NCBI GenBank assembly: GCA_032128875.1
Contig: JAVLKG010000001.1
Location: 288,001-352,000 of the forward strand
From: Candidatus Melainabacteria bacterium 17Bon1m
GTDB taxonomy: Bacteria > Cyanobacteriota > Vampirovibrionia > Obscuribacterales > Obscuribacteraceae
DNA length: 64,000 nucleotides
Reading direction: 5' to 3'
The notes beneath the pieces are model-generated. The model saw only the letters and a list, made by a program, of their open reading frames with translations. It ran no database searches and had not been told where the DNA came from. This document shows, piece by piece, positions 1 through 64,000 of the stretch. Position numbers and translations under genes: made by a program. Each line of letters begins with the position of its first letter. The first letter of the stretch is position 1.

Positions 1-903
1 CGAACCTATCTGCAGGCGGATAGTCAATTCCGCAGCAATCCCAAGGACATAGACCAACTGTACGTCCGCGCGCCAGGTGTGTCCGGTGCCGCTGGTGCTA
101 TGGTCCCGATTTCGAATTTCATCACGAAGAAAAATACGACTTCGCCGCCGACGATTTCGCACTACAACATGTTCAAGTCGATTGAAGTCAACGGTGCGCC
201 CGCGCCTGGCGTAAGCTCTGGACAGGCAATTGCGGAGATGGAAGCGATTGCGAAGCGAACACTTCCGCGTGGTACCAGCTTTGAATGGACGGGAATTTCT
301 TTGGAAGAAATTCAGTCCGGCAACCTGGCGATTTTGATCTTTGCACTTGGACTTTTGTTCGTATTTCTCGTGTTGGCAGCTCAATACGAAAGTTTGATGG
401 ACCCGTTGATTATTTTGTTTGCGGTACCGCTGGCGGTGCTCGGTGCAATCGGTGCGCAGATGATGCGCGGATTGCAAAACGATATTTTTTGCCAAATCGG
501 TCTTGTTATGTTGATTGGATTGGCTAGTAAAAACTCCATCCTCATCGTTGAGTTCGCCAACCAGTTGCACGCGAAGGGTCTCTCGTATCACAAAGCGATT
601 GTTGACGCGGCGCTCACACGTCTGCGACCAATTTTGATGACGTCGTTGGCTTTCATCTTCGGGATTTTGCCGCTGGCGATTGCTGAGGGCGCGGGTGCAA
701 ACGGCCGGCACTCGCTCGGAACAACCGTTATGGGCGGCATGATTGTTTCGACAATCTTGAGCTTGTACGTCGTGCCTGTTCTGTATCTCGTCTTCAAGTC
801 AATCAAGGGCATGTTCATCAAAGAACCAAAGCTGACGATTCCACCCGACGACGACGTGAACACCAGCGTCTCCGGCGATCTGCCGAACAAGAAATTCTCG
901 TAA
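1..903 (+). CDS. RND multidrug efflux permease (AcrB/HAE1 family), 5'-truncated by window edge
   Basis: Frame open from base 1 (RTYLQADSQFR...); LAAQYES, IGLASKNSILIVEFA and RLRPILMTSLAFIFG motifs typical of the AcrB C-terminal half. Confidence 0.95.
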   Translation, partial: RTYLQADSQFRSNPKDIDQLYVRAPGVSGAAGAMVPISNFITKKNTTSPPTISHYNMFKSIEVNGAPAPGVSSGQAIAEMEAIAKRTLPRGTSFEWTGISLEEIQSGNLAILIFALGLLFVFLVLAAQYESLMDPLIILFAVPLAVLGAIGAQMMRGLQNDIFCQIGLVMLIGLASKNSILIVEFANQLHAKGLSYHKAIVDAALTRLRPILMTSLAFIFGILPLAIAEGAGANGRHSLGTTVMGGMIVSTILSLYVVPVLYLVFKSIKGMFIKEPKLTIPPDDDVNTSVSGDLPNKKFS

Positions 904-921
904 ATAGCGTGGGCGCATTAT

Positions 922-1033
922 TCGTGGGGGCGTGTTGCACACGCCCGTTTTTTATGGCGTATTGCTTGCGCCTGGGAGCGCCGGCGGCTCGCCGGCTTTG
1001 GGAATCGTGGGGGCGTGTTGCACACGCCCGTTT
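922..1033. repeat. REP-like palindrome cluster: two identical TCGTGGGGGCGTGTTGCACACGCCCGTTT (922-950, 1005-1033) around CCTGGGAGCGCCGGCGGCTCGCCGGC
   Basis: Exact 29-nt direct repeat with GGGCGTGT-tgc-ACACGCCC hairpin; related copies at about 6921-6950 and inverted at 30589-30673. Confidence 0.85.
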
Positions 1034-1120
1034 CAATTCCCGCCAGTGCTGTCTTAAGCAACATCGTCCACGCCGGGCATAACTGTTACAGAGCTTGCTC
1101 CGTCAGCGCTTCTATGAGCA

Positions 1121-1711
1121 ATGCGGTTTGATAACAGGAGGAGTGTCGTGCTAGGTCAAGGTCTATCTATCGCTGTAGCTTCCCTGCTGGGATATATGAT
1201 TTGGGAGGCAGCAAAGCAATGCGCTCGGGCTCCGTTTAGCGATAGCGAGAATTATTTTGGAACGGACCCCTTTCGTCCTCGGCAGTTAATTGTGAAGGAT
1301 GACCTTGGGGCTGCGAAGCAGAAATTGAGTAACGCTCTGCTCGAGCTCGAATTTATGAACAGGTGGACCATTCGTGAAAATGCCCCGAGAGGCAATAACG
1401 TGTTTGCGGAAATGCCGATTAAACACGGGCGAGAGAAGTTTTTTCTGCATTTAAACGCTGTCTTTGCACCTATTTCAAACGGATGCGACATTCGGTTGGT
1501 TTATCGATTGAAAGCCTACCGCTTTCCTGAGTCAGAATCGTATGCAGAAATGCCGCGGCGATTGCTGATGAGTGTTGGTGAACGAGTATGTTTAGAAACC
1601 AATTCGAAGTTGCTGAAAACCTTTGGCATGTTGGGCGAAAACGCTATGCGCGAAAAACCGTTTGACCTTAATGAGTATCTGAAGCATATGGTCAAGCCAT
1701 TCAGACGTTAA
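1121..1711 (+). CDS. Hypothetical protein with N-terminal membrane anchor
   Basis: 196-aa ORF with hydrophobic N-terminus; start may be a downstream GTG after AGGAGG. Confidence 0.6.
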   Translation: MRFDNRRSVVLGQGLSIAVASLLGYMIWEAAKQCARAPFSDSENYFGTDPFRPRQLIVKDDLGAAKQKLSNALLELEFMNRWTIRENAPRGNNVFAEMPIKHGREKFFLHLNAVFAPISNGCDIRLVYRLKAYRFPESESYAEMPRRLLMSVGERVCLETNSKLLKTFGMLGENAMREKPFDLNEYLKHMVKPFRR

Positions 1712-1796
1712 TGACTTTTGAGCGTTCCTCCTAAATACTTCATTCTCAGGGTATTCATCTAAACGTAGTACTGTCGGCTTTTGACGAGAAACTTTT

Positions 1797-2510
1797 ATGA
1801 AAGCTTGTATTTCTAGGATTTTAATAGCTGTCGCCCTGCTTTCTTGCGTGAGCTTTTCGCCAGCCTTTGGAGACTCGGCGCTGATTAAGGGTAGCGTTCA
1901 ACGAAACGTTCAAAACCAAAGCACAGCGGGCGACGTGAATACTTCTGAGACGAGGCAGGCTGAAGCTGTTCCGCAAGAAAACCCCGCCGACTCTAAAGCC
2001 AAACTCGGCGCCACTGCTGATGACCAGCCGCCTTTAGATATTCAGGCAGCGAAAGAAGGTCAAATTACTAAGGAGCTTAGAGACAAGACTTTTCAATTGC
2101 AGAACAGTCAATCTGCGATTCAACTCCAGAGCAGTCAATCCGCCGCCCAGCTTGGCGTGCAGCAGCAGTCTACGCTGCAAGCGCGAGCAAATGGCGGCGA
2201 GGAAGTTTATGGTTGCCTTGGAGCGCTCCTCAATATGTTGAATGGTGCGATTCTCAAGATTTTTCCGCAAAGCGATTTGAATAATTTAGGGGTTCAACCC
2301 GGCGACCGCATTATTGGAGTTAACGGACATCAGTATGATTTTAGAACCATCATCAAGGAGATGGTCGGAACACCTGGCACTATCATAGAAATGGATATTC
2401 AAACTCCAACCTGTGAAGTGAGACATCTTCAGGTGCGCAGAACGGACGCCAGGCTTTTACCACAGACTGGTATGTATAAGCAGCTAACTAAACGAAATCG
2501 GTTTTGGTAG
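1797..2510 (+). CDS. Secreted PDZ-domain protein
   Basis: Signal peptide (..SPAFG); C-terminal GCLGA...GVQPGDRIIGVNG...GTPGT PDZ pattern. Confidence 0.8.
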   Translation: MKACISRILIAVALLSCVSFSPAFGDSALIKGSVQRNVQNQSTAGDVNTSETRQAEAVPQENPADSKAKLGATADDQPPLDIQAAKEGQITKELRDKTFQLQNSQSAIQLQSSQSAAQLGVQQQSTLQARANGGEEVYGCLGALLNMLNGAILKIFPQSDLNNLGVQPGDRIIGVNGHQYDFRTIIKEMVGTPGTIIEMDIQTPTCEVRHLQVRRTDARLLPQTGMYKQLTKRNRFW

Positions 2511-2802
2511 GCGGCGCTGTAAACACGTTACTATTTGCCTTTGCGTCCATGTGAGGCAGAGCCGCTGATTTTTCGTTTGCTTCCAGACCTTTTATATCGT
2601 CAGGGCCTATCTGAGACACATTGAACAACTGATATAAGTCTGGCCAACATTCAGCAGCGATGAAGATTCCTGCGTTACGGGATGTGGATATTTTTTGTGC
2701 GCGGGCGGTGGCAGATTGCATGCTGCCTCTGAAATATTCGTAGCCGTCGACTTTGACTATCCACGACTCACCGTCTTTTTCGAGTGCGATTGATTTCTGC
2801 AT
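2488..2802 (-). CDS. Hypothetical protein
   Basis: 104-aa ATG ORF filling the gap, convergent with the PDZ gene. Confidence 0.5.
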   Translation of the reverse strand: MQKSIALEKDGESWIVKVDGYEYFRGSMQSATARAQKISTSRNAGIFIAAECWPDLYQLFNVSQIGPDDIKGLEANEKSAALPHMDAKANSNVFTAPPTKTDFV

Positions 2803-3033
2803 TTATCCATTCCAAAGCTAGTGGCATGCACGTGGGACCAGCTCGGGGGAGAATAGTTCCCTCGAAATAGGTATATTTAATTTTTCTGATGATTTTTCCC
2901 AAAACCATCGCAGGACCCACACCGTTTTCCCAAAAGCGGAGAGCTGAACAATAGGATTGATTGAAAACTCCTTTATATGGGAGCTTTTCCCGACTTGATG
3001 CGTCCCCCAGATATCAAGTCACCCGGAGCATTT

Positions 3034-4092
3034 ATGAGAGACATTCATTCACTGGCTGTAGGAGCCGCGTTTAGCGCGTTGTTCGTAGGTTTGACCCCAG
3101 CACTGGCTGCTGACGAGCCGCTGTCCGTGCGGAAGCAGGAAGACCAGCAAGTCATAGACTCAACTCAACACTCTTCCCAACAAACCGTTCCCACGCGAAG
3201 ACGCTCTGGTTCTTCACAGTTTGCGCTGACACTCGCCGGTGGCGGCGCCCGCGGAGCAGCGCACGTCGGGGTCTTGAAGGTGCTGGAGAAAGAAGGTTTG
3301 CGCCCGGATTTTGTTTGTGGAAACAGCGCGGGAGCCATGATTGGCGGACTTTATGCCGCAGGCATGCCCGTTTCCGAGATTGAGAAACTCGTTCTCTCTA
3401 AAGAATTCCAGAAAGCGTATTTCCCACTCAACCGCAAGGTGCAATTCTTTTCTTATGGATTCAAATACTTGATGGCACGGTCCATCTTAATTCATCCCCA
3501 AATCGGCATTTACAGTGGAAAGTCACTGAGCAAATTTGTCCAGAAGCACCTACCTCCGAACGTCAAGAACATTGAAGATACACCCATTCCATTCTCCGCT
3601 GCAGCTGTTGACTTATATACAACGAAGGCGGTTTGGCTCAACAAGGGCGATCTGAGCACGGCAATTAGAGCGAGCAATTCGGTACCCGGGTTCTATCGTC
3701 CTGTGCAAGTGGGCGAACACCTTCTTGTCGACGGTGCATTGAAGACTAATTTGCCGACCGAAATTGCAGAAGCGCAGGGTTCGCCAACTGTAGTCGGCGT
3801 GCGACTCCAGTCATACCTGGGTCGCGTTGAGAAGAAGGAATACGACACTCTCTTGGATTACGGCGACAGGCTCGCCAACATCGTGCTCGCCGGTACCGAA
3901 TTGCAGGGCGCAGGCGAAGCCGATATCTTGATCGAGCCAAAACTACCGTACATGAAACTCACTGCCTACAGGGCTGATGAGCTGCAACACGCGATTGAAG
4001 AAGGCGAGAGAGCCACTCGGAAAATTCTTCCGCAACTTCGCGAGCTGCGAAATCAAAGAGCCGCCGCGGCACCATCGGGGCAGAGTTATTAG
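3034..4092 (+). CDS. Patatin-like phospholipase (NTE/RssA family), secreted
   Basis: LAGGGARGAAHVGV oxyanion motif, GNSAG nucleophile, VDGA Asp motif; signal peptide; GGAG RBS before ATG 3034. Confidence 0.92.
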   Translation: MRDIHSLAVGAAFSALFVGLTPALAADEPLSVRKQEDQQVIDSTQHSSQQTVPTRRRSGSSQFALTLAGGGARGAAHVGVLKVLEKEGLRPDFVCGNSAGAMIGGLYAAGMPVSEIEKLVLSKEFQKAYFPLNRKVQFFSYGFKYLMARSILIHPQIGIYSGKSLSKFVQKHLPPNVKNIEDTPIPFSAAAVDLYTTKAVWLNKGDLSTAIRASNSVPGFYRPVQVGEHLLVDGALKTNLPTEIAEAQGSPTVVGVRLQSYLGRVEKKEYDTLLDYGDRLANIVLAGTELQGAGEADILIEPKLPYMKLTAYRADELQHAIEEGERATRKILPQLRELRNQRAAAAPSGQSY

Positions 4093-4110
4093 ATAAAGCA
4101 GAGACTCTCT

Positions 4111-4671
4111 CTAAACGTGGAAGTATCCCGGAACTCTTAAAATATTCGAGTCGCGTCCGGTTGGATGAATGCCCTGTTGGTCAACGCTGATGTTGAAATC
4201 GTAGGAGCGATTTGACGGTGTGCCGTCGCTCTCCACGTAATTCCATTTGTCGTTTTCGCGTCTCCACGTCCGTCCGTTTTCGTAGAACTCGGAAACGTTA
4301 CAGGCAATGTCTCGACGCAATACCGCAAAGCTGTAGATGTTCCGCAGGTATTCGTCGCGGTAAACGAACTCGTTGATACGCCCGTTTTTGTCTAACACAA
4401 AGATGTCGCCATCAGAGTTTTCCTGCTTCTTTCCCGCGTCCGGATGATTCGTGCCTGTCTCGCAGAGAAAGTTGTCAAAATAATTTCGATCCAAACCTGT
4501 CAATTCCATCGGCAACAGCACTGTTTCGCCGTTGATGACGAGCGAGCTCGAACTGTTAGTCTGGTTCGCTTCCATCGATTGCGTCGGAAACTCGCCCCAG
4601 TCTATTTTTATAGGCGCCGCTGTCTCAATGCCTTGCGGTCTGATCGAGTCGAGTCTTTCTGGCGATGCCAT
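4111..4671 (-). CDS. Hypothetical protein
   Basis: 186-aa ATG ORF with AAGG-type RBS; no recognised motif. Confidence 0.6.
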   Translation of the reverse strand: MASPERLDSIRPQGIETAAPIKIDWGEFPTQSMEANQTNSSSSLVINGETVLLPMELTGLDRNYFDNFLCETGTNHPDAGKKQENSDGDIFVLDKNGRINEFVYRDEYLRNIYSFAVLRRDIACNVSEFYENGRTWRRENDKWNYVESDGTPSNRSYDFNISVDQQGIHPTGRDSNILRVPGYFHV

Positions 4672-4816
4672 ATGACCTTCCTTGGTTTTGCTAGTAATGC
4701 GTGGGGTTATTGCAAGATAAACCCCCGCTATGACATTGGTTTGACAGTGGAAGCGACATTCTCAAGGGGAATATAATGGCTAGGCTTTGGTTTGAGAGAC
4801 GGCGAGCTATTAAGAT

Positions 4817-6172
4817 TTGGCAAAGGACAAGCACAAAGAATTAGCCAAGCTGGGAGCGGAAACGCTCGCAACTGCCTTGCTCGATCTCGCCGATTACAAC
4901 GACGCGGCGGAAGCCGTGGTTGAGCGACTTCTTGCGAGTCCAAAGGAAAACGCGAAGACTTTTTCGAAAAGGCTGTCGAGCATAAGGCGCCGACACCACC
5001 TCATTTCGTGGGGCGAAACTGGCGCCTTTGCGCGCGAGTTAAAAGATCTACTTAAGGCGTTGGAAGCTTCTGCGCCAGAACCGAAGGACGGAGTTTTGTC
5101 AGTTGCTGCGTTCTATGAAGCAGACGCGGAAATTTTTGAGCAGTGTGATGACTCCAATGGAAGCGTTGGTGGAGTGTTCAAATTCGATGCAGCCGATTTA
5201 TTTTCCTCATTTGCTTCCCGTTGCGATGACAAAGACTGGCTTCTAGAGCAAGTAATCAAACTCAATAAGAGTAATGGTTATGGTGTTCGTGACGTTCTAT
5301 TTGAAAAAATGTCGCTGTTCTTACCTGAAGACCATTTGCGCAAAGCTGTCAATCGACTGTGGGAAGAGGACAACGCAGAAAAGACCGATCGATATGGCTC
5401 TAGGTGGCTCACTGCTATTGAGCAATTAGCCTGGCAGTTAAAAGACCCGTTGCTTTTGGAAAAGGTCAAGCGCTCACAATCTAACGGTGAGCTTCCAACG
5501 GCTTTTCTCATTGATATTGCCAAACTTCATTTCGAATGCGGCGATTTGAATGCTGCACTTGAGTGGCTAACACGTTTTCCAGCGGATAAGTCGTTTAGGG
5601 TTCACGAGCGAGATGAGCTTTTAATTGCAATCTATCAAGGTCTTAAAAAGCCGAGAAAAGTTGCTGAGACTTCGTTGAAGGTTTTCAAAAGAGATCGAGA
5701 TATCGAGTCACTTAACCAATTGGTGCGCGCTGTTGGAGAGGAAAAGCGTGCTGAAATTGTGGACGAAAGTGTAAAAACAATTTTGAAGGCGCGAGAGTTT
5801 AGTACGAGCGATGCAGAGTTTCTCATAGAAACCAATCGCATTGACGATGCTGAGAATTACATTCTTGCGCATGCGACGAGGCTCAATGGCGATCTTTATG
5901 CCGGCTTACTGGACTTAGCGAAGTCGGTGTTAAAGCATGATCGTCTTGTCGCAGCTTACGTTATTTATCGAGCGTTGCTCGATTCCATTTTGGCGCGAGC
6001 TAATTCTAAGTATTACCATCATGGTGTCAGTTACCTGAAAAAGCTTGATTCTCTTGCGAAGAAGATTAGCGACTGGAAAGAGATTGAGCCACATTCCAAG
6101 TATTTAGAGTACCTGCGCCAAAAACATAAACATAAGTCGAGTTTTTGGTCACAGTACGCTCCGCAGAAATAG
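4817..6172 (+). CDS. DUF6880-like helical protein
   Basis: CDDSNGSVGGVF, GYGVRD and YRALLDSIL...KYYHHG...KHKHKSSFW patterns typical of this family. Confidence 0.7.
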   Translation: MAKDKHKELAKLGAETLATALLDLADYNDAAEAVVERLLASPKENAKTFSKRLSSIRRRHHLISWGETGAFARELKDLLKALEASAPEPKDGVLSVAAFYEADAEIFEQCDDSNGSVGGVFKFDAADLFSSFASRCDDKDWLLEQVIKLNKSNGYGVRDVLFEKMSLFLPEDHLRKAVNRLWEEDNAEKTDRYGSRWLTAIEQLAWQLKDPLLLEKVKRSQSNGELPTAFLIDIAKLHFECGDLNAALEWLTRFPADKSFRVHERDELLIAIYQGLKKPRKVAETSLKVFKRDRDIESLNQLVRAVGEEKRAEIVDESVKTILKAREFSTSDAEFLIETNRIDDAENYILAHATRLNGDLYAGLLDLAKSVLKHDRLVAAYVIYRALLDSILARANSKYYHHGVSYLKKLDSLAKKISDWKEIEPHSKYLEYLRQKHKHKSSFWSQYAPQK

Positions 6173-6184
6173 AGAGGTTGCGCT

Positions 6185-6901
6185 GTGCCGAATGATTCTT
6201 ACTTCCCGGTCGAGACATTCCCGGCAGACCGGCTCTTTGTCGAGCCCACGCAAGGTCAACTTATGCAGCTTTTGCAGCCTTACCTGCGGCAAGATGAAAC
6301 TGTTCTTTGGCAAGGACAACCGAATCCAACCATTGAGGCTGGCCGTTATAAAGTTTCCCCATTACAGAGAAGGTTTCTCTTTGCGGCTTCTGTAGCTCTA
6401 ATGGCACTGGCGACTTATACGTTTTTGACACCACCGCCGCTGGGCGTTCTCGTCGGCATGAAGTTAGCATTTGTGTTTTTGTTCGGTCTTCCTGGACTGT
6501 TTCTTTTCGCTGTTTTTCTCTCTTCGTTCGAAAATCTAGATCGCTTGGTGCCGCGGAATACCTTTTACGTGATTACAAACAAGCGAGCGATTAGATTTTT
6601 CCCGGAGCGTTCTTCGTTTCAAGAAGACTTTGTATGGAAGGTCGAGAGCTTTTATCCCCAAGAGATAAGCATTGCTGCCTCATATCAAAGCTTTGATAAG
6701 GGCAAGTTCTACAACATAAAGTTTGCTAGAGATCCGCAATCAGAAGCTGACGACGTATGGAGTGGTTTTAACAGCATCGAAGATCCGGAAGTAGTAATCG
6801 AAGCTCTTCGCGAAGTGCGAAAGCTCAATCCGGATGTTCCGAAAGGTCGGTATGACGATTTTGTTCCGCAATTAGGTCTTGAAGCGAAAAGCAAAAGCTG
6901 A
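6185..6901 (+). CDS. Membrane protein with bacterial PH-like C-terminal domain
   Basis: ETVLWQGQP, two TM helices, TFYVITNKRAI pattern. Confidence 0.65.
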   Translation: MPNDSYFPVETFPADRLFVEPTQGQLMQLLQPYLRQDETVLWQGQPNPTIEAGRYKVSPLQRRFLFAASVALMALATYTFLTPPPLGVLVGMKLAFVFLFGLPGLFLFAVFLSSFENLDRLVPRNTFYVITNKRAIRFFPERSSFQEDFVWKVESFYPQEISIAASYQSFDKGKFYNIKFARDPQSEADDVWSGFNSIEDPEVVIEALREVRKLNPDVPKGRYDDFVPQLGLEAKSKS

Positions 6902-7026
6902 GGTCGCTGTTGCCTTTTGGCGTGGCGGCACGTTGCACACGCTCGTTTTTCAATCCTGCGACTTACTGCGAACTCTCTTGTATACTGCCCGTAGTTGATA
7001 CCGCGCGCGAAGAGATTAAGAAAACC

Positions 7027-7572
7027 ATGAACTTGTCGAAGAAAGCGCAACTGCTTGCAATTGCAATCATTCAAGGAGCATTCTTTGCTAGCTGCACGCC
7101 TTCCGCAATCTGCGCGCCGGTTGATCCCGCGCAGATGCAAAAGATGATTGCCAAATCCAAGGAGCTGCGCGAGGTTCAAACTAAATTTGAAGAACTTGGC
7201 GCCGCAAGACCTTCGAGCATCAAATCGAAGGAAGATGCGGAAAACAGAATCGCTGTTTTGGACCAAGTGATGAAGGCTACAAACGAGCAAAGCAAAATGA
7301 TCCGCGAGAATGGTGGCACTGCACAGGATTTGGAAGTCTTCGCAAATTTGCAGGGCATGCAAAAACGCTCGAGAGAACAACTGCTGTTTTTGAAGAAACA
7401 TTTTGGAAATTGGAAAGTGGTTGGCGATGAGGTTGAATACACTGTTCCAAAAGCTGAACTCGACGCCTTCAACAATTCAATTCACGAATTCAATGAAATT
7501 CGAATTAAACAGTTTGACCTGCTTCGAGCACGAGCAGAAGCGCGAAAGAAGCAGAACGGCGCATCAAATTAA
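7027..7572 (+). CDS. Secreted helical hypothetical protein
   Basis: ATG 7027 followed by a signal peptide; coiled-coil-like body. Confidence 0.7.
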   Translation: MNLSKKAQLLAIAIIQGAFFASCTPSAICAPVDPAQMQKMIAKSKELREVQTKFEELGAARPSSIKSKEDAENRIAVLDQVMKATNEQSKMIRENGGTAQDLEVFANLQGMQKRSREQLLFLKKHFGNWKVVGDEVEYTVPKAELDAFNNSIHEFNEIRIKQFDLLRARAEARKKQNGASN

Positions 7573-7712
7573 CATCTAGCGCTCTGTTCGGCAGGCTGAT
7601 GTGGTGCCTTGTCATGAGTTTGTGTCAGCGGAGTGTGGGTTACCATATGAAGCCTATAGTGTGGCAGCCCTTGCGGCTCATCCTTGTAGTCATGTGGATA
7701 CAGGCGGATTCA

Positions 7713-8807
7713 ATGAAAAATATAAAGTGGGTAAAGACCGGTTTTGCGCTTTTGATGAGCTTCTCGGCTCTGTCGGCAGTAGTGCCGCCAGCATTCGCGG
7801 GTGAAAGCACGATGCCTTCATCTTGGGTCGAAAACATCTCTCCCGAGCTGGCAGCCAAATACGCATACACCGAAGATGGCGAATTTACCCAGGCTCTCAA
7901 GATTCCAACATATGAGTGGATGCCTGTCGGCGTCTCTCCCAAAGTTGTTGTTATTGGCATTCATGGACTGACTTTGCATGGACGCCGGATGCGCGTGTTG
8001 GCTCGCAGCCTCGCCGTCAACGGAGTGGGCTTCATCTCGCTGGACATGCGCGGATTCGGACGCTGCAAATTCGATGAAAAGCATCAATTCAGCACGCCAG
8101 AAAACGACCGCACCAAAATCAATCACCACAAGAGCTACGATGACATCGTTCAATTGGCGACTTTGGTAAAACAAAAATACCCTGATGCCAAAATCGTTGC
8201 GCTTGGCGAAAGTCTCGGTTGCACCTTCTGCGTTCACCTCGCCGCAGAGCATCCGGAAATAATTTCCGGAATCATACTTTCCGCGCCAGCAGTTCGTCTC
8301 AACAAGGATATGTATGCGGGCAGAGGGCAAATCGTGCAGGGTGTTAAGGCTGCATTGCTGCCGCATCACGAAGTTGACTTGACTAGTTTTTTCACCGAGC
8401 TTTGTTCAAAACGAGCAGACATTCAAAAGGAAATGGCTGACGACCCGATGGTTCTAAAAGAACTCACGCTCGAGGCGTTGGTTTCAACCGATGCTTTCTG
8501 TGATAAAACCGCTGACTTCGGCAAAGCTACTGATCCCTCCCTTGCGGTGCTCATCTTGCAGGGTAGCGCTGATGGATGTGTTTCTCCCAAGCATGTAACC
8601 GATCTGATGAACTCAATGCGTTCGACCGATCAATGTCTTGATTGGCGAGGAAACTTTGGGCACCTGCAATTGGAAACTACTTTCATGCAGGCGGAGACAA
8701 TCTCAGCGATTGCGAATTGGATGCAATCACATACCAAAGAACGCAAGGAAAAGCTCAAACAGTTCGAACAGCAGATTACGGACTTGGGCGGAACGGTTTT
8801 GAAATAG
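7713..8807 (+). CDS. Alpha/beta hydrolase (lysophospholipase/Hydrolase_4 family), secreted
   Basis: IGIHG, DMRGFG, GESLG nucleophile elbow, QGSAD and terminal His; signal peptide. Confidence 0.9.
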   Translation: MKNIKWVKTGFALLMSFSALSAVVPPAFAGESTMPSSWVENISPELAAKYAYTEDGEFTQALKIPTYEWMPVGVSPKVVVIGIHGLTLHGRRMRVLARSLAVNGVGFISLDMRGFGRCKFDEKHQFSTPENDRTKINHHKSYDDIVQLATLVKQKYPDAKIVALGESLGCTFCVHLAAEHPEIISGIILSAPAVRLNKDMYAGRGQIVQGVKAALLPHHEVDLTSFFTELCSKRADIQKEMADDPMVLKELTLEALVSTDAFCDKTADFGKATDPSLAVLILQGSADGCVSPKHVTDLMNSMRSTDQCLDWRGNFGHLQLETTFMQAETISAIANWMQSHTKERKEKLKQFEQQITDLGGTVLK

Positions 8808-8917
8808 AAAATGAGAAGGACTTACCTGAAGTTTTCAAACCGATGAATTTCTGCTGCATAATCCGCGAATCGAAATGGGCTTAATGAACCAAGTTCCGTC
8901 GCCCAATTCATGTTCCT

Positions 8918-9835
8918 TTAGAGCTTGTGAAGCAACCGAACACTTACTAGTTTCGATGCGTCGTCGATCCCGTTATCGTCAGTAGACATTTCATAAAACG
9001 GATGAGAACGATTGCGCAGTGGGAGGATATGCACAAAGGTTCCTTGCGACCAACCAAGCACCTCGACATCTACAGTATCCTCAGCCATGAAGAGCATACC
9101 TTCGAATGTTTCGATGAAAACTTTTCCATCTTCAAGTTCGCTGACAAGATCTCGACTCTCCAGTGAGTATCTTCGCGCAATCTCGTAGGCAGGTTCCGTC
9201 AATCGGCTTGGAAGGCTTCCTTTGGAATAGCTGGTGCCGTGTTTCCAATCCCATTGTTTAAAAACTCGCTTTGCCGTAGCTATTTCTTCAGGTGTTGCCT
9301 TTAGAATCACCGAAATGCTCGCAGTTATGGCACTCCGAGATTCCCGTCCATTTGTCTCCTGCTGAGTTGTTGTATTTGTGGCTGCACTCCCAGAAACACG
9401 TGATCTAATCTCCCTAGCTTTAGCTCTTAATGCTGCAGCCTCGTCATTCTTGCTCAACTTTGTCAACGCTTTTGCATAGAAATCAAGGCTTGACGCAAAC
9501 TCCAAGCTGTTAACGCCGTGAATAGATTGCAGGCAGACGCAGTATTGCCGCAAGATCGGTTCCATCTTCTCAATCTCATTTCGAGCGCTGTAAATGCTGA
9601 TTAATAGGTAAAGTGATTTTGCCTTCGCGTGCGGCGAGATTGATATAGCTAACGCCTTCAATGCAAGATTTTCGGCTTGAGAATACTCTTGATTTTTAAG
9701 TGCTAGCGATGCCCTTGATGAAAGTTCTCCTAGTTCATCTCCGTAAGCGGCAGAAGTAAAAAGTGCCAAAGCAAATAGCGAAACAGAACAGACTGCTCTT
9801 TTGTGCCACCGCGCAAATACTTTCTCGTTTTTCAC
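8918..9835 (-). CDS. Secreted TPR-like hypothetical protein
   Basis: Signal peptide; TPR-like helices (SLDFYAKALTKLSKNDEAAAL); unknown C-terminal domain. Confidence 0.65.
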   Translation of the reverse strand: MKNEKVFARWHKRAVCSVSLFALALFTSAAYGDELGELSSRASLALKNQEYSQAENLALKALAISISPHAKAKSLYLLISIYSARNEIEKMEPILRQYCVCLQSIHGVNSLEFASSLDFYAKALTKLSKNDEAAALRAKAREIRSRVSGSAATNTTTQQETNGRESRSAITASISVILKATPEEIATAKRVFKQWDWKHGTSYSKGSLPSRLTEPAYEIARRYSLESRDLVSELEDGKVFIETFEGMLFMAEDTVDVEVLGWSQGTFVHILPLRNRSHPFYEMSTDDNGIDDASKLVSVRLLHKL

Positions 9836-10154
9836 AACTGTTTTCGATTTAGAAAGTCTATATTTTTCAAACGACCATTTAGCAGTGCAAAAGAGTTCCG
9901 CTAAAAACCTCCGATGGCAGTTTCCATCGAACTTTGAGAGGCCTTTTTGATTGAGTCTTTATTTAGGGGCGCCATTTAGAGATATTCCCCTCCCTGCTGT
10001 TCTTGCAACCAGCTTCGTAGTCACCATTTGGTAGTAAATGATAACGATCTAAGATGCATGCGGCATTAGCCTAAAGGGCATAGGGCTTGCGGCGGTTAAG
10101 CTCACTCCGAATTCAGGGAATAATGACAAAGAGGCTTGGCTTACGGAAACTAAT

Positions 10155-11054
10155 TTGTTAATACACGCCGACTTACCTGAACAGCACCGAAGGCACCTTC
10201 TCTGGTTCGTTGAGAATGAGGGAAGGGTTTTGGGATGGCAGTCTATTGGCGGCAGCGATTTGCGCGTGGCTAACATACCAAAGGGAATCTATAAGCCAGC
10301 TTGGTCAAAATATGCTCTCAGTGTAAAACAGACTCTAAACAGTCTTTATGCCGACCGTGAGCCTACATCGCAAGATTCTGGATGGTCATATCTCTACTAT
10401 CAGGAAGAACAAGAAGGGAAAGATCCTGAATCGCTACCATCGAATCGAGCAATGGCTGAATGTATTGCAGATGGAATTCCAATTGGAGTATTGCGCCAAA
10501 AGACCGCTAAACCAAATGTGACCTATCAGGTGTTGGGAATTGCAAACGTTCTTGGAAAAGCTGCCGGCTACTATCTGCTCCAAAGTGAAGGACAGCTATT
10601 AAAGCCAGCCCGAAATTCGGAACTCGGTTATCTGGTAACAGAAGGAAGTTCCGTCGCTGAAATCAGTGATGATATGCGACTATTTCGAATTCGTTCTGTA
10701 GTTCAGCGTCAAGGCCAGCCTAGATTTCGCCAACAGCTGATGCAGTTGTACGACAAGCAGTGTGCTGTTAGTCGCTGCGATGTAGCAGATGTTTTGGAAG
10801 CCGCTCACATTCTTCCATATCGTGGTCCGCATACAAATGACCTCTCGAACGGAGTAATCCTTCGAGCCGATCTTCATATTCTCTTTGACGAGGGGCTGCT
10901 CGCGATTGACGCTTCTTCTCTATCCGTGCAACTTGCTCCTTCAATCTTGAACAACAGGTTTTACTCTGAATTTCAGGGACTGGAACTTCATCCGAGTGCG
11001 GAGAAAATTGATCCCGAATTGTTGCGTGCGCATCGTCACTATTGCGGCTTTTGA
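10155..11054 (+). CDS. HNH endonuclease with N-terminal putative DNA-modification reader domain (type IV restriction-like)
   Basis: RQGQPRFR...CAVS...LEAAHI.PY...NGVILRADLHILFD is an HNH_2 pattern; N-terminal KGIYKP...YAD SRA-like segment. Confidence 0.85.
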   Translation: MLIHADLPEQHRRHLLWFVENEGRVLGWQSIGGSDLRVANIPKGIYKPAWSKYALSVKQTLNSLYADREPTSQDSGWSYLYYQEEQEGKDPESLPSNRAMAECIADGIPIGVLRQKTAKPNVTYQVLGIANVLGKAAGYYLLQSEGQLLKPARNSELGYLVTEGSSVAEISDDMRLFRIRSVVQRQGQPRFRQQLMQLYDKQCAVSRCDVADVLEAAHILPYRGPHTNDLSNGVILRADLHILFDEGLLAIDASSLSVQLAPSILNNRFYSEFQGLELHPSAEKIDPELLRAHRHYCGF

Positions 11055-11055
11055 C

Positions 11056-11925
11056 TTACAGATATGTCGCTTCCCAAATAGCAGTCGCGTAAGATTGCAC
11101 CACGAATTTTCGGACCTCCGGAGGTTTCTCCGGGGCGCCATAAGTCGAGTGAAGCGTTTGAATGTCACTCAATGTTTTCGCGTCTAGCTTACGTTTCTCG
11201 AAAAGTTCAACTCTTTTGCCCAAGTCAATGAGCGACAGGCAATTTGCTAGCCTTTCCGCGTTGCTGCCAAACAGTTTGGACGGCCGTGCGCTGCCCTGTC
11301 CAACACAGAACTGACCATTGCCAACTTCGACATAATTTGCGGTGTAATGAAATTCGTCCTCTTTTGTCTTAAGCGCGCTTATTTCGGTTTTGTATTTCCC
11401 GAGTGACCTATGGACACTGAGCGTTTCTTTCTCCAAATGTCTCAATCGCGCTGCCGCTGTTTTTTCGAGATCGAGTTCGCCTTTGGACTTCTGCTTCCTT
11501 TTTCGGAAGCCAAAATCGTCATAGGGATTGTGATGCTCAAGATAATCCCCCAGCAAAAACAATAGAACGCGATATCCATTCACTTCATTTAGGTAGCCAT
11601 CGTCAATCCGAAGCAATTCAAATCCTAAGTATTCGCAAATGTAGTTCTTCTTTGAGTCGCGGTCGTGAGTGTCGTTGCCATCGTAATGTTTTGGTCCATC
11701 AAATTCGATTGCGAAACGTACTTTGTTATCTTGAACCACAATAAAATCAAAATGAGCCTTACACCCATAATCAAAGTATTCATCTTCAAGTCCGCTATGG
11801 TCTAACTCCAGGACGTCTCCGAGTCTAACTTTCGGAAAAACTTTGTAGGAGTAAGCGAGTTCCAGTTGCGACAACATGTTGTATGCCTGTTGTTCGCTGA
11901 AATTCAAGAAACAATTGATACCCAT
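11056..11925 (-). CDS. DUF2726 domain protein (PD-(D/E)XK/Vsr-like fold)
   Basis: KVRLGDVL, HFDFIV, AIEFDGPKH, RDSKKNYIC, LLRI. Confidence 0.8.
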   Translation of the reverse strand: MGINCFLNFSEQQAYNMLSQLELAYSYKVFPKVRLGDVLELDHSGLEDEYFDYGCKAHFDFIVVQDNKVRFAIEFDGPKHYDGNDTHDRDSKKNYICEYLGFELLRIDDGYLNEVNGYRVLLFLLGDYLEHHNPYDDFGFRKRKQKSKGELDLEKTAAARLRHLEKETLSVHRSLGKYKTEISALKTKEDEFHYTANYVEVGNGQFCVGQGSARPSKLFGSNAERLANCLSLIDLGKRVELFEKRKLDAKTLSDIQTLHSTYGAPEKPPEVRKFVVQSYATAIWEATYL

Positions 11926-11991
11926 GCGTATCCCTCCCTGCTCGACAGTAAAGTCGATCTGTCCAGGGCTGGAAATGTCGAATTACACAGA

Positions 11992-13881
11992 CTATTTCGA
12001 AATACTCTCGTACAGGTCAATCATCGGCTGTTGGTTGAGGTGAATGTAGCCTTTGCCGGGCGAATCCAAGTCGTAAATAAGCTGAATCACGAGTGCAAAA
12101 GTGAGGACGAGCGCGAATTGCGTTGGGAAACTCCGCCTTCCGGTAATCCCGAATTGAAAGCCTATTACAAACATCGAAATGCACGACGACAGCACTAGAA
12201 TCATCCACACGAAAGTGGGGATTCGGAAGTTTGTGCCGAAAGCAATGCGCTTGTTCTGATACTCGACAATGTCCGTGATGCCCTCGGAAAAGAGTGCATA
12301 AATGTCGTTGCTATCCTTCGCCGCCAATTGTTCCGCCTGAGTCCACATCATGCTCGTAATCGCCGCCGTGCGCGCCCGCAGCGAAGCCAGCTGCTCTGGA
12401 TCGCCATAGACATCGCCAATGCTCATTCTGCATTCAACGTAATCACGCAGCAATGACCGCGTGAGGGTTCTATGCGGCTCAGGCACAAGACCTGCGCGCA
12501 TGTACGTCGTCTGAATGGCATTAACGTCACCCATCAGCGCGTCTCTGCGCAAGTCATAGCGGCTTGCAGCAGCTCCGAAAGTCAGCGCGAGAATGAATGC
12601 GAGCAGTGCGAGCACCGCGCCCGATACGGCGCTTACAGCAGCCTCTGATTCACGCTCATTCTCCGGCAGTCTTGCGCGACGAGTACCGAGCCACTGCCCC
12701 GCTTCAATCGAAGCGAAAGTGACAATAATTTGCAGTACGAAGATGCCCCAGAGCGGAACATCCCCAAGAAAATCACCGCTTTCGTCTTTGAGCGAGACCT
12801 CGCGAGTCGACGGCATGATGACGTCGGGTGTTTCAAACTTGCCGGTGGCAAGCCCCTTGGTTGCGGCGTCCAGCAAAGTCTGATCTATCGCTTGTTTAAT
12901 CGGCACCACAGTTTGTGTGTACCCGTGGTCGTGAGACCATTTTGCGCCAAACTCCAGAATGCCGAGAGCCTGTTCATCTAAGTGGAGATCGATTTCCTTT
13001 AGCGACTTTGCGTTGAAATTCGGGTCTTCCTTTGCCGCTGCGTTGAGACAAGCGTTCGTGAAGCCAAACTGTGAATCATCGACATACCACTGATTGACGC
13101 GCGTGCGAGCGTTGTTGAAAAACTCCCACGACTGCGCGATGGCTTGCAAGAATTTGATCGCCGCCTGTCGATTGTTCGCGATGAATTTGTCGGAGACAGA
13201 GACCAAGTAAATCGCGCGGTGCGAACTCAGCAGGCGCGCAGATTTGTCTTCTTGGAAGAGCGAGATGTCCGGCTCCCACACTGCGACTGCGTCGAATTTG
13301 CCCCACTTCTCGCGCCCGCCGGCACCGACTAATTTCTGAATCTCGAAGATGTCCATGTTGACATGCTGGACGTCCTTGTCCGGGTTGAGTCCGGCGGCTT
13401 GCTCTTTCATGGTCGCTTCACGGTGACCGATGGTTCCGAAAGTGCAGGCGACCGTCTTGCCCTTCAGGTCTTTGATTTCTTTGATGGGTGACTCAGGTGG
13501 GACCATCAGCGCCGCGGGGATGTAATGCAGGCGCCCCAAGACTTTCCACTTGCCACCCCGGGCGAGCAGGTTGTTGACCGACTGACCGCTGGAGAACATG
13601 ACGTCAATGTCGCCTCTGAGGGCGGCGGCGACTTCGGGTTCGCCGTAGCTGAAAGGTACGAATGTCGGGTCAAGACCAAGCGTGTCAAGGACGTTGGTGC
13701 GCTTTAGAACCTCAACCAGCTGACCTTGTGTCGATGTCGCCAACTGCCAGCCAATGCGAATTGGGGTTCGCTCTCGCGATGACTTCGCGCTCGGCAACGA
13801 GGTGGAGATGAAGAAAACCAGCAGCAGGAGCGCGACTCCTGACAGGATGGCGGTATAGACTTTGTCTTTCATGGCAGGCAC
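11992..13881 (-). CDS. SsuA/TauA-like substrate-binding protein fused to DUF4239 (bestrophin-like) membrane domain
   Basis: N-terminal anchor; IRIGWQ, DLKGKTVA, DAVAVWEP type-2 PBP motifs; C-terminal four TM segments with LLAFILALTF..A.SRYDLRR and IYDLDSPGKGYI.LNQQP. Confidence 0.8.
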   Translation of the reverse strand: MPAMKDKVYTAILSGVALLLLVFFISTSLPSAKSSRERTPIRIGWQLATSTQGQLVEVLKRTNVLDTLGLDPTFVPFSYGEPEVAAALRGDIDVMFSSGQSVNNLLARGGKWKVLGRLHYIPAALMVPPESPIKEIKDLKGKTVACTFGTIGHREATMKEQAAGLNPDKDVQHVNMDIFEIQKLVGAGGREKWGKFDAVAVWEPDISLFQEDKSARLLSSHRAIYLVSVSDKFIANNRQAAIKFLQAIAQSWEFFNNARTRVNQWYVDDSQFGFTNACLNAAAKEDPNFNAKSLKEIDLHLDEQALGILEFGAKWSHDHGYTQTVVPIKQAIDQTLLDAATKGLATGKFETPDVIMPSTREVSLKDESGDFLGDVPLWGIFVLQIIVTFASIEAGQWLGTRRARLPENERESEAAVSAVSGAVLALLAFILALTFGAAASRYDLRRDALMGDVNAIQTTYMRAGLVPEPHRTLTRSLLRDYVECRMSIGDVYGDPEQLASLRARTAAITSMMWTQAEQLAAKDSNDIYALFSEGITDIVEYQNKRIAFGTNFRIPTFVWMILVLSSCISMFVIGFQFGITGRRSFPTQFALVLTFALVIQLIYDLDSPGKGYIHLNQQPMIDLYESISK

Positions 13882-13999
13882 AGCTCGTCACGCGGTAGGG
13901 TGCCCTATTATGACAGTAAATGCCGAGGTTAGAGGTGAAAAGCGCCTTGCACAAACATGTTATGGTTTTAGGCATTCCCTAATCATTGAAAGGTTTATT

Positions 14000-14716
14000 T
14001 TGAAAAACCTCCAAGAGCTTTGCCCGCAATACAAAAATGCAAGGCTTGAAAAACTGCAATTGCTAAACTTCGTTTTTGCGGAGATGGATCCACCGTGCCG
14101 GTCATTTGCCGATTTAGGCGGCAACTGGAATGTGGACGGATGCTACACGCATTTTGCTCTAGATCAATACGACATCGAAAAAGCGTTTTTGATCGACACA
14201 GACTTTTCAGATTCAACGATCGAACGATCAAAGTCTTACAAGAATCTTCAGGTAGTGCGTGGAAATTTCGGCGATGCTTCGACTATAGATGCGATCGGTT
14301 CTGTCGACGTCATATTCCTCTTTGATGTGCTGCTGCATCAGGTAAGACCGAATTGGGATGAGATTTTGCGACTGTACTCAACCAAAACAAAAGTGATGGC
14401 TATTTACAATCAGCAGTTCACGAATTTTCAAAGCACTACGAGGCTTCTTGATTTGGGTTGGGACGAATACTTTGCGAATGTGCCGCACACCCGCGAAGAG
14501 TACGCGACCTTGCTGCAAAAAACTTACGAGATACACCCGATCCACAATCGCCCTTATCGAGACCTGCATAATTACTGGCAATGGGCAATTACCGATGATG
14601 ATCTGATTGCGACTGCTCGGAGACTTGGTTTTTCACTGGGCTACTACGCAAACTGTGGACAATTCGGAAATCTGCCTCAATGCGAGGAGCATGCATTCAT
14701 TTTCAGTTGCGGATGA
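14000..14716 (+). CDS. Class I SAM-dependent methyltransferase-like protein
   Basis: FADLGG motif I, VDVIFLFDVLLHQV.PNW; TTG start after GAAAGG. Confidence 0.7.
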   Translation: MKNLQELCPQYKNARLEKLQLLNFVFAEMDPPCRSFADLGGNWNVDGCYTHFALDQYDIEKAFLIDTDFSDSTIERSKSYKNLQVVRGNFGDASTIDAIGSVDVIFLFDVLLHQVRPNWDEILRLYSTKTKVMAIYNQQFTNFQSTTRLLDLGWDEYFANVPHTREEYATLLQKTYEIHPIHNRPYRDLHNYWQWAITDDDLIATARRLGFSLGYYANCGQFGNLPQCEEHAFIFSCG

Positions 14717-14729
14717 GGTATCTCGAGCG

Positions 14730-14835
14730 CCGCGGGAATGGTGGTAACGCGCAAGAAACATGGAAGTTCTCGCGGATTTGCAGGGCATGCAGAATGCATC
14801 GCTACTGCACAATTCCACATTAATAAAACACATTT
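14730..14835 (+). pseudogene. Frameshifted fragment paralogous to the 7027-7572 gene
   Basis: ccgcgggaatggtggt...tggaagttctcgcggatttgcagggcatgca aligns to 7302-7361 with a 1-nt insertion. Confidence 0.65.
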
Positions 14836-14872
14836 TCTCTGCTGCAATGTAATTTTTTGCGGAGCTTGAGCT

Positions 14873-15478
14873 ATGGAAGAAAATGAAGACGAATTTCTAT
14901 TGGATGAAGATTTTAGCGATTTTGATTACGGATACTCCGTCTCTGAGCCTTGCGCTTCGTATGATGTGACTATCGAAAGTCGAAGTGTCAAAGATCCTCT
15001 AGTAGAGAAGGCTCCTCCACTAATTGACGACATTGCGGTGAACAAGTGGTTGTCTAGACCGTTTCGATATTCCAAGCGCGGCAAGAACTGGGAGTACTAT
15101 CAACAAATTGGAAGGGAAGGAGAACAGAGAGTCTTGGAATTTGAAAAAGCGCGATTGCGAAAAGCGAACCGCCCCGACTTGGCCGAGAAAGTTCGAACCA
15201 CAGAAGAAGAAGTTGCAGATATTTTTGACATTCACTCGTTTGATGCCGATGGCGAGCCAATTTTCATCGAAGTGAAAACAACTGATGAGAGCAGCTTGCA
15301 CCCATTCATTGTTAGTGAGCGGCAAATTGCAGCTTCTGAATTACACGGAGAAAAGTATCGGCTCTATCGCGTCTACAAAGTCAGAAGCGCGGCTGAGTTT
15401 TTCGTTCTGCGCGGACCGCTGAGTATGAGTTCTCGAACAGCGGTAAAGGCTCTTTGGTGTTGGCCTGAAAGTCACTAG
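14873..15478 (+). CDS. DUF3883 (protein NO VEIN C-terminal) nuclease-like protein
   Basis: G.EGE..V.EFEK.RL, FDIHSFD...FIEVKTT, Y.LYRVY. Confidence 0.85.
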   Translation: MEENEDEFLLDEDFSDFDYGYSVSEPCASYDVTIESRSVKDPLVEKAPPLIDDIAVNKWLSRPFRYSKRGKNWEYYQQIGREGEQRVLEFEKARLRKANRPDLAEKVRTTEEEVADIFDIHSFDADGEPIFIEVKTTDESSLHPFIVSERQIAASELHGEKYRLYRVYKVRSAAEFFVLRGPLSMSSRTAVKALWCWPESH

Positions 15479-15788
15479 CCTTCTTTCGAATTAATGACCT
15501 TTGGGTTATGAGACCAACAGGTTGATGATTTGCCCTTGAGAATTCCAGTTTACGACCTCATGGTTCGTAGCCATGCGTCCCCCCATCGGTTTACTTCTGG
15601 TATCTGCTTGTCAATTGGCGATTGAGTCATGGCATCTTCGCAGAGCGAACACGATTTTGGAGACACTATTGTAGTCCCAGGTGGACGATTCTTCCGTGGG
15701 ATAGACTTGCCCTGTCTCTTGGATGACCCGCCACAGGCATGGCAATAACCAACTTGCCAGATTTGACAACCGGCCTTATCGTTTAAGC

Positions 15789-16178
15789 ATGAAGTCTTTT
15801 CTCGCATTATTGCTCTGCCTAATTACTGTTTGCCCGTTGGTTCAAGCTCAGGGCTTGCCAGGGACGAGCTCGTTGAATCGATCTCCGCGTGGCGGAACAT
15901 CGGCCGGTGGTCCGCTTTTGCCTGGAAAGACGGATGCCGAGCGCTGGTCATTTCTACAGGCGCACGAACGATCCTTCCTTGGAAAGTCCAAGCACGAAAT
16001 CGTCACTATCATTGGAAAACAAGGTGGTCCAGGCTTGGAAAGAAATCAGCTCGTGGATCAATTGACCGAAGGAAAGCCAAGAAGAGCGGGCAAGGTCGCG
16101 CACGTCGAATTGGCAATCACTTTTGACGACAATCAAAAGTGCTGTAAATACGCCATCGTGGCAGTGAATTGGCTTTAA
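15789..16178 (+). CDS. Small secreted hypothetical protein
   Basis: MKSFLALLLCLITVCPLVQA signal peptide. Confidence 0.6.
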   Translation: MKSFLALLLCLITVCPLVQAQGLPGTSSLNRSPRGGTSAGGPLLPGKTDAERWSFLQAHERSFLGKSKHEIVTIIGKQGGPGLERNQLVDQLTEGKPRRAGKVAHVELAITFDDNQKCCKYAIVAVNWL

Positions 16179-16413
16179 TACCCACCTTGCTCATCTTGGT
16201 CCTGAGAATCGGATCTTGTTTTAAGCGACGTTCTAGCTCAGCATGTGCCTCAGCCCAGTCAGCGGCATAGGTTGGTTGGGTTGATTTTTTGTCTTTCATT
16301 CGCCCGAAAATCACACCCACAAGTAGCGACCACTTTCGAGAACTAGTGTTTTCTCTATCGCAGAGATGGACATGCCGAATTAAGATTGAAGCTAGCCCAT
16401 TGTCAAAAGTTTT

Positions 16414-17433
16414 GTGGTGTTTGCTATGTTGTACAGCCGAGTTCACTTGATGCTCATGTTGGCGCTTATTCTGTATCCCGTATCCGTTCATGCACAAGGG
16501 CGAGGGGACTTTTTCGAGCGTGAAAAAAGGTTGACGGCAAATCTCAATCAGATAAAAGTGCACAAGGACTCCCACTCTAAAACAGGGGTGTATATTCCGG
16601 AAAATCTGGACGATGCTCTCAAAGAACTTGATTCGATGTTTCCTGAAGCAACCAAGAAAGCTATCAGAAGTGCACCCAAAGAAGACATGATTGTTTTTCA
16701 TCATGGACTCGGCACGTGGCTTCGCAATAACTGGCAACTTTGGGGGGGAGGGCGACTAGCGAAGTATTTTAACTCGGTAGGAATCTATCATCCCGACGAC
16801 ATTTCCGGCACGATATTTGATGCTTACTGGTCGAAGCTTAATGGCAAGTCTGAGGATGTCTCGGCAAAAGCGGCATATTACAAATCCTATTGGGATGGAC
16901 TGCGGCCGGTAGTAGCTGTTGGTATCAAGATTCCAGCAACGGTTAGGGAGCTATCAATGCAAAGCCCAAGCGGTAAAACCGTGTTCGTTCGCGACATTAC
17001 TCCATTAGCCCCCGTCACCGTTCTGTCTATATGTAGCAACTCTGATGTAGATTCTCCCAGAATAATGCAGGCATTGACAGAACTAAGGTCAGATTACAAA
17101 ACAACTGACGTGAGTTTAATCACAGTGGTCACCGATAGCTCGCGTGGTGCGATGATTAAGGTTGCGGACATGGCAGCAGAAAAAGCAATAACTGCAAGTG
17201 AGCTTGTCGAGAATCTAAGGCGTTCGAAGGTGATGCAATATGAGGCTCACTCAAATTTCGTGCTACAACTTCGGGTTGCGCTTAAACTTGACGCCATCAT
17301 AATTCCGCAAACGCTAGTAATTGACAGAAACGAGACAATTGTTAAAAGGCTGAATGGCTTCAACAACGATTCGAAAAGCGCACTTGCAAAAATCATCGAT
17401 GAGGTGCTCTCAGGGGCGCGCACTAAAATATGA
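16414..17433 (+). CDS. DUF6794 domain plus degenerate thioredoxin-like domain protein
   Basis: VYIPENLDD...HHGLGTWLRNNWQLW...GIYHPDD; C-terminal IPQTLVIDRN..IVKRLNG TlpA-like segment without CxxC; start uncertain. Confidence 0.7.
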   Translation: MVFAMLYSRVHLMLMLALILYPVSVHAQGRGDFFEREKRLTANLNQIKVHKDSHSKTGVYIPENLDDALKELDSMFPEATKKAIRSAPKEDMIVFHHGLGTWLRNNWQLWGGGRLAKYFNSVGIYHPDDISGTIFDAYWSKLNGKSEDVSAKAAYYKSYWDGLRPVVAVGIKIPATVRELSMQSPSGKTVFVRDITPLAPVTVLSICSNSDVDSPRIMQALTELRSDYKTTDVSLITVVTDSSRGAMIKVADMAAEKAITASELVENLRRSKVMQYEAHSNFVLQLRVALKLDAIIIPQTLVIDRNETIVKRLNGFNNDSKSALAKIIDEVLSGARTKI

Positions 17434-17460
17434 GAGGCACCACTACATGTGGTGCCTCTC
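17432..17460 (+). terminator. Hairpin after DUF6794 gene
   Basis: GAGAGGCACCAC-tacat-GTGGTGCCTCTC 12-bp stem at the stop codon. Confidence 0.6.
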
Positions 17461-17844
17461 GCGATATTGCCTTAGAAAATGGTATGTCCGAACTCGGTCA
17501 ACGTACGTTATCAAAAAGAGGCGTTGTTGCCATCATTAAACACTAATTTTTGACTTCGCCGGAAACCATTTCATCGGGCCCGTACTCAGTGTTTATGCGG
17601 TTCTTGTCTATTTCAATTTCCATTTTTATTATGATAAATCGATTCGAGCCCCCCGTAATTTGTTAACCATTTTTTCAGCATTTCATTAGGTGCGTTGGTG
17701 CGCCTAGAAGACGGCAGCAACAAGATAGTTTCTGAAATTATTAGTACGCGGATGCCACAATTGCAAATCTCCTCTTTTAGGATGAAGCGAACTTCCTCTA
17801 AGGCTGCTAAGTTTTCATTGTCGGTTTAAGAAGTTAGCAGACCC

Positions 17845-18264
17845 ATGAATCAAAGTTCTAGAAAAACAGCAGGCACGAACATTGAATGTCCGATTTCGCG
17901 GTTGCTAGAAATCATTTCGGCTAAATGGACAGTTGAGATTCTAAGAGAAATCTCTATCGCCCCGACGCGCACAAGACAATTCCTGCGCTTGATTCCTGGG
18001 CTGAGTATGAAGAGTTTGCAGTTTCGCTTGAAAGAACTCGAGAGGTTTGGATTGCTTGAGCGAATCGAATATGACCAATTACCCCGGCATGTCGAGCATT
18101 CAATTACAGAGCGCGGTAAGAAGGCAATTGCTATCTACATGTCGATAAAAGAGCTTGCAGACGAAGTATTTCCTGTGGCTTGCCAATGCCCGATGGGGCA
18201 AATCGACGCTCAACAGGGCTGCAGTGATGCAGTTTGTCCTAACAGACCAGTTGATCGCTTTTAG
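17845..18264 (+). CDS. HxlR-family winged-helix transcriptional regulator with Cys-rich tail
   Basis: ECPI...KWTVEILRE...LKELE..GL.ER...P.HVE.SITERG; N-terminal Cys and C-terminal CQC/C/C. Confidence 0.9.
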   Translation: MNQSSRKTAGTNIECPISRLLEIISAKWTVEILREISIAPTRTRQFLRLIPGLSMKSLQFRLKELERFGLLERIEYDQLPRHVEHSITERGKKAIAIYMSIKELADEVFPVACQCPMGQIDAQQGCSDAVCPNRPVDRF

Positions 18265-18371
18265 GCGACAATCCGCTCGAACGCTAGGCGACAATTGGCT
18301 TGACGATTTTTTAGGCGTCAATCGGACTGACGCTTGTAGGTCACAACCGGTCTGAAGACCATAGCTGCATT

Positions 18372-19805
18372 CTATTCGGTCAGCTGCGGAACCTTGCTTT
18401 GCAGATAGGCAAGCACGTCTGACGCTGAATATGACTTCTTGTCGTTTGAAAGCAGGTTTTTGACAGAAGCCAGGTGTTTGCCAGCGGTCACGAGTGGGGG
18501 CTCCTTGTAGCCATCACTCTGAATTTGCGCAAAACCTACCGTCGACATAAGCCCGTTGCACAAGCACTTCCTTCCGCAGGTTTCTTCTTCCAGTCCCTCT
18601 TTGCGCACATATGCCTCAACAGGCTCGCCCGGGCAGCGAAAACCGACGCTTCCGTTCTCCTTCTTGTAGGCTTGGCGCAAATATCCCAAATCACAAATAC
18701 GCCGCCGGTCAAGATAGATTTGTTCGTTGGACAGTGAATCTTCGAGACGCACGACTTTGAAGGGGTACTTCGAAGCTGAGGCGACGGGGTCGGTAAAAAC
18801 TTCTGGCTCGCCGTTTTTTACCAGATCAATGACTTGTTTTTTTATATCGTCTGTTATTCCAGACTCGTCGCAAAACGCGAAAATGCTTCCGGCCTGAATG
18901 CCGTTGGCGCCAGACTCGAGCGACTTCTGAAAGCCTTCGGGAGTGCCATATCCTCCTGCTAGCCAGAAAGGCAAGCCAATCCGTTTGAAGGCTTCGATGT
19001 CGATCTCGTCTTTGGGTCCATAAATTGGTTCACCGCGCTCATCCGTTTTTATGCCTCCACGAGGAGGAGCATTGTGTCCGCCTGCGCAGTGATGCTCGAC
19101 AACAAAGCCGTCCACGCTGCCACTTGCTTTTTTCGATAAAGATTGTGCCAGTACCGCGGATGAGACAATTGCCAAAAACAGAGGACGCTTCAAATTCGTT
19201 GTAGCCAGACCATATCTTTGTGGATCAAATTTCACTTCATAATGATCGTCGGCGTCGCGCCCTTCAACGTCGATTTTCAAACTGACGGCCTGCATTTGAC
19301 TGAGTTGGTCGAGAATGCCCGGTATGGACTTTGGAATACCTGCACCCATCAATACGTAATCTACTCCAGCCAGCATGGCACCAAATAGCGACGGCAAGGT
19401 AGGCAGGTCTATTTTTGTCAGATAGTTGATTCCGACTACGCCGTCGTGTCCTTCTTTGGCAAGAAACACTTCAACAAAATTAGCCAGAATCGTCAATCCG
19501 ATCAGATCTTCATTGGAGTTGAGTCCATGCATGGGCACTGTCTTATACGGCTCACGCTCAGCCTTTCCACCTTCTATGAAATAAGTGTTGAGAACTTGCT
19601 GGGAGATCTTCTTAATAGGAAATTGTTCGATTGCTCTGCGAAAGTGCCCAAGCTTATCGCCGTCTTGCAGGCGCCTTGCCAGAATCGTATCGATCATCGT
19701 ACCCGAGACCACTCCAAGTTGCCCGGACTGAGAGACTGCCTTTGCCAATTGATAGTTTGATACGGCAACGCCCATGCCACCTTGAATGATCTTGGGATAA
19801 AACAT
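18372..19805 (-). CDS. Nitronate monooxygenase / FabK-like FMN enzyme
   Basis: IIQGGMG, MGAGIP, AGGHNAPPRG, PFWLAGG; ATG 19805 after AAGGAG. Confidence 0.88.
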   Translation of the reverse strand: MFYPKIIQGGMGVAVSNYQLAKAVSQSGQLGVVSGTMIDTILARRLQDGDKLGHFRRAIEQFPIKKISQQVLNTYFIEGGKAEREPYKTVPMHGLNSNEDLIGLTILANFVEVFLAKEGHDGVVGINYLTKIDLPTLPSLFGAMLAGVDYVLMGAGIPKSIPGILDQLSQMQAVSLKIDVEGRDADDHYEVKFDPQRYGLATTNLKRPLFLAIVSSAVLAQSLSKKASGSVDGFVVEHHCAGGHNAPPRGGIKTDERGEPIYGPKDEIDIEAFKRIGLPFWLAGGYGTPEGFQKSLESGANGIQAGSIFAFCDESGITDDIKKQVIDLVKNGEPEVFTDPVASASKYPFKVVRLEDSLSNEQIYLDRRRICDLGYLRQAYKKENGSVGFRCPGEPVEAYVRKEGLEEETCGRKCLCNGLMSTVGFAQIQSDGYKEPPLVTAGKHLASVKNLLSNDKKSYSASDVLAYLQSKVPQLTE

Positions 19806-20541
19806 ACTTCTAGGCTCCTTCACTATCCGCTCGACAGGAATGACTGGGTCTGCGTGATTGTCTTCCTGTCTGCCTTCCAATCATGGTCAAAGCCTAGCAA
19901 AGACCGAACAGTTCAACCATGATTACCTTGAGGTGCCCACCCTTTGATGATGCTGGCAATCAGCTTATGTAGGCATTCTCGCGCAGTGTATCGGAGTGAT
20001 AACAACTACTTTTCACGCTTTTAAATGGGCGTTGAAGAACACTCAAGGTGGTGGTTACCTGAAGGTTCTCACCCTCGTGGTGATATGGTCGAATTGCTCG
20101 TATATACAGGTTCTTCTTGCTGATACCGCGGCGGAATCAATAGGCAACGATGCTTCGCAGCTACGATTAAGTGTCCCAACTCATCCCTGAGAACGATCGA
20201 GCAGTCATACCCGGGAATGATGAAGCCAGTCGGCAGAGACGTTCTCGCACAGCCCAGGCGCTTTTCAGGCGCGATCAATATCAAACATGTGAGACGCTTG
20301 TTCAGAACAGAAAAGATTTGAAACCCTCTACTATTGCCTGGTTTGAACGAATCTGCCCTTTTGTGCACACGAGTGAATTATAAAGTTTGTGGAGAAAGTC
20401 GCAGTTTTGTAAAACCAGAAAGGCACTGGTCATCTATGTTTTCACTCTGTTGCTATGATATCGCCGTGAGCGCGAAGCGAGTAAAAAACGAATCGATTAA
20501 ATGCAGGTCGCTCTCGGTAACCCAGAAAGAAGGTGTCTCAT

Positions 20542-20634
20542 ATGGAAGCATGGACTATTGTCGCTGTAGTGGTTATACCGGTCGTGGTATTTCTTGGTGT
20601 CATCGCGACGGTCAGATACATCGGCGCCAATTAG
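20542..20634 (+). CDS. 30-aa single-TM small protein (MEAWTIVAVVVIPVVVFLGVIATVRYIGAN)
   Basis: AGAAGG RBS, ATG...TAG, one hydrophobic helix; lies upstream of the respiratory operon; below the ORF-track cutoff. Confidence 0.65.
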   Translation: MEAWTIVAVVVIPVVVFLGVIATVRYIGAN

Positions 20635-20767
20635 GGCGTCGCACAAGCTATAGATCTTTCAGCATTTAGGGACGACAGCAGTGTTGTTGTTATCCCGGTT
20701 CAAGCTTGTTTCGGCAAGCTGAAAAATGTGTGTGCAGAAAATTACGAATCACAGCATTGAGTGAGTC

Positions 20768-21934
20768 ATGGACCCAACGACAATAATTCCTAATTATCAA
20801 CCGTTGCCTCTGCCTGCGCCGCTATGGTTATTGCAGACATTGCTCGTGGTTGGATTCTTTTTGCATGTCATTCCTATGAATATGACATTGGGCGGCTCGA
20901 TGCTGTCGAGTTTTCTGTTGATAAAGGGCGGCAGCGATAAGACTTCTTACGCATTCCGCGCAGGAAAAGGCTTGGCTTCAGCGCTGCCCATATGCATTTC
21001 GTTTGCCATCACCCAGGGTATTGTTCCACTTCTGTTTTTGCAGTTGCTGTACGGACCAGCCTATTACACTTCCTCTATTGTTATGGCTGTTCCCTGGATT
21101 TCTCTTTTGGGGCTCTTGTTAATTTGCTATTACGGCACTTATTTGATCACATATCGCGTGTTGCATACTAATGAACACGCCGATGGAAGTGGTATCAAAG
21201 CCGGTGCCATAATGCTGCTGGTCGCGCTTGGGCTGGCGGGGATTGGATTTCTATTTTCCAATAACATGACGCTCATGCTCACGCCTGAAAAGTGGGTACA
21301 ACTCTACAAGTCCAGCGCTTCCGGGTTGCACCTCAACTTGGGCGAACGCCAACTTTGGCCGCGTTATTTGCACTTCGCTCTGTCCGCAGTCGCTGTCGGT
21401 GGATTGACGCTCGGCGCTTTTGGACTTTATTTCAGCAAGCGAGAGCCGGAATATTCCACCTGGCTGATTAAGACTGGTTCGCGAATTGTTGCGGGCATAA
21501 CAGCTCTTCAAGTACTTGTGGGATTTGCTTTCCTCTTTGCCCTTCCATCTGTGGCGACGAAAAATCTTCTAGGTGGCGAACCAATTGGAGCACTTTCGTT
21601 AGCTGTTTCTGTAGCACTGTCTGTGGTGGTCCTCGTATCCACCAGTATTGCAGCAGTTACTGGCAGTAACAAAGCATTCTTAACGGGCATGCTCTCGACG
21701 ATTGTTGTGATTCTCACCATGATTGTCACCCGCCACATGCTTCGCGTTTACAGCCTGCACCCGCATTTCCGGCCTGATTCGTTGCCGGTTTCGGTTCAAT
21801 GGGACATCCTGATTGCTTTCCTTGTCTGCGCTGCGGGTTTGATTGCCTACCTTACCTGGCTAACGCGTACAGTTTGGAGAGCGTTCAATCCTCCTGAAAT
21901 TACCTTCCAGCCAAAGGTGGAGACAACAGTATGA
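20768..21934 (+). CDS. Cytochrome bd-like subunit (CydA'-type paralog)
   Basis: About nine TM helices; LHVIPMN, RYLHF and MIVTRHMLR positions parallel CydA; ATGA-coupled to the Rieske gene. Confidence 0.65.
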   Translation: MDPTTIIPNYQPLPLPAPLWLLQTLLVVGFFLHVIPMNMTLGGSMLSSFLLIKGGSDKTSYAFRAGKGLASALPICISFAITQGIVPLLFLQLLYGPAYYTSSIVMAVPWISLLGLLLICYYGTYLITYRVLHTNEHADGSGIKAGAIMLLVALGLAGIGFLFSNNMTLMLTPEKWVQLYKSSASGLHLNLGERQLWPRYLHFALSAVAVGGLTLGAFGLYFSKREPEYSTWLIKTGSRIVAGITALQVLVGFAFLFALPSVATKNLLGGEPIGALSLAVSVALSVVVLVSTSIAAVTGSNKAFLTGMLSTIVVILTMIVTRHMLRVYSLHPHFRPDSLPVSVQWDILIAFLVCAAGLIAYLTWLTRTVWRAFNPPEITFQPKVETTV

Positions 21935-22434
21935 ATACACCAGAGAAAGAATCTGCCGTAGCGAGCGAAGACAACAGTCCAGAAGTCCAGAGCGCTGATG
22001 TGTCGCGCTCCTGCTTTCTGCGAGGTTCGGTTGGGCTGTTCGCGCTTGCCTGGAGCATCATGGCGGCTTATCCTCTCTACCTCTATCTGAAGCCTTCCGG
22101 GAAAGACGAGTCGGCAGAAAGTCATGTCAGCAGCGTGGATCTCGGTCAGAAAGATTCCATAGTCCCTGGTGGCGGCAAAAACTTCAGATTCGGCAGTACA
22201 CCGGCGATCATCACGCGGTCTATCGATGGAGACTTTCATGCATTCAACGCTATCTGCACTCACCTGGGCTGTACCGTCCAATACCGAATGGAGAAAAAGG
22301 AAATTTGGTGCGCTTGCCATGGTGGCTGCTATGACGCCAGCACTGGAAAAAATATTTCCGGACCCCCGCCAAAACCGCTCAAGCCTCTAAAAGTTGATCT
22401 GGTTAACGACAAAATTATTGTTTCCAAAGCCTGA
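21931..22434 (+). CDS. petC: Rieske 2Fe-2S subunit of cytochrome bc complex
   Basis: CTHLGC and CACHGG boxes, GPPPKPL, N-terminal TM with degenerate Tat motif SRSCFL. Confidence 0.92.
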   Translation: MNTPEKESAVASEDNSPEVQSADVSRSCFLRGSVGLFALAWSIMAAYPLYLYLKPSGKDESAESHVSSVDLGQKDSIVPGGGKNFRFGSTPAIITRSIDGDFHAFNAICTHLGCTVQYRMEKKEIWCACHGGCYDASTGKNISGPPPKPLKPLKVDLVNDKIIVSKA

Positions 22435-22446
22435 GATGGTGCCCCT

Positions 22447-23529
22447 ATGACGAGTAGCAACCTACCTACGAATAAAATTGGCAATTGGCTGGAGGACCGC
22501 CTTAAGCTGAGCGCTATTGCGCAAATGGCTCAGAAAAAGGAAGTGCCGCTGCATAAGCACTCTATTTGGTACTACATGGGTGGAATCGCCATGTTGTTTC
22601 TGGCGGTGCAGTTTGTCACCGGTATTCTGCTGATGGTTTATTACGTGCCTGACCTGGAGTCAGCGCACGCGAGCATTCTAAAAATCAATTCGCAAATTCA
22701 GTTCGGGTGGTTCATAAGATCATTGCACAGCTGGGGTGCCAACCTCATGATTGCCGTGGTCTTTTTGCATTTGTTCAGCTCGTACTTCATGAAGGCATAC
22801 CGCAAACCACGCGAGATTACCTGGCTGATTGGAATGCTTTTGCTAGTCATTACTATGGCTTTCGGTTTTTCCGGATACCTGCTCCCCTGGGACGACATTT
22901 CATTTTTCGCCACCAAAATCGGACTCGACATAGCTTCCAAGACTCCTCTTATTGGACCGACCTTGGCGGAACTTTTGAGAGGTGGAGAAAACATCGGGCA
23001 GTCGACGATTTCTCGCTTCTTTGTCATTCACGTCGCAATTCTTCCTCTCGTCTTGCTCGGGTTGCTTGCTGGTCACCTGGTGCTTGTGCAAATGCACGGC
23101 ATGAGCAAACCTCCAGGTATCGACACTCCCGAAAAACCATGCGCCAAAGAAAAGTTTTTCCCGAATTTCTTTCTGCGCGACTTGCTGGTTTGGATTCTCT
23201 CTTTCAATGTTCTGGCAGTGCTTGTCACCCTCGCACCCTGGGGCATCGGACCAGAAGCAGATCCTTTCGCTCCCGCCCCGCTCGGAATCAAGCCAGAGTG
23301 GTATTTCCTGTCAATGTTCCAGTTCTTAAAACTAATGCCCGCTTTCGTCGGTCCTTTCGAAGGAGAGCTGGTCGGCATCTTTCTCATAGCAGCTGTAGCC
23401 GGCGCACTAGTTATGGTGCCATTCTGGGACGACGGTAAGTCCGAAGGAAGATCCACTCTTGCAACGATGTATGGATTGGCTGTGCTTATAGGCTTCATAG
23501 CCTTCACAATATGGGGTGCGATCTCATGA
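22447..23529 (+). CDS. petB: Cytochrome b (b6 plus subunit IV-like, fused)
   Basis: RSLHSWGAN...LH, GYLLPWD, FFVIH..x14..H, PEWYFL. Confidence 0.93.
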   Translation: MTSSNLPTNKIGNWLEDRLKLSAIAQMAQKKEVPLHKHSIWYYMGGIAMLFLAVQFVTGILLMVYYVPDLESAHASILKINSQIQFGWFIRSLHSWGANLMIAVVFLHLFSSYFMKAYRKPREITWLIGMLLLVITMAFGFSGYLLPWDDISFFATKIGLDIASKTPLIGPTLAELLRGGENIGQSTISRFFVIHVAILPLVLLGLLAGHLVLVQMHGMSKPPGIDTPEKPCAKEKFFPNFFLRDLLVWILSFNVLAVLVTLAPWGIGPEADPFAPAPLGIKPEWYFLSMFQFLKLMPAFVGPFEGELVGIFLIAAVAGALVMVPFWDDGKSEGRSTLATMYGLAVLIGFIAFTIWGAIS

Positions 23530-24905
23530 ATTATCCGATTTGGGTTGTTCCAATTTTTGGTGGCGGTTGGATCATTGGAATTATCGCCATTGTTCACGTT
23601 TTTCTCTCGCACTTTGCAGTTGGTGGTGGCGCCTTCCTTGCACTCACGGAAGAGCTTGCCTACAGAAGAAAAGACGAAAATCTGTACGCTTACTTGCGCC
23701 AGCATTCGCGCTTTTTCATGCTTTTGACGAGCGTGGCAGGTGCCGTGACCGGCGTCGGTATCTGGTGGGCAATCAGTCTTGTAAACCCTGATGGCACGGC
23801 TGTCTTGATTCAGAATTTCACGCTCGGCTGGGCGGTGGAATATGTCTTTTTCGTTGCCGAGCTGGCGACTGTTTTTGCATACTATTACACCTGGGACAAA
23901 CTGACCAAAGAGCAGCACCTGAATCTCGCGCGCATGTATTTTGGATTTTCAGTTATGACTCTTGTGGTCATCAATGGCATCCTCACTTTCATGCTGACGC
24001 CCGGACACTGGCTTGAATCGCGTTATTGGCTGGAAGGTTTTTTCAACGCCACTTACTGGCCGTCGTTGGTCTTGCGATTGCTCATTATGTTTGCGCTTGC
24101 CGGCATGTATGCCATGGTGACATCGAGCCAAATCAAAGATCAACAAACCAGAGAATATGTTGTGCGCTTTTGTGCGAAGTGGCTGTTGCCCATATTCTTT
24201 ATTGGTCCGGTTGCCGGATACTTCTATTTGGCAAATGTGCCGCAAGCGGCAATCGAAACCGTCTTCAACGGCGTTCATGCTTCGGGCGTGGGGAATTTCT
24301 CGGTTTTGGCAAGAGCTTTGTACCTGAGTCTTATTCTCTCCGGCACGGTAATTGTTTTCGCATACATCGGACCATACTTGAACCCTCGCGGATTGACTGT
24401 GCGCATTTCGATTCTTTTCCTCATATGCGGTCTCACCGTAACTGGTATTACCGAATGGATGCGAGAGCTTTTGCGTAAACCATACGTGGTCTATGGATAC
24501 ATGTACTGCAATGGCATAAGAAAAGAGTCTGTGGACAAGTTGAATGAAGGAGGGTTTTTAGCCCAGAGCAAATGGTCCACCATAACGGCTCTCCCTCATG
24601 GACAAAACGACATCGAGTTGGGAAGAAACATCTTTCGCTATCAGTGTATGAGCTGCCATACGGAAAATGGTTATCGAGGCATGAAGAAACTCTTGGGCGA
24701 ACGCGATCGTGACGCGATCGAAGGTTTTCTAAAAACCATCAAGAGCCGCAAGAAAGAAGATAATCCATATTTGGGAATAATGCCGCCGCTGGTAGGCAAC
24801 GATGACGACTTACAAAAACTGGCTTCGTACTTATGCACCATAAACGGGCAAGCAGAGCCAAGTCCTGCAGTAAGCTCGAAAGCCGGGGCTAATTCTCAAT
24901 ACTAA
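23526..24905 (+). CDS. Cytochrome bd-like oxidase subunit I fused to C-terminal cytochrome c
   Basis: HVFLSHFAVGG, WAVEYVFF..E, EWMRE..RKPY; CMSCH heme c motif with distal MPP; ATGA overlap with cytochrome b. Confidence 0.85.
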   Translation: MNYPIWVVPIFGGGWIIGIIAIVHVFLSHFAVGGGAFLALTEELAYRRKDENLYAYLRQHSRFFMLLTSVAGAVTGVGIWWAISLVNPDGTAVLIQNFTLGWAVEYVFFVAELATVFAYYYTWDKLTKEQHLNLARMYFGFSVMTLVVINGILTFMLTPGHWLESRYWLEGFFNATYWPSLVLRLLIMFALAGMYAMVTSSQIKDQQTREYVVRFCAKWLLPIFFIGPVAGYFYLANVPQAAIETVFNGVHASGVGNFSVLARALYLSLILSGTVIVFAYIGPYLNPRGLTVRISILFLICGLTVTGITEWMRELLRKPYVVYGYMYCNGIRKESVDKLNEGGFLAQSKWSTITALPHGQNDIELGRNIFRYQCMSCHTENGYRGMKKLLGERDRDAIEGFLKTIKSRKKEDNPYLGIMPPLVGNDDDLQKLASYLCTINGQAEPSPAVSSKAGANSQY

Positions 24906-24909
24906 GGCA

Positions 24910-24947
24910 CCAGCCATTCTCCATTCTCTCGAATGGAGAATGGCTGG
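24910..24947. terminator. 17-bp stem hairpin between convergent genes
   Basis: CCAGCCATTCTCCATTC-tctc-GAATGGAGAATGGCTGG. Confidence 0.75.
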
Positions 24948-24985
24948 AAGCTGGCTAGGTTTAGCTCAATGGCTGATGGGAAAAC

Positions 24986-25537
24986 CTAGCCAGGGCTTTG
25001 TGTCGACCCGTCACCGTTGCCAACTTGTTGGCTTGGCAGCACAGGGATCTTTCTCACACTTTCCTTATAGCCTGGTGCCTTCGGCAGTTTAATCGAAAGC
25101 ACACCGTTCTTGTAAGATGCCTCCGCCTTATCGGTGTCAACACAGTTTTCAGGTAATGGTATTGATCTGCTGAAAGAACCGTATCTTCTTTCCATGCGAT
25201 AAATACCTTTTGAGTTTTCCTCCTTCTCTTCTTTCTTTTCACCACTAATGGTTAAAGTGTCTCTGGACATCGAAATGTCGATATCCTTTTCCGTCATGCC
25301 TGGAACTTCCAGATTGATCTGAAATTCCTTTTCTGTTTCATGCACATCAAGTACTGGCGAGAAGCGACTTTCCATTGATCCCAATGTGTTCAGATTGAAT
25401 GCACGGTCGAAAAGTCTTTCCATCTCACGCCATGGGCTGTCGAAGTCGCTCCATACTGCAGGCATCGATGCGTATTCATCCGATCTGCGAATTGGGACTG
25501 CCTTTCGCCCCCATGGAATTAGATTATTCAGTGTCAT
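24986..25537 (-). CDS. Hsp20/alpha-crystallin small heat-shock protein
   Basis: P.LDVHET, EVPG, ERRYGSFSRSI.LP, ASYKNGVL.I.LPK; GGAGGT RBS. Confidence 0.95.
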   Translation of the reverse strand: MTLNNLIPWGRKAVPIRRSDEYASMPAVWSDFDSPWREMERLFDRAFNLNTLGSMESRFSPVLDVHETEKEFQINLEVPGMTEKDIDISMSRDTLTISGEKKEEKEENSKGIYRMERRYGSFSRSIPLPENCVDTDKAEASYKNGVLSIKLPKAPGYKESVRKIPVLPSQQVGNGDGSTQSPG

Positions 25538-25566
25538 AGTGTTTACCTCCCCAGAACAATTTTTAG

Positions 25567-25692
25567 CTACTCGCATGCGAATTTTGTCGCAGCAGCAATC
25601 CGCAAAACGCTGAGTTGCTCAGCTTTTGTTTCAGAACATCCAGCTAACAAATATTGTTCGAAAAGTTCTTTGGTGAATACCGTCGCATCCAT
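25567..25692 (-). CDS. 41-aa small ORF upstream of hsp20 (MDATVFTKELFEQYLLAGCSETKAEQLSVLRIAAATKFACE)
   Basis: GGAGG 8 nt before ATG; stop lies just before the hsp20 RBS. Confidence 0.5.
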   Translation of the reverse strand: MDATVFTKELFEQYLLAGCSETKAEQLSVLRIAAATKFACE

Positions 25693-26045
25693 AATTCATA
25701 CCTCCGCCAGGCGAAAGTTTGCTTTTATCGATGAAACTCAAATCGTTGTTTGTGCGCATTTGAATTAGGTTTTCTACTTAGATTGATAACACGCCGCAGA
25801 AAAAATTGATTCGGCGATAATGAAATTTTCAAAATGTTTTACAGGCGCTACAATGCGCTGGCTGCGCCTGTTTTGAGGCGCTCAGTCACACGACTTTTTG
25901 CGTGATTTGATAATTTTGTACCGCGGTAATCGATGTGAGGGATGGGATTTGCAGAAAGAAACATGAATGTTGGCAAAGTTCTAAAATTGATATATAAATC
26001 TAGCTCGATTACTGCATATTTTCTTGACTGTATAGGAGGAAGCTC

Positions 26046-26396
26046 ATGAAACAAACTCAATTCTTGTTAGCAACAATTTCTGCGTTGATTGTTGCTCTTC
26101 CAGTATCGGCAAAAATTTCTGCCACAGTCGATCTTCCTGCAGAGGCAAAGCGTGGTGAATCGGTGACAGTCTCGGTGAAGACTGAGCCAAAATTGAAGTG
26201 CAAAATTCAGGCACAGGATGCAGGTCTTACACAAGTGCTAAAACTCACCGATCAAGATTCGGATTCTACCGGCAACGCCAGTTGGAAATTCGATGTTCCA
26301 AAAGACTACAAAGCAGATGAACTGCCAGTGATTGTAACTGTCAGCAAAGACAAAGAGGAAGAAAAGGTTACTCGTTCTATCAAGGTCAAGAAATAG
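26046..26396 (+). CDS. Small secreted beta-rich (Ig-like) protein
   Basis: AGGAGG RBS, signal peptide, G.ASWKF.VP pattern. Confidence 0.75.
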   Translation: MKQTQFLLATISALIVALPVSAKISATVDLPAEAKRGESVTVSVKTEPKLKCKIQAQDAGLTQVLKLTDQDSDSTGNASWKFDVPKDYKADELPVIVTVSKDKEEEKVTRSIKVKK

Positions 26397-26404
26397 ACCC
26401 AGCA

Positions 26405-26440
26405 AGCAGAGAAGGCAGAAGAAATCCTGCCTTCTCTGCT
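26405..26440 (+). terminator. Intrinsic terminator-like hairpin
   Basis: AGCAGAGAAGGCAG...CTGCCTTCTCTGCT 14-bp stem. Confidence 0.7.
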
Positions 26441-26514
26441 CTGTATTCTCTTTCTTTTGTAACCGCGCGGCGCTAGGTGCTAATTCTGCGCTCCACCTTA
26501 ATAGGCACTTTTGT

Positions 26515-27972
26515 CTAGATCTTCTCGAAATCTATAAATCCTTTTGCGGCGTTTGTTGACAGCAACCGTACTTTGATTTTGTCGCCGACATCGACGCCTT
26601 TGTGGTTTTTCAACAACCGACCTTCCGCCGATGGCTTCGAAATCCGCACATAGACACCGTCTTCTTTGACGCCTGTGACTATCGCTTTGAAGACTTCGCC
26701 GAGTCGCGAACTCAGCAATACCGCGGCAGCCGCTTTACGCATGAATCGTTCGACGTTGTTGGCTGCTGACGCCATCTTCGTGCAATGACTCGCAATTGCC
26801 TCCAGCTCTGCTTCGGAATAAGGGCAGTCTCTCCCGTCAATGACCGCCTTCAACAAGCGCTGTGTCACCACATCCGGAAATCTTCGATTTGGCGCTGTGC
26901 TGTGCGTGTAATCATGCACAGCAAGCCCAAAATGTCCCTCGTGCTCATCACCAGATTTCACGACGACATACTCGCCGGGACCAAGTAGTTTTAGAACAGA
27001 CAAAGACAGATCGCTGAAGTGAGTTGGGTCGGCGATGCGACGCTTCTTCAGAAAGTCGGAAAGCGCTTTGGGGCTCGGCTCGTCTGGCAATGTTTCACCA
27101 ACCGCCTTTGCCAACTCAACGATGCGCGACCATCTCCTCGGTTTGCGCACAATGCGCCGCAAGGAGTACGTCCCTTTCGTATCCAACAGACCGGCGACTG
27201 CACTGTTCGCTGCCACCATGAAGTTTTCTACTAACTCGCGTGCGTCATTGCTGTCGACTGTTTTGATATCCACGACCCTTCCGTTGACTGCAACGGGCGC
27301 TGCTTCAATGCGCTCTATGTTTAGCGCACCCGCTTCCATGCGCAAGTCTTCTAAAAGCTCCGATTGTTCCCTCTGTAAACGCAGTTGTTCAGCGAGTTTT
27401 GGAACGGGATTGAGCAGCGGGAGTTCGTTTTCTTCCGCGCCACCATCGAACCATTTGCCCATGCTCGAATAATTGAGCTTTGCGTAGTTGCGTACTATAG
27501 CGCGATAGACATCAACAGACACCAATTTCCCTTTGGGGCTTAGCACCATATCTACCACCACTGCAAGCTTGTCACCACCGGGCATTAGTGAGGTGACCTC
27601 GTTGGACAGTTTCTCGGGAAACATCGGGAAATTCATCACGCCTGCGTATACCGTCGTTGTGTTGTTTGCGGCGTGAACATCGAGTGGCGAATCCTTCACA
27701 ACAAACGCATCTACATCGGCGATGCCTACCATTACTCGCGTATTGCCATCAGGGAGTTTTTCCGCATACTCGACTTGGTCAAGATCCAACGAATCCGCAT
27801 TGTCGATCGACGACCACAGCAGATGCCGCAAGTCTTTAGTGTCGTCAGTTTTCGGCAGCTTGTCCGAAATCGCATTCACTTGAGCGATGACTTCGGGTTC
27901 GAAATCTGGTGTGAAGCCGGCGTCCGTCAGAGCTTTGTGTGCCATCTCTTTAAGGTCGGGCTTGGTGACCAT
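26515..27972 (-). CDS. RNB-domain exoribonuclease (RNase II/R family, short form)
   Basis: SIDNADSLDLDQ catalytic motif, LVENFMVAAN, HFGLA..Y.H.TAPNRRFPD. Confidence 0.92.
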   Translation of the reverse strand: MVTKPDLKEMAHKALTDAGFTPDFEPEVIAQVNAISDKLPKTDDTKDLRHLLWSSIDNADSLDLDQVEYAEKLPDGNTRVMVGIADVDAFVVKDSPLDVHAANNTTTVYAGVMNFPMFPEKLSNEVTSLMPGGDKLAVVVDMVLSPKGKLVSVDVYRAIVRNYAKLNYSSMGKWFDGGAEENELPLLNPVPKLAEQLRLQREQSELLEDLRMEAGALNIERIEAAPVAVNGRVVDIKTVDSNDARELVENFMVAANSAVAGLLDTKGTYSLRRIVRKPRRWSRIVELAKAVGETLPDEPSPKALSDFLKKRRIADPTHFSDLSLSVLKLLGPGEYVVVKSGDEHEGHFGLAVHDYTHSTAPNRRFPDVVTQRLLKAVIDGRDCPYSEAELEAIASHCTKMASAANNVERFMRKAAAAVLLSSRLGEVFKAIVTGVKEDGVYVRISKPSAEGRLLKNHKGVDVGDKIKVRLLSTNAAKGFIDFEKI

Positions 27973-27989
27973 CGTGGTGTCCTGTTTGT

Positions 27990-28014
27990 GAAACCTAAGA
28001 ATCTAGATGCCGTC
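27990..28014 (+). promoter_or_regulatory. Putative ECF promoter GAAAC-N17-GTC
   Basis: Matches the window-wide motif; nearest same-strand ORF is 270 nt away. Confidence 0.45.
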
Positions 28015-28283
28015 AATATTGCCCTGATTCTTATTGCGCGATTTCGGGTCGATTAATTTGTATGATTTTACAGTATTGCCCTACCCGCTGAGGGGGTAGG
28101 TAGAAGCGAGGAGCTTTAGGGCAATCTCTGGAATAACTATGTCCAGAATTGCGCTGCCGAGCCGGGTCTGCGCAATTGTGCTATGATGTCAGTATGATGT
28201 TTGTGAAAGTGCGCAAGGCGTAGGCTTGAGAATCTTGTGAACTGCCGCTATTTACACTCGGTCTGGTGCTACCGTGACACGAG

Positions 28284-28673
28284 GTGAATAAAATGGCAGT
28301 ACAAGAGCCTTTTTCGTTTGTTGAAGATTCGATCTATAGTAATTCCGCTGTTCATCCACCTAACGACTATAAGCAGGAGAACGATACTTCTATCTGCATG
28401 ACGGAAATGAGCAGGCTTTTGTTTGCGCCTGCTAATTTCCTTCAACGACTGAGTTTGAGCAGAGATGTTGAATTGCGAATTGCAGTCGTTGATTACAAAG
28501 ACGCACCGGATGAAGTGCTGTTTTTTCTGGCAGACGATGAAAGTCCGGACGTTAGATATGCACTAGCTGAAAACCATAATATCAGCATAAATGTGCTCAA
28601 AAAGCTGAGCGCTGATCCTAACCCATATGTTGCTGATCGGGCTGAGCGTACGCTGTTGCGCCGTACGGCGTAG
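28284..28673 (+). CDS. HEAT/LRV-repeat small protein
   Basis: LADDESPDVRYALAENHN, LSADPNPYVA repeats. Confidence 0.8.
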   Translation: MNKMAVQEPFSFVEDSIYSNSAVHPPNDYKQENDTSICMTEMSRLLFAPANFLQRLSLSRDVELRIAVVDYKDAPDEVLFFLADDESPDVRYALAENHNISINVLKKLSADPNPYVADRAERTLLRRTA

Positions 28674-28741
28674 CTTGTTCTCGAAATACGTGAGCTTCTT
28701 TGCTTTCACTTGCATTGGTGATTAATTCAGCTACTGCATTA

Positions 28742-28766
28742 GAAACCTTTTTTGATTGATGCCGTC
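28742..28766 (+). promoter_or_regulatory. Putative ECF promoter GAAAC-N17-GTC (probably leaderless mRNA)
   Basis: -10 element ends 8 nt before ATG 28775; no RBS seen. Confidence 0.6.
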
Positions 28767-28774
28767 TTCGCACC

Positions 28775-29182
28775 ATGAACAGATCAGAAATCAACATATT
28801 GCTTGTCGAAGATTTACCCTTGCTGCAAACCGTATTTAAGAGACAGACGCAGAAGTTGGGTTTCACACGTGTGACCATTGCCCCTGATGGAGCGAGCGCC
28901 GTCGAATTGGCGCGAAACAAAAATTTTTCGATGATTTTTATGGACGTGAATTTGCCCCATGTAGACGGAATTGAGGCCACTCGAAAGATACGTCAGCAAG
29001 AACTTCCCGGGCACCGTGTGCCGATTATCGGTTTGACCGCATACGGAGACCGAGAGGCCTGTCTTAGCGCCGGCATGGATGATTTTTTGCAGAAACCAGT
29101 ATTGCTCGAAGAGCTTTTCGGCGTCATCGATAAATGGGCTCGATCTGCGGTTGCAGAGCCAGCAGAACGAAGAAACAGCTAG
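28775..29182 (+). CDS. Single-domain response regulator
   Basis: LLVED, FMD.NLP.VDG, LTA, MDDFLQKP. Confidence 0.92.
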   Translation: MNRSEINILLVEDLPLLQTVFKRQTQKLGFTRVTIAPDGASAVELARNKNFSMIFMDVNLPHVDGIEATRKIRQQELPGHRVPIIGLTAYGDREACLSAGMDDFLQKPVLLEELFGVIDKWARSAVAEPAERRNS

Positions 29183-29223
29183 GGAAACTAGCAAAGCACA
29201 GCGAAGAAACGCGTTCTCTCGCT

Positions 29224-29544
29224 CTAACAGTCCACTTGGTCCTCAATTGCTTTTCGACGTCGTTTGCGTTTTGGCGGCGAACATTTCTCGAGTTCTACAG
29301 AAATCTTTTTCGCTAAGAGCATCGCTTCTTTGAACTCGGTCGAGCTCTTTCCGTACACGAGTCTGTTAAACGCAATTGCTTGTGTCACGCATTCACGAGC
29401 TTTTGCTAAGTTGCCGCTCTCTAAGTAAATAGTGGAAAGACGATGAAATGCTTCGGCGCGTAATAGTGGTGCTGCAGACGTTTTGATAATGTTCTCGAAA
29501 AAGTCAGGACGATGTGACGTAGAGTCTTTGATAGATGCATTCAT
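29224..29544 (-). CDS. Small TPR-like protein with basic PPKRKRRR tail
   Basis: One TPR-like hairpin; clear paralog of 58792-59163. Confidence 0.7.
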   Translation of the reverse strand: MNASIKDSTSHRPDFFENIIKTSAAPLLRAEAFHRLSTIYLESGNLAKARECVTQAIAFNRLVYGKSSTEFKEAMLLAKKISVELEKCSPPKRKRRRKAIEDQVDC

Positions 29545-29801
29545 TCAACTATTCTCCAAAACCATGGAGAATTGCAAAATCTTCATGTCCTACCAGTATG
29601 CTCCTTACCTCACCCATTAAGTATCCCCCAGCTAAGCTCGTAACGCGGTAATAAGCCGCGCTGGAAAGATGCTCAAATGTCTTCAGAAAACTGCCGCGCC
29701 ATTATATGTGGTGGCAGAATGTTTTTGCTGGTTTTTGCGTTTCACGCAATTGGAGATGCGGGCTAATCTTTATCAATTGCTGCCCATCGATGGAAAGCTG
29801 G

Positions 29802-30089
29802 TTAAGCAAACCCGAATTTATACCATTTGCCCGCCGGCGCACATGTTTCGACAATCGAGATGCTGATGTTGCGCCCTGACGAGTTCTGTCCTTGAAGCAT
29901 GCTCACTGCACTGCGTGCCTCTTCTTCGGTTCTTAATACCAAATAGGCATAACCTCTGTTCTTTCCAGTTTTAGATTCTAAGGGCACTTCAAAAGACACC
30001 ACATGACTCAAAAACGGCAGAACCAACTCACGCACAGAACTTTCGTCGGCATCCACATCCAAATTGCCAATCAAGATTTTGCAACTCAT
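29802..30089 (-). CDS. RRM RNA-binding protein (cyanobacterial Rbp-like)
   Basis: RNP2 ILIGNL and RNP1 RGYAYL. Confidence 0.88.
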   Translation of the reverse strand: MSCKILIGNLDVDADESSVRELVLPFLSHVVSFEVPLESKTGKNRGYAYLVLRTEEEARSAVSMLQGQNSSGRNISISIVETCAPAGKWYKFGFA

Positions 30090-30397
30090 TTCGCTTTCAC
30101 CTGCATCTCTAGCACCTCAATGCATCTCACCTAAGACCGAGTGCAAATAGAGGCAATTTCAATAGGTAACAGGCCTAGCGAATGGCACGGTTTTTACAAA
30201 CTTCTTCTGACATCATATCACAGCGCCCACGGGCTGGGAAGGGACCATATTTTGGAGGGGTGCATGCTGTTGGTCAACGCGAAGGATGAGGAGAAAGTCC
30301 GAGGATCTCTAGTAAACAAAGGATTCAACGATTATCTTGTGCCTTCGTGAGACTGTAAGTCCTCAAAATTAAAGCCATTCTCGTGTGGAGAATGGCT

Positions 30398-30481
30398 TGG
30401 TGGGCGAGGTGGGACTTGAACCCACACGTATTGCTACACTAGATCCTAAGTCTAGCGCGTCTGCCATTCCGCCACTCGCCC
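30398..30481 (-). tRNA. tRNA-Leu(UAG)
   Basis: GGGCGAG acceptor stem, CTAGA-CTTAGGA-TCTAG anticodon arm, long variable arm, GTTCAAGTC T-loop, encoded CCA; hairpin at 30373-30397 follows. Confidence 0.97.
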
Positions 30482-30588
30482 GTTTTAGTGAATGCGGTTA
30501 CCGCCTCCAAGAGGCGGGGAAACCATGACAGCATAACATAATGACAGCCGGGGAAGTCAGGAGTGGGTTGCGAGGGTAAAACAGCCCA

Positions 30589-30673
30589 AAAGCCAGCGAG
30601 CCGCCGGCGCTCCCAGGAGCAAAACGCCGACGGTCGAGGCCGAAAGAAGAGCGCGTGCAACGCGCCCCCACGA
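30589..30673 (-). repeat. REP-like palindrome pair, inverted copy of the 922-1000 elements
   Basis: Reverse complement TCGTGGGGGCGCGTTGCACGCGC and CCTGGGAGCGCCGGCGGCTCGCTGGC in the same order as at 922-999. Confidence 0.8.
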
Positions 30674-31648
30674 TTACTGTTCGTTAAACACGCTGCCGGC
30701 GTGGTCGCGTTTCCACTTGGAGCCGACATACGATACGAACTCACCATTGGCGTCGCGCTGTTGGACAAACCCATCACCGTTCGAGATGGCGCGCAGAACA
30801 ATTGATTCTTTGCCTGATGCATCGACGGCGTACATGTGAACATAGTTGTTCGGCGAACCTTCGGCAATCGGCGTGACTGCAAGTCTCACGTTGAGGCTGT
30901 TTCCATCAGCATCTGTGATTGTCATTGTCGTTTGCCCAGCTGCAACGAGCGCCTTCACGGCTTTGAGCTGGTCTTCCGGACTGGAGTTAGGGCTGGTTAG
31001 CGTAGTCTTCAGCGCTTCAATTGCTGGGTCCGTTGTTGTGTCTGTCCCTGTAGGCGTCTCAGTTGACGTCTCGGTAGGAGTCTCCGTCGGTGTTTCCGTT
31101 GGAATCTCTGTCGGTGTTTCAGTCTGAACTTCAGCCGCCGGATGCGGATATTTATCTAACGAAATCGGCGCCTCAGGTGCGATTTGCCCGGTCGCAGACA
31201 ACTGACCGTAGTGGAAGCCCCAAGCCGTTGCGGCATCACCCTCAAGCGGCGTGCTGCCCTGGGCGAGCCCGTAGACTTCGGATAACGAAAGGCTCTTGTC
31301 CTGGGTAACCTTCAACTGTTCGTTGCGTCCGTCCATCAAGACTGCTGCTGCGAATCGTGTCGGCTCCTCGTCATAGTCCGCGTTGACGCCACTGACTTCG
31401 CCGTAATCGAGCGTGCCATCCTTGTTGTCGTCAATCGCTTCGAATTCGGACAAAACCATTACCGGAAGCTGATTCTTGAACACCATCGCATCTGTCGCCG
31501 ATGCGCGTGCTTCTTTGCTATCGAGCAATCCCATAGCTCCGATCATCTCGGAGTATTCGCTGCGAAAACCGCCGTCTTCGGGGTTTGCGAACGATCTGTA
31601 GCTGACGTCGGTAAAGGCTTCGTTGACGTGGGAGGTTTCGAGGGCCAT
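30674..31648 (-). CDS. EF-hand-containing protein with TETP low-complexity linker
   Basis: DDNKDGTLDYGE EF-hand loop; (TETP)n linker; ATG 31648 after GGAG. Confidence 0.7.
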   Translation of the reverse strand: MALETSHVNEAFTDVSYRSFANPEDGGFRSEYSEMIGAMGLLDSKEARASATDAMVFKNQLPVMVLSEFEAIDDNKDGTLDYGEVSGVNADYDEEPTRFAAAVLMDGRNEQLKVTQDKSLSLSEVYGLAQGSTPLEGDAATAWGFHYGQLSATGQIAPEAPISLDKYPHPAAEVQTETPTEIPTETPTETPTETSTETPTGTDTTTDPAIEALKTTLTSPNSSPEDQLKAVKALVAAGQTTMTITDADGNSLNVRLAVTPIAEGSPNNYVHMYAVDASGKESIVLRAISNGDGFVQQRDANGEFVSYVGSKWKRDHAGSVFNEQ

Positions 31649-31792
31649 TGGTAAGCTCCATAAACGACGTGCCTGAAGGGCATCGTTTGGCAAAAGTGGG
31701 GGCAAGGGGGGTTGGTAGCCGGAATTCTAGGGGGACGGCATGACATTCGTTTGACAGCCTGAAAACAGGCGCCTGTGGCCGTTGTGTGTCCG

Positions 31793-33691
31793 CTACTTAC
31801 TCTCCAAGCATGTATTTATCGTGGAGTTGGATTGAAGGTCAGTCACTGAAAGTCCCGCCTTCTGAATACGATCCAATATCATCGCGCTGTATACCCATTG
31901 CTCTTCATCTTCGAGCCCGAGGTTACCGTCCAGCGCTGTGAAGTCGTTTGCAAGCGCGTCCAGTTCTTGCGCAGCGTCGGCTGCCGGCGGTTTCCTCATG
32001 CGCCCGACAATATCCATCACGAGTTTTTGCCGTTCATCAAGCGTGCTCTGAAACTTCGGACCAATATAACTACTCTTGTCTGCAATCATCCGCGCATAAA
32101 CATGCTCAAGCCACTGCTCAGTTTCACCACCAAAGTTATAGTTCTGCAGCATACTCCGCAAATTGTCTGAGGTCACAATCTTCGCTCCCTGTGCGCCGGT
32201 TCCTACAAAACTCTTCGGCTCGCCGGCGAGCATTTTTGCAAAATTGTCATAGTAGCCCCAGGTGCTTTCGCTGCCGAGCGATGCAATTAGCGCGTCTTTC
32301 GGCATGTCGCGCAACAACGCACCACGAATGACAAACACCTCATGCGGATTGTCATTGCAAGAGGCAAGCTTGCTCAATTTATTCTGCGCGCCGCAATGCT
32401 CTCCCTTGTCGATCAACAACCCAACCATGCGCCCTGAGGTTGCCTCAACGACGTCATCCCCTTCCACCCAATAGTGCGCGGCAGTCGGACACGCTTTGTC
32501 AAAACTGGCAGCCCAAGCCGGATCTCCAGGAATCGGTTGCGCATACGCTGTCAGCGTTATGTTATTCCACGGCCAGCTTTTCACTTCGTTGCGCAGCTCG
32601 TCGCCATATGCGCCTTGCACCACGGCACTTACAAACTGGCTTGCAAGCCCGGCTCCAAGGCTGTGACCAGTCACGTAAATATGTTCTGGCGCCGAATATT
32701 TCTGCTCTAAATATTTGCAGCAGGCAGTGATCGGTCCGAGCATAGTTGGCAGCGACTCCGCGAATCCCTGAGTCACAGTGCCGACTTTGCTGATGAGCGG
32801 CTGCTGAATTTGCTTGCCGCTGCGCAAGTCCGTAATCCAATCCGGGTTGCCCTTCGCTGTTCCGATGTAGTCTTGCGCCTTCCAAACTGTTTTGCTCAAC
32901 GCCGACCCGCTCCGGCTCCCGCGAAAAACAATGTACGCGTCGCGGCCGGTTGCTGTTTTTCGCATCAAAACAAAACCCATCAAGCTCCACGCTGGCTCGG
33001 TGTTGCCTGCAACTCCCGTGCCGCCCTCGAAGGCAACAAGATGATCTTCGCCGTCGGTGTACTGGCGAATTTGAAATCGTTCGACATCGTTGTACGGAAA
33101 GCCAGTCGGCTTCGACCTGTACCGCATCCCTTCGATTGTTTTGATGTTCTTCGAGAGATAACCCGGCGCCGCGAGTGCGATGAAGATCTCACCGTCGCGC
33201 GTGAAAGCGGGTTGGCGAGCGTCAGTTTGCTGATAATTGGTGATGATCGGATCGAGATTGAGGTTGCTGTCCGCCCAGCCTCGCGCCGCATTAGGTCCGC
33301 TGTAAAAGCCCTTGTGCGGTGAATCGCTGCTAGCAACGGTCGCCATCGTCAACGGATTGCCGAGCTTGCTTGCGTATTCATGAGTAAAACGGCAGATGTT
33401 GTTGCGCCTGTCACTGCCAACGCGCGAGAAAACGTCATACCAAGGGTCGAGTGGCAAGCACAGGGACTGGTGATAGAGCTGATACGCGAGCGTGCAAAGG
33501 TCGAGATTGATGATACAACGCGGCACAACGTCAGACTCGACGCTGCTGTCGAGGGCGAGCGATGGCACCGGCAACACGAAAGCTTCTGTCAGCAAGAACG
33601 CGCTTGTCAGCAAAATTACAGTTAAGGCATGAAAACCTTTCGGCGAGTGCTGTCTTCTTGTAGCCGTTTGGCTATAAACTCTGGCTTGCAT
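31793..33691 (-). CDS. Lipase class 3 family protein, secreted
   Basis: IVFRGS, DWITDL, YVTGHSLG motifs; signal-like hydrophobic stretch; start uncertain. Confidence 0.85.
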   Translation of the reverse strand: MQARVYSQTATRRQHSPKGFHALTVILLTSAFLLTEAFVLPVPSLALDSSVESDVVPRCIINLDLCTLAYQLYHQSLCLPLDPWYDVFSRVGSDRRNNICRFTHEYASKLGNPLTMATVASSDSPHKGFYSGPNAARGWADSNLNLDPIITNYQQTDARQPAFTRDGEIFIALAAPGYLSKNIKTIEGMRYRSKPTGFPYNDVERFQIRQYTDGEDHLVAFEGGTGVAGNTEPAWSLMGFVLMRKTATGRDAYIVFRGSRSGSALSKTVWKAQDYIGTAKGNPDWITDLRSGKQIQQPLISKVGTVTQGFAESLPTMLGPITACCKYLEQKYSAPEHIYVTGHSLGAGLASQFVSAVVQGAYGDELRNEVKSWPWNNITLTAYAQPIPGDPAWAASFDKACPTAAHYWVEGDDVVEATSGRMVGLLIDKGEHCGAQNKLSKLASCNDNPHEVFVIRGALLRDMPKDALIASLGSESTWGYYDNFAKMLAGEPKSFVGTGAQGAKIVTSDNLRSMLQNYNFGGETEQWLEHVYARMIADKSSYIGPKFQSTLDERQKLVMDIVGRMRKPPAADAAQELDALANDFTALDGNLGLEDEEQWVYSAMILDRIQKAGLSVTDLQSNSTINTCLESK

Positions 33692-33887
33692 CTCGCCTCT
33701 TGTGAACATCGACTTTTCCCCGCTGTGCCCCTCGGTCGTGCGCCAGTATAGACCTTTGCCGCGCCCCATTGTAAAACGCAGTATCAACACCACAGTGGAG
33801 GGATTCGCGGGACTTTCCAGTTCGGTATACTTTGAGGTGTTCAGCACAGCGCAAAAACGTGCTGGAGGGAGACAGAAGGAGAGGACA

Positions 33888-34625
33888 ATGGCAGGCAACG
33901 TCATTCAATTTCCCACCAATCGCGGGGATGATAAGCATTCCAGCGTGACCATCGAGAAGGTTCTCGCTGAGTTTTGCGAGGAGCACAGTGGCTCGGATAA
34001 AGCTAAGCAAGAGTGCGAGCGCTCCGTCGAGCTATTCATGAATTTCTTGAATGATTATGCGTACATGGGGCTCGATGAGAAAAATCGTCAGAAGCTCGAA
34101 CGCCACGAAAACGCGCGCGGTCCGAAGCACAAGACTTTCTGCCAGCTCTTTGGTCCTGAACAAATTCCGCGCAACATAGATGATTTTCTCCATGACTTTC
34201 TAGTCAGCAAAGTGCTTTGTTCGCAGGCGCTTCTTCAGAGCACTGCGAAGATGACGGAGCGTTTGTGTCTCTGGCTGCAGCAGAAAAGTTACCTCGATGC
34301 GAAGGAAATCAAAGACGCTGTACTGCTTGCGAAGAAGGCGGCTATTCAGTTGCCGAAAGCAGAGAAGGCCGCGCAGTTGATTTGGCGAGAGTCTGAGTCT
34401 AAGTATGGGCAGGTGGAGCCTGACGAAATCGGACACATGCGCATCGAACGCATCGAGCCCGGCAAGCTGTGGCTGCGACCTTATGAAGGGAAGTATCTTG
34501 GCCCGGTTGTGGTCTCGGAAGAGATATCTGAGTTGCTGGGCGTGGGCTGGGAAATCAACTGCGGGCTCAAGAAGAAAGGCAAAACGTGGCTGCTAATCGA
34601 GGCGATTAACATCTACCCGCGGTGA
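33888..34625 (+). CDS. Hypothetical protein (helical N-terminus, OB-like C-terminus)
   Basis: AGGAGAGG RBS before ATG 33888. Confidence 0.75.
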   Translation: MAGNVIQFPTNRGDDKHSSVTIEKVLAEFCEEHSGSDKAKQECERSVELFMNFLNDYAYMGLDEKNRQKLERHENARGPKHKTFCQLFGPEQIPRNIDDFLHDFLVSKVLCSQALLQSTAKMTERLCLWLQQKSYLDAKEIKDAVLLAKKAAIQLPKAEKAAQLIWRESESKYGQVEPDEIGHMRIERIEPGKLWLRPYEGKYLGPVVVSEEISELLGVGWEINCGLKKKGKTWLLIEAINIYPR

Positions 34626-34684
34626 GGGCTTGATTGATGAATGTCGCTAGTTACTTTCGGAACTAGGATCTAATTACTAATGCG

Positions 34685-35050
34685 TTAAGCGCGGCGTGCT
34701 TTGCTAACCCAATTGTTTAGTACGCAGTCGAACTCCTCGACCGTGAAGGGCATCACCAAGTAATCGTCGATGCCGGTTTTGAATGCGTCAAAGCGATCCT
34801 TCGCGAAGGCGTGAGCGGAGGCGATCACTATCGGGATTCCGGGGAATTTATTGCGTAAGCGTCTTATACTGAACTGATCCAACGAACCGCGTCCCCAGAT
34901 GTAGACCAGAAGCTCGGATATTGGATTGCCGTTGTTGCAAGCTTCTTCAACGGAGCTGCAGAAGTCTACGGTAATACCACGTCTGCTAAACAAACTTCGG
35001 AACATCAATTCCTGACTCTTATTTGACTCAATAACAACGGCTCTGATCAC
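34685..35050 (-). CDS. Atypical receiver-domain protein (no phosphoacceptor Asp)
   Basis: PIVIASA, GIDDYLVMPF (K to M); Asp site replaced. Confidence 0.7.
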   Translation of the reverse strand: MIRAVVIESNKSQELMFRSLFSRRGITVDFCSSVEEACNNGNPISELLVYIWGRGSLDQFSIRRLRNKFPGIPIVIASAHAFAKDRFDAFKTGIDDYLVMPFTVEEFDCVLNNWVSKARRA

Positions 35051-35386
35051 GATAACTTCCTCTGGTTGTAAGAGTGAGTTATGCGCTCAAAAGTTCCGAG
35101 ACTTTGCCGAGCACAAACATCATCACCGACCAGTAGTCGTGGTTGCCGAGATCTCAATGACGTTAACTCACATATACATTTGGCTGAAAAGCTGGCCACA
35201 GCCCCGTCCAGCTCTCTCTGCCTTCTTTTAAATTACTACATTAATGGGGAGAATGCCAGGGGATAAGCTTCTAGGCTGTTTTACCGCGTGAAGCGCTGAT
35301 ATTCACTTGCCGAGTATCAGATGGGTGGCTGCATATGCCCTGTCGAACACACAATGCCACGAATGACAGCGAAGCTGTAATTCGGC

Positions 35387-36868
35387 TTAAGGACAAGCTT
35401 TGCCGGTAACTGGGACCAGGGTAGGAGGGTCTACAGTTGGGCAGGACTTGATCGGCGCAAAATAGGTGGGATCTCCAGGATTGCCCGTAGAAACCGTCGA
35501 TGGGTCATAACCTTTGAAGACAACCATGATTGTTCCGCCATAAAAACACGCCGCGCGATTCAATTGGCAAACTTGGTTGGTGCTGCAAGTGTTGACGCTC
35601 GGGCAAGGTGATGCCGCCGGTCCAGAGATGCAATTAGTGCAACCATACGGATAAACGCCAGGATTGTTCAGGTTAGAACCCTGGCAGAAATTTCTGATGA
35701 TGGCGCCCTGCACTTTGTAGTTTTGGTTGTTATATGCAAGCAACCATTGGCTTGTGTTCGCGCCGCCAAAACGCATTTCGAGAAAGGCATTGTTGCCGCC
35801 ATTGATGCTGATGTCTGCGGTTTCGTTGTGCGAGTAATCGTTAGTCCAGCAATATGTGTTGATACTGAATTCTGCTTTTGTTGTTCCCTGTGGAAACGCT
35901 TGAATTGCTGGCGGCGGACTGTTGCAGTTGTTGGACGCAGTGCCGAAAGCCATAGCCATGCCCGTCAGCATTGGTGCCGGTGTTGTTGCGGTTACGGTGA
36001 AATTTGATTTTGCGATTTTTCCGGCGGGCAAATTGAAATAGTATGTGGTGGCATCTGTGGTGCTATTCCAAGTCACCGGCGTGGTGCCAATTTGCAACGG
36101 AAGCTGATTGGGTACCGCGACAGCGCAAGCAGGTTGTCCCAATCCAATTGTTATGTAAACGTTTTGCGCAAAGTTTGTCTTGTTCCAGATTGCAAACTGC
36201 GTCGCGGCAGTAGGGATGCCGGTTGCGGTGAGTTTCTTTTGTGATGCGAATTCTAGTGGGCCTGTTGCTGTTCCGCCCCCGACATTGAAGAAGAGAGTAT
36301 TCATCACTTTCTTCACGGGGCTGTCATTGAAATAAATTGCGTCTGCTAAAAAACGTCCAGCGCTCTTTTGCGCAGGAGGGACAATCGTGATGCGCTTAAT
36401 CAAGCTGTTTTCCGAAATTCCAAACTGCTTGTTGCTTAACTGTATTGTTTTGAAGCCATCTTTCTGATTAGCGATCGTCTTACCTTCCGAGAGGAAAACA
36501 GATGAGCGCATCCATGTGCCGACGGGCGGTCGGTAGTCTATATAGCAGGCGCTGTCCGCTGGACCTTTATAATCGAGCGTCAAGCTCTGGAATTTGCCCT
36601 CGAATGCAGGATTGTCGGGGGAGATAATGATGCCGCCGTAGCTGGCGGGCGCTGCTTGTTTTACATGAGTTGCGTTAGCGAAAGGCGAGCGTTTTGCCGT
36701 GCTGACGACGCTCGCGGACATTGATTTTGTGTTTGGCGAGTCCGCCGCAACGAAAGGAGTTGCCGAAAGCTCTGAAAACTGCGCCTGCGCCATGGCAAGC
36801 TGCACAAATGCTGATACTGCAAGGCATAAAGACGCTGCCGTGAGCAGGCGTTTCGACAATCTGGTCAT
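35387..36868 (-). CDS. Secreted Cys-rich protein with thaumatin-like C-terminal domain
   Basis: Signal peptide; TKAEFSI...DISINGGNN resembles thaumatin TLAEFTL...DISLVDGYN; many Cys. Confidence 0.6.
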   Translation of the reverse strand: MTRLSKRLLTAASLCLAVSAFVQLAMAQAQFSELSATPFVAADSPNTKSMSASVVSTAKRSPFANATHVKQAAPASYGGIIISPDNPAFEGKFQSLTLDYKGPADSACYIDYRPPVGTWMRSSVFLSEGKTIANQKDGFKTIQLSNKQFGISENSLIKRITIVPPAQKSAGRFLADAIYFNDSPVKKVMNTLFFNVGGGTATGPLEFASQKKLTATGIPTAATQFAIWNKTNFAQNVYITIGLGQPACAVAVPNQLPLQIGTTPVTWNSTTDATTYYFNLPAGKIAKSNFTVTATTPAPMLTGMAMAFGTASNNCNSPPPAIQAFPQGTTKAEFSINTYCWTNDYSHNETADISINGGNNAFLEMRFGGANTSQWLLAYNNQNYKVQGAIIRNFCQGSNLNNPGVYPYGCTNCISGPAASPCPSVNTCSTNQVCQLNRAACFYGGTIMVVFKGYDPSTVSTGNPGDPTYFAPIKSCPTVDPPTLVPVTGKACP

Positions 36869-37001
36869 TTATTCACAAACTGCCGAGTGGAAGGCAGCCC
36901 CCTTAACCATTGTCATTGAATCCGGTACATTTGTACAGTTGTGTACACTACATCGTCATCCATAATGGTGGAAGACCCCTTTGAGCACTCGGTTTCGAAT
37001 C

Positions 37002-37116
37002 CAGCGGAAACGCTAACTCCGGATCGGCGGAAGTTCTATTTCCGAATCGGCGGAAGTTTTATTTCCGGAGCGGCGGAAGTTTTATTTCGGTATCGGCAGC
37101 GACTCTATTTCCGATC
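37002..37116. repeat. 23-bp tandem repeat, three conserved plus two degenerate units
   Basis: CGGCGGAAGTT(C/T)TATTTC... at 37025, 37048, 37071; degenerate units at 37002 and 37094. Confidence 0.85.
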
Positions 37117-38163
37117 TGAAAGCAGACTCGCGAGCCGACCTCTAAGCCTGAAAGCTACAGCAACAACGAATAAACCAAATGCGAACACACCAACAGCTAC
37201 TGCAGCGACGGCATACAGAATAATCGTCAGCAGTTTGTTCAGCGAATCGAGCTGTCCGCGAACATCAGCGAGCGGCGACGAAACCCCGGTCATCGGGTCA
37301 CGCAGATCCTTCATTTGTTTGATCAATTCTGCAATCTGCGATTCCATCAATACCAGTTCTTTATGCACATGCACGACCTTGCCATTAACCGTGTTGAGCT
37401 GACCTTGGACGGTTTCAAGCGGCTTGCTGACTGAAGTTAGAGGCTCTTTGATTTGCGACAACGGTCCGTGCAATTTATGCATGTGAGAAGTCGCGTCACG
37501 AATATCCTGACGAATCATCCTTACTTCGCGAAGGTCTTGCTTGATTCCACTTAGTCCATCGAGCTGCTTATTCATCATCTTCAGCTCAGGCGACAACTCC
37601 TTCAGCGCAGAGAGGTCATGCGTGAGCCGATGTAGATTGCCGTTGACTGAGCCCAATTCGCCGCCCATTGTTTTTAGTTCGGTCTGTAAGCTGCCCATGC
37701 GGCTTTCCATACTCGCAAACGCCGGCTCGAGTTTTGCCATCGGTTTTTGCAGGCTAACGAGATCGTCGTCAAGCTCCTTCGCTTCCTGCCTGAGGCGCCA
37801 GACGGGCCGAAGCATTCTTCTTATTGGGTGAAACCCTTTGATCGGCGCAGAGTAGTCGCGGGTGGCGGGTGTTCCTGGGGAAGAACCGTTTTGGTTCGCA
37901 GAAGAGCTAGGAACATAGTGCGAAGAACCGTTGGAGGTCGCAGCTTGGTTTCTACCCCGACGGCTTCTCTTGGTTTCTTCCGGAGCTATACTTGTCGACC
38001 TCGAAGGCGGGGAAGTCGGCGAAACATTTGAAGTTGAATCAGGTGATGTGACGCCTGATTCTGCAGGGATTGTTGGATCCGCGTCTGCACCACGAACAAT
38101 TGTTGCAGTGCTTGTAAAACTGCAAACAATTGCGCTGGAAATCGCAAATACTCGAATATTCAT
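37105..38163 (-). CDS. Exported coiled-coil protein with C-terminal membrane anchor
   Basis: Signal peptide, S/T/P-rich linker, heptad-like helix, C-terminal TM. Confidence 0.75.
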   Translation of the reverse strand: MNIRVFAISSAIVCSFTSTATIVRGADADPTIPAESGVTSPDSTSNVSPTSPPSRSTSIAPEETKRSRRGRNQAATSNGSSHYVPSSSANQNGSSPGTPATRDYSAPIKGFHPIRRMLRPVWRLRQEAKELDDDLVSLQKPMAKLEPAFASMESRMGSLQTELKTMGGELGSVNGNLHRLTHDLSALKELSPELKMMNKQLDGLSGIKQDLREVRMIRQDIRDATSHMHKLHGPLSQIKEPLTSVSKPLETVQGQLNTVNGKVVHVHKELVLMESQIAELIKQMKDLRDPMTGVSSPLADVRGQLDSLNKLLTIILYAVAAVAVGVFAFGLFVVAVAFRLRGRLASLLSDRK

Positions 38164-38402
38164 GCAGACCCCGGTTTAGGTGCTCAGTATAGCCTATTAA
38201 ATGTTGTCTATGAGCCTAAGCCTAACGGGCTTTTCCTCACACGACTGGTAGTCGTTCTTGCGACTTGCAAGAACGGTTTCGTAACTTGCGAGGACGTTCT
38301 CACGGCGTGCCAGTGCACAACTTGAACTCATGACACTAAATGTGGTGTATTGCCACGCTCGAATAACAAATGACAATAGCAAGAAACTTTTCATAAAACT
38401 AA

Positions 38403-38427
38403 GGAACTGTAAGGAATTTGGTTCGTC
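38403..38427 (+). promoter_or_regulatory. Putative ECF promoter GGAAC-N17-GTC
   Basis: 31 nt upstream of TTG 38459. Confidence 0.6.
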
Positions 38428-38458
38428 CCCAGCATGTTCGAGGACTAGGGACCGAATC

Positions 38459-39532
38459 TTGCAAATAGCTCTTATCGAAGCTAACAAATCGACGGCGCGT
38501 GCCTTAAAGGCAGCGCTGGCCCGCAAGGCGTCTTTCCCTTGCCAGTTTCAGCTTGCTGCTTCCCTTAAGGAAGGGCTATCCGCGCTGAACGAGAAGCCCT
38601 GCGACGTCGTGCTGCTTGATTCTTCCTTGCCGGATAGTGACCCGGTTTCGGCTGTATCGAGAGTTCGCGCGGAATTTCCTTCCATTCCTATTCTTGTACT
38701 TAGCCCAAGTGAGGACACAAATTTTGTAAAGATGATGCACGAGTATGGTGCTCATCCATATGCGATCAAAGGCACCGTGGATGGTGTTCGTCTCGAAGAG
38801 GCTATCAATCAGGCGATCGCACAGGGCAATACGCTAAAAGAAGAGAATGTTCTTCTGAAGAAGAACAAGGAAACACAATCGGAGAACATCAAAACATTTG
38901 CCGCCTTGCTTCAAGGATTGAAGGGACCTTCCTTGATGACAGAACGGATTTTGCAAGTCGTCATCAGCGAACGTTTTGGCAGCCTGCCCTCCGGTATGGC
39001 AAGCATATTCTCGGAGTTGCGCAGTTACAACTGCAAGACTTTAAAGATGATCAATCAGCTTTTGGCCATCTACGAATACGAGATAGATATGCACACCATG
39101 GAGTTCGAACCTGTCAAACTCTCCGAGCTGGTTGAAGAGGCGCTTGCATTGATTGATACTAGCGCCCAAGCTCGCAATGTCACCATAAATTCGGAAGTGG
39201 AGAATGGCGACAAGATTGTTCAATTGAACAAGTCCGGAATGCTAATGGCGCTGCTAACCTTACTCGAAATGGCCATTACCAACACCGGTTTGGATTGTGC
39301 GCTCAGCTTCAAGACGGTTGTCGATGAAAATTCAGTTTCAATTACTGTAGACAATATAAACCCACTGGACAAGCGCAACGACGAAGGGAGTTTTGAGCGA
39401 CTTCCCCCCACATCAGAACCAGGATTGCACTTTTGCAAAGCGATTGCGGAAGCTCATTCGGGTGAGTTACTTTTCCGGTTGGAAGATACGCTCGATTGCA
39501 AATTCATCTTTCGTGTGCCGACAAGTCACTAG
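38459..39532 (+). CDS. Receiver plus degenerate histidine kinase (pseudo-kinase)
   Basis: DVVLLDSSLPD receiver; H-box reads LLQGLKGP; N and G boxes eroded; GLHFCKAIAEAHSG retained. Confidence 0.75.
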   Translation: MQIALIEANKSTARALKAALARKASFPCQFQLAASLKEGLSALNEKPCDVVLLDSSLPDSDPVSAVSRVRAEFPSIPILVLSPSEDTNFVKMMHEYGAHPYAIKGTVDGVRLEEAINQAIAQGNTLKEENVLLKKNKETQSENIKTFAALLQGLKGPSLMTERILQVVISERFGSLPSGMASIFSELRSYNCKTLKMINQLLAIYEYEIDMHTMEFEPVKLSELVEEALALIDTSAQARNVTINSEVENGDKIVQLNKSGMLMALLTLLEMAITNTGLDCALSFKTVVDENSVSITVDNINPLDKRNDEGSFERLPPTSEPGLHFCKAIAEAHSGELLFRLEDTLDCKFIFRVPTSH

Positions 39533-39579
39533 GGATTGCCGCTGGAGTCTGCGACTTTTGAATGATTGCCGCTTTCCCC

Positions 39580-42500
39580 TTAGGCTGTGTAATATTCGTT
39601 CAAGAAGCCTTTTGCAACGGTGAATTGATTTTCTAAGTCATCGAGGTACTTTTGCAAAGCTTGCTCGTCATTTTTTCTCGCGGCGTCCTCGATGGCGTGG
39701 CAAGTCGTCTCCATGTGCGCTATGCCTAGTACTGCACAGACTCCTCGTACTTTATGCGCTGTGTCAGCGATTTCTTGAAAATTCTTGTCTTGTAGCGATT
39801 TGCGGAAACTGACGATTTGCACAGGAGCGTCGTCGACGAACATTTTTATCAACTCTTTTCCGCCAGCTCCAAACTTTGCATTGATGTTTTCAATGTTGAC
39901 AGGCTTGGACAAATCGAGACTGACTTCGGATATGTCAAAGTCTGTCTGTTTCGACTGCCCCGACTTTGGCAAAGGCAGCCACTTATCTAGCATCTCGCGG
40001 AGAGTTTTTGGATCCACCGGTTTACTCAGATAATCATCCATCCCGACGGCGATACACCTGTCTTTATCTTCCCTCATAGCGTGAGCCGTCATCGCCACTA
40101 TTGGTACGTGTGCACCAGTGCTAAGCTCGCGCTTTCTGATGATCTTCGTAGCGAGCAAGCCGTCCATTTCCGGCATCTGGCAATCCATAAACACGAGAGA
40201 ATATGTCCGCATCGAGAGTGCATTGAGCGCTTCCTTTCCGTTGCTCGCAATGTCCACGGTAAATCCTAGCTCTTCTAAATAGAGCTGCGCTACTCTCTGA
40301 TTAATGGGATGATCTTCAACCACCAAAATCAATTCAGATCTTTGCTGTTCGATCTGATTTTCGAAAGACGAAGTGTTGATTTCTTTGTTGAAGATAGTGT
40401 CCTTACAAACCACGTCTGTCAAGCAATCAAGAAGCTGAGACTGTCTAACTGGTTTTGTTATAAACGCTTTGAAGCCCATGTCGATTGCTTGCGCGCCAAG
40501 ACCCGGTGTGTCAAAAGCCGTGAGTAGAACGAGGTCGGTTCTGCTGAGTATTTGATCATTGAGGATTTCCTTCGCCATCTCAATGCCGTTTTTCTCCGGC
40601 ATAACCAGGTCGACAATGGCAACTTTATAGGGGGTGTCATCTACAGATGCAGTGTGTAGTTGCTCCACCGCATCACTAGCACTCACTGCGGTGCCGCACT
40701 GCATTCCCCACGACTGAACATATTTTTGTAGAATCTCTCTTGCGTTAGGCTCATCGTCAATAATAAGCACTCGAACATTCTTCAGCGCCTCATGTGTGCC
40801 TGCCCATCCTTTCACGCCCCGAGCTTCAAGCGGCACTTTGAACCAAAACGTTGAGCCTTCCCCCTTTTTGCTTCGCACGCCTATTGCGCCACCCATAAGT
40901 TCAACTAGCGATTTGGAAATGCTAAGACCCAATCCAGTGCCACCAAATTTTCGGCTTATAGATCCGTCTGCCTGGACGAATGGCTGAAAGAGTTTTTGCT
41001 GTTCATCTTGCGTCAGGCCAATCCCGTAGTCGGTTACAGAAAATACAATGTTCATCATGTTTTCCTGCATTGAATCAATCTCTGCTTTCACGACGACTTC
41101 ACCGGATTCTGTGAATTTGATTGCATTCGATGCGAGATTGAGCAAAACCTGTCTTAGTCTTTCAGCGTCACCTCGTAAGAGTCGAGGTATAGCGACATCA
41201 ACATAACTTAGAAGCGACAGTCGTTTGGTTCTGGCTTGAACAGCGAGAATTTCACAGACACCTTCTACCATGCTCGCAATATCGAATTCGTGCATCTCCA
41301 ATTCAATACGACCAGCCTCGATTTTGCTGAAATCGAGAATGTCATTGATGACCGTTAACAATGCGTCGGCTGCCGACTGAATCGCGCGCGCATATTGGTT
41401 TTGAGATTCGTCGAGTTTTGTTCTGAGCAAAACGTTGCACATGCCTACGATGCCATTCATCGGTGTGCGGATTTCGTGGCTCATGTTCGCTACGAATTCG
41501 GATTTGAATTTTGACGCAGCTTGAGCCTGATCTCTTGCGAGAGATAATTCTTTGTTGAGAACTTCTAATTCCTGTTTGGATTGTAAAAGTCTCTCTTCAA
41601 CTACGTGGCGCTCTGTTATGTCGCGGGTAACTTTTGAAAATCCCTTCAGCTTACCGGCCGAGTCTTTGGTTGGTCTTATGACGACGTTTGCATAAAACTG
41701 ACTGCCATCCTTACGAACGCGCCAACCGAAGGTTTCGCAACTTCCCTGTTCGATTGCTTCCTTTAAAAGCTTACTCGGGAGCTTTCTATCAATATCTGCA
41801 GGTTGATAAAAACACGAAAAATGCTTACCGATAATTTCTTCTTGCGTATATCCTTGAAGGCGTTCGGCGCCATCATTCCATGTCACCACGTTTCCCTTGG
41901 TGTCGAGCATGATGATCGCGTAGTCGAGCACGCTCGATATCAGCGTTCGAAATTTTTCTTCGCTACTCCTTATAGCCTCTTCTGCTGCTTTGCGCTGTGC
42001 AGACTGATGCATGAGCAGATACATCATAACGACGACTGAAGCAGCTATTGAAACCGCGAGCGCAGCTGTGGAAAACGCTGTTTGGCTTGATGTTTTGGTG
42101 ACGGTAGTGTTTTGCTCGTTGAGCACTGCGTTCATGTGCGTGGTCATGACATTCAAATTCACTCGAATATCATCCATCAATTTCTTGCCGGAGTCGGTAT
42201 TCACAATTTTGCGAGCGGTAGCAGAGTCGCCGTGAGTCTGGAGTTCTGTTGTTTGTCTGAGCTCATCCAACTTCGAGTAAACAAGAGAGCCCAGAGCCTG
42301 GATCTGAGAGCGCATCTCTACATCGTTGCCGGCAAGACCGCTCAGTTCTCGTAAGTCCTTGATGATAGATTCTTGTGCTTCATCGTAGGGTTTTAGATAC
42401 GACGGTTTGCCGGTCAGCAGATACCCTCGCTGACCGGTTTCGGCATCTTTTAGATCGGACATCAACTTTTCTAGCTGAACAAGAATTTTCAGCGAGAGGT

Positions 42501-42639
42501 CTGTTTTTGCCGAACTTTCCGCATATTGTGTTGCGTTGTAAAACGAGATGAATGCTGTCGAAGCGAGCAAAAGCAGTGTAAAAACTAGCATGAACCAAAT
42601 GGCACTGCTTTTATCGGATTGATACGATGCTGTTTTCAT
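39580..42639 (-). CDS. Hybrid histidine kinase CHASE3-PAS-HisKA-HATPase-REC-REC-HPt
   Basis: DAETGQRGYLLTG (CHASE3), PAS, MSHEIRTPMNG, GGTGLGL, two receivers, AHKVRG HPt. Confidence 0.95.
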   Translation of the reverse strand: MKTASYQSDKSSAIWFMLVFTLLLLASTAFISFYNATQYAESSAKTDLSLKILVQLEKLMSDLKDAETGQRGYLLTGKPSYLKPYDEAQESIIKDLRELSGLAGNDVEMRSQIQALGSLVYSKLDELRQTTELQTHGDSATARKIVNTDSGKKLMDDIRVNLNVMTTHMNAVLNEQNTTVTKTSSQTAFSTAALAVSIAASVVVMMYLLMHQSAQRKAAEEAIRSSEEKFRTLISSVLDYAIIMLDTKGNVVTWNDGAERLQGYTQEEIIGKHFSCFYQPADIDRKLPSKLLKEAIEQGSCETFGWRVRKDGSQFYANVVIRPTKDSAGKLKGFSKVTRDITERHVVEERLLQSKQELEVLNKELSLARDQAQAASKFKSEFVANMSHEIRTPMNGIVGMCNVLLRTKLDESQNQYARAIQSAADALLTVINDILDFSKIEAGRIELEMHEFDIASMVEGVCEILAVQARTKRLSLLSYVDVAIPRLLRGDAERLRQVLLNLASNAIKFTESGEVVVKAEIDSMQENMMNIVFSVTDYGIGLTQDEQQKLFQPFVQADGSISRKFGGTGLGLSISKSLVELMGGAIGVRSKKGEGSTFWFKVPLEARGVKGWAGTHEALKNVRVLIIDDEPNAREILQKYVQSWGMQCGTAVSASDAVEQLHTASVDDTPYKVAIVDLVMPEKNGIEMAKEILNDQILSRTDLVLLTAFDTPGLGAQAIDMGFKAFITKPVRQSQLLDCLTDVVCKDTIFNKEINTSSFENQIEQQRSELILVVEDHPINQRVAQLYLEELGFTVDIASNGKEALNALSMRTYSLVFMDCQMPEMDGLLATKIIRKRELSTGAHVPIVAMTAHAMREDKDRCIAVGMDDYLSKPVDPKTLREMLDKWLPLPKSGQSKQTDFDISEVSLDLSKPVNIENINAKFGAGGKELIKMFVDDAPVQIVSFRKSLQDKNFQEIADTAHKVRGVCAVLGIAHMETTCHAIEDAARKNDEQALQKYLDDLENQFTVAKGFLNEYYTA

Positions 42640-42942
42640 GGAAGCCTTTAGGGAGCCCACCTCAAGGCCATCGCACACAAGCCTGCGTGTGCGATTTATG
42701 TTCAAAGGAGGTGCCGGGACACCGGGATACCATACAGGGCGCTATCTAAATTGCTGCCCTTGTTAGGTTAAAGCTACAGAAAAAGAATTGAAACCGCAAG
42801 CCCTACACAAGACTAACATTTGCGTAATCGGCAAGTGCGAAATCTCGAAATCTTTGAACAACGGGATTTTTCGGATTCTAGTGTGTACTCAATTGGCTAC
42901 ATGAGTGATTTTGAAACTTTTTAATGATAAAACGCTGTGTCT

Positions 42943-43650
42943 TTAACCGGGCTCTAAAAGGCCATCTTTAAGGGCTTTCACTGCTACTTGCGTGCGGTCC
43001 GATACCATAAGCTTTTCCATGATATGGCGCATATGGGATTTGACTGTATGCAATGTGATGCATAACTTTTCAGCGATTTCTTGATTGGACAATCCATCAA
43101 CAAGCTGTTGAAGGACATCTAACTCGCGTTCTGTGAGGGCGAACAAATTGTCCTTTGTGCCAGGGGCGGACGTCGAAACCCGGCTTGATTGTTGCCCGGA
43201 GGACGCTCTCAAGACACGCTTTGCGATTGCCGGATCAAGCCATGATGCGCCCATATCGCACGAGCGTACGGCTGCCGCAAGCACCTCCGGCTGCGCGTCT
43301 TTCAAGCAGTACCCATCAGCACCGGCAGACAGCGCCGCAAAAATCGCATTGTCCTCATCACTCATCGTGAGGATGATCACTTTTATATCAGGAAAAGAAG
43401 CCTTGATTGACTTTGTTGCTTCAATGCCGTTGAGCACCGGCATATTGATATCCATCATTACAACATTCGGCTTGAGCTGTTGAGCAAGCTCTACAGCGTC
43501 CTTTCCGTTTTCGGCCTCTCCGACAACTTCGAAATCCGGACACCTATTCAAAACTATCTTCAAGCCGAGCCGTGTTATTCCTTGATCTTCGACAAGTAAC
43601 AAGGTAATTTTCGAGTTAGATGTAGGCGGGTTTTCCTCGCCGTTGTTCAT
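42943..43650 (-). CDS. NarL/LuxR-family response regulator
   Basis: MMDINMP receiver; LTERE..VL...GLSNQEIA..L HTH. Confidence 0.95.
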   Translation of the reverse strand: MNNGEENPPTSNSKITLLLVEDQGITRLGLKIVLNRCPDFEVVGEAENGKDAVELAQQLKPNVVMMDINMPVLNGIEATKSIKASFPDIKVIILTMSDEDNAIFAALSAGADGYCLKDAQPEVLAAAVRSCDMGASWLDPAIAKRVLRASSGQQSSRVSTSAPGTKDNLFALTERELDVLQQLVDGLSNQEIAEKLCITLHTVKSHMRHIMEKLMVSDRTQVAVKALKDGLLEPG

Positions 43651-43755
43651 CCTTCATTCTCCCTTCAGCCAACTACTTAGGGGGTTCCAATGAAGAATTC
43701 TACATGTAATTACCTCTGTTGCAAGCCGATAACGTAAGGCATTTTTACGGCAGTT

Positions 43756-45990
43756 TTAGCATGCGCTTTTGCTGAACAGAGGAATCTCAAACCAAAACGT
43801 ACTACCCAAGCCAACTTTGCTCTGCACGCCGATGTTCCCACCGTGTTGTTCTACGAGAGCTTTGCTTACTGCCAGGCCAAGACCGGTGCCTTCACTTCGT
43901 CTCGTATCGGACGAATCGAGTTGCCGGAATTTCTGAAATAGATTTGGCAACTCCTCATCGGGAATTCCGGGTCCGTTGTCCACGATGCTGAAGCGAATTT
44001 GTTCGGCTTCAACGATTCCGTTGACTTTGACTTCTGATCCGTTCTTCGAGAACTTGACGGCATTCGAAATCAAATTGGCGAGTACCTGCGTGCAGCGATC
44101 TTTGTCTACGTTTATAGTTACATGCGGAGGTTCTTGTTCTACGCTTAGTTTGACACCTCGTTCGTCCGCCATTCCTTTGAGGCTGTTGACGGCTTCTGCT
44201 AAAAGTAAGTCGGCTGCAATTGGCTGCAATTGCAAATCAAATTTGCCGGCTTCGATTTTCTTCAGATCAAGTATGTCGTTGATCAATCTAATCAGTCTGT
44301 CTGAGCTTTCGCGCCCTATTCTGATCAGATCGATGCATTTCTGCGAACCATATTTTACGATGCCACCTTCGATCAGGCCCAGCGCTCCGCGAATTGAGGT
44401 GAGAGGTGTTCTCAATTCGTGCGAGACAATTGAATAAAACTCGGAAACACGTTTCTCAGCAGCTTTTCTCTCGCTGATATCGCGATCAATTTGCGATATG
44501 CCGACAATCTCACCATGTTTGTAGATCGGCGCCAAACTCAAACAGACTTCAACCGCCTGTTCGCCGCGCAAACGAGTTGAATCAAGTGACTCGATGCACC
44601 TGCCTTCTTTGACCTTGTCGACAAGTTCGCAAAGTTCTTGCAGCTTGTCCGGCGGCACCAACATTTTGACGCTCTTTCCGATGGCGTCTTTCGCACTGTA
44701 CCCGTAGAGTTTTTCTGCCCCGCGATTCCATCCAGTGATCATGAGATCCATGTTCAAACCATAAATCGCATCCGTGGATGACTCGACGATTTTGGCAAGC
44801 TGTTCGTTAATCTCCTCCGAGCTGCGTCGCAACATGAACTGACCAACCTGTCTTCCAATTGCCACCAATAGCTCGAAGAGTTCCATGGATGGCTGTTTTG
44901 ATTCATTGGTGTAAAACTCGATGACCGCCCTTATCCTTCCGTCAATCACAACGGGGAAGCCAACACCTGATTTCAAACCAGCTTCAATAGCGTATGTTTT
45001 TCTTGTCAGTTTTTCTGCTTCGATATCGTTGATCCATTTTATAGACCCCGCGGATCTTACCAGTCCAGGCAAGTCAGAATCAGACAAAATGTTCAAAGAA
45101 AGAGAGGCGCGTTCAAACTCTTCGCATGTTTCATTCCTGCGCCAAAAGCCGGCGCAGCGCATGTCTGTTTCAAATTCTTCTTGAACCCAAATCGCGCTGC
45201 ACATTACAGTTTCATCTCCAAACACGCAGTTGGAAATGCATTCAAGCAATGGGCTGTAACTGTCTTCGAGTGTCGCTGATTCCGCTAGAATACGAGACAC
45301 TTCGTACTGAGCGGCTACTTGTTTTTCGCTCTGTCTCAATTCCTTTGTTCGTTGCTCTACAAGCAACTCGACGTTTTCTTTGCTCGCCTCAACCTCGGCT
45401 TGCCTGGTAGCAATCGACTGCATTTCCATAATGCCCTGACGGCAACTGATAATCAAAAAGACGTCTTCGAAAACGACCCAGAAAATATGTTCGACAGTTC
45501 TCCAGGGGCTGGCGTAGGCAATGCCATATACCGAGAGAGGAAAAAAGGCACCACGCAAAATGTGATCGACTGCGGCAATAGCAGAAGCCGTGATTAAAAC
45601 ACGCCAATCCCGATAGAATGCCAGAAATGCTAAAGAGCCGAATATCAAAAAGTGAGATTCGATTCGTCCTCCAGTCAAATGTATAAGCAGTGCCGCGAGC
45701 ACCATTTGCGCCACCGCGATCATATGCCTTGTAATGGCAAACCCTGGACGAGTCCTCTGCAAAATCAATGGAAAACCAATTGCGAGTCCGCCGATAAAAA
45801 TCGCGGTCCAGATATGCGGGTGGATTGAACTTGATGTCCCAGCCCAAGTGTGCGGCGAGACAATTGCAGCAACTCCGATAAGGCAGATCCATTCAACTAA
45901 GAAAAGTTTGGCGAAAAGACGGTCGGTCCTTTTGAACAACTGAGTTTTCTGCTCTTGCAACAACTCGTCTATTCTTTGTTGATTGATCAT
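43756..45990 (-). CDS. Membrane histidine kinase (RedC-like His-rich TM domain, GAF, PAS)
   Basis: LIHLTGGRIESHF..F.SLAFLAFYRDW TM domain; GAF; PAS; SHELRTPL; ATGA-coupled to the upstream gene. Confidence 0.9.
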   Translation of the reverse strand: MINQQRIDELLQEQKTQLFKRTDRLFAKLFLVEWICLIGVAAIVSPHTWAGTSSSIHPHIWTAIFIGGLAIGFPLILQRTRPGFAITRHMIAVAQMVLAALLIHLTGGRIESHFLIFGSLAFLAFYRDWRVLITASAIAAVDHILRGAFFPLSVYGIAYASPWRTVEHIFWVVFEDVFLIISCRQGIMEMQSIATRQAEVEASKENVELLVEQRTKELRQSEKQVAAQYEVSRILAESATLEDSYSPLLECISNCVFGDETVMCSAIWVQEEFETDMRCAGFWRRNETCEEFERASLSLNILSDSDLPGLVRSAGSIKWINDIEAEKLTRKTYAIEAGLKSGVGFPVVIDGRIRAVIEFYTNESKQPSMELFELLVAIGRQVGQFMLRRSSEEINEQLAKIVESSTDAIYGLNMDLMITGWNRGAEKLYGYSAKDAIGKSVKMLVPPDKLQELCELVDKVKEGRCIESLDSTRLRGEQAVEVCLSLAPIYKHGEIVGISQIDRDISERKAAEKRVSEFYSIVSHELRTPLTSIRGALGLIEGGIVKYGSQKCIDLIRIGRESSDRLIRLINDILDLKKIEAGKFDLQLQPIAADLLLAEAVNSLKGMADERGVKLSVEQEPPHVTINVDKDRCTQVLANLISNAVKFSKNGSEVKVNGIVEAEQIRFSIVDNGPGIPDEELPNLFQKFRQLDSSDTRRSEGTGLGLAVSKALVEQHGGNIGVQSKVGLGSTFWFEIPLFSKSAC

Positions 45991-46601
45991 AACTGAGCCT
46001 TCTTTGGATCTTCGATGGGACATCCATAAACCGCACCGGATGCAGTTGATGTTCCTTCTCTAAGCGCCTTCACCGCCAAGTCTAAGTTTTTGCATTCACC
46101 TATATGCCCGCGTCCTTCCGTAAGACCGCCGGAGTATTTCAAAATCCCTTTTCGATCAAAAATATAAGTTTGCCCTGAGGTTATTGCCCCGAATTTCCTC
46201 GCTTCTGCTCCATCAATGTCCGACACAAGCTGCGCGCCAGGAACTTCAGCAGCAAGATTCCATATGTCGGTTTTCTCCCACCCCTTCGGAAATGTCGTTG
46301 GAGCGTAGACAAGAAAAATGCACTGTAATGAATTGTCGTTTGTTGTCAGTGTTGCGACTTGTTGTAAGCTCGCACGAGAACACGGGCATTTTGGATGCAA
46401 GAGCATGACCAACGTGTTGTTTGTGGTGCTGCGAGTAATATTGCTATTTTCCGGCCAGTTGATGCCAGACGTTGCCGTCAACCCCGGGATGCTGTCGAAT
46501 TTGAATACTAAACAAACGCCTACGGTTAGTGTGAATAACCAACTGAATGCGCCGATGATAACCCAATTCCTCCTCACCGATGACCAAAACCTGCTCAGCA
46601 T
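45987..46601 (-). CDS. RedB-like membrane-anchored thioredoxin-fold protein
   Basis: HPKCPCSRAS, FGAITSG, YSGGLT..RGH.G, VYGCP. Confidence 0.75.
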   Translation of the reverse strand: MLSRFWSSVRRNWVIIGAFSWLFTLTVGVCLVFKFDSIPGLTATSGINWPENSNITRSTTNNTLVMLLHPKCPCSRASLQQVATLTTNDNSLQCIFLVYAPTTFPKGWEKTDIWNLAAEVPGAQLVSDIDGAEARKFGAITSGQTYIFDRKGILKYSGGLTEGRGHIGECKNLDLAVKALREGTSTASGAVYGCPIEDPKKAQL

Positions 46602-47005
46602 GCCGTCCTTTTTGCCTGTGTTTCAGCGGCTTGCGCAGCCTCCAAAATTGCCACAATTTCGTCGGGCAGTGTGATTGGATCAAATGGTTTTCTGATGACG
46701 CCCGCAGCACCAAGACTTTGGTAATAGTCGATTTCTGTAGACTGAACTTTCGCAGTGAGGAAAATCACTGGAGGCATTGGATTCATCGATTCTTTCAAGT
46801 GTTGAAGAGTCGTTGGTCCGTCCATCCCAGGCATCATGACGTCAAGCAAAATTAGATCGGGCTTCTCTCTCAAAGCGGTTTCTATTCCTGCCTGCCCACA
46901 GTCAGCCATAACCACCGCCCAGTTCCCCACGCCCTCAAGTGTTATCTCAGCGATCGTCCGAATATTCGGATCGTCTTCAATCATCAACACTTTCTCGATT
47001 TTCAT
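46595..47005 (-). CDS. Single-domain response regulator
   Basis: IEDD, LLDVMMPGMDG, FLTAK, KPFDP. Confidence 0.93.
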   Translation of the reverse strand: MKIEKVLMIEDDPNIRTIAEITLEGVGNWAVVMADCGQAGIETALREKPDLILLDVMMPGMDGPTTLQHLKESMNPMPPVIFLTAKVQSTEIDYYQSLGAAGVIRKPFDPITLPDEIVAILEAAQAAETQAKRTAC

Positions 47006-47151
47006 GTGTTCAACCCTTATCTGACACCTGGCTTTGCCGGTGTCTACGTGCCCTCAAATTAATCCTGACAGGTTTTATATGAGTAAGCGTCAGTCGGGGG
47101 TTTGAACCTCTATCACCCGATTTAGTGATTAAGAAGAATGAGGTGCTGGAG

Positions 47152-47571
47152 TTACGGCAACATTAGCGTATTGTCGTAGCTGGCGGTAATCGAGAAGTCA
47201 CAGGTCTGCTGCTTTCTGCGTGCGGAAAGAACGCTGCTAATGAGTTCGTCGTTATCGCAGGAAAGCGAAACAAAAGAGTCGATACCAGCTTGGTACATAG
47301 CTTGGACGTCATTCAGGTCAGTGGAAAATCCCAACCCAACAATGCAGAAGTTAGCACCGGCAGAACGCAGCTGTCGTGCTATTTCAAGGGCATTAGTGTT
47401 GCGCAATCTCCACCCTACAAGCAATGTGTCGCAGCCCGATTTGAGGATCCTTTTGCAAGCATCGTCTCGGCTGTCTCCTGTTTCTACGTAGGTAATTCGC
47501 TCTTCATCCTTGAGAACAATCGAAATGCTAAGCCTGAGTATTTCGCAGTCATCCAAAACAAAGATTCGCAT
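47152..47571 (-). CDS. Pseudo-receiver protein (Asp to Gly)
   Basis: MRIFVLDD...TLLVGW; AAGGAG RBS. Confidence 0.7.
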   Translation of the reverse strand: MRIFVLDDCEILRLSISIVLKDEERITYVETGDSRDDACKRILKSGCDTLLVGWRLRNTNALEIARQLRSAGANFCIVGLGFSTDLNDVQAMYQAGIDSFVSLSCDNDELISSVLSARRKQQTCDFSITASYDNTLMLP

Positions 47572-47729
47572 AGACCCCAGCTCCTTATGGTCGCAATGAT
47601 ATTCTCTCGCGTTTTCGACCCGCGTTATCACCCGATCGGGTTGCAAAAATGAAACTTTTAATACTTGTATGGAGTGAAACAATTGCTGCGGCGTCAAGGT
47701 TTAGCGGCTTTTGAAACCGGAGAAGTTTA

Positions 47730-47754
47730 GGAACTGTCGCCTCGATAGCAGGTC
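47730..47754 (+). promoter_or_regulatory. Putative ECF promoter GGAAC-N17-GTC
   Basis: 27 nt upstream of GTG 47782. Confidence 0.55.
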
Positions 47755-47781
47755 GTTCCTCTCGTCGGCAACAGCTCCAGA

Positions 47782-48021
47782 GTGTTGTATAACACAATCT
47801 TCCGCCCAACCTTCCCCAGAAAGCCTCTCGGTCCAATCTGCTGGGCAATGATGCTGTTCATCACCGGACAAACAGTAGTTATGCCTTTGTGCGGCGTAAG
47901 AGGGCGCTTCAGGCGCCAACCCAAAAGGGTGCTTGTGTATTGGCTCGCGCACGTGCTCTACGGCTTAGCATGCGCATCAAAAGACCGGTCTTCATCAGAG
48001 AAAACCGGTCTGCAATCATGA
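47782..48021 (+). CDS. Small membrane protein, possibly a truncated DUF6789-like gene
   Basis: W.MMLFITGQTVVMP..G and LAHVLYG resemble the C-terminal half of that family. Confidence 0.4.
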   Translation: MLYNTIFRPTFPRKPLGPICWAMMLFITGQTVVMPLCGVRGRFRRQPKRVLVYWLAHVLYGLACASKDRSSSEKTGLQS

Positions 48022-48030
48022 GCGAGTCTT

Positions 48031-49206
48031 TTAAGCAGCCATTTTGGGATGCAGAACGAATTTGGTGCATTCTTTTTTCTCTGCGAACAGCTTGTAAGCA
48101 TCGGCAGCTTGTTCGAGACTTACGTCGTGCGAAATGACAAAACGCGGGTCAATTTCGTTGTTCATTATTCTTTCGAGCAATGGTTTCATATAACGCTGTA
48201 CGTGCGTTTGACCCATCTTCAAAGTCAGACCTTTACCGAAGGCGATGCCCAGAGGGAATCGATCGACAAATCCAAGATAAACACCTGGAATGGAGATGGT
48301 TCCGCCATTGCGGCAGAGTCGGATCATTTCGCGCAGCGCATGCGACCGGTCAAACTCAATTCGCATAAATTGCATTACGCCGTCAAACACAGCATCCAAA
48401 GTATTTCCGTGTGCTTCCATGCCCACTGCATCAATACAAGAGTGTGGTCCCCGGCCTTGAGTTAGTGCAGCAAGGCGCTCCTGAACATCTTCTTTTTCAT
48501 AATTGATCGGAATTGCACCGCTCGTTTCTGCCATCGCAAGGCGTTCGGCAAAACGGTCGATTGCAATCACTTGCCCTGCTCCAAGCATGAATGCACTTTT
48601 GATCGCGAACTGTCCGACTGGTCCGCATCCCCAGACCGCAACCGTGTCACCAGGCAAGATATTGCAGTTTTCTGCCGCCATAAAGCCGGTTGGAAATATG
48701 TCTGACAAAAATAGAGCCTGATGCTCTGTAATGTGTTCGGGCAATACAAGCGCGCCCACATCTATCATCGGAACTCGAACATACTCTGCCTGTCCACCTG
48801 GGTAGCCACCATACATGTGTGAATAACCGAACAAGCCCGCCGCCGGATAAGCCGTCAAAGCCGTTAGTTTGTCATTGTCCGGGTTGGTGGTTTCACAAAG
48901 TGCGTATTTTTGCTCTGTGCACATGACGCATTCGCCGCATGCAATCACAAATGGTATTACCACTCGGTCGCCCACTTTCACTCGTTTTACGTCTTTACCC
49001 ACTGCCACTACCTGCCCTGCGAACTCGTGGCCTAAAATGTCGCCGGGTTTCATCATGGGTGTGTAGCCATCATATAAGTGCAGGTCAGAGCCGCATATTG
49101 CAGTGCAGGTGATTTCGAGAATAGCGTCTGTGGGCTGGATTATTTCCGGATCTGGTACCGTGTCGACTCGAACATCTTTGATGCCATGCCATGTTAGTGC
49201 TTTCAT
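48031..49206 (-). CDS. Zn-dependent alcohol/formaldehyde dehydrogenase (YbdR/FdhA-like)
   Basis: CGSDLH, GHEF, CGECVMC...[23 protein letters not shown]. Confidence 0.95.
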
Positions 49207-49250
49207 GCAGGTCCCTCCAGTGAGGCTTGTAGCTTCGGTTCTGTTTGTCC

Positions 49251-49275
49251 GACTCTGCACTCTTGAAAGAGTTGC
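49251..49275 (-). promoter_or_regulatory. Putative ECF promoter GCAAC-N17-GTC
   Basis: 44 nt upstream of the dehydrogenase ATG. Confidence 0.6.
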
Positions 49276-49754
49276 TAACTAACTGCAATGTGACGAAATT
49301 TGTACATTTATTCAATGCTTGTCTGAAACTACATGTACCTGGGAGTGACCGGGTTTTTCTTTTGTAATTTGAAGTGATATCAAATATGGTGCGCTGCTGT
49401 TTTGTGTCTGGAAGAGGTCATACGTCGTCCAAAACTGAGCTCTCCAAAACTTGCAGGTGAGTGCAAAATGAGTGGCTGCGTACACTGTATCCCTATATGT
49501 GTGCCCGAAATACCGCTTCACATTAGCCGTTAAGCAGGCTGTCCTCTCGCTTACCTGAAAGTTGCATAGTGAATTCGAATTCGGTTTCGCTAAGGATAAC
49601 CCGCGTTGTTGCAGTGTACTTACAGCGGCACAATGAAGAGAAGGGGCGGCGTCCCGAATCGGTAGAGGGATTCTGCTTTTGATTCGGGGAGCTAACGAAC
49701 GCTTTGCACCCAAATGCTTCCAAACACATGCATAGATCTGGAGATCAACTTTTA

Positions 49755-50438
49755 ATGAATAGTCTAAACATCAAAATGAGTAGCAGTGGCACCCTCACCA
49801 ACATAAGTGCTCCTGCCCAACTTTCGGTAGTAGCGCCAGAAAAGAAATTGGCGGAGCTGACAGACAATGAACTAATTCGTGCTTGCCAACAGCGACGTAA
49901 AGGAGCAATCGATTTACTCCTAAAACGCTATCATCCACTCTTATCGGCAATGGTTCGTAAGCGCTTTCCTGAGCTAAGTGACATATCTGACGTTGTTCAA
50001 GAGGCTCAAATCAGAGTCTGGAGATCAATTGAAAAACTTAGGTGCGCCGCCGCTTTTAAAGGATGGCTCAATCAGATTGTCACTAATCTCTGTTATGACG
50101 AATTGCGCAGAAAAGTTCGCGACCGTGACACGTTGTCGCTCGATGAAACTTTTGAATCTGAAGACGGAACGAAACTCGAGCGTTATATCGCTGACACAAG
50201 CACCCAGCCTGATACCGATCTTCACGAGAAAGAACTTTCACGGGCGCTGGCTGAAGCTCTCGGCAAAATTCCTCCCAGCTTTAAAGAGCCTATTCTTCTT
50301 CGCGAAGTGGAAGGTTTGTCATATGAGGAGATTGCGGTCGTAACTAACACAGAGCTTGGTACGGTGAAATCGCGAATTTCTCGCGCCCGCACCAAGATTC
50401 AGCACCATATGGCGAAGTTTTTGAACGATGCAGCGTAA
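49755..50438 (+). CDS. ECF sigma-70 factor
   Basis: DVVQE..IRVWR, FKGWL.QI..N.C.D.LR (region 2); LREVEGLSYEEIA...GTVKSRISRAR (region 4). Confidence 0.95.
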   Translation: MNSLNIKMSSSGTLTNISAPAQLSVVAPEKKLAELTDNELIRACQQRRKGAIDLLLKRYHPLLSAMVRKRFPELSDISDVVQEAQIRVWRSIEKLRCAAAFKGWLNQIVTNLCYDELRRKVRDRDTLSLDETFESEDGTKLERYIADTSTQPDTDLHEKELSRALAEALGKIPPSFKEPILLREVEGLSYEEIAVVTNTELGTVKSRISRARTKIQHHMAKFLNDAA

Positions 50439-50463
50439 ACGACGAAGCAAACTCACCCTTCCG

Positions 50464-50488
50464 GGAACTTTGTCGTTCTCGGCCAGTC
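50464..50488 (+). promoter_or_regulatory. Putative ECF promoter GGAAC-N17-GTC
   Basis: 27 nt upstream of ATG 50516. Confidence 0.65.
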
Positions 50489-50515
50489 GTACAAACTTCC
50501 CTCCTCGGACTGAGT

Positions 50516-52066
50516 ATGGGTACGCCATCGAACATTTTTGGGCGGGTGCTTTTGAGCAAGAAATATACTTATGACAGTAACCTTCTGCACCATCTAATCA
50601 ATGGTGTGAAGGATTACGCGATTTACGCCCTTGACCCTCAAGGATTGATTGTGACGTGGAACCTCGGCGCAGAACGCGCCAAGGGTTACGCTGCCGAAGA
50701 AATAATCGGCCAGCATTTTTCCAAGTTCTACACACAAGACGCGCGCGAGAGAAAACATCCCGATTTTGAACTCATTCAAGCTAAAGAAAACGGCTCATAT
50801 GAAGAAGAAGGATGGCGTGTTCGCAAGGATGGCAGCCAGTTTTGGGCTCATGTCACCATCACTGCAATATACGACGATAATGGCAAACACATTGGTTTTG
50901 CCAAAGTAACTCGCGATCTCACAGAGAAGAAGGTGGCGCAGGCCGAGAATGTTGAGCAATTACGTCTTTTGCATCAGCATGAAGAAGCCTTTAGACAGGT
51001 CATTCGCTCGGTTAAGGACTACGCAATCTTTATGCTAAGCCCCGAAGGCTATGTGAAAACTTGGAATGCCGGTGCTGAGAAAATCAAAGGGTATAAGGCA
51101 GACGAAATAATCGGCAAGCATTTTTCGATTTTCTATTTAGAAGAAGCGAAGGCAATAAACCACCCTGAATTCGAGTTGAAAGAGGCTGTTAAAAATGGTT
51201 CTTACGAAGAAGAAGGTTGGCGCTTGCGAAAGGATGGCAGTCAATTTTGGGCGAGCGTGACAATCACACCGGTCATAGAGAATGATCAATTGGCTGGTTT
51301 TGTCAAAGTGACGCGCGATCTGACAGAAAGGCGACTGTTCGAGCTTCAGCTTGCAGAGGCTCGTGACGAAGCCATCTTAGCGAATCAGATGAAGACTAAA
51401 TTGGTGGCGAATATAACTCATGAGATACGCACACCGCTTGGTGGCATTATTGGTTTAAGTCAGCTCATTGCAGAAAATGCAGAGATTCCCTCTGACATTC
51501 AAGATTCCGGCAACAAGATTTTTCAAGCTGCCCGCAACTTACTGCGCCTTCTCAATGACTTGCTGGACTACGCAAAGCTCGAGGCCGGCAAAGTGGAGAT
51601 CATCGATGGCCCATTCAAAATCGATGAGATTATCAACGACGTTAAGGGATTGACTGAAAACAAAGCGGAAGAAAAATCTCTTAAGCTTACATCATCGATT
51701 AGTGAAGATCTGCCGAGATTCATCGTCGGCGATAGCGTCAAAATCCGGCAAATCCTTTTAAACCTCGTCCAAAACTCCATCAAGTTCACCGAAGTTGGTG
51801 GCATTGATATTTCTGTTGAACGAGAGGGGGAAACCGTAGTTTTCTCTGTTACTGACACCGGCATTGGTGTTACAGAAACAGTTAAGTCGCGGCTTTTCCA
51901 GCCATTTACCCAGGGGCACGACCCAAGCTACGGCGGCACGGGGCTTGGACTTTCAATCTGTCAGCAGTTTGTGGAATTGATGGGTGGCCAGATCGAAATG
52001 GTCAGCGAAGAAGGTCAAGGCACAAATGTCTCGTTTCGTTTGCCACTGAAAGAGGTGGTTGAATGA
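50516..52066 (+). CDS. Cytoplasmic PAS-PAS histidine kinase
   Basis: Two DYAI..L...WN.GAE...GWR.RKDGS.FWA PAS repeats; THEIRTPL; GGTGLGL. Confidence 0.95.
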   Translation: MGTPSNIFGRVLLSKKYTYDSNLLHHLINGVKDYAIYALDPQGLIVTWNLGAERAKGYAAEEIIGQHFSKFYTQDARERKHPDFELIQAKENGSYEEEGWRVRKDGSQFWAHVTITAIYDDNGKHIGFAKVTRDLTEKKVAQAENVEQLRLLHQHEEAFRQVIRSVKDYAIFMLSPEGYVKTWNAGAEKIKGYKADEIIGKHFSIFYLEEAKAINHPEFELKEAVKNGSYEEEGWRLRKDGSQFWASVTITPVIENDQLAGFVKVTRDLTERRLFELQLAEARDEAILANQMKTKLVANITHEIRTPLGGIIGLSQLIAENAEIPSDIQDSGNKIFQAARNLLRLLNDLLDYAKLEAGKVEIIDGPFKIDEIINDVKGLTENKAEEKSLKLTSSISEDLPRFIVGDSVKIRQILLNLVQNSIKFTEVGGIDISVEREGETVVFSVTDTGIGVTETVKSRLFQPFTQGHDPSYGGTGLGLSICQQFVELMGGQIEMVSEEGQGTNVSFRLPLKEVVE

Positions 52067-52653
52067 TAAATGATGACTTCAGAATCCTCCTCGTTGAGGA
52101 TGATCCTTTGCTTCAATTCGTATTCGAACAGCAGGTCAAAAAGCTCGGCCTGTCCGTTCATAAAATTGTCGGAAATGGACTTGATGCAGTTGATACCATC
52201 CTCGCAGATAAATATCACCTTGTATTTATGGATGTGCGAATGCCTGGTTTAGACGGTTTGTCTGCTACCGAAAGAATTCGCCGTGCAGAGCGGTTAACCG
52301 GTGCGTATACGCCGATCGTAGGTTTAACCGCCTTTGCTCATCGCGGTAAGTGCTTGCGAGTTGGTATGGACGATTTTCTGCAAAAACCTATCGAGTTGGA
52401 AGACCTTCAAGAAGTTATTGAAAAATGGAAACTCAGTGGCGGTAAAAGACGCGCAAATGAGCAGGCGAACGCAGGCTCGGAGCAAGTCAAAGCGACTACG
52501 AGTCAGCTCAAGACTGCCGAGAAAGCTCCTATCGTCGATCCTCAGGATTTTGAAACAATCAGCCAGAGACTGTCGAACATCAAAGACAAGATTAAACAGC
52601 TTAGAGTGACGTTCGACCTTGACCGTTATGATCAACCCGGACAGCAAAATTGA
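52063..52653 (+). CDS. Response regulator receiver with C-terminal coiled-coil extension
   Basis: LVEDD, FMDVRMP, MDDFLQKP; ATGA-coupled to the kinase. Confidence 0.9.
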   Translation: MINDDFRILLVEDDPLLQFVFEQQVKKLGLSVHKIVGNGLDAVDTILADKYHLVFMDVRMPGLDGLSATERIRRAERLTGAYTPIVGLTAFAHRGKCLRVGMDDFLQKPIELEDLQEVIEKWKLSGGKRRANEQANAGSEQVKATTSQLKTAEKAPIVDPQDFETISQRLSNIKDKIKQLRVTFDLDRYDQPGQQN

Positions 52654-52731
52654 GCTGAGAAGTTTCTTTTGCTGATAATGCACATTGGTCTGGGTTGAGC
52701 ACTGACTATTCCTGAGAATGCCACGCCAGAC

Positions 52732-53136
52732 TCAGCATGCTTCTTGTGATGTTGGTTTTGATGTCCAACGAAGCAGCATGTTCTTAAATCGTTCTGGTGA
52801 AATTGGCTTTTCTAAGTAATCATCCATGCCGTCAGCCAAGCATTGTTTTCGGCAGCTTTCCGATGAGTGTGCGGAGAGTCCGATGATTGGTGTTCTGAAG
52901 CCCAACTCTGCTTCGATTTGCCGAATTGCTTGGGTGCATTCGATGCCATCCATTACCGGCATGTTTAAATCCATCAGAACCGCGTCGAAGGGCTTTTGTC
53001 GGTCTTTGAAAAGTGAAATGGCTTCATATCCAGACCTTGCCGGAATTACCTCAAACCCGAATCTATCAGCAAGTGCTTTCACCACCATCTGATTGACCGG
53101 ATTGTCTTCGACGACAAGTATTGCTGCTTTTTCCAT
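52732..53136 (-). CDS. Single-domain response regulator
   Basis: VEDNPVN, LMDLNMPVMDG, GMDDYLEKP. Confidence 0.92.
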   Translation of the reverse strand: MEKAAILVVEDNPVNQMVVKALADRFGFEVIPARSGYEAISLFKDRQKPFDAVLMDLNMPVMDGIECTQAIRQIEAELGFRTPIIGLSAHSSESCRKQCLADGMDDYLEKPISPERFKNMLLRWTSKPTSQEAC

Positions 53137-53283
53137 CGACTCAACTCTTAATTTCAGCGGGCATCGTTTTTAGTAAGTTTCTAAGTCCCGGTAGAAGAAG
53201 ATAGAGTTGCACTTTCGGCGTTTTGTTCCCGCCCCGACATTACAAATATCTAGGTCTTGAGTGATCGTACGTTTGCCCTTGAG

Positions 53284-54477
53284 TTAAGGGGTTACGAACG
53301 AAGCGCCTTTTTTGGCAGAGCATACATACACTGAAGTCTGGTTGCCGGTTTCTTTCTCGTACCGCGGAATAACGATATTTTTGTAATTGTCGACTTCAGA
53401 AGAGCGAATTATTGAGACCGTGCAGCCACCAAAACCGGCGCCGGTCAGCCGCGAGCCACTAGTAGCGGGAAGCGCTTGGGTGAGTTTGACTAGTACGTCA
53501 ATTTCAGGAGTACTTATCTCGTAATTCGTCTTCATGGACTCATGCGATTCGTTCATTAGATAGCCAAATCGTTGTATATCTCCATTTTCTAAAGCAGCCA
53601 CCGCATCTAAAACGCGCTGGTTCTCAGAAACAACGTGTAAGCAGCGTCTATAAATTCGTTCTGGCAGACTTTCCTTGTGCTGCGAAAGGTCGACAAGCGA
53701 GACATCTCTGAGGCTCGATAAATGCGCGCCTCTCAACTGCGAAAGCAATCTTACGCCCTCTAGACACTCGTTTCGCCTGGCATTGTATTCGCTGTCTACA
53801 AGACCGCGATGAACGCCTGAATGTGTAATGACAATCGAGTATCCATTTTTCTCTAAATTTAGTGGCACTGCTCTGTATTCCAACGAGCGGCAGTCGATTT
53901 GGATAGCTGAATCTTCCTCGCCCAGCGCAGAGACGAATTGATCCATAATGCCGCATTGCACGCCGACAAACTCGTTTTCAGCTTTCTGCGCAAGTAATGC
54001 AAGTTCCTTCTTGCTTAGATTTAGAGAAAACAGCGCATCAAGGACAGTGACAAGTCCGACTTCAAATGATGCGGAAGAACTCAGTCCCGCCCCTTGGGGA
54101 ACGTTGCCCGATGTGACTAGATTGAGTCCGCCGATGTTGCCACCATTTTTGGTGACAACATCAACAACACCGCGGAGATATGCAGACCAGTGGTGCTTAT
54201 CATCGTTGTTCGGAATTTCATCGGTAGAAAATGAAACATCCTCGTGATAGTCGAGAGAGTATGCTGAAACTATTTCGTCATCGCTTGGTGCTGCGGCAAT
54301 TATCATTTCGCGATCGATTGCTGCAGGGAAAACGAAACCTTCGTTGTAATCAGTATGTTCGCCGATCAAGTTTACTCTTCCAGGCGCTCGAACAATAACT
54401 TTCGGCTGCACACCATACTTTTCCAGAAAGGTCTCTTGCAAATTATTTATTCTGCGTTCATAGCTTGCTTGCATCAT
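53284..54477 (-). CDS. galK: Galactokinase
   Basis: GRVNLIGEHTDYN, PQGAGLSSSAS, CGIMDQ, SRLTGAGFGG. Confidence 0.97.
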   Translation of the reverse strand: MMQASYERRINNLQETFLEKYGVQPKVIVRAPGRVNLIGEHTDYNEGFVFPAAIDREMIIAAAPSDDEIVSAYSLDYHEDVSFSTDEIPNNDDKHHWSAYLRGVVDVVTKNGGNIGGLNLVTSGNVPQGAGLSSSASFEVGLVTVLDALFSLNLSKKELALLAQKAENEFVGVQCGIMDQFVSALGEEDSAIQIDCRSLEYRAVPLNLEKNGYSIVITHSGVHRGLVDSEYNARRNECLEGVRLLSQLRGAHLSSLRDVSLVDLSQHKESLPERIYRRCLHVVSENQRVLDAVAALENGDIQRFGYLMNESHESMKTNYEISTPEIDVLVKLTQALPATSGSRLTGAGFGGCTVSIIRSSEVDNYKNIVIPRYEKETGNQTSVYVCSAKKGASFVTP

Positions 54478-55449
54478 TTAGATTTCCACAGCTCTAAGCT
54501 CTGCCGCCTTTTCTTCCGGGAGGGTATCGTTGACGAAAGTTCCTGCACCTGATTCGCAACCTGCCAAATACTTGAGCTTTTCTGGGGTTCTGAGCGGAGG
54601 ATAAAACTCAATATGAAAGTGGCATCCGGGCCAGTCTTTTCCGTCTGTTGGTTTTTGATGCATCACCATCATGTAGGGCATTGAAAACTTCCAGAGTGCA
54701 TCGTACTTTTTCAGCAAAGCATTGAGAATTTTTGCAAGATCATCTTGTTCTTCATCGGTGAATTCGCTTATTGCTCCACGGTGCTCTCTTGAATAGACGT
54801 GCACTTCATAAGGATAGCGAGCATAAAACGGAATTATCGCGACGAACATTTCTGTCTCCGCAACAATGCGCTTCTTCTCACTGAACTCGTGCTTAAGTAT
54901 GTCGCAGTGTAAGCAATTGCCGGTTTTTTCTAAATGCTTTGCTTCGTTAATCAGCTCTCGTTCAATACGCGGGGGCAAATAGGAAAACGCATAAATTTGA
55001 CCATGTGGGTGATGGATTGTCACGCCAATTGCCTCACCTTTATTCTCGAAAATGAATACATATTCGATTTCAGGCTTATTGCCTAGTTCTTCGTATCTAT
55101 CTTTCCAGACACGAACGAGGTGCTCAATCTTTTGAAGAGGCATTTCCGCAAGACTCGACTTGTGATCCGACGAATAAAGTACTACTTCGCAGATTCCGAG
55201 TGAGCCTCGAACTGGCATCAAATCAGATCCTTCCACCGCCGGGGCATCGGGCGTACCTCTAAGGCTGGGAAATTTGTTTTCAAAAACAACCATATCGTAG
55301 GTTTGTTCATGAATTTCTGTCGGAAAGCCCCCTTCCGCTGTAGGGCAAAGCGGGCAATACCCTGCTGGAGGTAGAAAGGTGCGGTCTTGCCGGTGAGTAG
55401 CGGTAACCACCCACTCTCCCATAATCGGATTCCATCTCATCTCAGACAT
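54478..55449 (-). CDS. galT: Galactose-1-phosphate uridylyltransferase
   Basis: RWNP..GEWV, CPLCP, FENKG...HPHGQ. Confidence 0.96.
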   Translation of the reverse strand: MSEMRWNPIMGEWVVTATHRQDRTFLPPAGYCPLCPTAEGGFPTEIHEQTYDMVVFENKFPSLRGTPDAPAVEGSDLMPVRGSLGICEVVLYSSDHKSSLAEMPLQKIEHLVRVWKDRYEELGNKPEIEYVFIFENKGEAIGVTIHHPHGQIYAFSYLPPRIERELINEAKHLEKTGNCLHCDILKHEFSEKKRIVAETEMFVAIIPFYARYPYEVHVYSREHRGAISEFTDEEQDDLAKILNALLKKYDALWKFSMPYMMVMHQKPTDGKDWPGCHFHIEFYPPLRTPEKLKYLAGCESGAGTFVNDTLPEEKAAELRAVEI

Positions 55450-55474
55450 TTACGGATTTCCTATGGACGTCAAA

Positions 55475-55711
55475 TTATTCGAGGATTTTGCCGTGACTTT
55501 CCTCACCAGAGCTATCCTTAGTTTTTGCACTCGATTCTCTGTTGGGTTTCTTTGCGGTGCTGCTGCGCGTTTCTTCGCTGCTATACCCGGACGCGTTGAC
55601 AATGATGCCGGCCGTGCAACCTTCATTGCATTCAAAGTCGTAGAAGATAAGCAGGCGTCCATCTTCTTTCTGGATGCTTCTCTTGATTAGCTTGTGTTTT
55701 TTTGACTTCAT
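55475..55711 (-). CDS. Small protein upstream of galT
   Basis: ATG ORF with KEDGRLLIFY motif followed by a low-complexity tail. Confidence 0.45.
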   Translation of the reverse strand: MKSKKHKLIKRSIQKEDGRLLIFYDFECNEGCTAGIIVNASGYSSEETRSSTAKKPNRESSAKTKDSSGEESHGKILE

Positions 55712-55897
55712 TCTCTTTACAAGTGTTGCGGGAATTCAATCATACCCCAGCTGATCTATTCTCTCATTTGGGCTTCACCCAAATAGACTTCAAAGTTTTT
55801 GTCTTTATCGAGAATTCGATCATAACGTTGCCACTTCTTCTAAAATCAAAAACCTTGAAGGCACCATATGCAGTGTCTAAGGCGAATGTGAGTCTAT

Positions 55898-55982
55898 AGT
55901 GAAGAAAAGAAGTGAAGAAAGAAGTGATGAAAGAAGTGATGAAAGAAGTGATGAAAGAAGTGATGAAAGAAGTGAAGAAAGA
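55898..55982. repeat. 12-bp tandem repeat AGTGA(T/A)GAAAGA, seven units
   Basis: Read directly; first unit has one extra A. Confidence 0.92.
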
Positions 55983-56232
55983 GCGTTTACTCTGCCGTTA
56001 TTCGAAACTGACGCAGGCACACGCTTTATTGCGATCCAAATGAAACAAAAGCTTTGATGTCAGTATAGACGAATTTAAGACGCGAATTGGAACATCTCGC
56101 TAGCAGTGAATCTCTACTAGATTGGGGATTGCAGAACTTCCGGGCACTCGCCACCATTCGAGGTATCACCCAATCTAGGTTTTCAGTTATCCAGAGTTTG
56201 CGCCATACTGGAGATGGAGGATTAGGAAGTCT

Positions 56233-56424
56233 ATGAACAGGAAGAAAACAAAATATTGGTTTGAAAAAATCGATGCAACTTCACCTTTGCCGAATTTTTA
56301 TCCATACAGCGAAGACGCTGCGGGCGCATCTGACGAGCATTTATCAGAAAGCGTACATTCGATAAACGGAGATAACATACTTACTCTGAATAGTTGGAAT
56401 CCAGACGACCAGCTGGCTGTATAG
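56233..56424 (+). CDS. 63-aa hypothetical protein
   Basis: GGAGG/AGGA upstream; followed by a hairpin-U tract. Confidence 0.55.
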   Translation: MNRKKTKYWFEKIDATSPLPNFYPYSEDAAGASDEHLSESVHSINGDNILTLNSWNPDDQLAV

Positions 56425-56457
56425 TTAATTTCATAGGTTTATCCCTACCCCAGGGAG

Positions 56458-56489
56458 AAAAGGAGGAGTGCATAGCGCTCCTTTTTTTT
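56458..56489 (+). terminator. Intrinsic terminator
   Basis: AGGAGTGC-ata-GCGCTCCT followed by a T run. Confidence 0.75.
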
Positions 56490-56526
56490 GCACTATTTAT
56501 TCAGTGCGCAGTATTGATTTGCCGGA

Positions 56527-56551
56527 GGAACTTTGGATAACTTGTGCGGTC
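56527..56551 (+). promoter_or_regulatory. Putative ECF promoter GGAAC-N17-GTC
   Basis: Exact motif match with no downstream protein gene on this strand. Confidence 0.6.
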
Positions 56552-56557
56552 ATACCA

Positions 56558-56665
56558 TTCGGAAAAAACGAAATATCTAAAACACTGTGAGAAGCACAGA
56601 TTTGCGTTTCGATCGACGCCGAAACGCAGAAAAGTGAAGGGCCGCTTAGAGCAAGCGGCTCTTTG
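56558..56665 (+). ncRNA. Candidate ~105-nt small RNA
   Basis: ECF-type promoter, three hairpins, terminator-like end, no ATG ORF. Confidence 0.5.
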
Positions 56666-56675
56666 CTGCTTTAAG

Positions 56676-57278
56676 TCATGCAGTTAATTCGTCTTCTCGC
56701 AAATCTTGCGCAAGTCGCTCGGCATTTGCAAGTTGCCATCTCACCGATGATGTTGACATGTCTCCTGTCAAAACAATACGCGGTGCTGGAGAATCCTTTA
56801 TCAGGCAAGGAGTGGACGATATCCTCTCTTTCTGTGCGAGTTGCGGACTCTTCAATACGTCGATTACTGACAGCGAATATTTATTCTTGTCACCGCCAAA
56901 TAAGCGTGCGACGTTGGTCAGCAGTTGTTCGTCAGGAGTGCCGCAAACAAAAAGCAATAGGTTGACCTTTTCACCGCTCGAAAAAACGTTGTCTCTGATT
57001 GAAACGCTGACGTCTTTTCCGAGCTTCTCCAACCAGACAATAAGCATGTCGATGCTGAAGCGGTCTACCCTACCTTGAACGACATCTGATATTCGCGGTT
57101 GTCCAACACCCAGGACTTCTGCCGCTTGGCCTTGCGTCCAGCCCTTTTCACGGATCAATTCGGCAATAGCTGCCATTAATTCCGCGCGCAGCACTAAATT
57201 GGACGCAGCGTAATCATCTTGCGAAGAGTGATTTTTTTCGCGAGATCGATTTCCCTTCATTGCGTTACCCGATTTCAC
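56676..57278 (-). CDS. XRE (HTH_37/HigA2-like) DNA-binding domain fused to KaiB-like domain
   Basis: TQGQAAEVLGVGQPRISD...FSIDML HTH; LFVCG.P...Y.L.VIDVLKSPQLA....I..TP.L.K..P.P....GD.S matches KaiB; start may be ATG 57260. Confidence 0.85.
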   Translation of the reverse strand: MKSGNAMKGNRSREKNHSSQDDYAASNLVLRAELMAAIAELIREKGWTQGQAAEVLGVGQPRISDVVQGRVDRFSIDMLIVWLEKLGKDVSVSIRDNVFSSGEKVNLLLFVCGTPDEQLLTNVARLFGGDKNKYSLSVIDVLKSPQLAQKERISSTPCLIKDSPAPRIVLTGDMSTSSVRWQLANAERLAQDLREDELTA

Positions 57279-57453
57279 ACTTCATATACTTAATTATATA
57301 TGTGCATCCTCTGTGGGCTATCCCTCGTCTGGTATATAAAAGATTAAATAGCTAGATGAGCAAGCAGTGGACAACTTGCTTGTATCTGACTGACCGTATA
57401 GAATTAATTCTATAAAGTGATAATTTGATTGGCATATCTATTTGGGTGACTAT

Positions 57454-57882
57454 ATGGATAAGCAACCAAGTTTGATGAATCGCATATTGCTGGCCCACGA
57501 CCCGCAGAAAATCGGTTTTTTGCTCGATTCGCTGACGGGTTTTGAACTTGTCCCGGCTGCGACGGTCAAGGAAGCCGAAAGGCTCATCACTGAGAATGGA
57601 ATCAACCTGTTTATTATTGGAATTCATTTTGATGATTCCCGCGCTCTCCAGCTAATAACGGACATTCGTCTCGACGAAAAGCATAAGACGACACCCATCG
57701 TGGTTGTTCGTCTCTCTCAGTCAGAGCACACAGAGATGCTTAGAATGACGATGGACACTCTGATTAAGCTTCACATCGTCGACGAGTTTATCGAGATTGA
57801 AAATCCAGGACAGAATCAAAAGAAACTTTTTCGCAAACTCGTAGAAAAGATACTTAATCAGGCAGAGGCTATAAGCCAATAA
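57454..57882 (+). CDS. Pseudo-receiver protein (Asp to Gly)
   Basis: RILLAH, A.TVKEA, LFIIGIHF, TPIVVV receiver-like pattern without an acidic pocket. Confidence 0.65.
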   Translation: MDKQPSLMNRILLAHDPQKIGFLLDSLTGFELVPAATVKEAERLITENGINLFIIGIHFDDSRALQLITDIRLDEKHKTTPIVVVRLSQSEHTEMLRMTMDTLIKLHIVDEFIEIENPGQNQKKLFRKLVEKILNQAEAISQ

Positions 57883-58026
57883 TGGGCTGCGCAGTTTAGA
57901 TTAGCTCCAATGTTGTCTGCCGCGCAGCAGGAAGCGAAAAACACAAGAGAGACGTTTTTAAGCGTCTCTCCTCTTTGGTTGCTCACTACTTAGTTAGCTC
58001 GGGGCGTGCTGGTTTGGCTGGCGCCG

Positions 58027-58413
58027 TCACTCATTTTGCCCCTTTTTTTGACCTTCGTTTTCACCCTGGCTTTCTTTGGTTAAGCATTTGCCGAGATACA
58101 TCTTCAGTGCTTCTACGTGCTCACGGTCTGAAGTTCGGATCTTATCGAAAAGGTCTCTCAGCTCAGCACAGGGTTGTGCGTCCAATATGTATTTGTCATA
58201 TGCCTGAAGTGCTTTGGACTTTTCGTTAAGCACCATAACTACGTCGAATTGAAGGTCGGATAGCGGGAAATATCCAGTTCCTTTATCCGCTCTTACTCCT
58301 TCCTTTCCCTGACCATTGCTTTTATTTTGCTGTCCTTGATTTTGTTGATTCTGAGTTTCTTGGTTTTGTTTTCCTTGATCTTGTGCCTTGTTTTCTTTCA
58401 TAGAACTAGCCAT
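58027..58413 (-). CDS. Half-ferritin-like stress protein with Q/N-rich N-terminus
   Basis: EKSKALQAYDKY..DA...LF.KI...DREH; GAGGT RBS. Confidence 0.7.
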   Translation of the reverse strand: MASSMKENKAQDQGKQNQETQNQQNQGQQNKSNGQGKEGVRADKGTGYFPLSDLQFDVVMVLNEKSKALQAYDKYILDAQPCAELRDLFDKIRTSDREHVEALKMYLGKCLTKESQGENEGQKKGQNE

Positions 58414-58450
58414 CTCGCTTACCTCATAAAATCGATTCGCATTATGAGGA

Positions 58451-58475
58451 GAGTCAGTATTTGACTGATTGTTCC
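58451..58475 (-). promoter_or_regulatory. Putative ECF promoter variant GGAAC-N17-CTC
   Basis: One mismatch; 37 nt upstream of ATG 58413. Confidence 0.45.
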
Positions 58476-58791
58476 TCATGTATCCAACAGTGTTGAGCCT
58501 TTTGATAGCTTGTTACGAATCAAAATCCTTGTGTCTTGATCCGGTCATAGTGTGGCGACCATTGCGTTGAATGAGTGTGCCACAGGTCGCATCAGCACGT
58601 CCCCATTTGCAGTGTGCTCTTCTAAGTCCTGTTCCGGACTTATGCTTTCTACATCTAATCGTTGGACTTTTGTTTGTTTCTAAGTGAATAGCACCAAGTT
58701 GTGGAACAATAATGTTAGTCTCGAAAGCCGATGGCCCGTGCGCCTTCTGTCTAGGCGGCAAAATAGAAATGTGTGGTGGAGGAAACTATAA

Positions 58792-59163
58792 GTGAAACTG
58801 AATCCAACAAAATCTGCGGAATTATTTGATGTGCTAGAGGCAATAGGCACCGCTAGTAACTTGGACTCGGAAATTGAAAAACAACAAAAATTGGTCGCCT
58901 CTATGTCGGAATCATCGTTTTCATCAGGCGAGCGTGGTGATGCTTTGTTCTACCTTGCGCGTTTGTATTTTCAAAAGCAATCATTTCAGCAGGCAAAGAA
59001 TTGTGCTGTAGAAGCAGTAGGTTTAAGACGTTTGTTTTACGGAAAGAAGGCGAAAGAATTTCTTGATGCTGTAACTCTGGCGCGATTAATTAACGATGAA
59101 ATTGAGAAAACTGAGCCACCGAAAAGGCGGCGAAGAGGCCGCGTTAAGTCTCCTAGCATTTGA
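58792..59163 (+). CDS. Small TPR-like protein with basic PPKRRRR tail
   Basis: GGAGG RBS; paralog of 29224-29544. Confidence 0.7.
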   Translation: MKLNPTKSAELFDVLEAIGTASNLDSEIEKQQKLVASMSESSFSSGERGDALFYLARLYFQKQSFQQAKNCAVEAVGLRRLFYGKKAKEFLDAVTLARLINDEIEKTEPPKRRRRGRVKSPSI

Positions 59164-59181
59164 GTTTTCTTAAAGTAGAAC

Positions 59182-59973
59182 TCAAGTAATTTTTTGCGCT
59201 GCCTCGTTGGACTCCGCGCCAGAGTTGTTGTCTCTGTTCGCGGAGTCATGCGGAGGGGAGAATATGCTCGGCTCTTTTCCAAACAACTTTTCGAAATTTT
59301 CCGCGATGGCATGATAACAGCCGCAACTTGCGGCTTCTAATCCTTCACGATCTTTTACCGTGACAATGCCTCTGACATATGAGATTAGCCCCGCTTTTTG
59401 CAAGGTCATTGCCGCAACGTTCACCGCCGGTCTGCGAACTCCAAGCATTTGTCCCAGGAACTCCTGCGTTAATGGAAAATTCCTTCTATCCATTCTGTCG
59501 TGGCAAAATATCAACCAGCGTGCACATCTTGAGTCAACATTGTGCGAACGGTTGCAAGCCGCGTTTTGAGCAGTTTGATTGAAGAGCGATTGAGCATACT
59601 TGTTCATTAACAGCCCAAATGTCGGAAGGTCTTTCATAAACTGTTTGAAGTCTACGGCGGGCATTCTTAGAGTCGGACCCGGTATCTGGCAAAAACACAT
59701 CCCTTCCATTGTCTCTGCGCCGAATATTATTGGCACACCCACGACACCTTCCTTCCCTACTGTTGCAACTTCAATGAATTCGTTTTCTTCAACGTATGCA
59801 ACTATCGATTCAACGCCACTTTCCGGAAAGTACACAAAATCCAATGGTTGTCCCGATTCGAAAATAGGATACTTTGTATTGAGGCTCAGGTATTCCAAAT
59901 GTGGTAGCACCGCTTCTAATTCTTCTGGTGGCAGTCTACGTAGAATGTGATTTTCAATTTTTTCAATAACCAT
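59182..59973 (-). CDS. Crp/Fnr-family transcriptional regulator
   Basis: VYFPESG, VGKEG, R.ARWL, LTQEFLGQMLGVRR HTH. Confidence 0.95.
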   Translation of the reverse strand: MVIEKIENHILRRLPPEELEAVLPHLEYLSLNTKYPIFESGQPLDFVYFPESGVESIVAYVEENEFIEVATVGKEGVVGVPIIFGAETMEGMCFCQIPGPTLRMPAVDFKQFMKDLPTFGLLMNKYAQSLFNQTAQNAACNRSHNVDSRCARWLIFCHDRMDRRNFPLTQEFLGQMLGVRRPAVNVAAMTLQKAGLISYVRGIVTVKDREGLEAASCGCYHAIAENFEKLFGKEPSIFSPPHDSANRDNNSGAESNEAAQKIT

Positions 59974-60015
59974 CAGTATCCCTCGGGCTTATGTTTGGTA
60001 GCGGTCATATAGGAA

Positions 60016-60040
60016 GACTGCGAAATGATCAGACGGTTTC
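60016..60040 (-). promoter_or_regulatory. Putative ECF promoter GAAAC-N17-GTC
   Basis: 42 nt upstream of the Crp ATG. Confidence 0.6.
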
Positions 60041-60122
60041 TGAATGTCACATGTGTTTACTTCCAAGTAGAAAGACAAAAAGACGTCACAGGACGTCTTT
60101 TCATCGAGATATCTAAGTAGCT

Positions 60123-60428
60123 CTACGCCGCTTTCTTTGCCTTTGCTTTTCCACCTTTCCTTCCAGCTTCTACCTTCTGCTGGTGAGATGATGATTTTGC
60201 TTTCCTACCGGTCTTTGGCTTGGTGGATGCTTTTTTTGAACTTGTCTTTTTGGCAGTGGTTTTTTTCTGCCCCGAACCTCCGGCTTTTTTGCCGCCACCA
60301 TCTTGCTTATTGACCGTCGCCCACGCCCTACTTTTCGCTTCTTTCTCGCTTACACCCTTCTCCTCGTAACTTTCTTCTATGTGTTTTGCTTTTCGTTCTT
60401 GTTTGTCCGTATATTTACTTCCTGGCAT
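60123..60428 (-). CDS. General-stress basic protein ('plasmid stabilization'-annotated family) with KGG motif
   Basis: YTDKQ.RKA.HIEE.YE...EA..RAWATVNK..GGG; EAGRKGG; GGAGG RBS. Confidence 0.85.
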   Translation of the reverse strand: MPGSKYTDKQERKAKHIEESYEEKGVSEKEAKSRAWATVNKQDGGGKKAGGSGQKKTTAKKTSSKKASTKPKTGRKAKSSSHQQKVEAGRKGGKAKAKKAA

Positions 60429-60455
60429 ATTCAAACCTCCATGATCAGATTTGAA

Positions 60456-60480
60456 GACCGTTGCTCAGTTTGTCGGTTCC
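60456..60480 (-). promoter_or_regulatory. Putative ECF promoter GGAAC-N17-GTC
   Basis: 27 nt upstream of ATG 60428. Confidence 0.65.
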
Positions 60481-60586
60481 AATGTGAATTGGCCATATCT
60501 CGCGCCCTTAAGTTGTTGGGTATGCACCCGCGTAAGGGCAGATTTACTTGTAATCGTGCTTGTTGCAAAAATAGTAGGCGACTGGG

Positions 60587-60664
60587 TTAGCCCCAGTCGC
60601 CTTGAAGAACCGGAAACTTCTTATCAGTAGTTTCCCCGTTCATAGTTGTGGCTTTCATAGCCAT
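60587..60664 (-). CDS. 25-aa small ORF (MAMKATTMNGETTDKKFPVLQGDWG) or sRNA
   Basis: Own promoter at 60698-60722 and terminator hairpin at 60576-60602. Confidence 0.4.
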   Translation of the reverse strand: MAMKATTMNGETTDKKFPVLQGDWG

Positions 60665-60697
60665 TTTCTTTCTCTATTCTCGTATCGATAATATGAT

Positions 60698-60722
60698 GAC
60701 GTTAGAAGCATCCTTCAGTTCC
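60698..60722 (-). promoter_or_regulatory. Putative ECF promoter GGAAC-N17-GTC
   Basis: 33 nt upstream of ATG 60664. Confidence 0.6.
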
Positions 60723-60746
60723 AAAAAACGTGCAAATTCTTAGCTG

Positions 60747-61259
60747 CTAACTAGCTTTTCTTTGTCGGATGGCGCTACGTCCTTTGCTCGTGTTCATCAT
60801 TCGCATTTTTTTCTTCTTGACGGTTTCAGCCATCATTTCTAGATCTTCGTCCGAATCCTTCAACTTCGGAAGCAGCTCGTTCTCTTCTTCTTTGACGTGA
60901 TGCTCGATCAACTCTTTGAGTACTGTGACTTTAGCCTTGCAGTTTTCTTCAGAACCATCCATTCTCGACATTTCTCGAAGAATGCCTTTGACTACATGAT
61001 GCTCTTCATAAGCTTCTTTAGCTCCGTCTTCTTCTTCCACCATTAATGGAGGATAAACAATTTGCTCCTCAAGAGTGGCATGAATTGTTAATTCAGTGAT
61101 TATTTTCTCCATTAAGCTTTTGCGCTGACGGCTAGTACGTGCGCCCTCGAATTCAGCAAAAAGTGCTTCGACTTTTCTGTGATCTGCCTTGAGCATAGAG
61201 ATTATTTCGGGTTCGCCCATCATTGCACTGACGGCATCGCCAACACTCTTTACGTTCAT
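60747..61259 (-). CDS. Hemerythrin (HHE cation-binding) domain protein
   Basis: DHR.VE.LF, HATLEE..VYP, EEH, HHVKEEE; AAGGAG RBS. Confidence 0.92.
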   Translation of the reverse strand: MNVKSVGDAVSAMMGEPEIISMLKADHRKVEALFAEFEGARTSRQRKSLMEKIITELTIHATLEEQIVYPPLMVEEEDGAKEAYEEHHVVKGILREMSRMDGSEENCKAKVTVLKELIEHHVKEEENELLPKLKDSDEDLEMMAETVKKKKMRMMNTSKGRSAIRQRKAS

Positions 61260-61289
61260 ATGATTTCTCCTTTCAGTGTCTTTAGAAAT

Positions 61290-61314
61290 GACCTGAATAG
61301 GACCTTTTAGTTCC
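61290..61314 (-). promoter_or_regulatory. Putative ECF promoter GGAAC-N17-GTC
   Basis: 30 nt upstream of the hemerythrin ATG. Confidence 0.65.
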
Positions 61315-61650
61315 AGAAAATGGCGATTTTGTTCAGTCAGGCTTTGCGCAAATGAACCGGATTTTCGCTCCAATTGAAGTTTCCTCTTCTAGCCCTTGTG
61401 TCTGGATCCGGTCACTTGCAAAAACGGTTAAGAGTAATGGTGATGCACCATAGGCGGTGGCGCGCGCTTAAAGAGAACTGTTCTGTGTCCGGATGGCGTA
61501 TCAACAAGGCTCTCAAGGTCCAGCGGTACCGCACAAAACGCAATATTTGCTCACGCGGGATATAGCCATAAGTATATCGATTGCCTTATTATCGTCACTT
61601 AATTTTGGCCGCTGTGTCGCAGTTACCTCTCGTACATAAGGGTTTTACTT

Positions 61651-63858
61651 ATGACTAGTTTGTTTATTTCCCGACAGACAACCAGAGCGCTTTCTTTTCT
61701 TTTTGCGCTAACCTTTTCACTTCAAACTTCTGCCTCTTATGCCAAAGATTTGCCGAGTGTCGGAGATTGGGATAAAGGCACCCAAGCCGCAGGTGAGCCG
61801 CCTGCCAACGCCGGAAATGGCGGTGAATTGCACCAGACCAATGTCAACCTGCCTCCGTTGACTACTGATTTGGGGACACCCATCTCCGATGACCAGAATT
61901 CGCTAAAAGCAGGTTCTCGAGGTCCGACTTTAATGGAGGACATGCCTGCAAGGGAAAAAATATTCCACTTCGACCATGAGCGAATTCCTGAAAGGGTGGT
62001 GCATGCAAGAGGTTTTGGTGCTCATGGTTTTTTTGAAAATTACAGACCCTTAAGCGATGTGACCAAAGCTGACCTCTTTCAAAAAGCCGGGGAAAAGACA
62101 CCTGTTTTTGTAAGATTCTCGACGGTAATTGGTCAAAAGGGTTCGTTCGATTTGGCTCGCGATGTTCGTGGTTTTGCGACAAAATTTTATACAAAGCAGG
62201 GCAACTGGGATCTTGTCGGCAACAACATTCCAGTCTTCTTTATTCAAGATGGCGTGAAATTTCCAGATCTGGTTCATGCAGCTAAGCCCGAGCCTCAGCA
62301 TGAAATTCCACAGGCGGCGACAGCGCACGATAACCTTTGGGACTTCATATCGCTTATGCCCGAATCAATGCACATGATTATGTGGGCAATGTCAGATCGC
62401 GCTATTCCGCGCTCTTACAGATTTATGGAAGGTTTCGGTGTTCACACATTCCGTATGGTGAATGCACAGGGCAAGAGCACTTTCGTGAAGTTTCACTGGA
62501 AGCCAAAACTTGGTATGCAGTCAGTTCTCTGGAATGAAGCCGTCAAAATCAATGGAGCCGATCCAGACTTTCACAGGAGAGATTTGTACGAAGCCATTGA
62601 GCGAGGCGACTATCCTGAGTGGGAACTAGGCATGCAACTCTTCGATGAAGAGTTTGCTCGCAAGTTTGACTTCGATGTTTTGGATGCAACCAAAGATATC
62701 CCTGAAGAGCTGATACCTGTGCAAAAGGTCGGAAGGCTGGTTTTAAATCGAAATGCAGACAACTTCTTTGCGGAGACCGAGCAGGTTGCTTTTTGTACTC
62801 AGAACATTGTTCCAGGTATCGATTTCACCAACGATCCTCTTCTGCAGTTGCGCAACTTCTCTTATTTAGATACGCAGTTAAAGAGGCTGGGATCACCTAA
62901 TTTCACTCAGTTGCCCATCAATGCTCCCAAATGTCCATTTTTCAACTTTCAGCAAGATGGACATATGGCGATGAATAATCCTAAAGGGCGGGTGAATTAT
63001 GAACCTAATTCTTGGGGTGGTCCGAGAGAAGTTCCGGAAGCCGGTCTTCAATCATTTCCCGAACCGATGCAGGGCGTGAAGGAAAGAAAGCGATCGGAAA
63101 CTTTTGCCGATCATTACAGCCAAGCAAGACAGTTTTATATTAGCCAGACACCTACGGAGCAGGGACATATCGCTGATGCCCTGGTCTTCGAGCTGTCTAA
63201 AGTGAAGAAGGCGTTGATTCGAGAAAGAATGGTAGCTCACCTAGAAAATATTGATAAGGATCTTGCGGGCAAAGTAGCTACAGGGCTCGGTATGAAAAAT
63301 CTGCCTGCACCTGCGAAGGCTGCAAGACCAACAAAGATGGATCTGCCGGCGTCTCCCAAGCTAAGCATTATTCTCAACGGTCCTAAGAGCTTTAAGGGAC
63401 GCAAGTTGGGCGTTGTGCTCACCGATGGAGCAGACGCAAAAGTATTCAACGGGCTAAAAGCTGCTGTTGCTGCTGAAGGCGCCGCACTCGAGGTGGTGGC
63501 TCCCACTATTGGCGGTGTCAACCTCAGCGATGGATCGCACGTCAACGCAGACCATAAGATTGATGGTGCACCATCGGTTCTGTTTGATGCCGTAGCGCTT
63601 GTGTTGTCGCAGCCAGGGGCGGAAAAGCTTGCTGGTGAATCAACCGCAAAAGACTTTGTCTCTGATGCTTATGCACACTGCAAGTTCATCGGCTTCACTG
63701 CTCCAGCAATGATTTTGTTTGACAAAGCAGGATTGAGCAAGTCTGTTGATGCAGGGTTTGTTCCTCTGGGGCAAGGAAAAGGCGCCAATGACTTCATCGC
63801 CTCTTGCAGGGGAGTTAGACTCTGGGCTCGTGAACCCAAGGTGAAGATGTCCAGATAA
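61651..63858 (+). CDS. katE: Large-subunit monofunctional catalase (HPII) with apparent signal peptide
   Basis: [25 protein letters not shown]-terminal GATase-like domain. Confidence 0.96.
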
Positions 63859-63887
63859 TCACCACAAGCGTGGAAAACAATGAAAGG

Positions 63888-63917
63888 AGCGAAGGTTGAC
63901 CTCTACCTTCGCTTTTT
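63888..63917 (+). terminator. Intrinsic terminator after katE
   Basis: AGCGAAGGT...ACCTTCGCT followed by TTTT. Confidence 0.8.
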
Positions 63918-64000
63918 CTTTGCTGGAAGCACCAACAATTATGAAGCGAAAAACGAGTTCGAGCATCCAGCCTAGGCTTTCATCAACAGTTGTTTTTCGG

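Follow-up and report, generated by a model that had tools for sequence, protein, structure and literature searches.

Domain architecture of the locus

The window (the whole stretch of DNA analyzed, 64,000 nucleotides, C1:288001-352000) contains a gene that joins an XRE-type DNA-binding domain to a domain descended from KaiB and, in divergent orientation next to it, the gene of a stand-alone pseudo-receiver. The coordinates of both genes and of the surrounding DNA elements are summarized in Table 1. The true start of the fusion gene is likely the ATG at 57260 (residue 7), which would yield a protein of 194 aa, since the N-termini of 33 homologues align from residue 7 onward. The start of the pseudo-receiver gene was set at 57454, because its homologues are 142-143 aa long.

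Table 1. Genes, protein domains and DNA elements at the XRE-KaiB locus (window coordinates).
Feature	Position	Strand	Remarks
Terminator-like hairpin	56641..56659	-	17 nt past the fusion stop; 8-bp stem with 5 GC pairs (terminator scan)
XRE-KaiB fusion gene	56676..57278	-	longest ORF, 200 aa from GTG; stop codon 56676-56678
KaiB-derived domain	56682..56966	-	residues 105-199; Pfam match, residues 108-178
HTH_37 (XRE-type) DNA-binding domain	56994..57209	-	residues 24-95; PF13744, PDB 2a6c and model match
AT-rich imperfect palindrome	57283..57304		14-nt arms, 79% complementary; just upstream of the fusion gene
Perfect 18-bp palindrome TATA-N10-TATA	57397..57414		candidate operator for the HTH dimer; 39 nt ahead of the start of the pseudo-receiver gene
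Stand-alone pseudo-receiver gene	57454..57882	+	142 aa, divergent from the fusion; Gly56 at the phospho-Asp position
Terminator-like hairpin	57947..57970	+	after the pseudo-receiver gene; 10-bp stem (terminator scan)

Both domains of the fusion protein scored well above their Pfam cut-offs, with an E value of 3.6e-21 and 75.2 bits for HTH_37 (cut-off 27) and an E value of 1.7e-13 and 50.5 bits for KaiB (PF07689, cut-off 27). Comparison with PDB sequences paired the HTH part with 2a6c (E 2.5e-13) and the KaiB part with T. elongatus KaiB 1vgl (E 3.9e-9); using HMMER, T. elongatus KaiB matched the fused domain at E 9e-10. In agreement with the HTH_37 profile, the N-terminal part of the structural model showed a helix-turn-helix fold and superimposed on 2a6c with a target-normalised TM of 0.83 and an rmsd of 1.1 (Foldseek). 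A first-pass annotation of this DNA had proposed such an XRE/HTH_37-KaiB fusion in the 200-aa reading frame. Its observation was confirmed, while its interpretation was partly supported.

Only the HTH and KaiB domains were detected by Pfam within the 200 aa of the fusion protein, and no kinase domain was found. The HisKA and HATPase_c domains of SasA-type kinases are lacking, and a match to NF006800 (31.6 bits versus 342) was confined to the KaiB-like part. Nor does the protein qualify as canonical clock KaiB. The equivalog models TIGR02654 and NF006798 gave 31.9 bits versus 145.3 and 35 bits versus 110, respectively, and the gene is not in an operon with kaiC, its neighbours being the pseudo-receiver gene and small ORFs with kaiBC on another contig. 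A role of the thioredoxin-like domain as redox sensor was considered and rejected, as it contains no CxxC motif and both of its cysteines (C112, C158) give way to other residues in many members of the family.

Conservation and distribution of the fusion

Both domains were present in 39 of the 40 clusters found (90% identity), which share 51-100% identity with the protein of the window, and in eight genomes the match ran uninterrupted across both domains. The fusion of XRE-HTH and KaiB is a genuine, conserved architecture. The eight genomes were found among 104 of one non-photosynthetic Melainabacteria family; none of 297 genomes from eleven other families of the class carried the fusion. A profile search of the present genome for Photo_RC gave no match. 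As far as genomes were searched, the cassette was found only in some Obscuribacteraceae. The labels of five fusion loci read Obscuribacterales or Melainabacteria, and two SMAG labels place their loci elsewhere. A metagenome scan added one further two-domain locus (L086) on a contig of 1.6 kb, too short to judge the neighbour, on which the pseudo-receiver was not found by tblastn. Longer fused forms were not seen among 3231 candidates of 351-2000 aa, which is weak evidence. A full-text literature search, with subscription-only papers and supplementary files outside its reach, retrieved no published description of an XRE-KaiB fusion, in line with the first-pass annotation, to which none was known.

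Conservation within the protein was strongest in the C-terminal half of the KaiB domain, with 12 of the 37 invariant columns of the family alignment located between residues 153 and 183. An SxRWQL segment is invariant and family-specific. A charged tail of 25-60 residues, continuing helix alpha-3, was observed in 33 of 34 aligned family members, unlike the copy of the window, which lacks it.

Predicted fold of the KaiB domain

KaiB is the textbook example of a metamorphic protein, the rare fold-switched (FS) form of which serves as a hub recruiting KaiA, CikA and KaiC. Cyanobacterial KaiB takes this shape only when engaging partners. An AlphaFold (AF2) model of the fusion protein, built from 34 family sequences only, showed the KaiB domain in the thioredoxin-like, FS topology with a block pLDDT of 89-97 over the domain. 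According to this predicted model it belongs to the thioredoxin-like or KaiB folds, and the thioredoxin-like state favoured in the first-pass annotation is in agreement with the model. The best Foldseek matches were fold-switch-stabilised KaiB (5jwo_B, 5jyt, 5jwr), Legionella KaiB (4kun; TM 0.69, rmsd 2.4), N-SasA (6x61, 1t4y) and thioredoxins. Also matched were 8fwj and 8ubh, and 5n8y, identical in sequence to 4kso, occupied rank 13. The ground-state KaiB entries 1vgl, 2qke, 1r5p and 1wwj were absent among the matches listed. It has to be kept in mind that AF2 with broad alignments favours the FS state of KaiB; AF2 predictions from local alignments matched the favoured state of characterised KaiBs, and naturally FS-locked KaiBs exist (excerpts of PMC10808063).

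In the HMMER alignment with T. elongatus KaiB, the prolines P63, P70 and P72 have their counterparts in P157, P164 and P166, while the FS-stabilising positions P71, G89 and Y94 are naturally changed to A165, N185 and A190. The mutations engineered to stabilise the FS state are Y8A, P71A, G89A, D91R and Y94A, as given in an excerpt of bioRxiv 10.1101/2024.05.21.594594. Glutamine and alanine, placed at G89 and D91 by the earlier alignment by eye, were not recovered there: HMMER aligned these positions with N185 and E187, an ungapped extension with L183 and N185. In the last helix the alignment is uncertain, with a shift of two residues between the versions with and without a gap; Gly89 is absent from the fused domain in both, and the change of D91 to Glu187 is conservative.

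With the FS-locked KaiBs (Legionella Lpp1115, 4kun; T. elongatus vestitus KaiB-TV-4, 8ubh) the fused domain shares the Pfam KaiB family, the core motifs, the three prolines and the predicted FS topology. Those proteins are stand-alone and of ~100 aa, whereas the fused domain is neither stand-alone nor encoded beside kaiC; it carries the invariant SxRWQL, and its C-terminus is a long helix instead of the canonical one. Sequence features and modelling alike favour an FS-like fold that is fixed, and the KaiB domain as modelled appears fixed in the fold-switched shape.

The divergent pseudo-receiver

The divergent neighbour had been annotated as a receiver-like protein with glycine at the phospho-Asp site. 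Indeed, Gly56 aligns with the phospho-acceptor Asp of two canonical receivers, and among 12 members of the family this position is occupied by Gly in 11 and by Glu in one. Since Gly is found at the Asp site and PF00072 remained below its cut-off (14.1 bits versus 30.2), the protein was classified as a pseudo-receiver. Its AF2 model displayed a CheY-like (beta-alpha)5 fold (pLDDT 87, pTM 0.84), and Foldseek yielded 269 matches at E<=0.001, all of them response-regulator receivers among the matches listed.

In six of the eight genomes, the fusion is flanked by a divergent gene for a receiver-fold protein in which Gly (Glu once) replaces the phospho-Asp, so that the gene neighbourhood is conserved to this extent. 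The divergent slot is taken by a canonical receiver in the seventh genome and by a PAS protein in the eighth. As two of the eight fusion genomes do not have its family at the divergent position, the pseudo-receiver is not a universal partner. Neither is its family exclusive to the cassette, because its profile, which also matches many ordinary receivers, gave matches in 88 of the 104 genomes.

The arrangement resembles the complex of the CikA pseudo-receiver with fold-switched KaiB (5jyv), in which a KaiB domain in the FS fold (predicted here) is combined with a receiver-fold protein without a phospho-Asp. There, the beta-2 strands of fold-switched KaiB and of the CikA pseudo-receiver pair with each other, and the exchange N29A allows pairing without KaiC (excerpt of PMC6378743). 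This strand is conserved in the fusion, with five of seven residues identical to T. elongatus KaiB and with A124 at the N29 position, as in the engineered binder. In contrast, the CikA part is the C-terminal domain of a GAF-histidine-kinase, whereas the pseudo-receiver of the window is a stand-alone protein for which no sequence relationship to CikA was detected other than the shared receiver fold; a contact with the KaiB domain is what we infer here. Complex prediction with the KaiB domain (residues 98-200, 34-row alignment) and the pseudo-receiver (12-row alignment) gave a score of 0.00 (mark 0.32) and counts neither way. Elsewhere, four proteins (P0084, P0097, P0163, P0198) were found in which a KaiB domain is joined with a receiver-class signalling domain, and as they fuse both, receiver and KaiB domain types work together. 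These proteins carry the receiver in cis and no HTH, whereas here the receiver-like protein is encoded by a separate gene and KaiB is fused to a DNA-binding domain.

Intergenic DNA

The perfect palindrome between the two genes scored 9/9, which was reached by none of 500 shuffles. The TATA-N10-TATA pattern occurs once in the window, compared to 0.12 expected occurrences, and the palindrome was the sole match in the 7.55-Mb genome at <=3 mismatches. Because no second copy was found in the genome at this threshold, no wider regulon is proposed. TATA-N10-TATA was present in seven of nine homologous upstream regions, six of which score >=7/9 as palindromes, and its inner bases vary between loci yet remain symmetric. 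The exact form was absent from two of the nine regions, and in one region the motif is a poor palindrome (4/9). The element is AT-rich and TATA-ended and overlaps a predicted -10 hexamer; it could represent promoter architecture instead of an operator. The imperfect palindrome in front of the fusion gene may serve as a further operator or belong to a promoter.

Similarly placed AT-rich sequences were noticed by eye in the loci L009 and L012.

Proposed mechanism

From the domain architecture, its conservation, the gene pair, the palindrome and the predicted folds we infer a self-regulating two-gene cassette, in which a fold-switch-locked KaiB-derived domain would bind a protein partner, with the pseudo-receiver as the most probable candidate and KaiC as a possible one where present. 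We give this reading about even chances. The XRE/HTH_37 domain would probably bind the 18-bp palindrome as a dimer in the shared divergent promoter region, and the bound factor would control the pseudo-receiver gene together with its own gene. The C-terminal domain, if fixed in the FS shape, would act as a protein-docking module. Its likeliest ligand would be the pseudo-receiver inherited together with it, bound at the beta-2 edge strand in the manner of the CikA pseudo-receiver, and KaiC may be a second ligand where KaiBC is present, as in this genome. Partner binding would then shift the operator occupancy of the factor.

The known output routes from the Kai proteins to gene expression are the kinases SasA and CikA and the response regulator RpaA. 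A KaiB domain apparently FS-locked on a DNA-binding domain would, if true, constitute a new and much shorter output logic, in a cassette that includes a pseudo-receiver partner and one clear candidate for the operator, from a non-photosynthetic sister lineage of the cyanobacteria. With two proteins of ~200 and 142 aa and one DNA region of 175 bp, the system is small and lends itself to easy testing in vitro. It could find use as a naturally occurring example of a fixed FS fold, in probing the evolution of KaiB-receiver contacts and as a compact part for synthetic circuits.

Alternative explanations

A possible but doubtful alternative is that of a KaiC-coupled output factor. The KaiB domain would dock on the CI ring of the organism's own KaiC like the N-terminal domain of SasA, the state of KaiC would switch DNA binding of the HTH, and the pseudo-receiver would be a competitor or side player. 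No kaiC, kaiA or HigB-like toxin had been reported for the window in the first pass, and KaiC-family and KaiA matches were indeed absent from the 64 kb. Elsewhere in the genome, KaiC-family matches were located on C2, on C3 and at C1:781457, with a kaiB-kaiC operon on contig C2, while the profile search detected no kaiA. A KaiC-coupled function is supported by this kaiBC operon without kaiA and by the resemblance of the model to KaiC-CI-bound KaiB and N-SasA (5jwo, 6x61, 8fwj). The fused domain is 43% identical to the genome's own KaiB and groups near it in a quick tree. Moreover, the C-terminal fold-switching half, most conserved in the fusion family, forms the CI interface in cyanobacteria (excerpt of PMC6378743). 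KaiC orthologues were enriched, being present in five of the eight fusion genomes versus 16 of 96 others (Fisher p = 0.008), a statistic that ignores the kinship of the genomes. However, the genomes G132 (95% complete), G148 (90%) and G248 (65%) carry the fusion with its invariant SxRWQL but revealed neither a KaiC at E<=1e-5 nor a second KaiB. KaiC can therefore not be a general partner. The coupling to a KaiC-like ATPase suggested in the first pass thus fails as an obligate function; it is compatible with the kaiBC of the present genome. Further points against this alternative are that the fusion never adjoins kaiC in the loci seen and that the invariant RWQL segment is unlike canonical KaiB at the aligned positions. 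The kaiBC operon, the KaiC enrichment and a gene pair of the genome G246 also speak for a link of the proposed cassette to Kai systems. In G246, a gene encoding a CheB-pseudo-receiver-coiled-coil protein lies 4 bp downstream of a KaiC-family gene, and over 260 aa its product shares 47% identity with the pseudo-receiver that accompanies the fusion in G132.

SasA itself offers a parallel, in that its KaiB-like domain of thioredoxin fold is likewise attached to an output module and the model of the window's protein matches KaiC-CI-bound N-SasA (6x61, 1t4y). The KaiB-like domain is N-terminal in SasA but C-terminal in the fusion, and the histidine kinase output of SasA contrasts with an XRE HTH here. 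At the sequence level, true KaiB (E 9e-10) resembles the fused domain far more closely than N-SasA (E 5e-5) does.

We consider it unlikely that the protein is an ordinary autoregulating XRE repressor, with the KaiB-like domain and the charged tail serving for oligomerisation only, no signalling partner, and the neighbour as a regulated gene. C-terminal oligomerisation domains are common on XRE proteins, the charged tail of the homologues is coiled-coil-like, and a genome-unique operator-like palindrome fits purely local control. Ground-state KaiB forms dimers and tetramers (excerpt of PMC6378743). On the other hand, conservation peaks in that half of the KaiB domain which in KaiB is the KaiC-CI interface, and the beta-2 edge, the contact for CikA and KaiA, is largely retained. 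The protein of the window keeps its KaiB domain without having the tail. The three signalling families in the divergent slot (pseudo-receiver, receiver, PAS) look like signalling partners rather than arbitrary cargo. If the KaiB domain merely oligomerises, the finding shrinks to an unusual domain combination.

Rather improbable in our view is a clock output on a single polypeptide in those non-photosynthetic Melainabacteria that retain a KaiBC timer without KaiA, in which a permanently fold-switched KaiB domain would tether the XRE repressor to the post-hydrolysis, KaiB-receptive CI ring of KaiC and off its single operator, with the pseudo-receiver competing on the beta-2 edge like CikA or KaiA. 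If true, the clock would be read by directly sequestering a transcription factor and not through the SasA/CikA-RpaA phosphorelay.

A toxin-antitoxin or defence-type module, with the HTH_37/HigA2-like protein as antitoxin and its neighbour as toxin, is very unlikely. HTH_37 does include HigA2-type antitoxins, and weak matches to 6af3, 7ewc and the Y4mF and HipB models were obtained. The N-terminal 70 residues align over their full length with the HTH_37/HigA2-type protein NE_1354 (2a6c) at 42% identity, and the model superimposes on it with an rmsd of 1.1. The distribution is patchy, with the fusion in one of 12 other genomes of the same genus, and the islet that contains the cassette is variable: in G144, a genome of the same genus, a different gene is found between the same flanking genes. 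However, HTH_37/HigA2-type proteins are single-domain and of ~80-120 aa, many of them antitoxins beside a toxin, whereas the fusion adds KaiB and has no toxin neighbour. The genes are divergent and not co-transcribed, and the fold of the neighbour is that of a receiver and of no known toxin. PADLOC gave no match for either protein, Pfam detected no toxin family in the flanking small ORFs, and an adjacent co-transcribed HigB2/RelE-like toxin was not found among the neighbours by either method; this lack of a visible toxin partner makes it unlikely that the protein acts as an antitoxin. The search for split forms yielded four stand-alone HTH relatives of the same family (L020, L039, L120, L121), none with a KaiB domain or pseudo-receiver alongside.

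An assembly or gene-calling artefact joining two genes, for which no supporting point was found, is practically out of the question given the continuous frame without a stop between the domains, the 39 two-domain clusters from several sources, the uninterrupted match in eight genomes, and contigs of four runs from two samples that match the fusion region with 0 differences. The domain junction itself was covered with 0 differences by contigs of an independent lake metagenome run (56935-57577). Three runs of one sample labelled as RNA-Seq, the contigs of which may contain DNA and which may stem from the source sample, carried the region on contigs of 3.2-4.6 kb, again with 0 differences.

The fusion and its family

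The first-pass annotation had read one ORF as an XRE helix-turn-helix joined to a KaiB domain. The profile scan agreed, both Pfam matches (HTH_37 and KaiB) far exceeding their curated cut-offs, and the fusion architecture is near certain. Against PDB sequences the N-terminal part was closest to the XRE protein 2a6c (E 2.5e-13), and the C-terminal part matched T. elongatus KaiB 1vgl (E 3.9e-9) and other KaiBs, with N-SasA weaker. Because the full-length KaiB equivalog models of NCBIfam were matched only in part (32-35 bits versus cut-offs of 110-145), we regard the C-terminal part as a domain of KaiB type and the protein as distinct from canonical KaiB. Since aligned homologues begin at residue 7 of the window fusion, the ATG at 57260 appears the likelier start codon. 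A terminator-like hairpin lies 3' of the stop codon.

Features of the cassette and its surroundings (window coordinates unless residues are given)
Feature	Position	Strand	Remarks
XRE-KaiB fusion ORF	56676-57278	-	200 aa, ORF listing
HTH_37 domain of fusion	residues 24-95	-	Pfam, E 3.6e-21
KaiB domain of fusion	residues 108-178	-	Pfam, E 1.7e-13
Pseudo-receiver gene	57454-57882	+	142 aa, divergent from fusion
Perfect 18-bp palindrome, candidate operator	57397-57414		inside 175-bp intergenic region
Second palindrome	57283-57304		AT-rich, imperfect
Islet compared with L128	56143-59252		cassette plus two small ORFs, between conserved 63-aa ORF and Crp-like gene
Small ORF in islet	58027-58479		Gln- and Asn-rich
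Second small ORF in islet	58792-59163		
Crp/cNMP-binding regulator	59182-59973	-	near cassette
Hemerythrin-domain protein	60747-61373	-	near cassette
12-bp tandem repeat	55906-55982		6.4 copies, 96% matches

A search of 5.8 billion proteins returned 40 clusters, 39 of them with both Pfam domains (51-100% identity). The family alignment comprised 34 of these 39, the short entries P0008, P0020, P0022, P0023 and P0031 being omitted. Invariant columns numbered 37, the HTH core among them; in the KaiB part I153, P157, L159, K161, P164, G172, D173, S178, R180, W181, Q182 and L183 were invariant. In all 33 other aligned members the C-terminus runs on as a charged tail of 25-60 residues, which the window copy lacks. 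The region was matched with zero differences by contigs of three runs from a single sample and by those of an independent lake run. A misassembly between the domains, considered at first pass, is contradicted by the 39 two-domain clusters and by one lake-run contig that spans the junction; judged by these sequences, the fusion is a protein family and not an artefact.

Using the KaiB part alone as query, 331 matches were obtained at E<=0.001 among 1.84 billion representatives, and because merely 6 of them reached E<=1e-10, the fused KaiB domain is a small, tight subgroup. A quick tree (18 rows, the 119-aa entry P0051 included) joined the fused domains in a single clade (SH-aLRT 99), and this clade grouped with the genome's own KaiB at weak support. 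That KaiB shares 43% identity with the fused domain across 70 residues.

Distribution and genomic setting

A pattern scan with one genome per species yielded 77 loci, both domains being covered in 5 only; their labels were Obscuribacterales, Obscuribacteraceae and Melainabacteria, with two SMAG records labelled other cyanobacteria. These loci are identical to those of 5 of the 8 genomes, the window's own counted, in which the two-domain fusion was detected when 401 genomes of the class were searched with profiles. All 8 belong to the window's family, Obscuribacteraceae; the eleven other families searched (297 genomes) gave none. In the window's genus 1 of 12 other genomes carried the fusion. 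No photosynthetic reaction-centre match was found in the window's genome (7.55 Mb, 93% complete).

In a genome of the same genus (L128, G144:C36) the flanking genes (63-aa ORF and Crp-like gene) have homologues with one different gene between them, dehydrogenase-like as judged by eye, so the cassette of fusion and pseudo-receiver sits in a variable islet. The 12-bp repeat lies in non-coding DNA that separates galT from the cassette; on the plus strand it reads as a 52-aa ORF of a repeating four-residue unit.

The divergent pseudo-receiver

In the 57454 protein Pfam detected only weak receiver similarity. Its AlphaFold2 (AF2) model showed a clean (beta-alpha)5 fold (pLDDT 87, pTM 0.84), and of 269 Foldseek matches at E<=0.001 every one listed was a receiver domain. 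Compared with two canonical receivers, the protein has Gly at the phospho-Asp position and lacks the acidic pair; 12 family members showed Gly (11) or Glu (1) at that position. Conservation of the neighbourhood, suggested for testing at first pass, held for six of the eight fusion genomes, where a member of the pseudo-receiver group occupies the divergent slot, and failed in G230 (canonical receiver) and G248 (PAS protein, then a small HTH protein). The partners at loci L117 and L119, outside the profile-building set, were found by the pseudo-receiver profile at E 4e-26 and 9e-20. This profile is not exclusive, matching receivers in 88 of the family's 104 genomes; the six cassette partners had the six best scores (160-203 bits; next best 137). 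At L011:1562-2670 and L013:5103-5357 a further small XRE-type HTH gene follows the gene divergent from the fusion, whose product is a PAS protein in one locus and a pseudo-receiver in the second. In these two related loci the cassette may thus exist in a form with three genes.

Predicted fold of the KaiB domain

AF2 was run on the fusion with input restricted to the 34 family sequences, and the model gives its KaiB domain a thioredoxin-like, fold-switched topology (block pLDDT 89-97). The top Foldseek matches of the model were KaiBs stabilised in the fold-switched (FS), thioredoxin-like fold (5jwo_B, 5jyt, 5jwr_D), Legionella KaiB (4kun), N-SasA (6x61, 1t4y), Rhodobacter KaiB bound to KaiC (8fwj) and KaiB-TV-4 (8ubh), with thioredoxins after these; 5n8y, of the same sequence as 4kso, ranked 13 among the matches listed. 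None of the ground-state KaiBs matched by sequence (1vgl, 2qke, 1r5p, 1wwj) was among the Foldseek matches listed. Excerpts of PMC10808063 qualify this fold call: with a broad alignment AF2 predicts FS even for T. elongatus KaiB; with local alignments, however, its call agreed with the favoured state of characterised KaiBs, and naturally FS-fixed KaiBs exist.

In HMMER alignments P63, P70 and P72 of T. elongatus KaiB are retained as P157, P164 and P166, and P71 pairs with A165, G89 with N185, D91 with E187 and Y94 with A190. Q and A, placed by eye at G89 and D91 in the first-pass annotation, were not reproduced. FS-stabilising substitutions given in excerpts of bioRxiv 10.1101/2024.05.21.594594 and PMC6378743 are Y8A, P71A, G89A, D91R and Y94A; in the fusion D91 is replaced conservatively, by Glu187. 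The residues of the KaiB part agree in part with the FS fold. The long helix extending into the charged tail of the homologues would suit a stable alpha-3 better than a ground-state strand. We consider an FS-like fold probable.

The candidate operator

The candidate operator is the sole TATA-N10-TATA in the window (0.12 expected), and in the whole genome both the sole one scoring at least 8/9 and the sole 18-mer within 3 mismatches. This form recurs in 7 of 9 homologous upstream regions (palindrome score 9/9 in two, 8/9 in three, 7/9 in one, 4/9 in one), and its inner bases vary among loci yet stay symmetric; the L010 and L086 regions hold degenerate copies only, judged by eye. The palindrome and a predicted minus-strand -10 hexamer overlap, so that a function in the promoter is not distinguishable from one as operator. 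Its use as an operator is somewhat favoured.

Kai components and proposed mechanism

The kaiC that was to be looked for elsewhere in the genome was located beside kaiB in an operon on contig C2 (170760-172561; L004:1163-2991), its products being a ~99-aa KaiB and a 505-aa KaiC with two domains; KaiA was not found in this genome. A third, divergent KaiB-like ORF (96 aa, contig C22, L003:1468-1758; 23 bits, under the Pfam cut-off) closely follows an ORF of 212 aa, degenerate GGDEF-like by eye. KaiC orthologues of at least 57% identity occur in 21 of the 104 genomes of this non-photosynthetic family, namely in 5 of 8 fusion genomes versus 16 of 96 others (Fisher p = 0.008, uncorrected for relatedness). 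In the fusion genomes G132, G148 and G248, KaiC was undetected at E<=1e-5 and no KaiB domain other than that of the fusion was matched.

Public data contain receiver-KaiB fusion proteins of 216-240 aa (P0084, P0097, P0163, P0198). The minus strand of G246:C165 (L140, 1123-3429) has a KaiC-family ATPase gene and, 4 bp after it, a gene whose 466-aa product combines a CheB methylesterase domain, a Gly-type pseudo-receiver and a charged coiled coil and is 47% identical over 260 aa to the G132 cassette partner. These fusions and this gene pair tie receiver-type domains to Kai components. In cyanobacteria the CikA pseudo-receiver is bound by fold-switched KaiB via a beta-2/beta-2 sheet, a contact strengthened by KaiB N29A (excerpts of PMC6378743). 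Five of the 7 beta-2 residues in the fusion's KaiB domain match T. elongatus KaiB, whose N29 is aligned with A124 of the fusion.

We propose a self-contained cassette in which an XRE factor, paired with a pseudo-receiver, would act at the single palindromic site between both genes, its KaiB-derived, FS-like domain serving as docking module. This composite picture is the best supported, with about an even chance of being correct. As the favoured mechanism, the docking module would bind the pseudo-receiver, a tentative step falling slightly short of an even chance. In genomes with KaiC, docking of KaiC on the fusion would be conceivable, and appears rather unlikely.

A KaiB-like domain fused to an output module is already known from SasA; because SasA-type and receiver-KaiB fusions precede it, the XRE-KaiB fusion is not a new category. 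The first-pass annotation was aware of no described XRE-KaiB fusion, and a full-text search of the main texts of openly accessible papers found no published description. In the giant proteins P0058, P0070 and P0075 (1268-4092 aa), 6-9 separate stretches match the KaiB-domain query.
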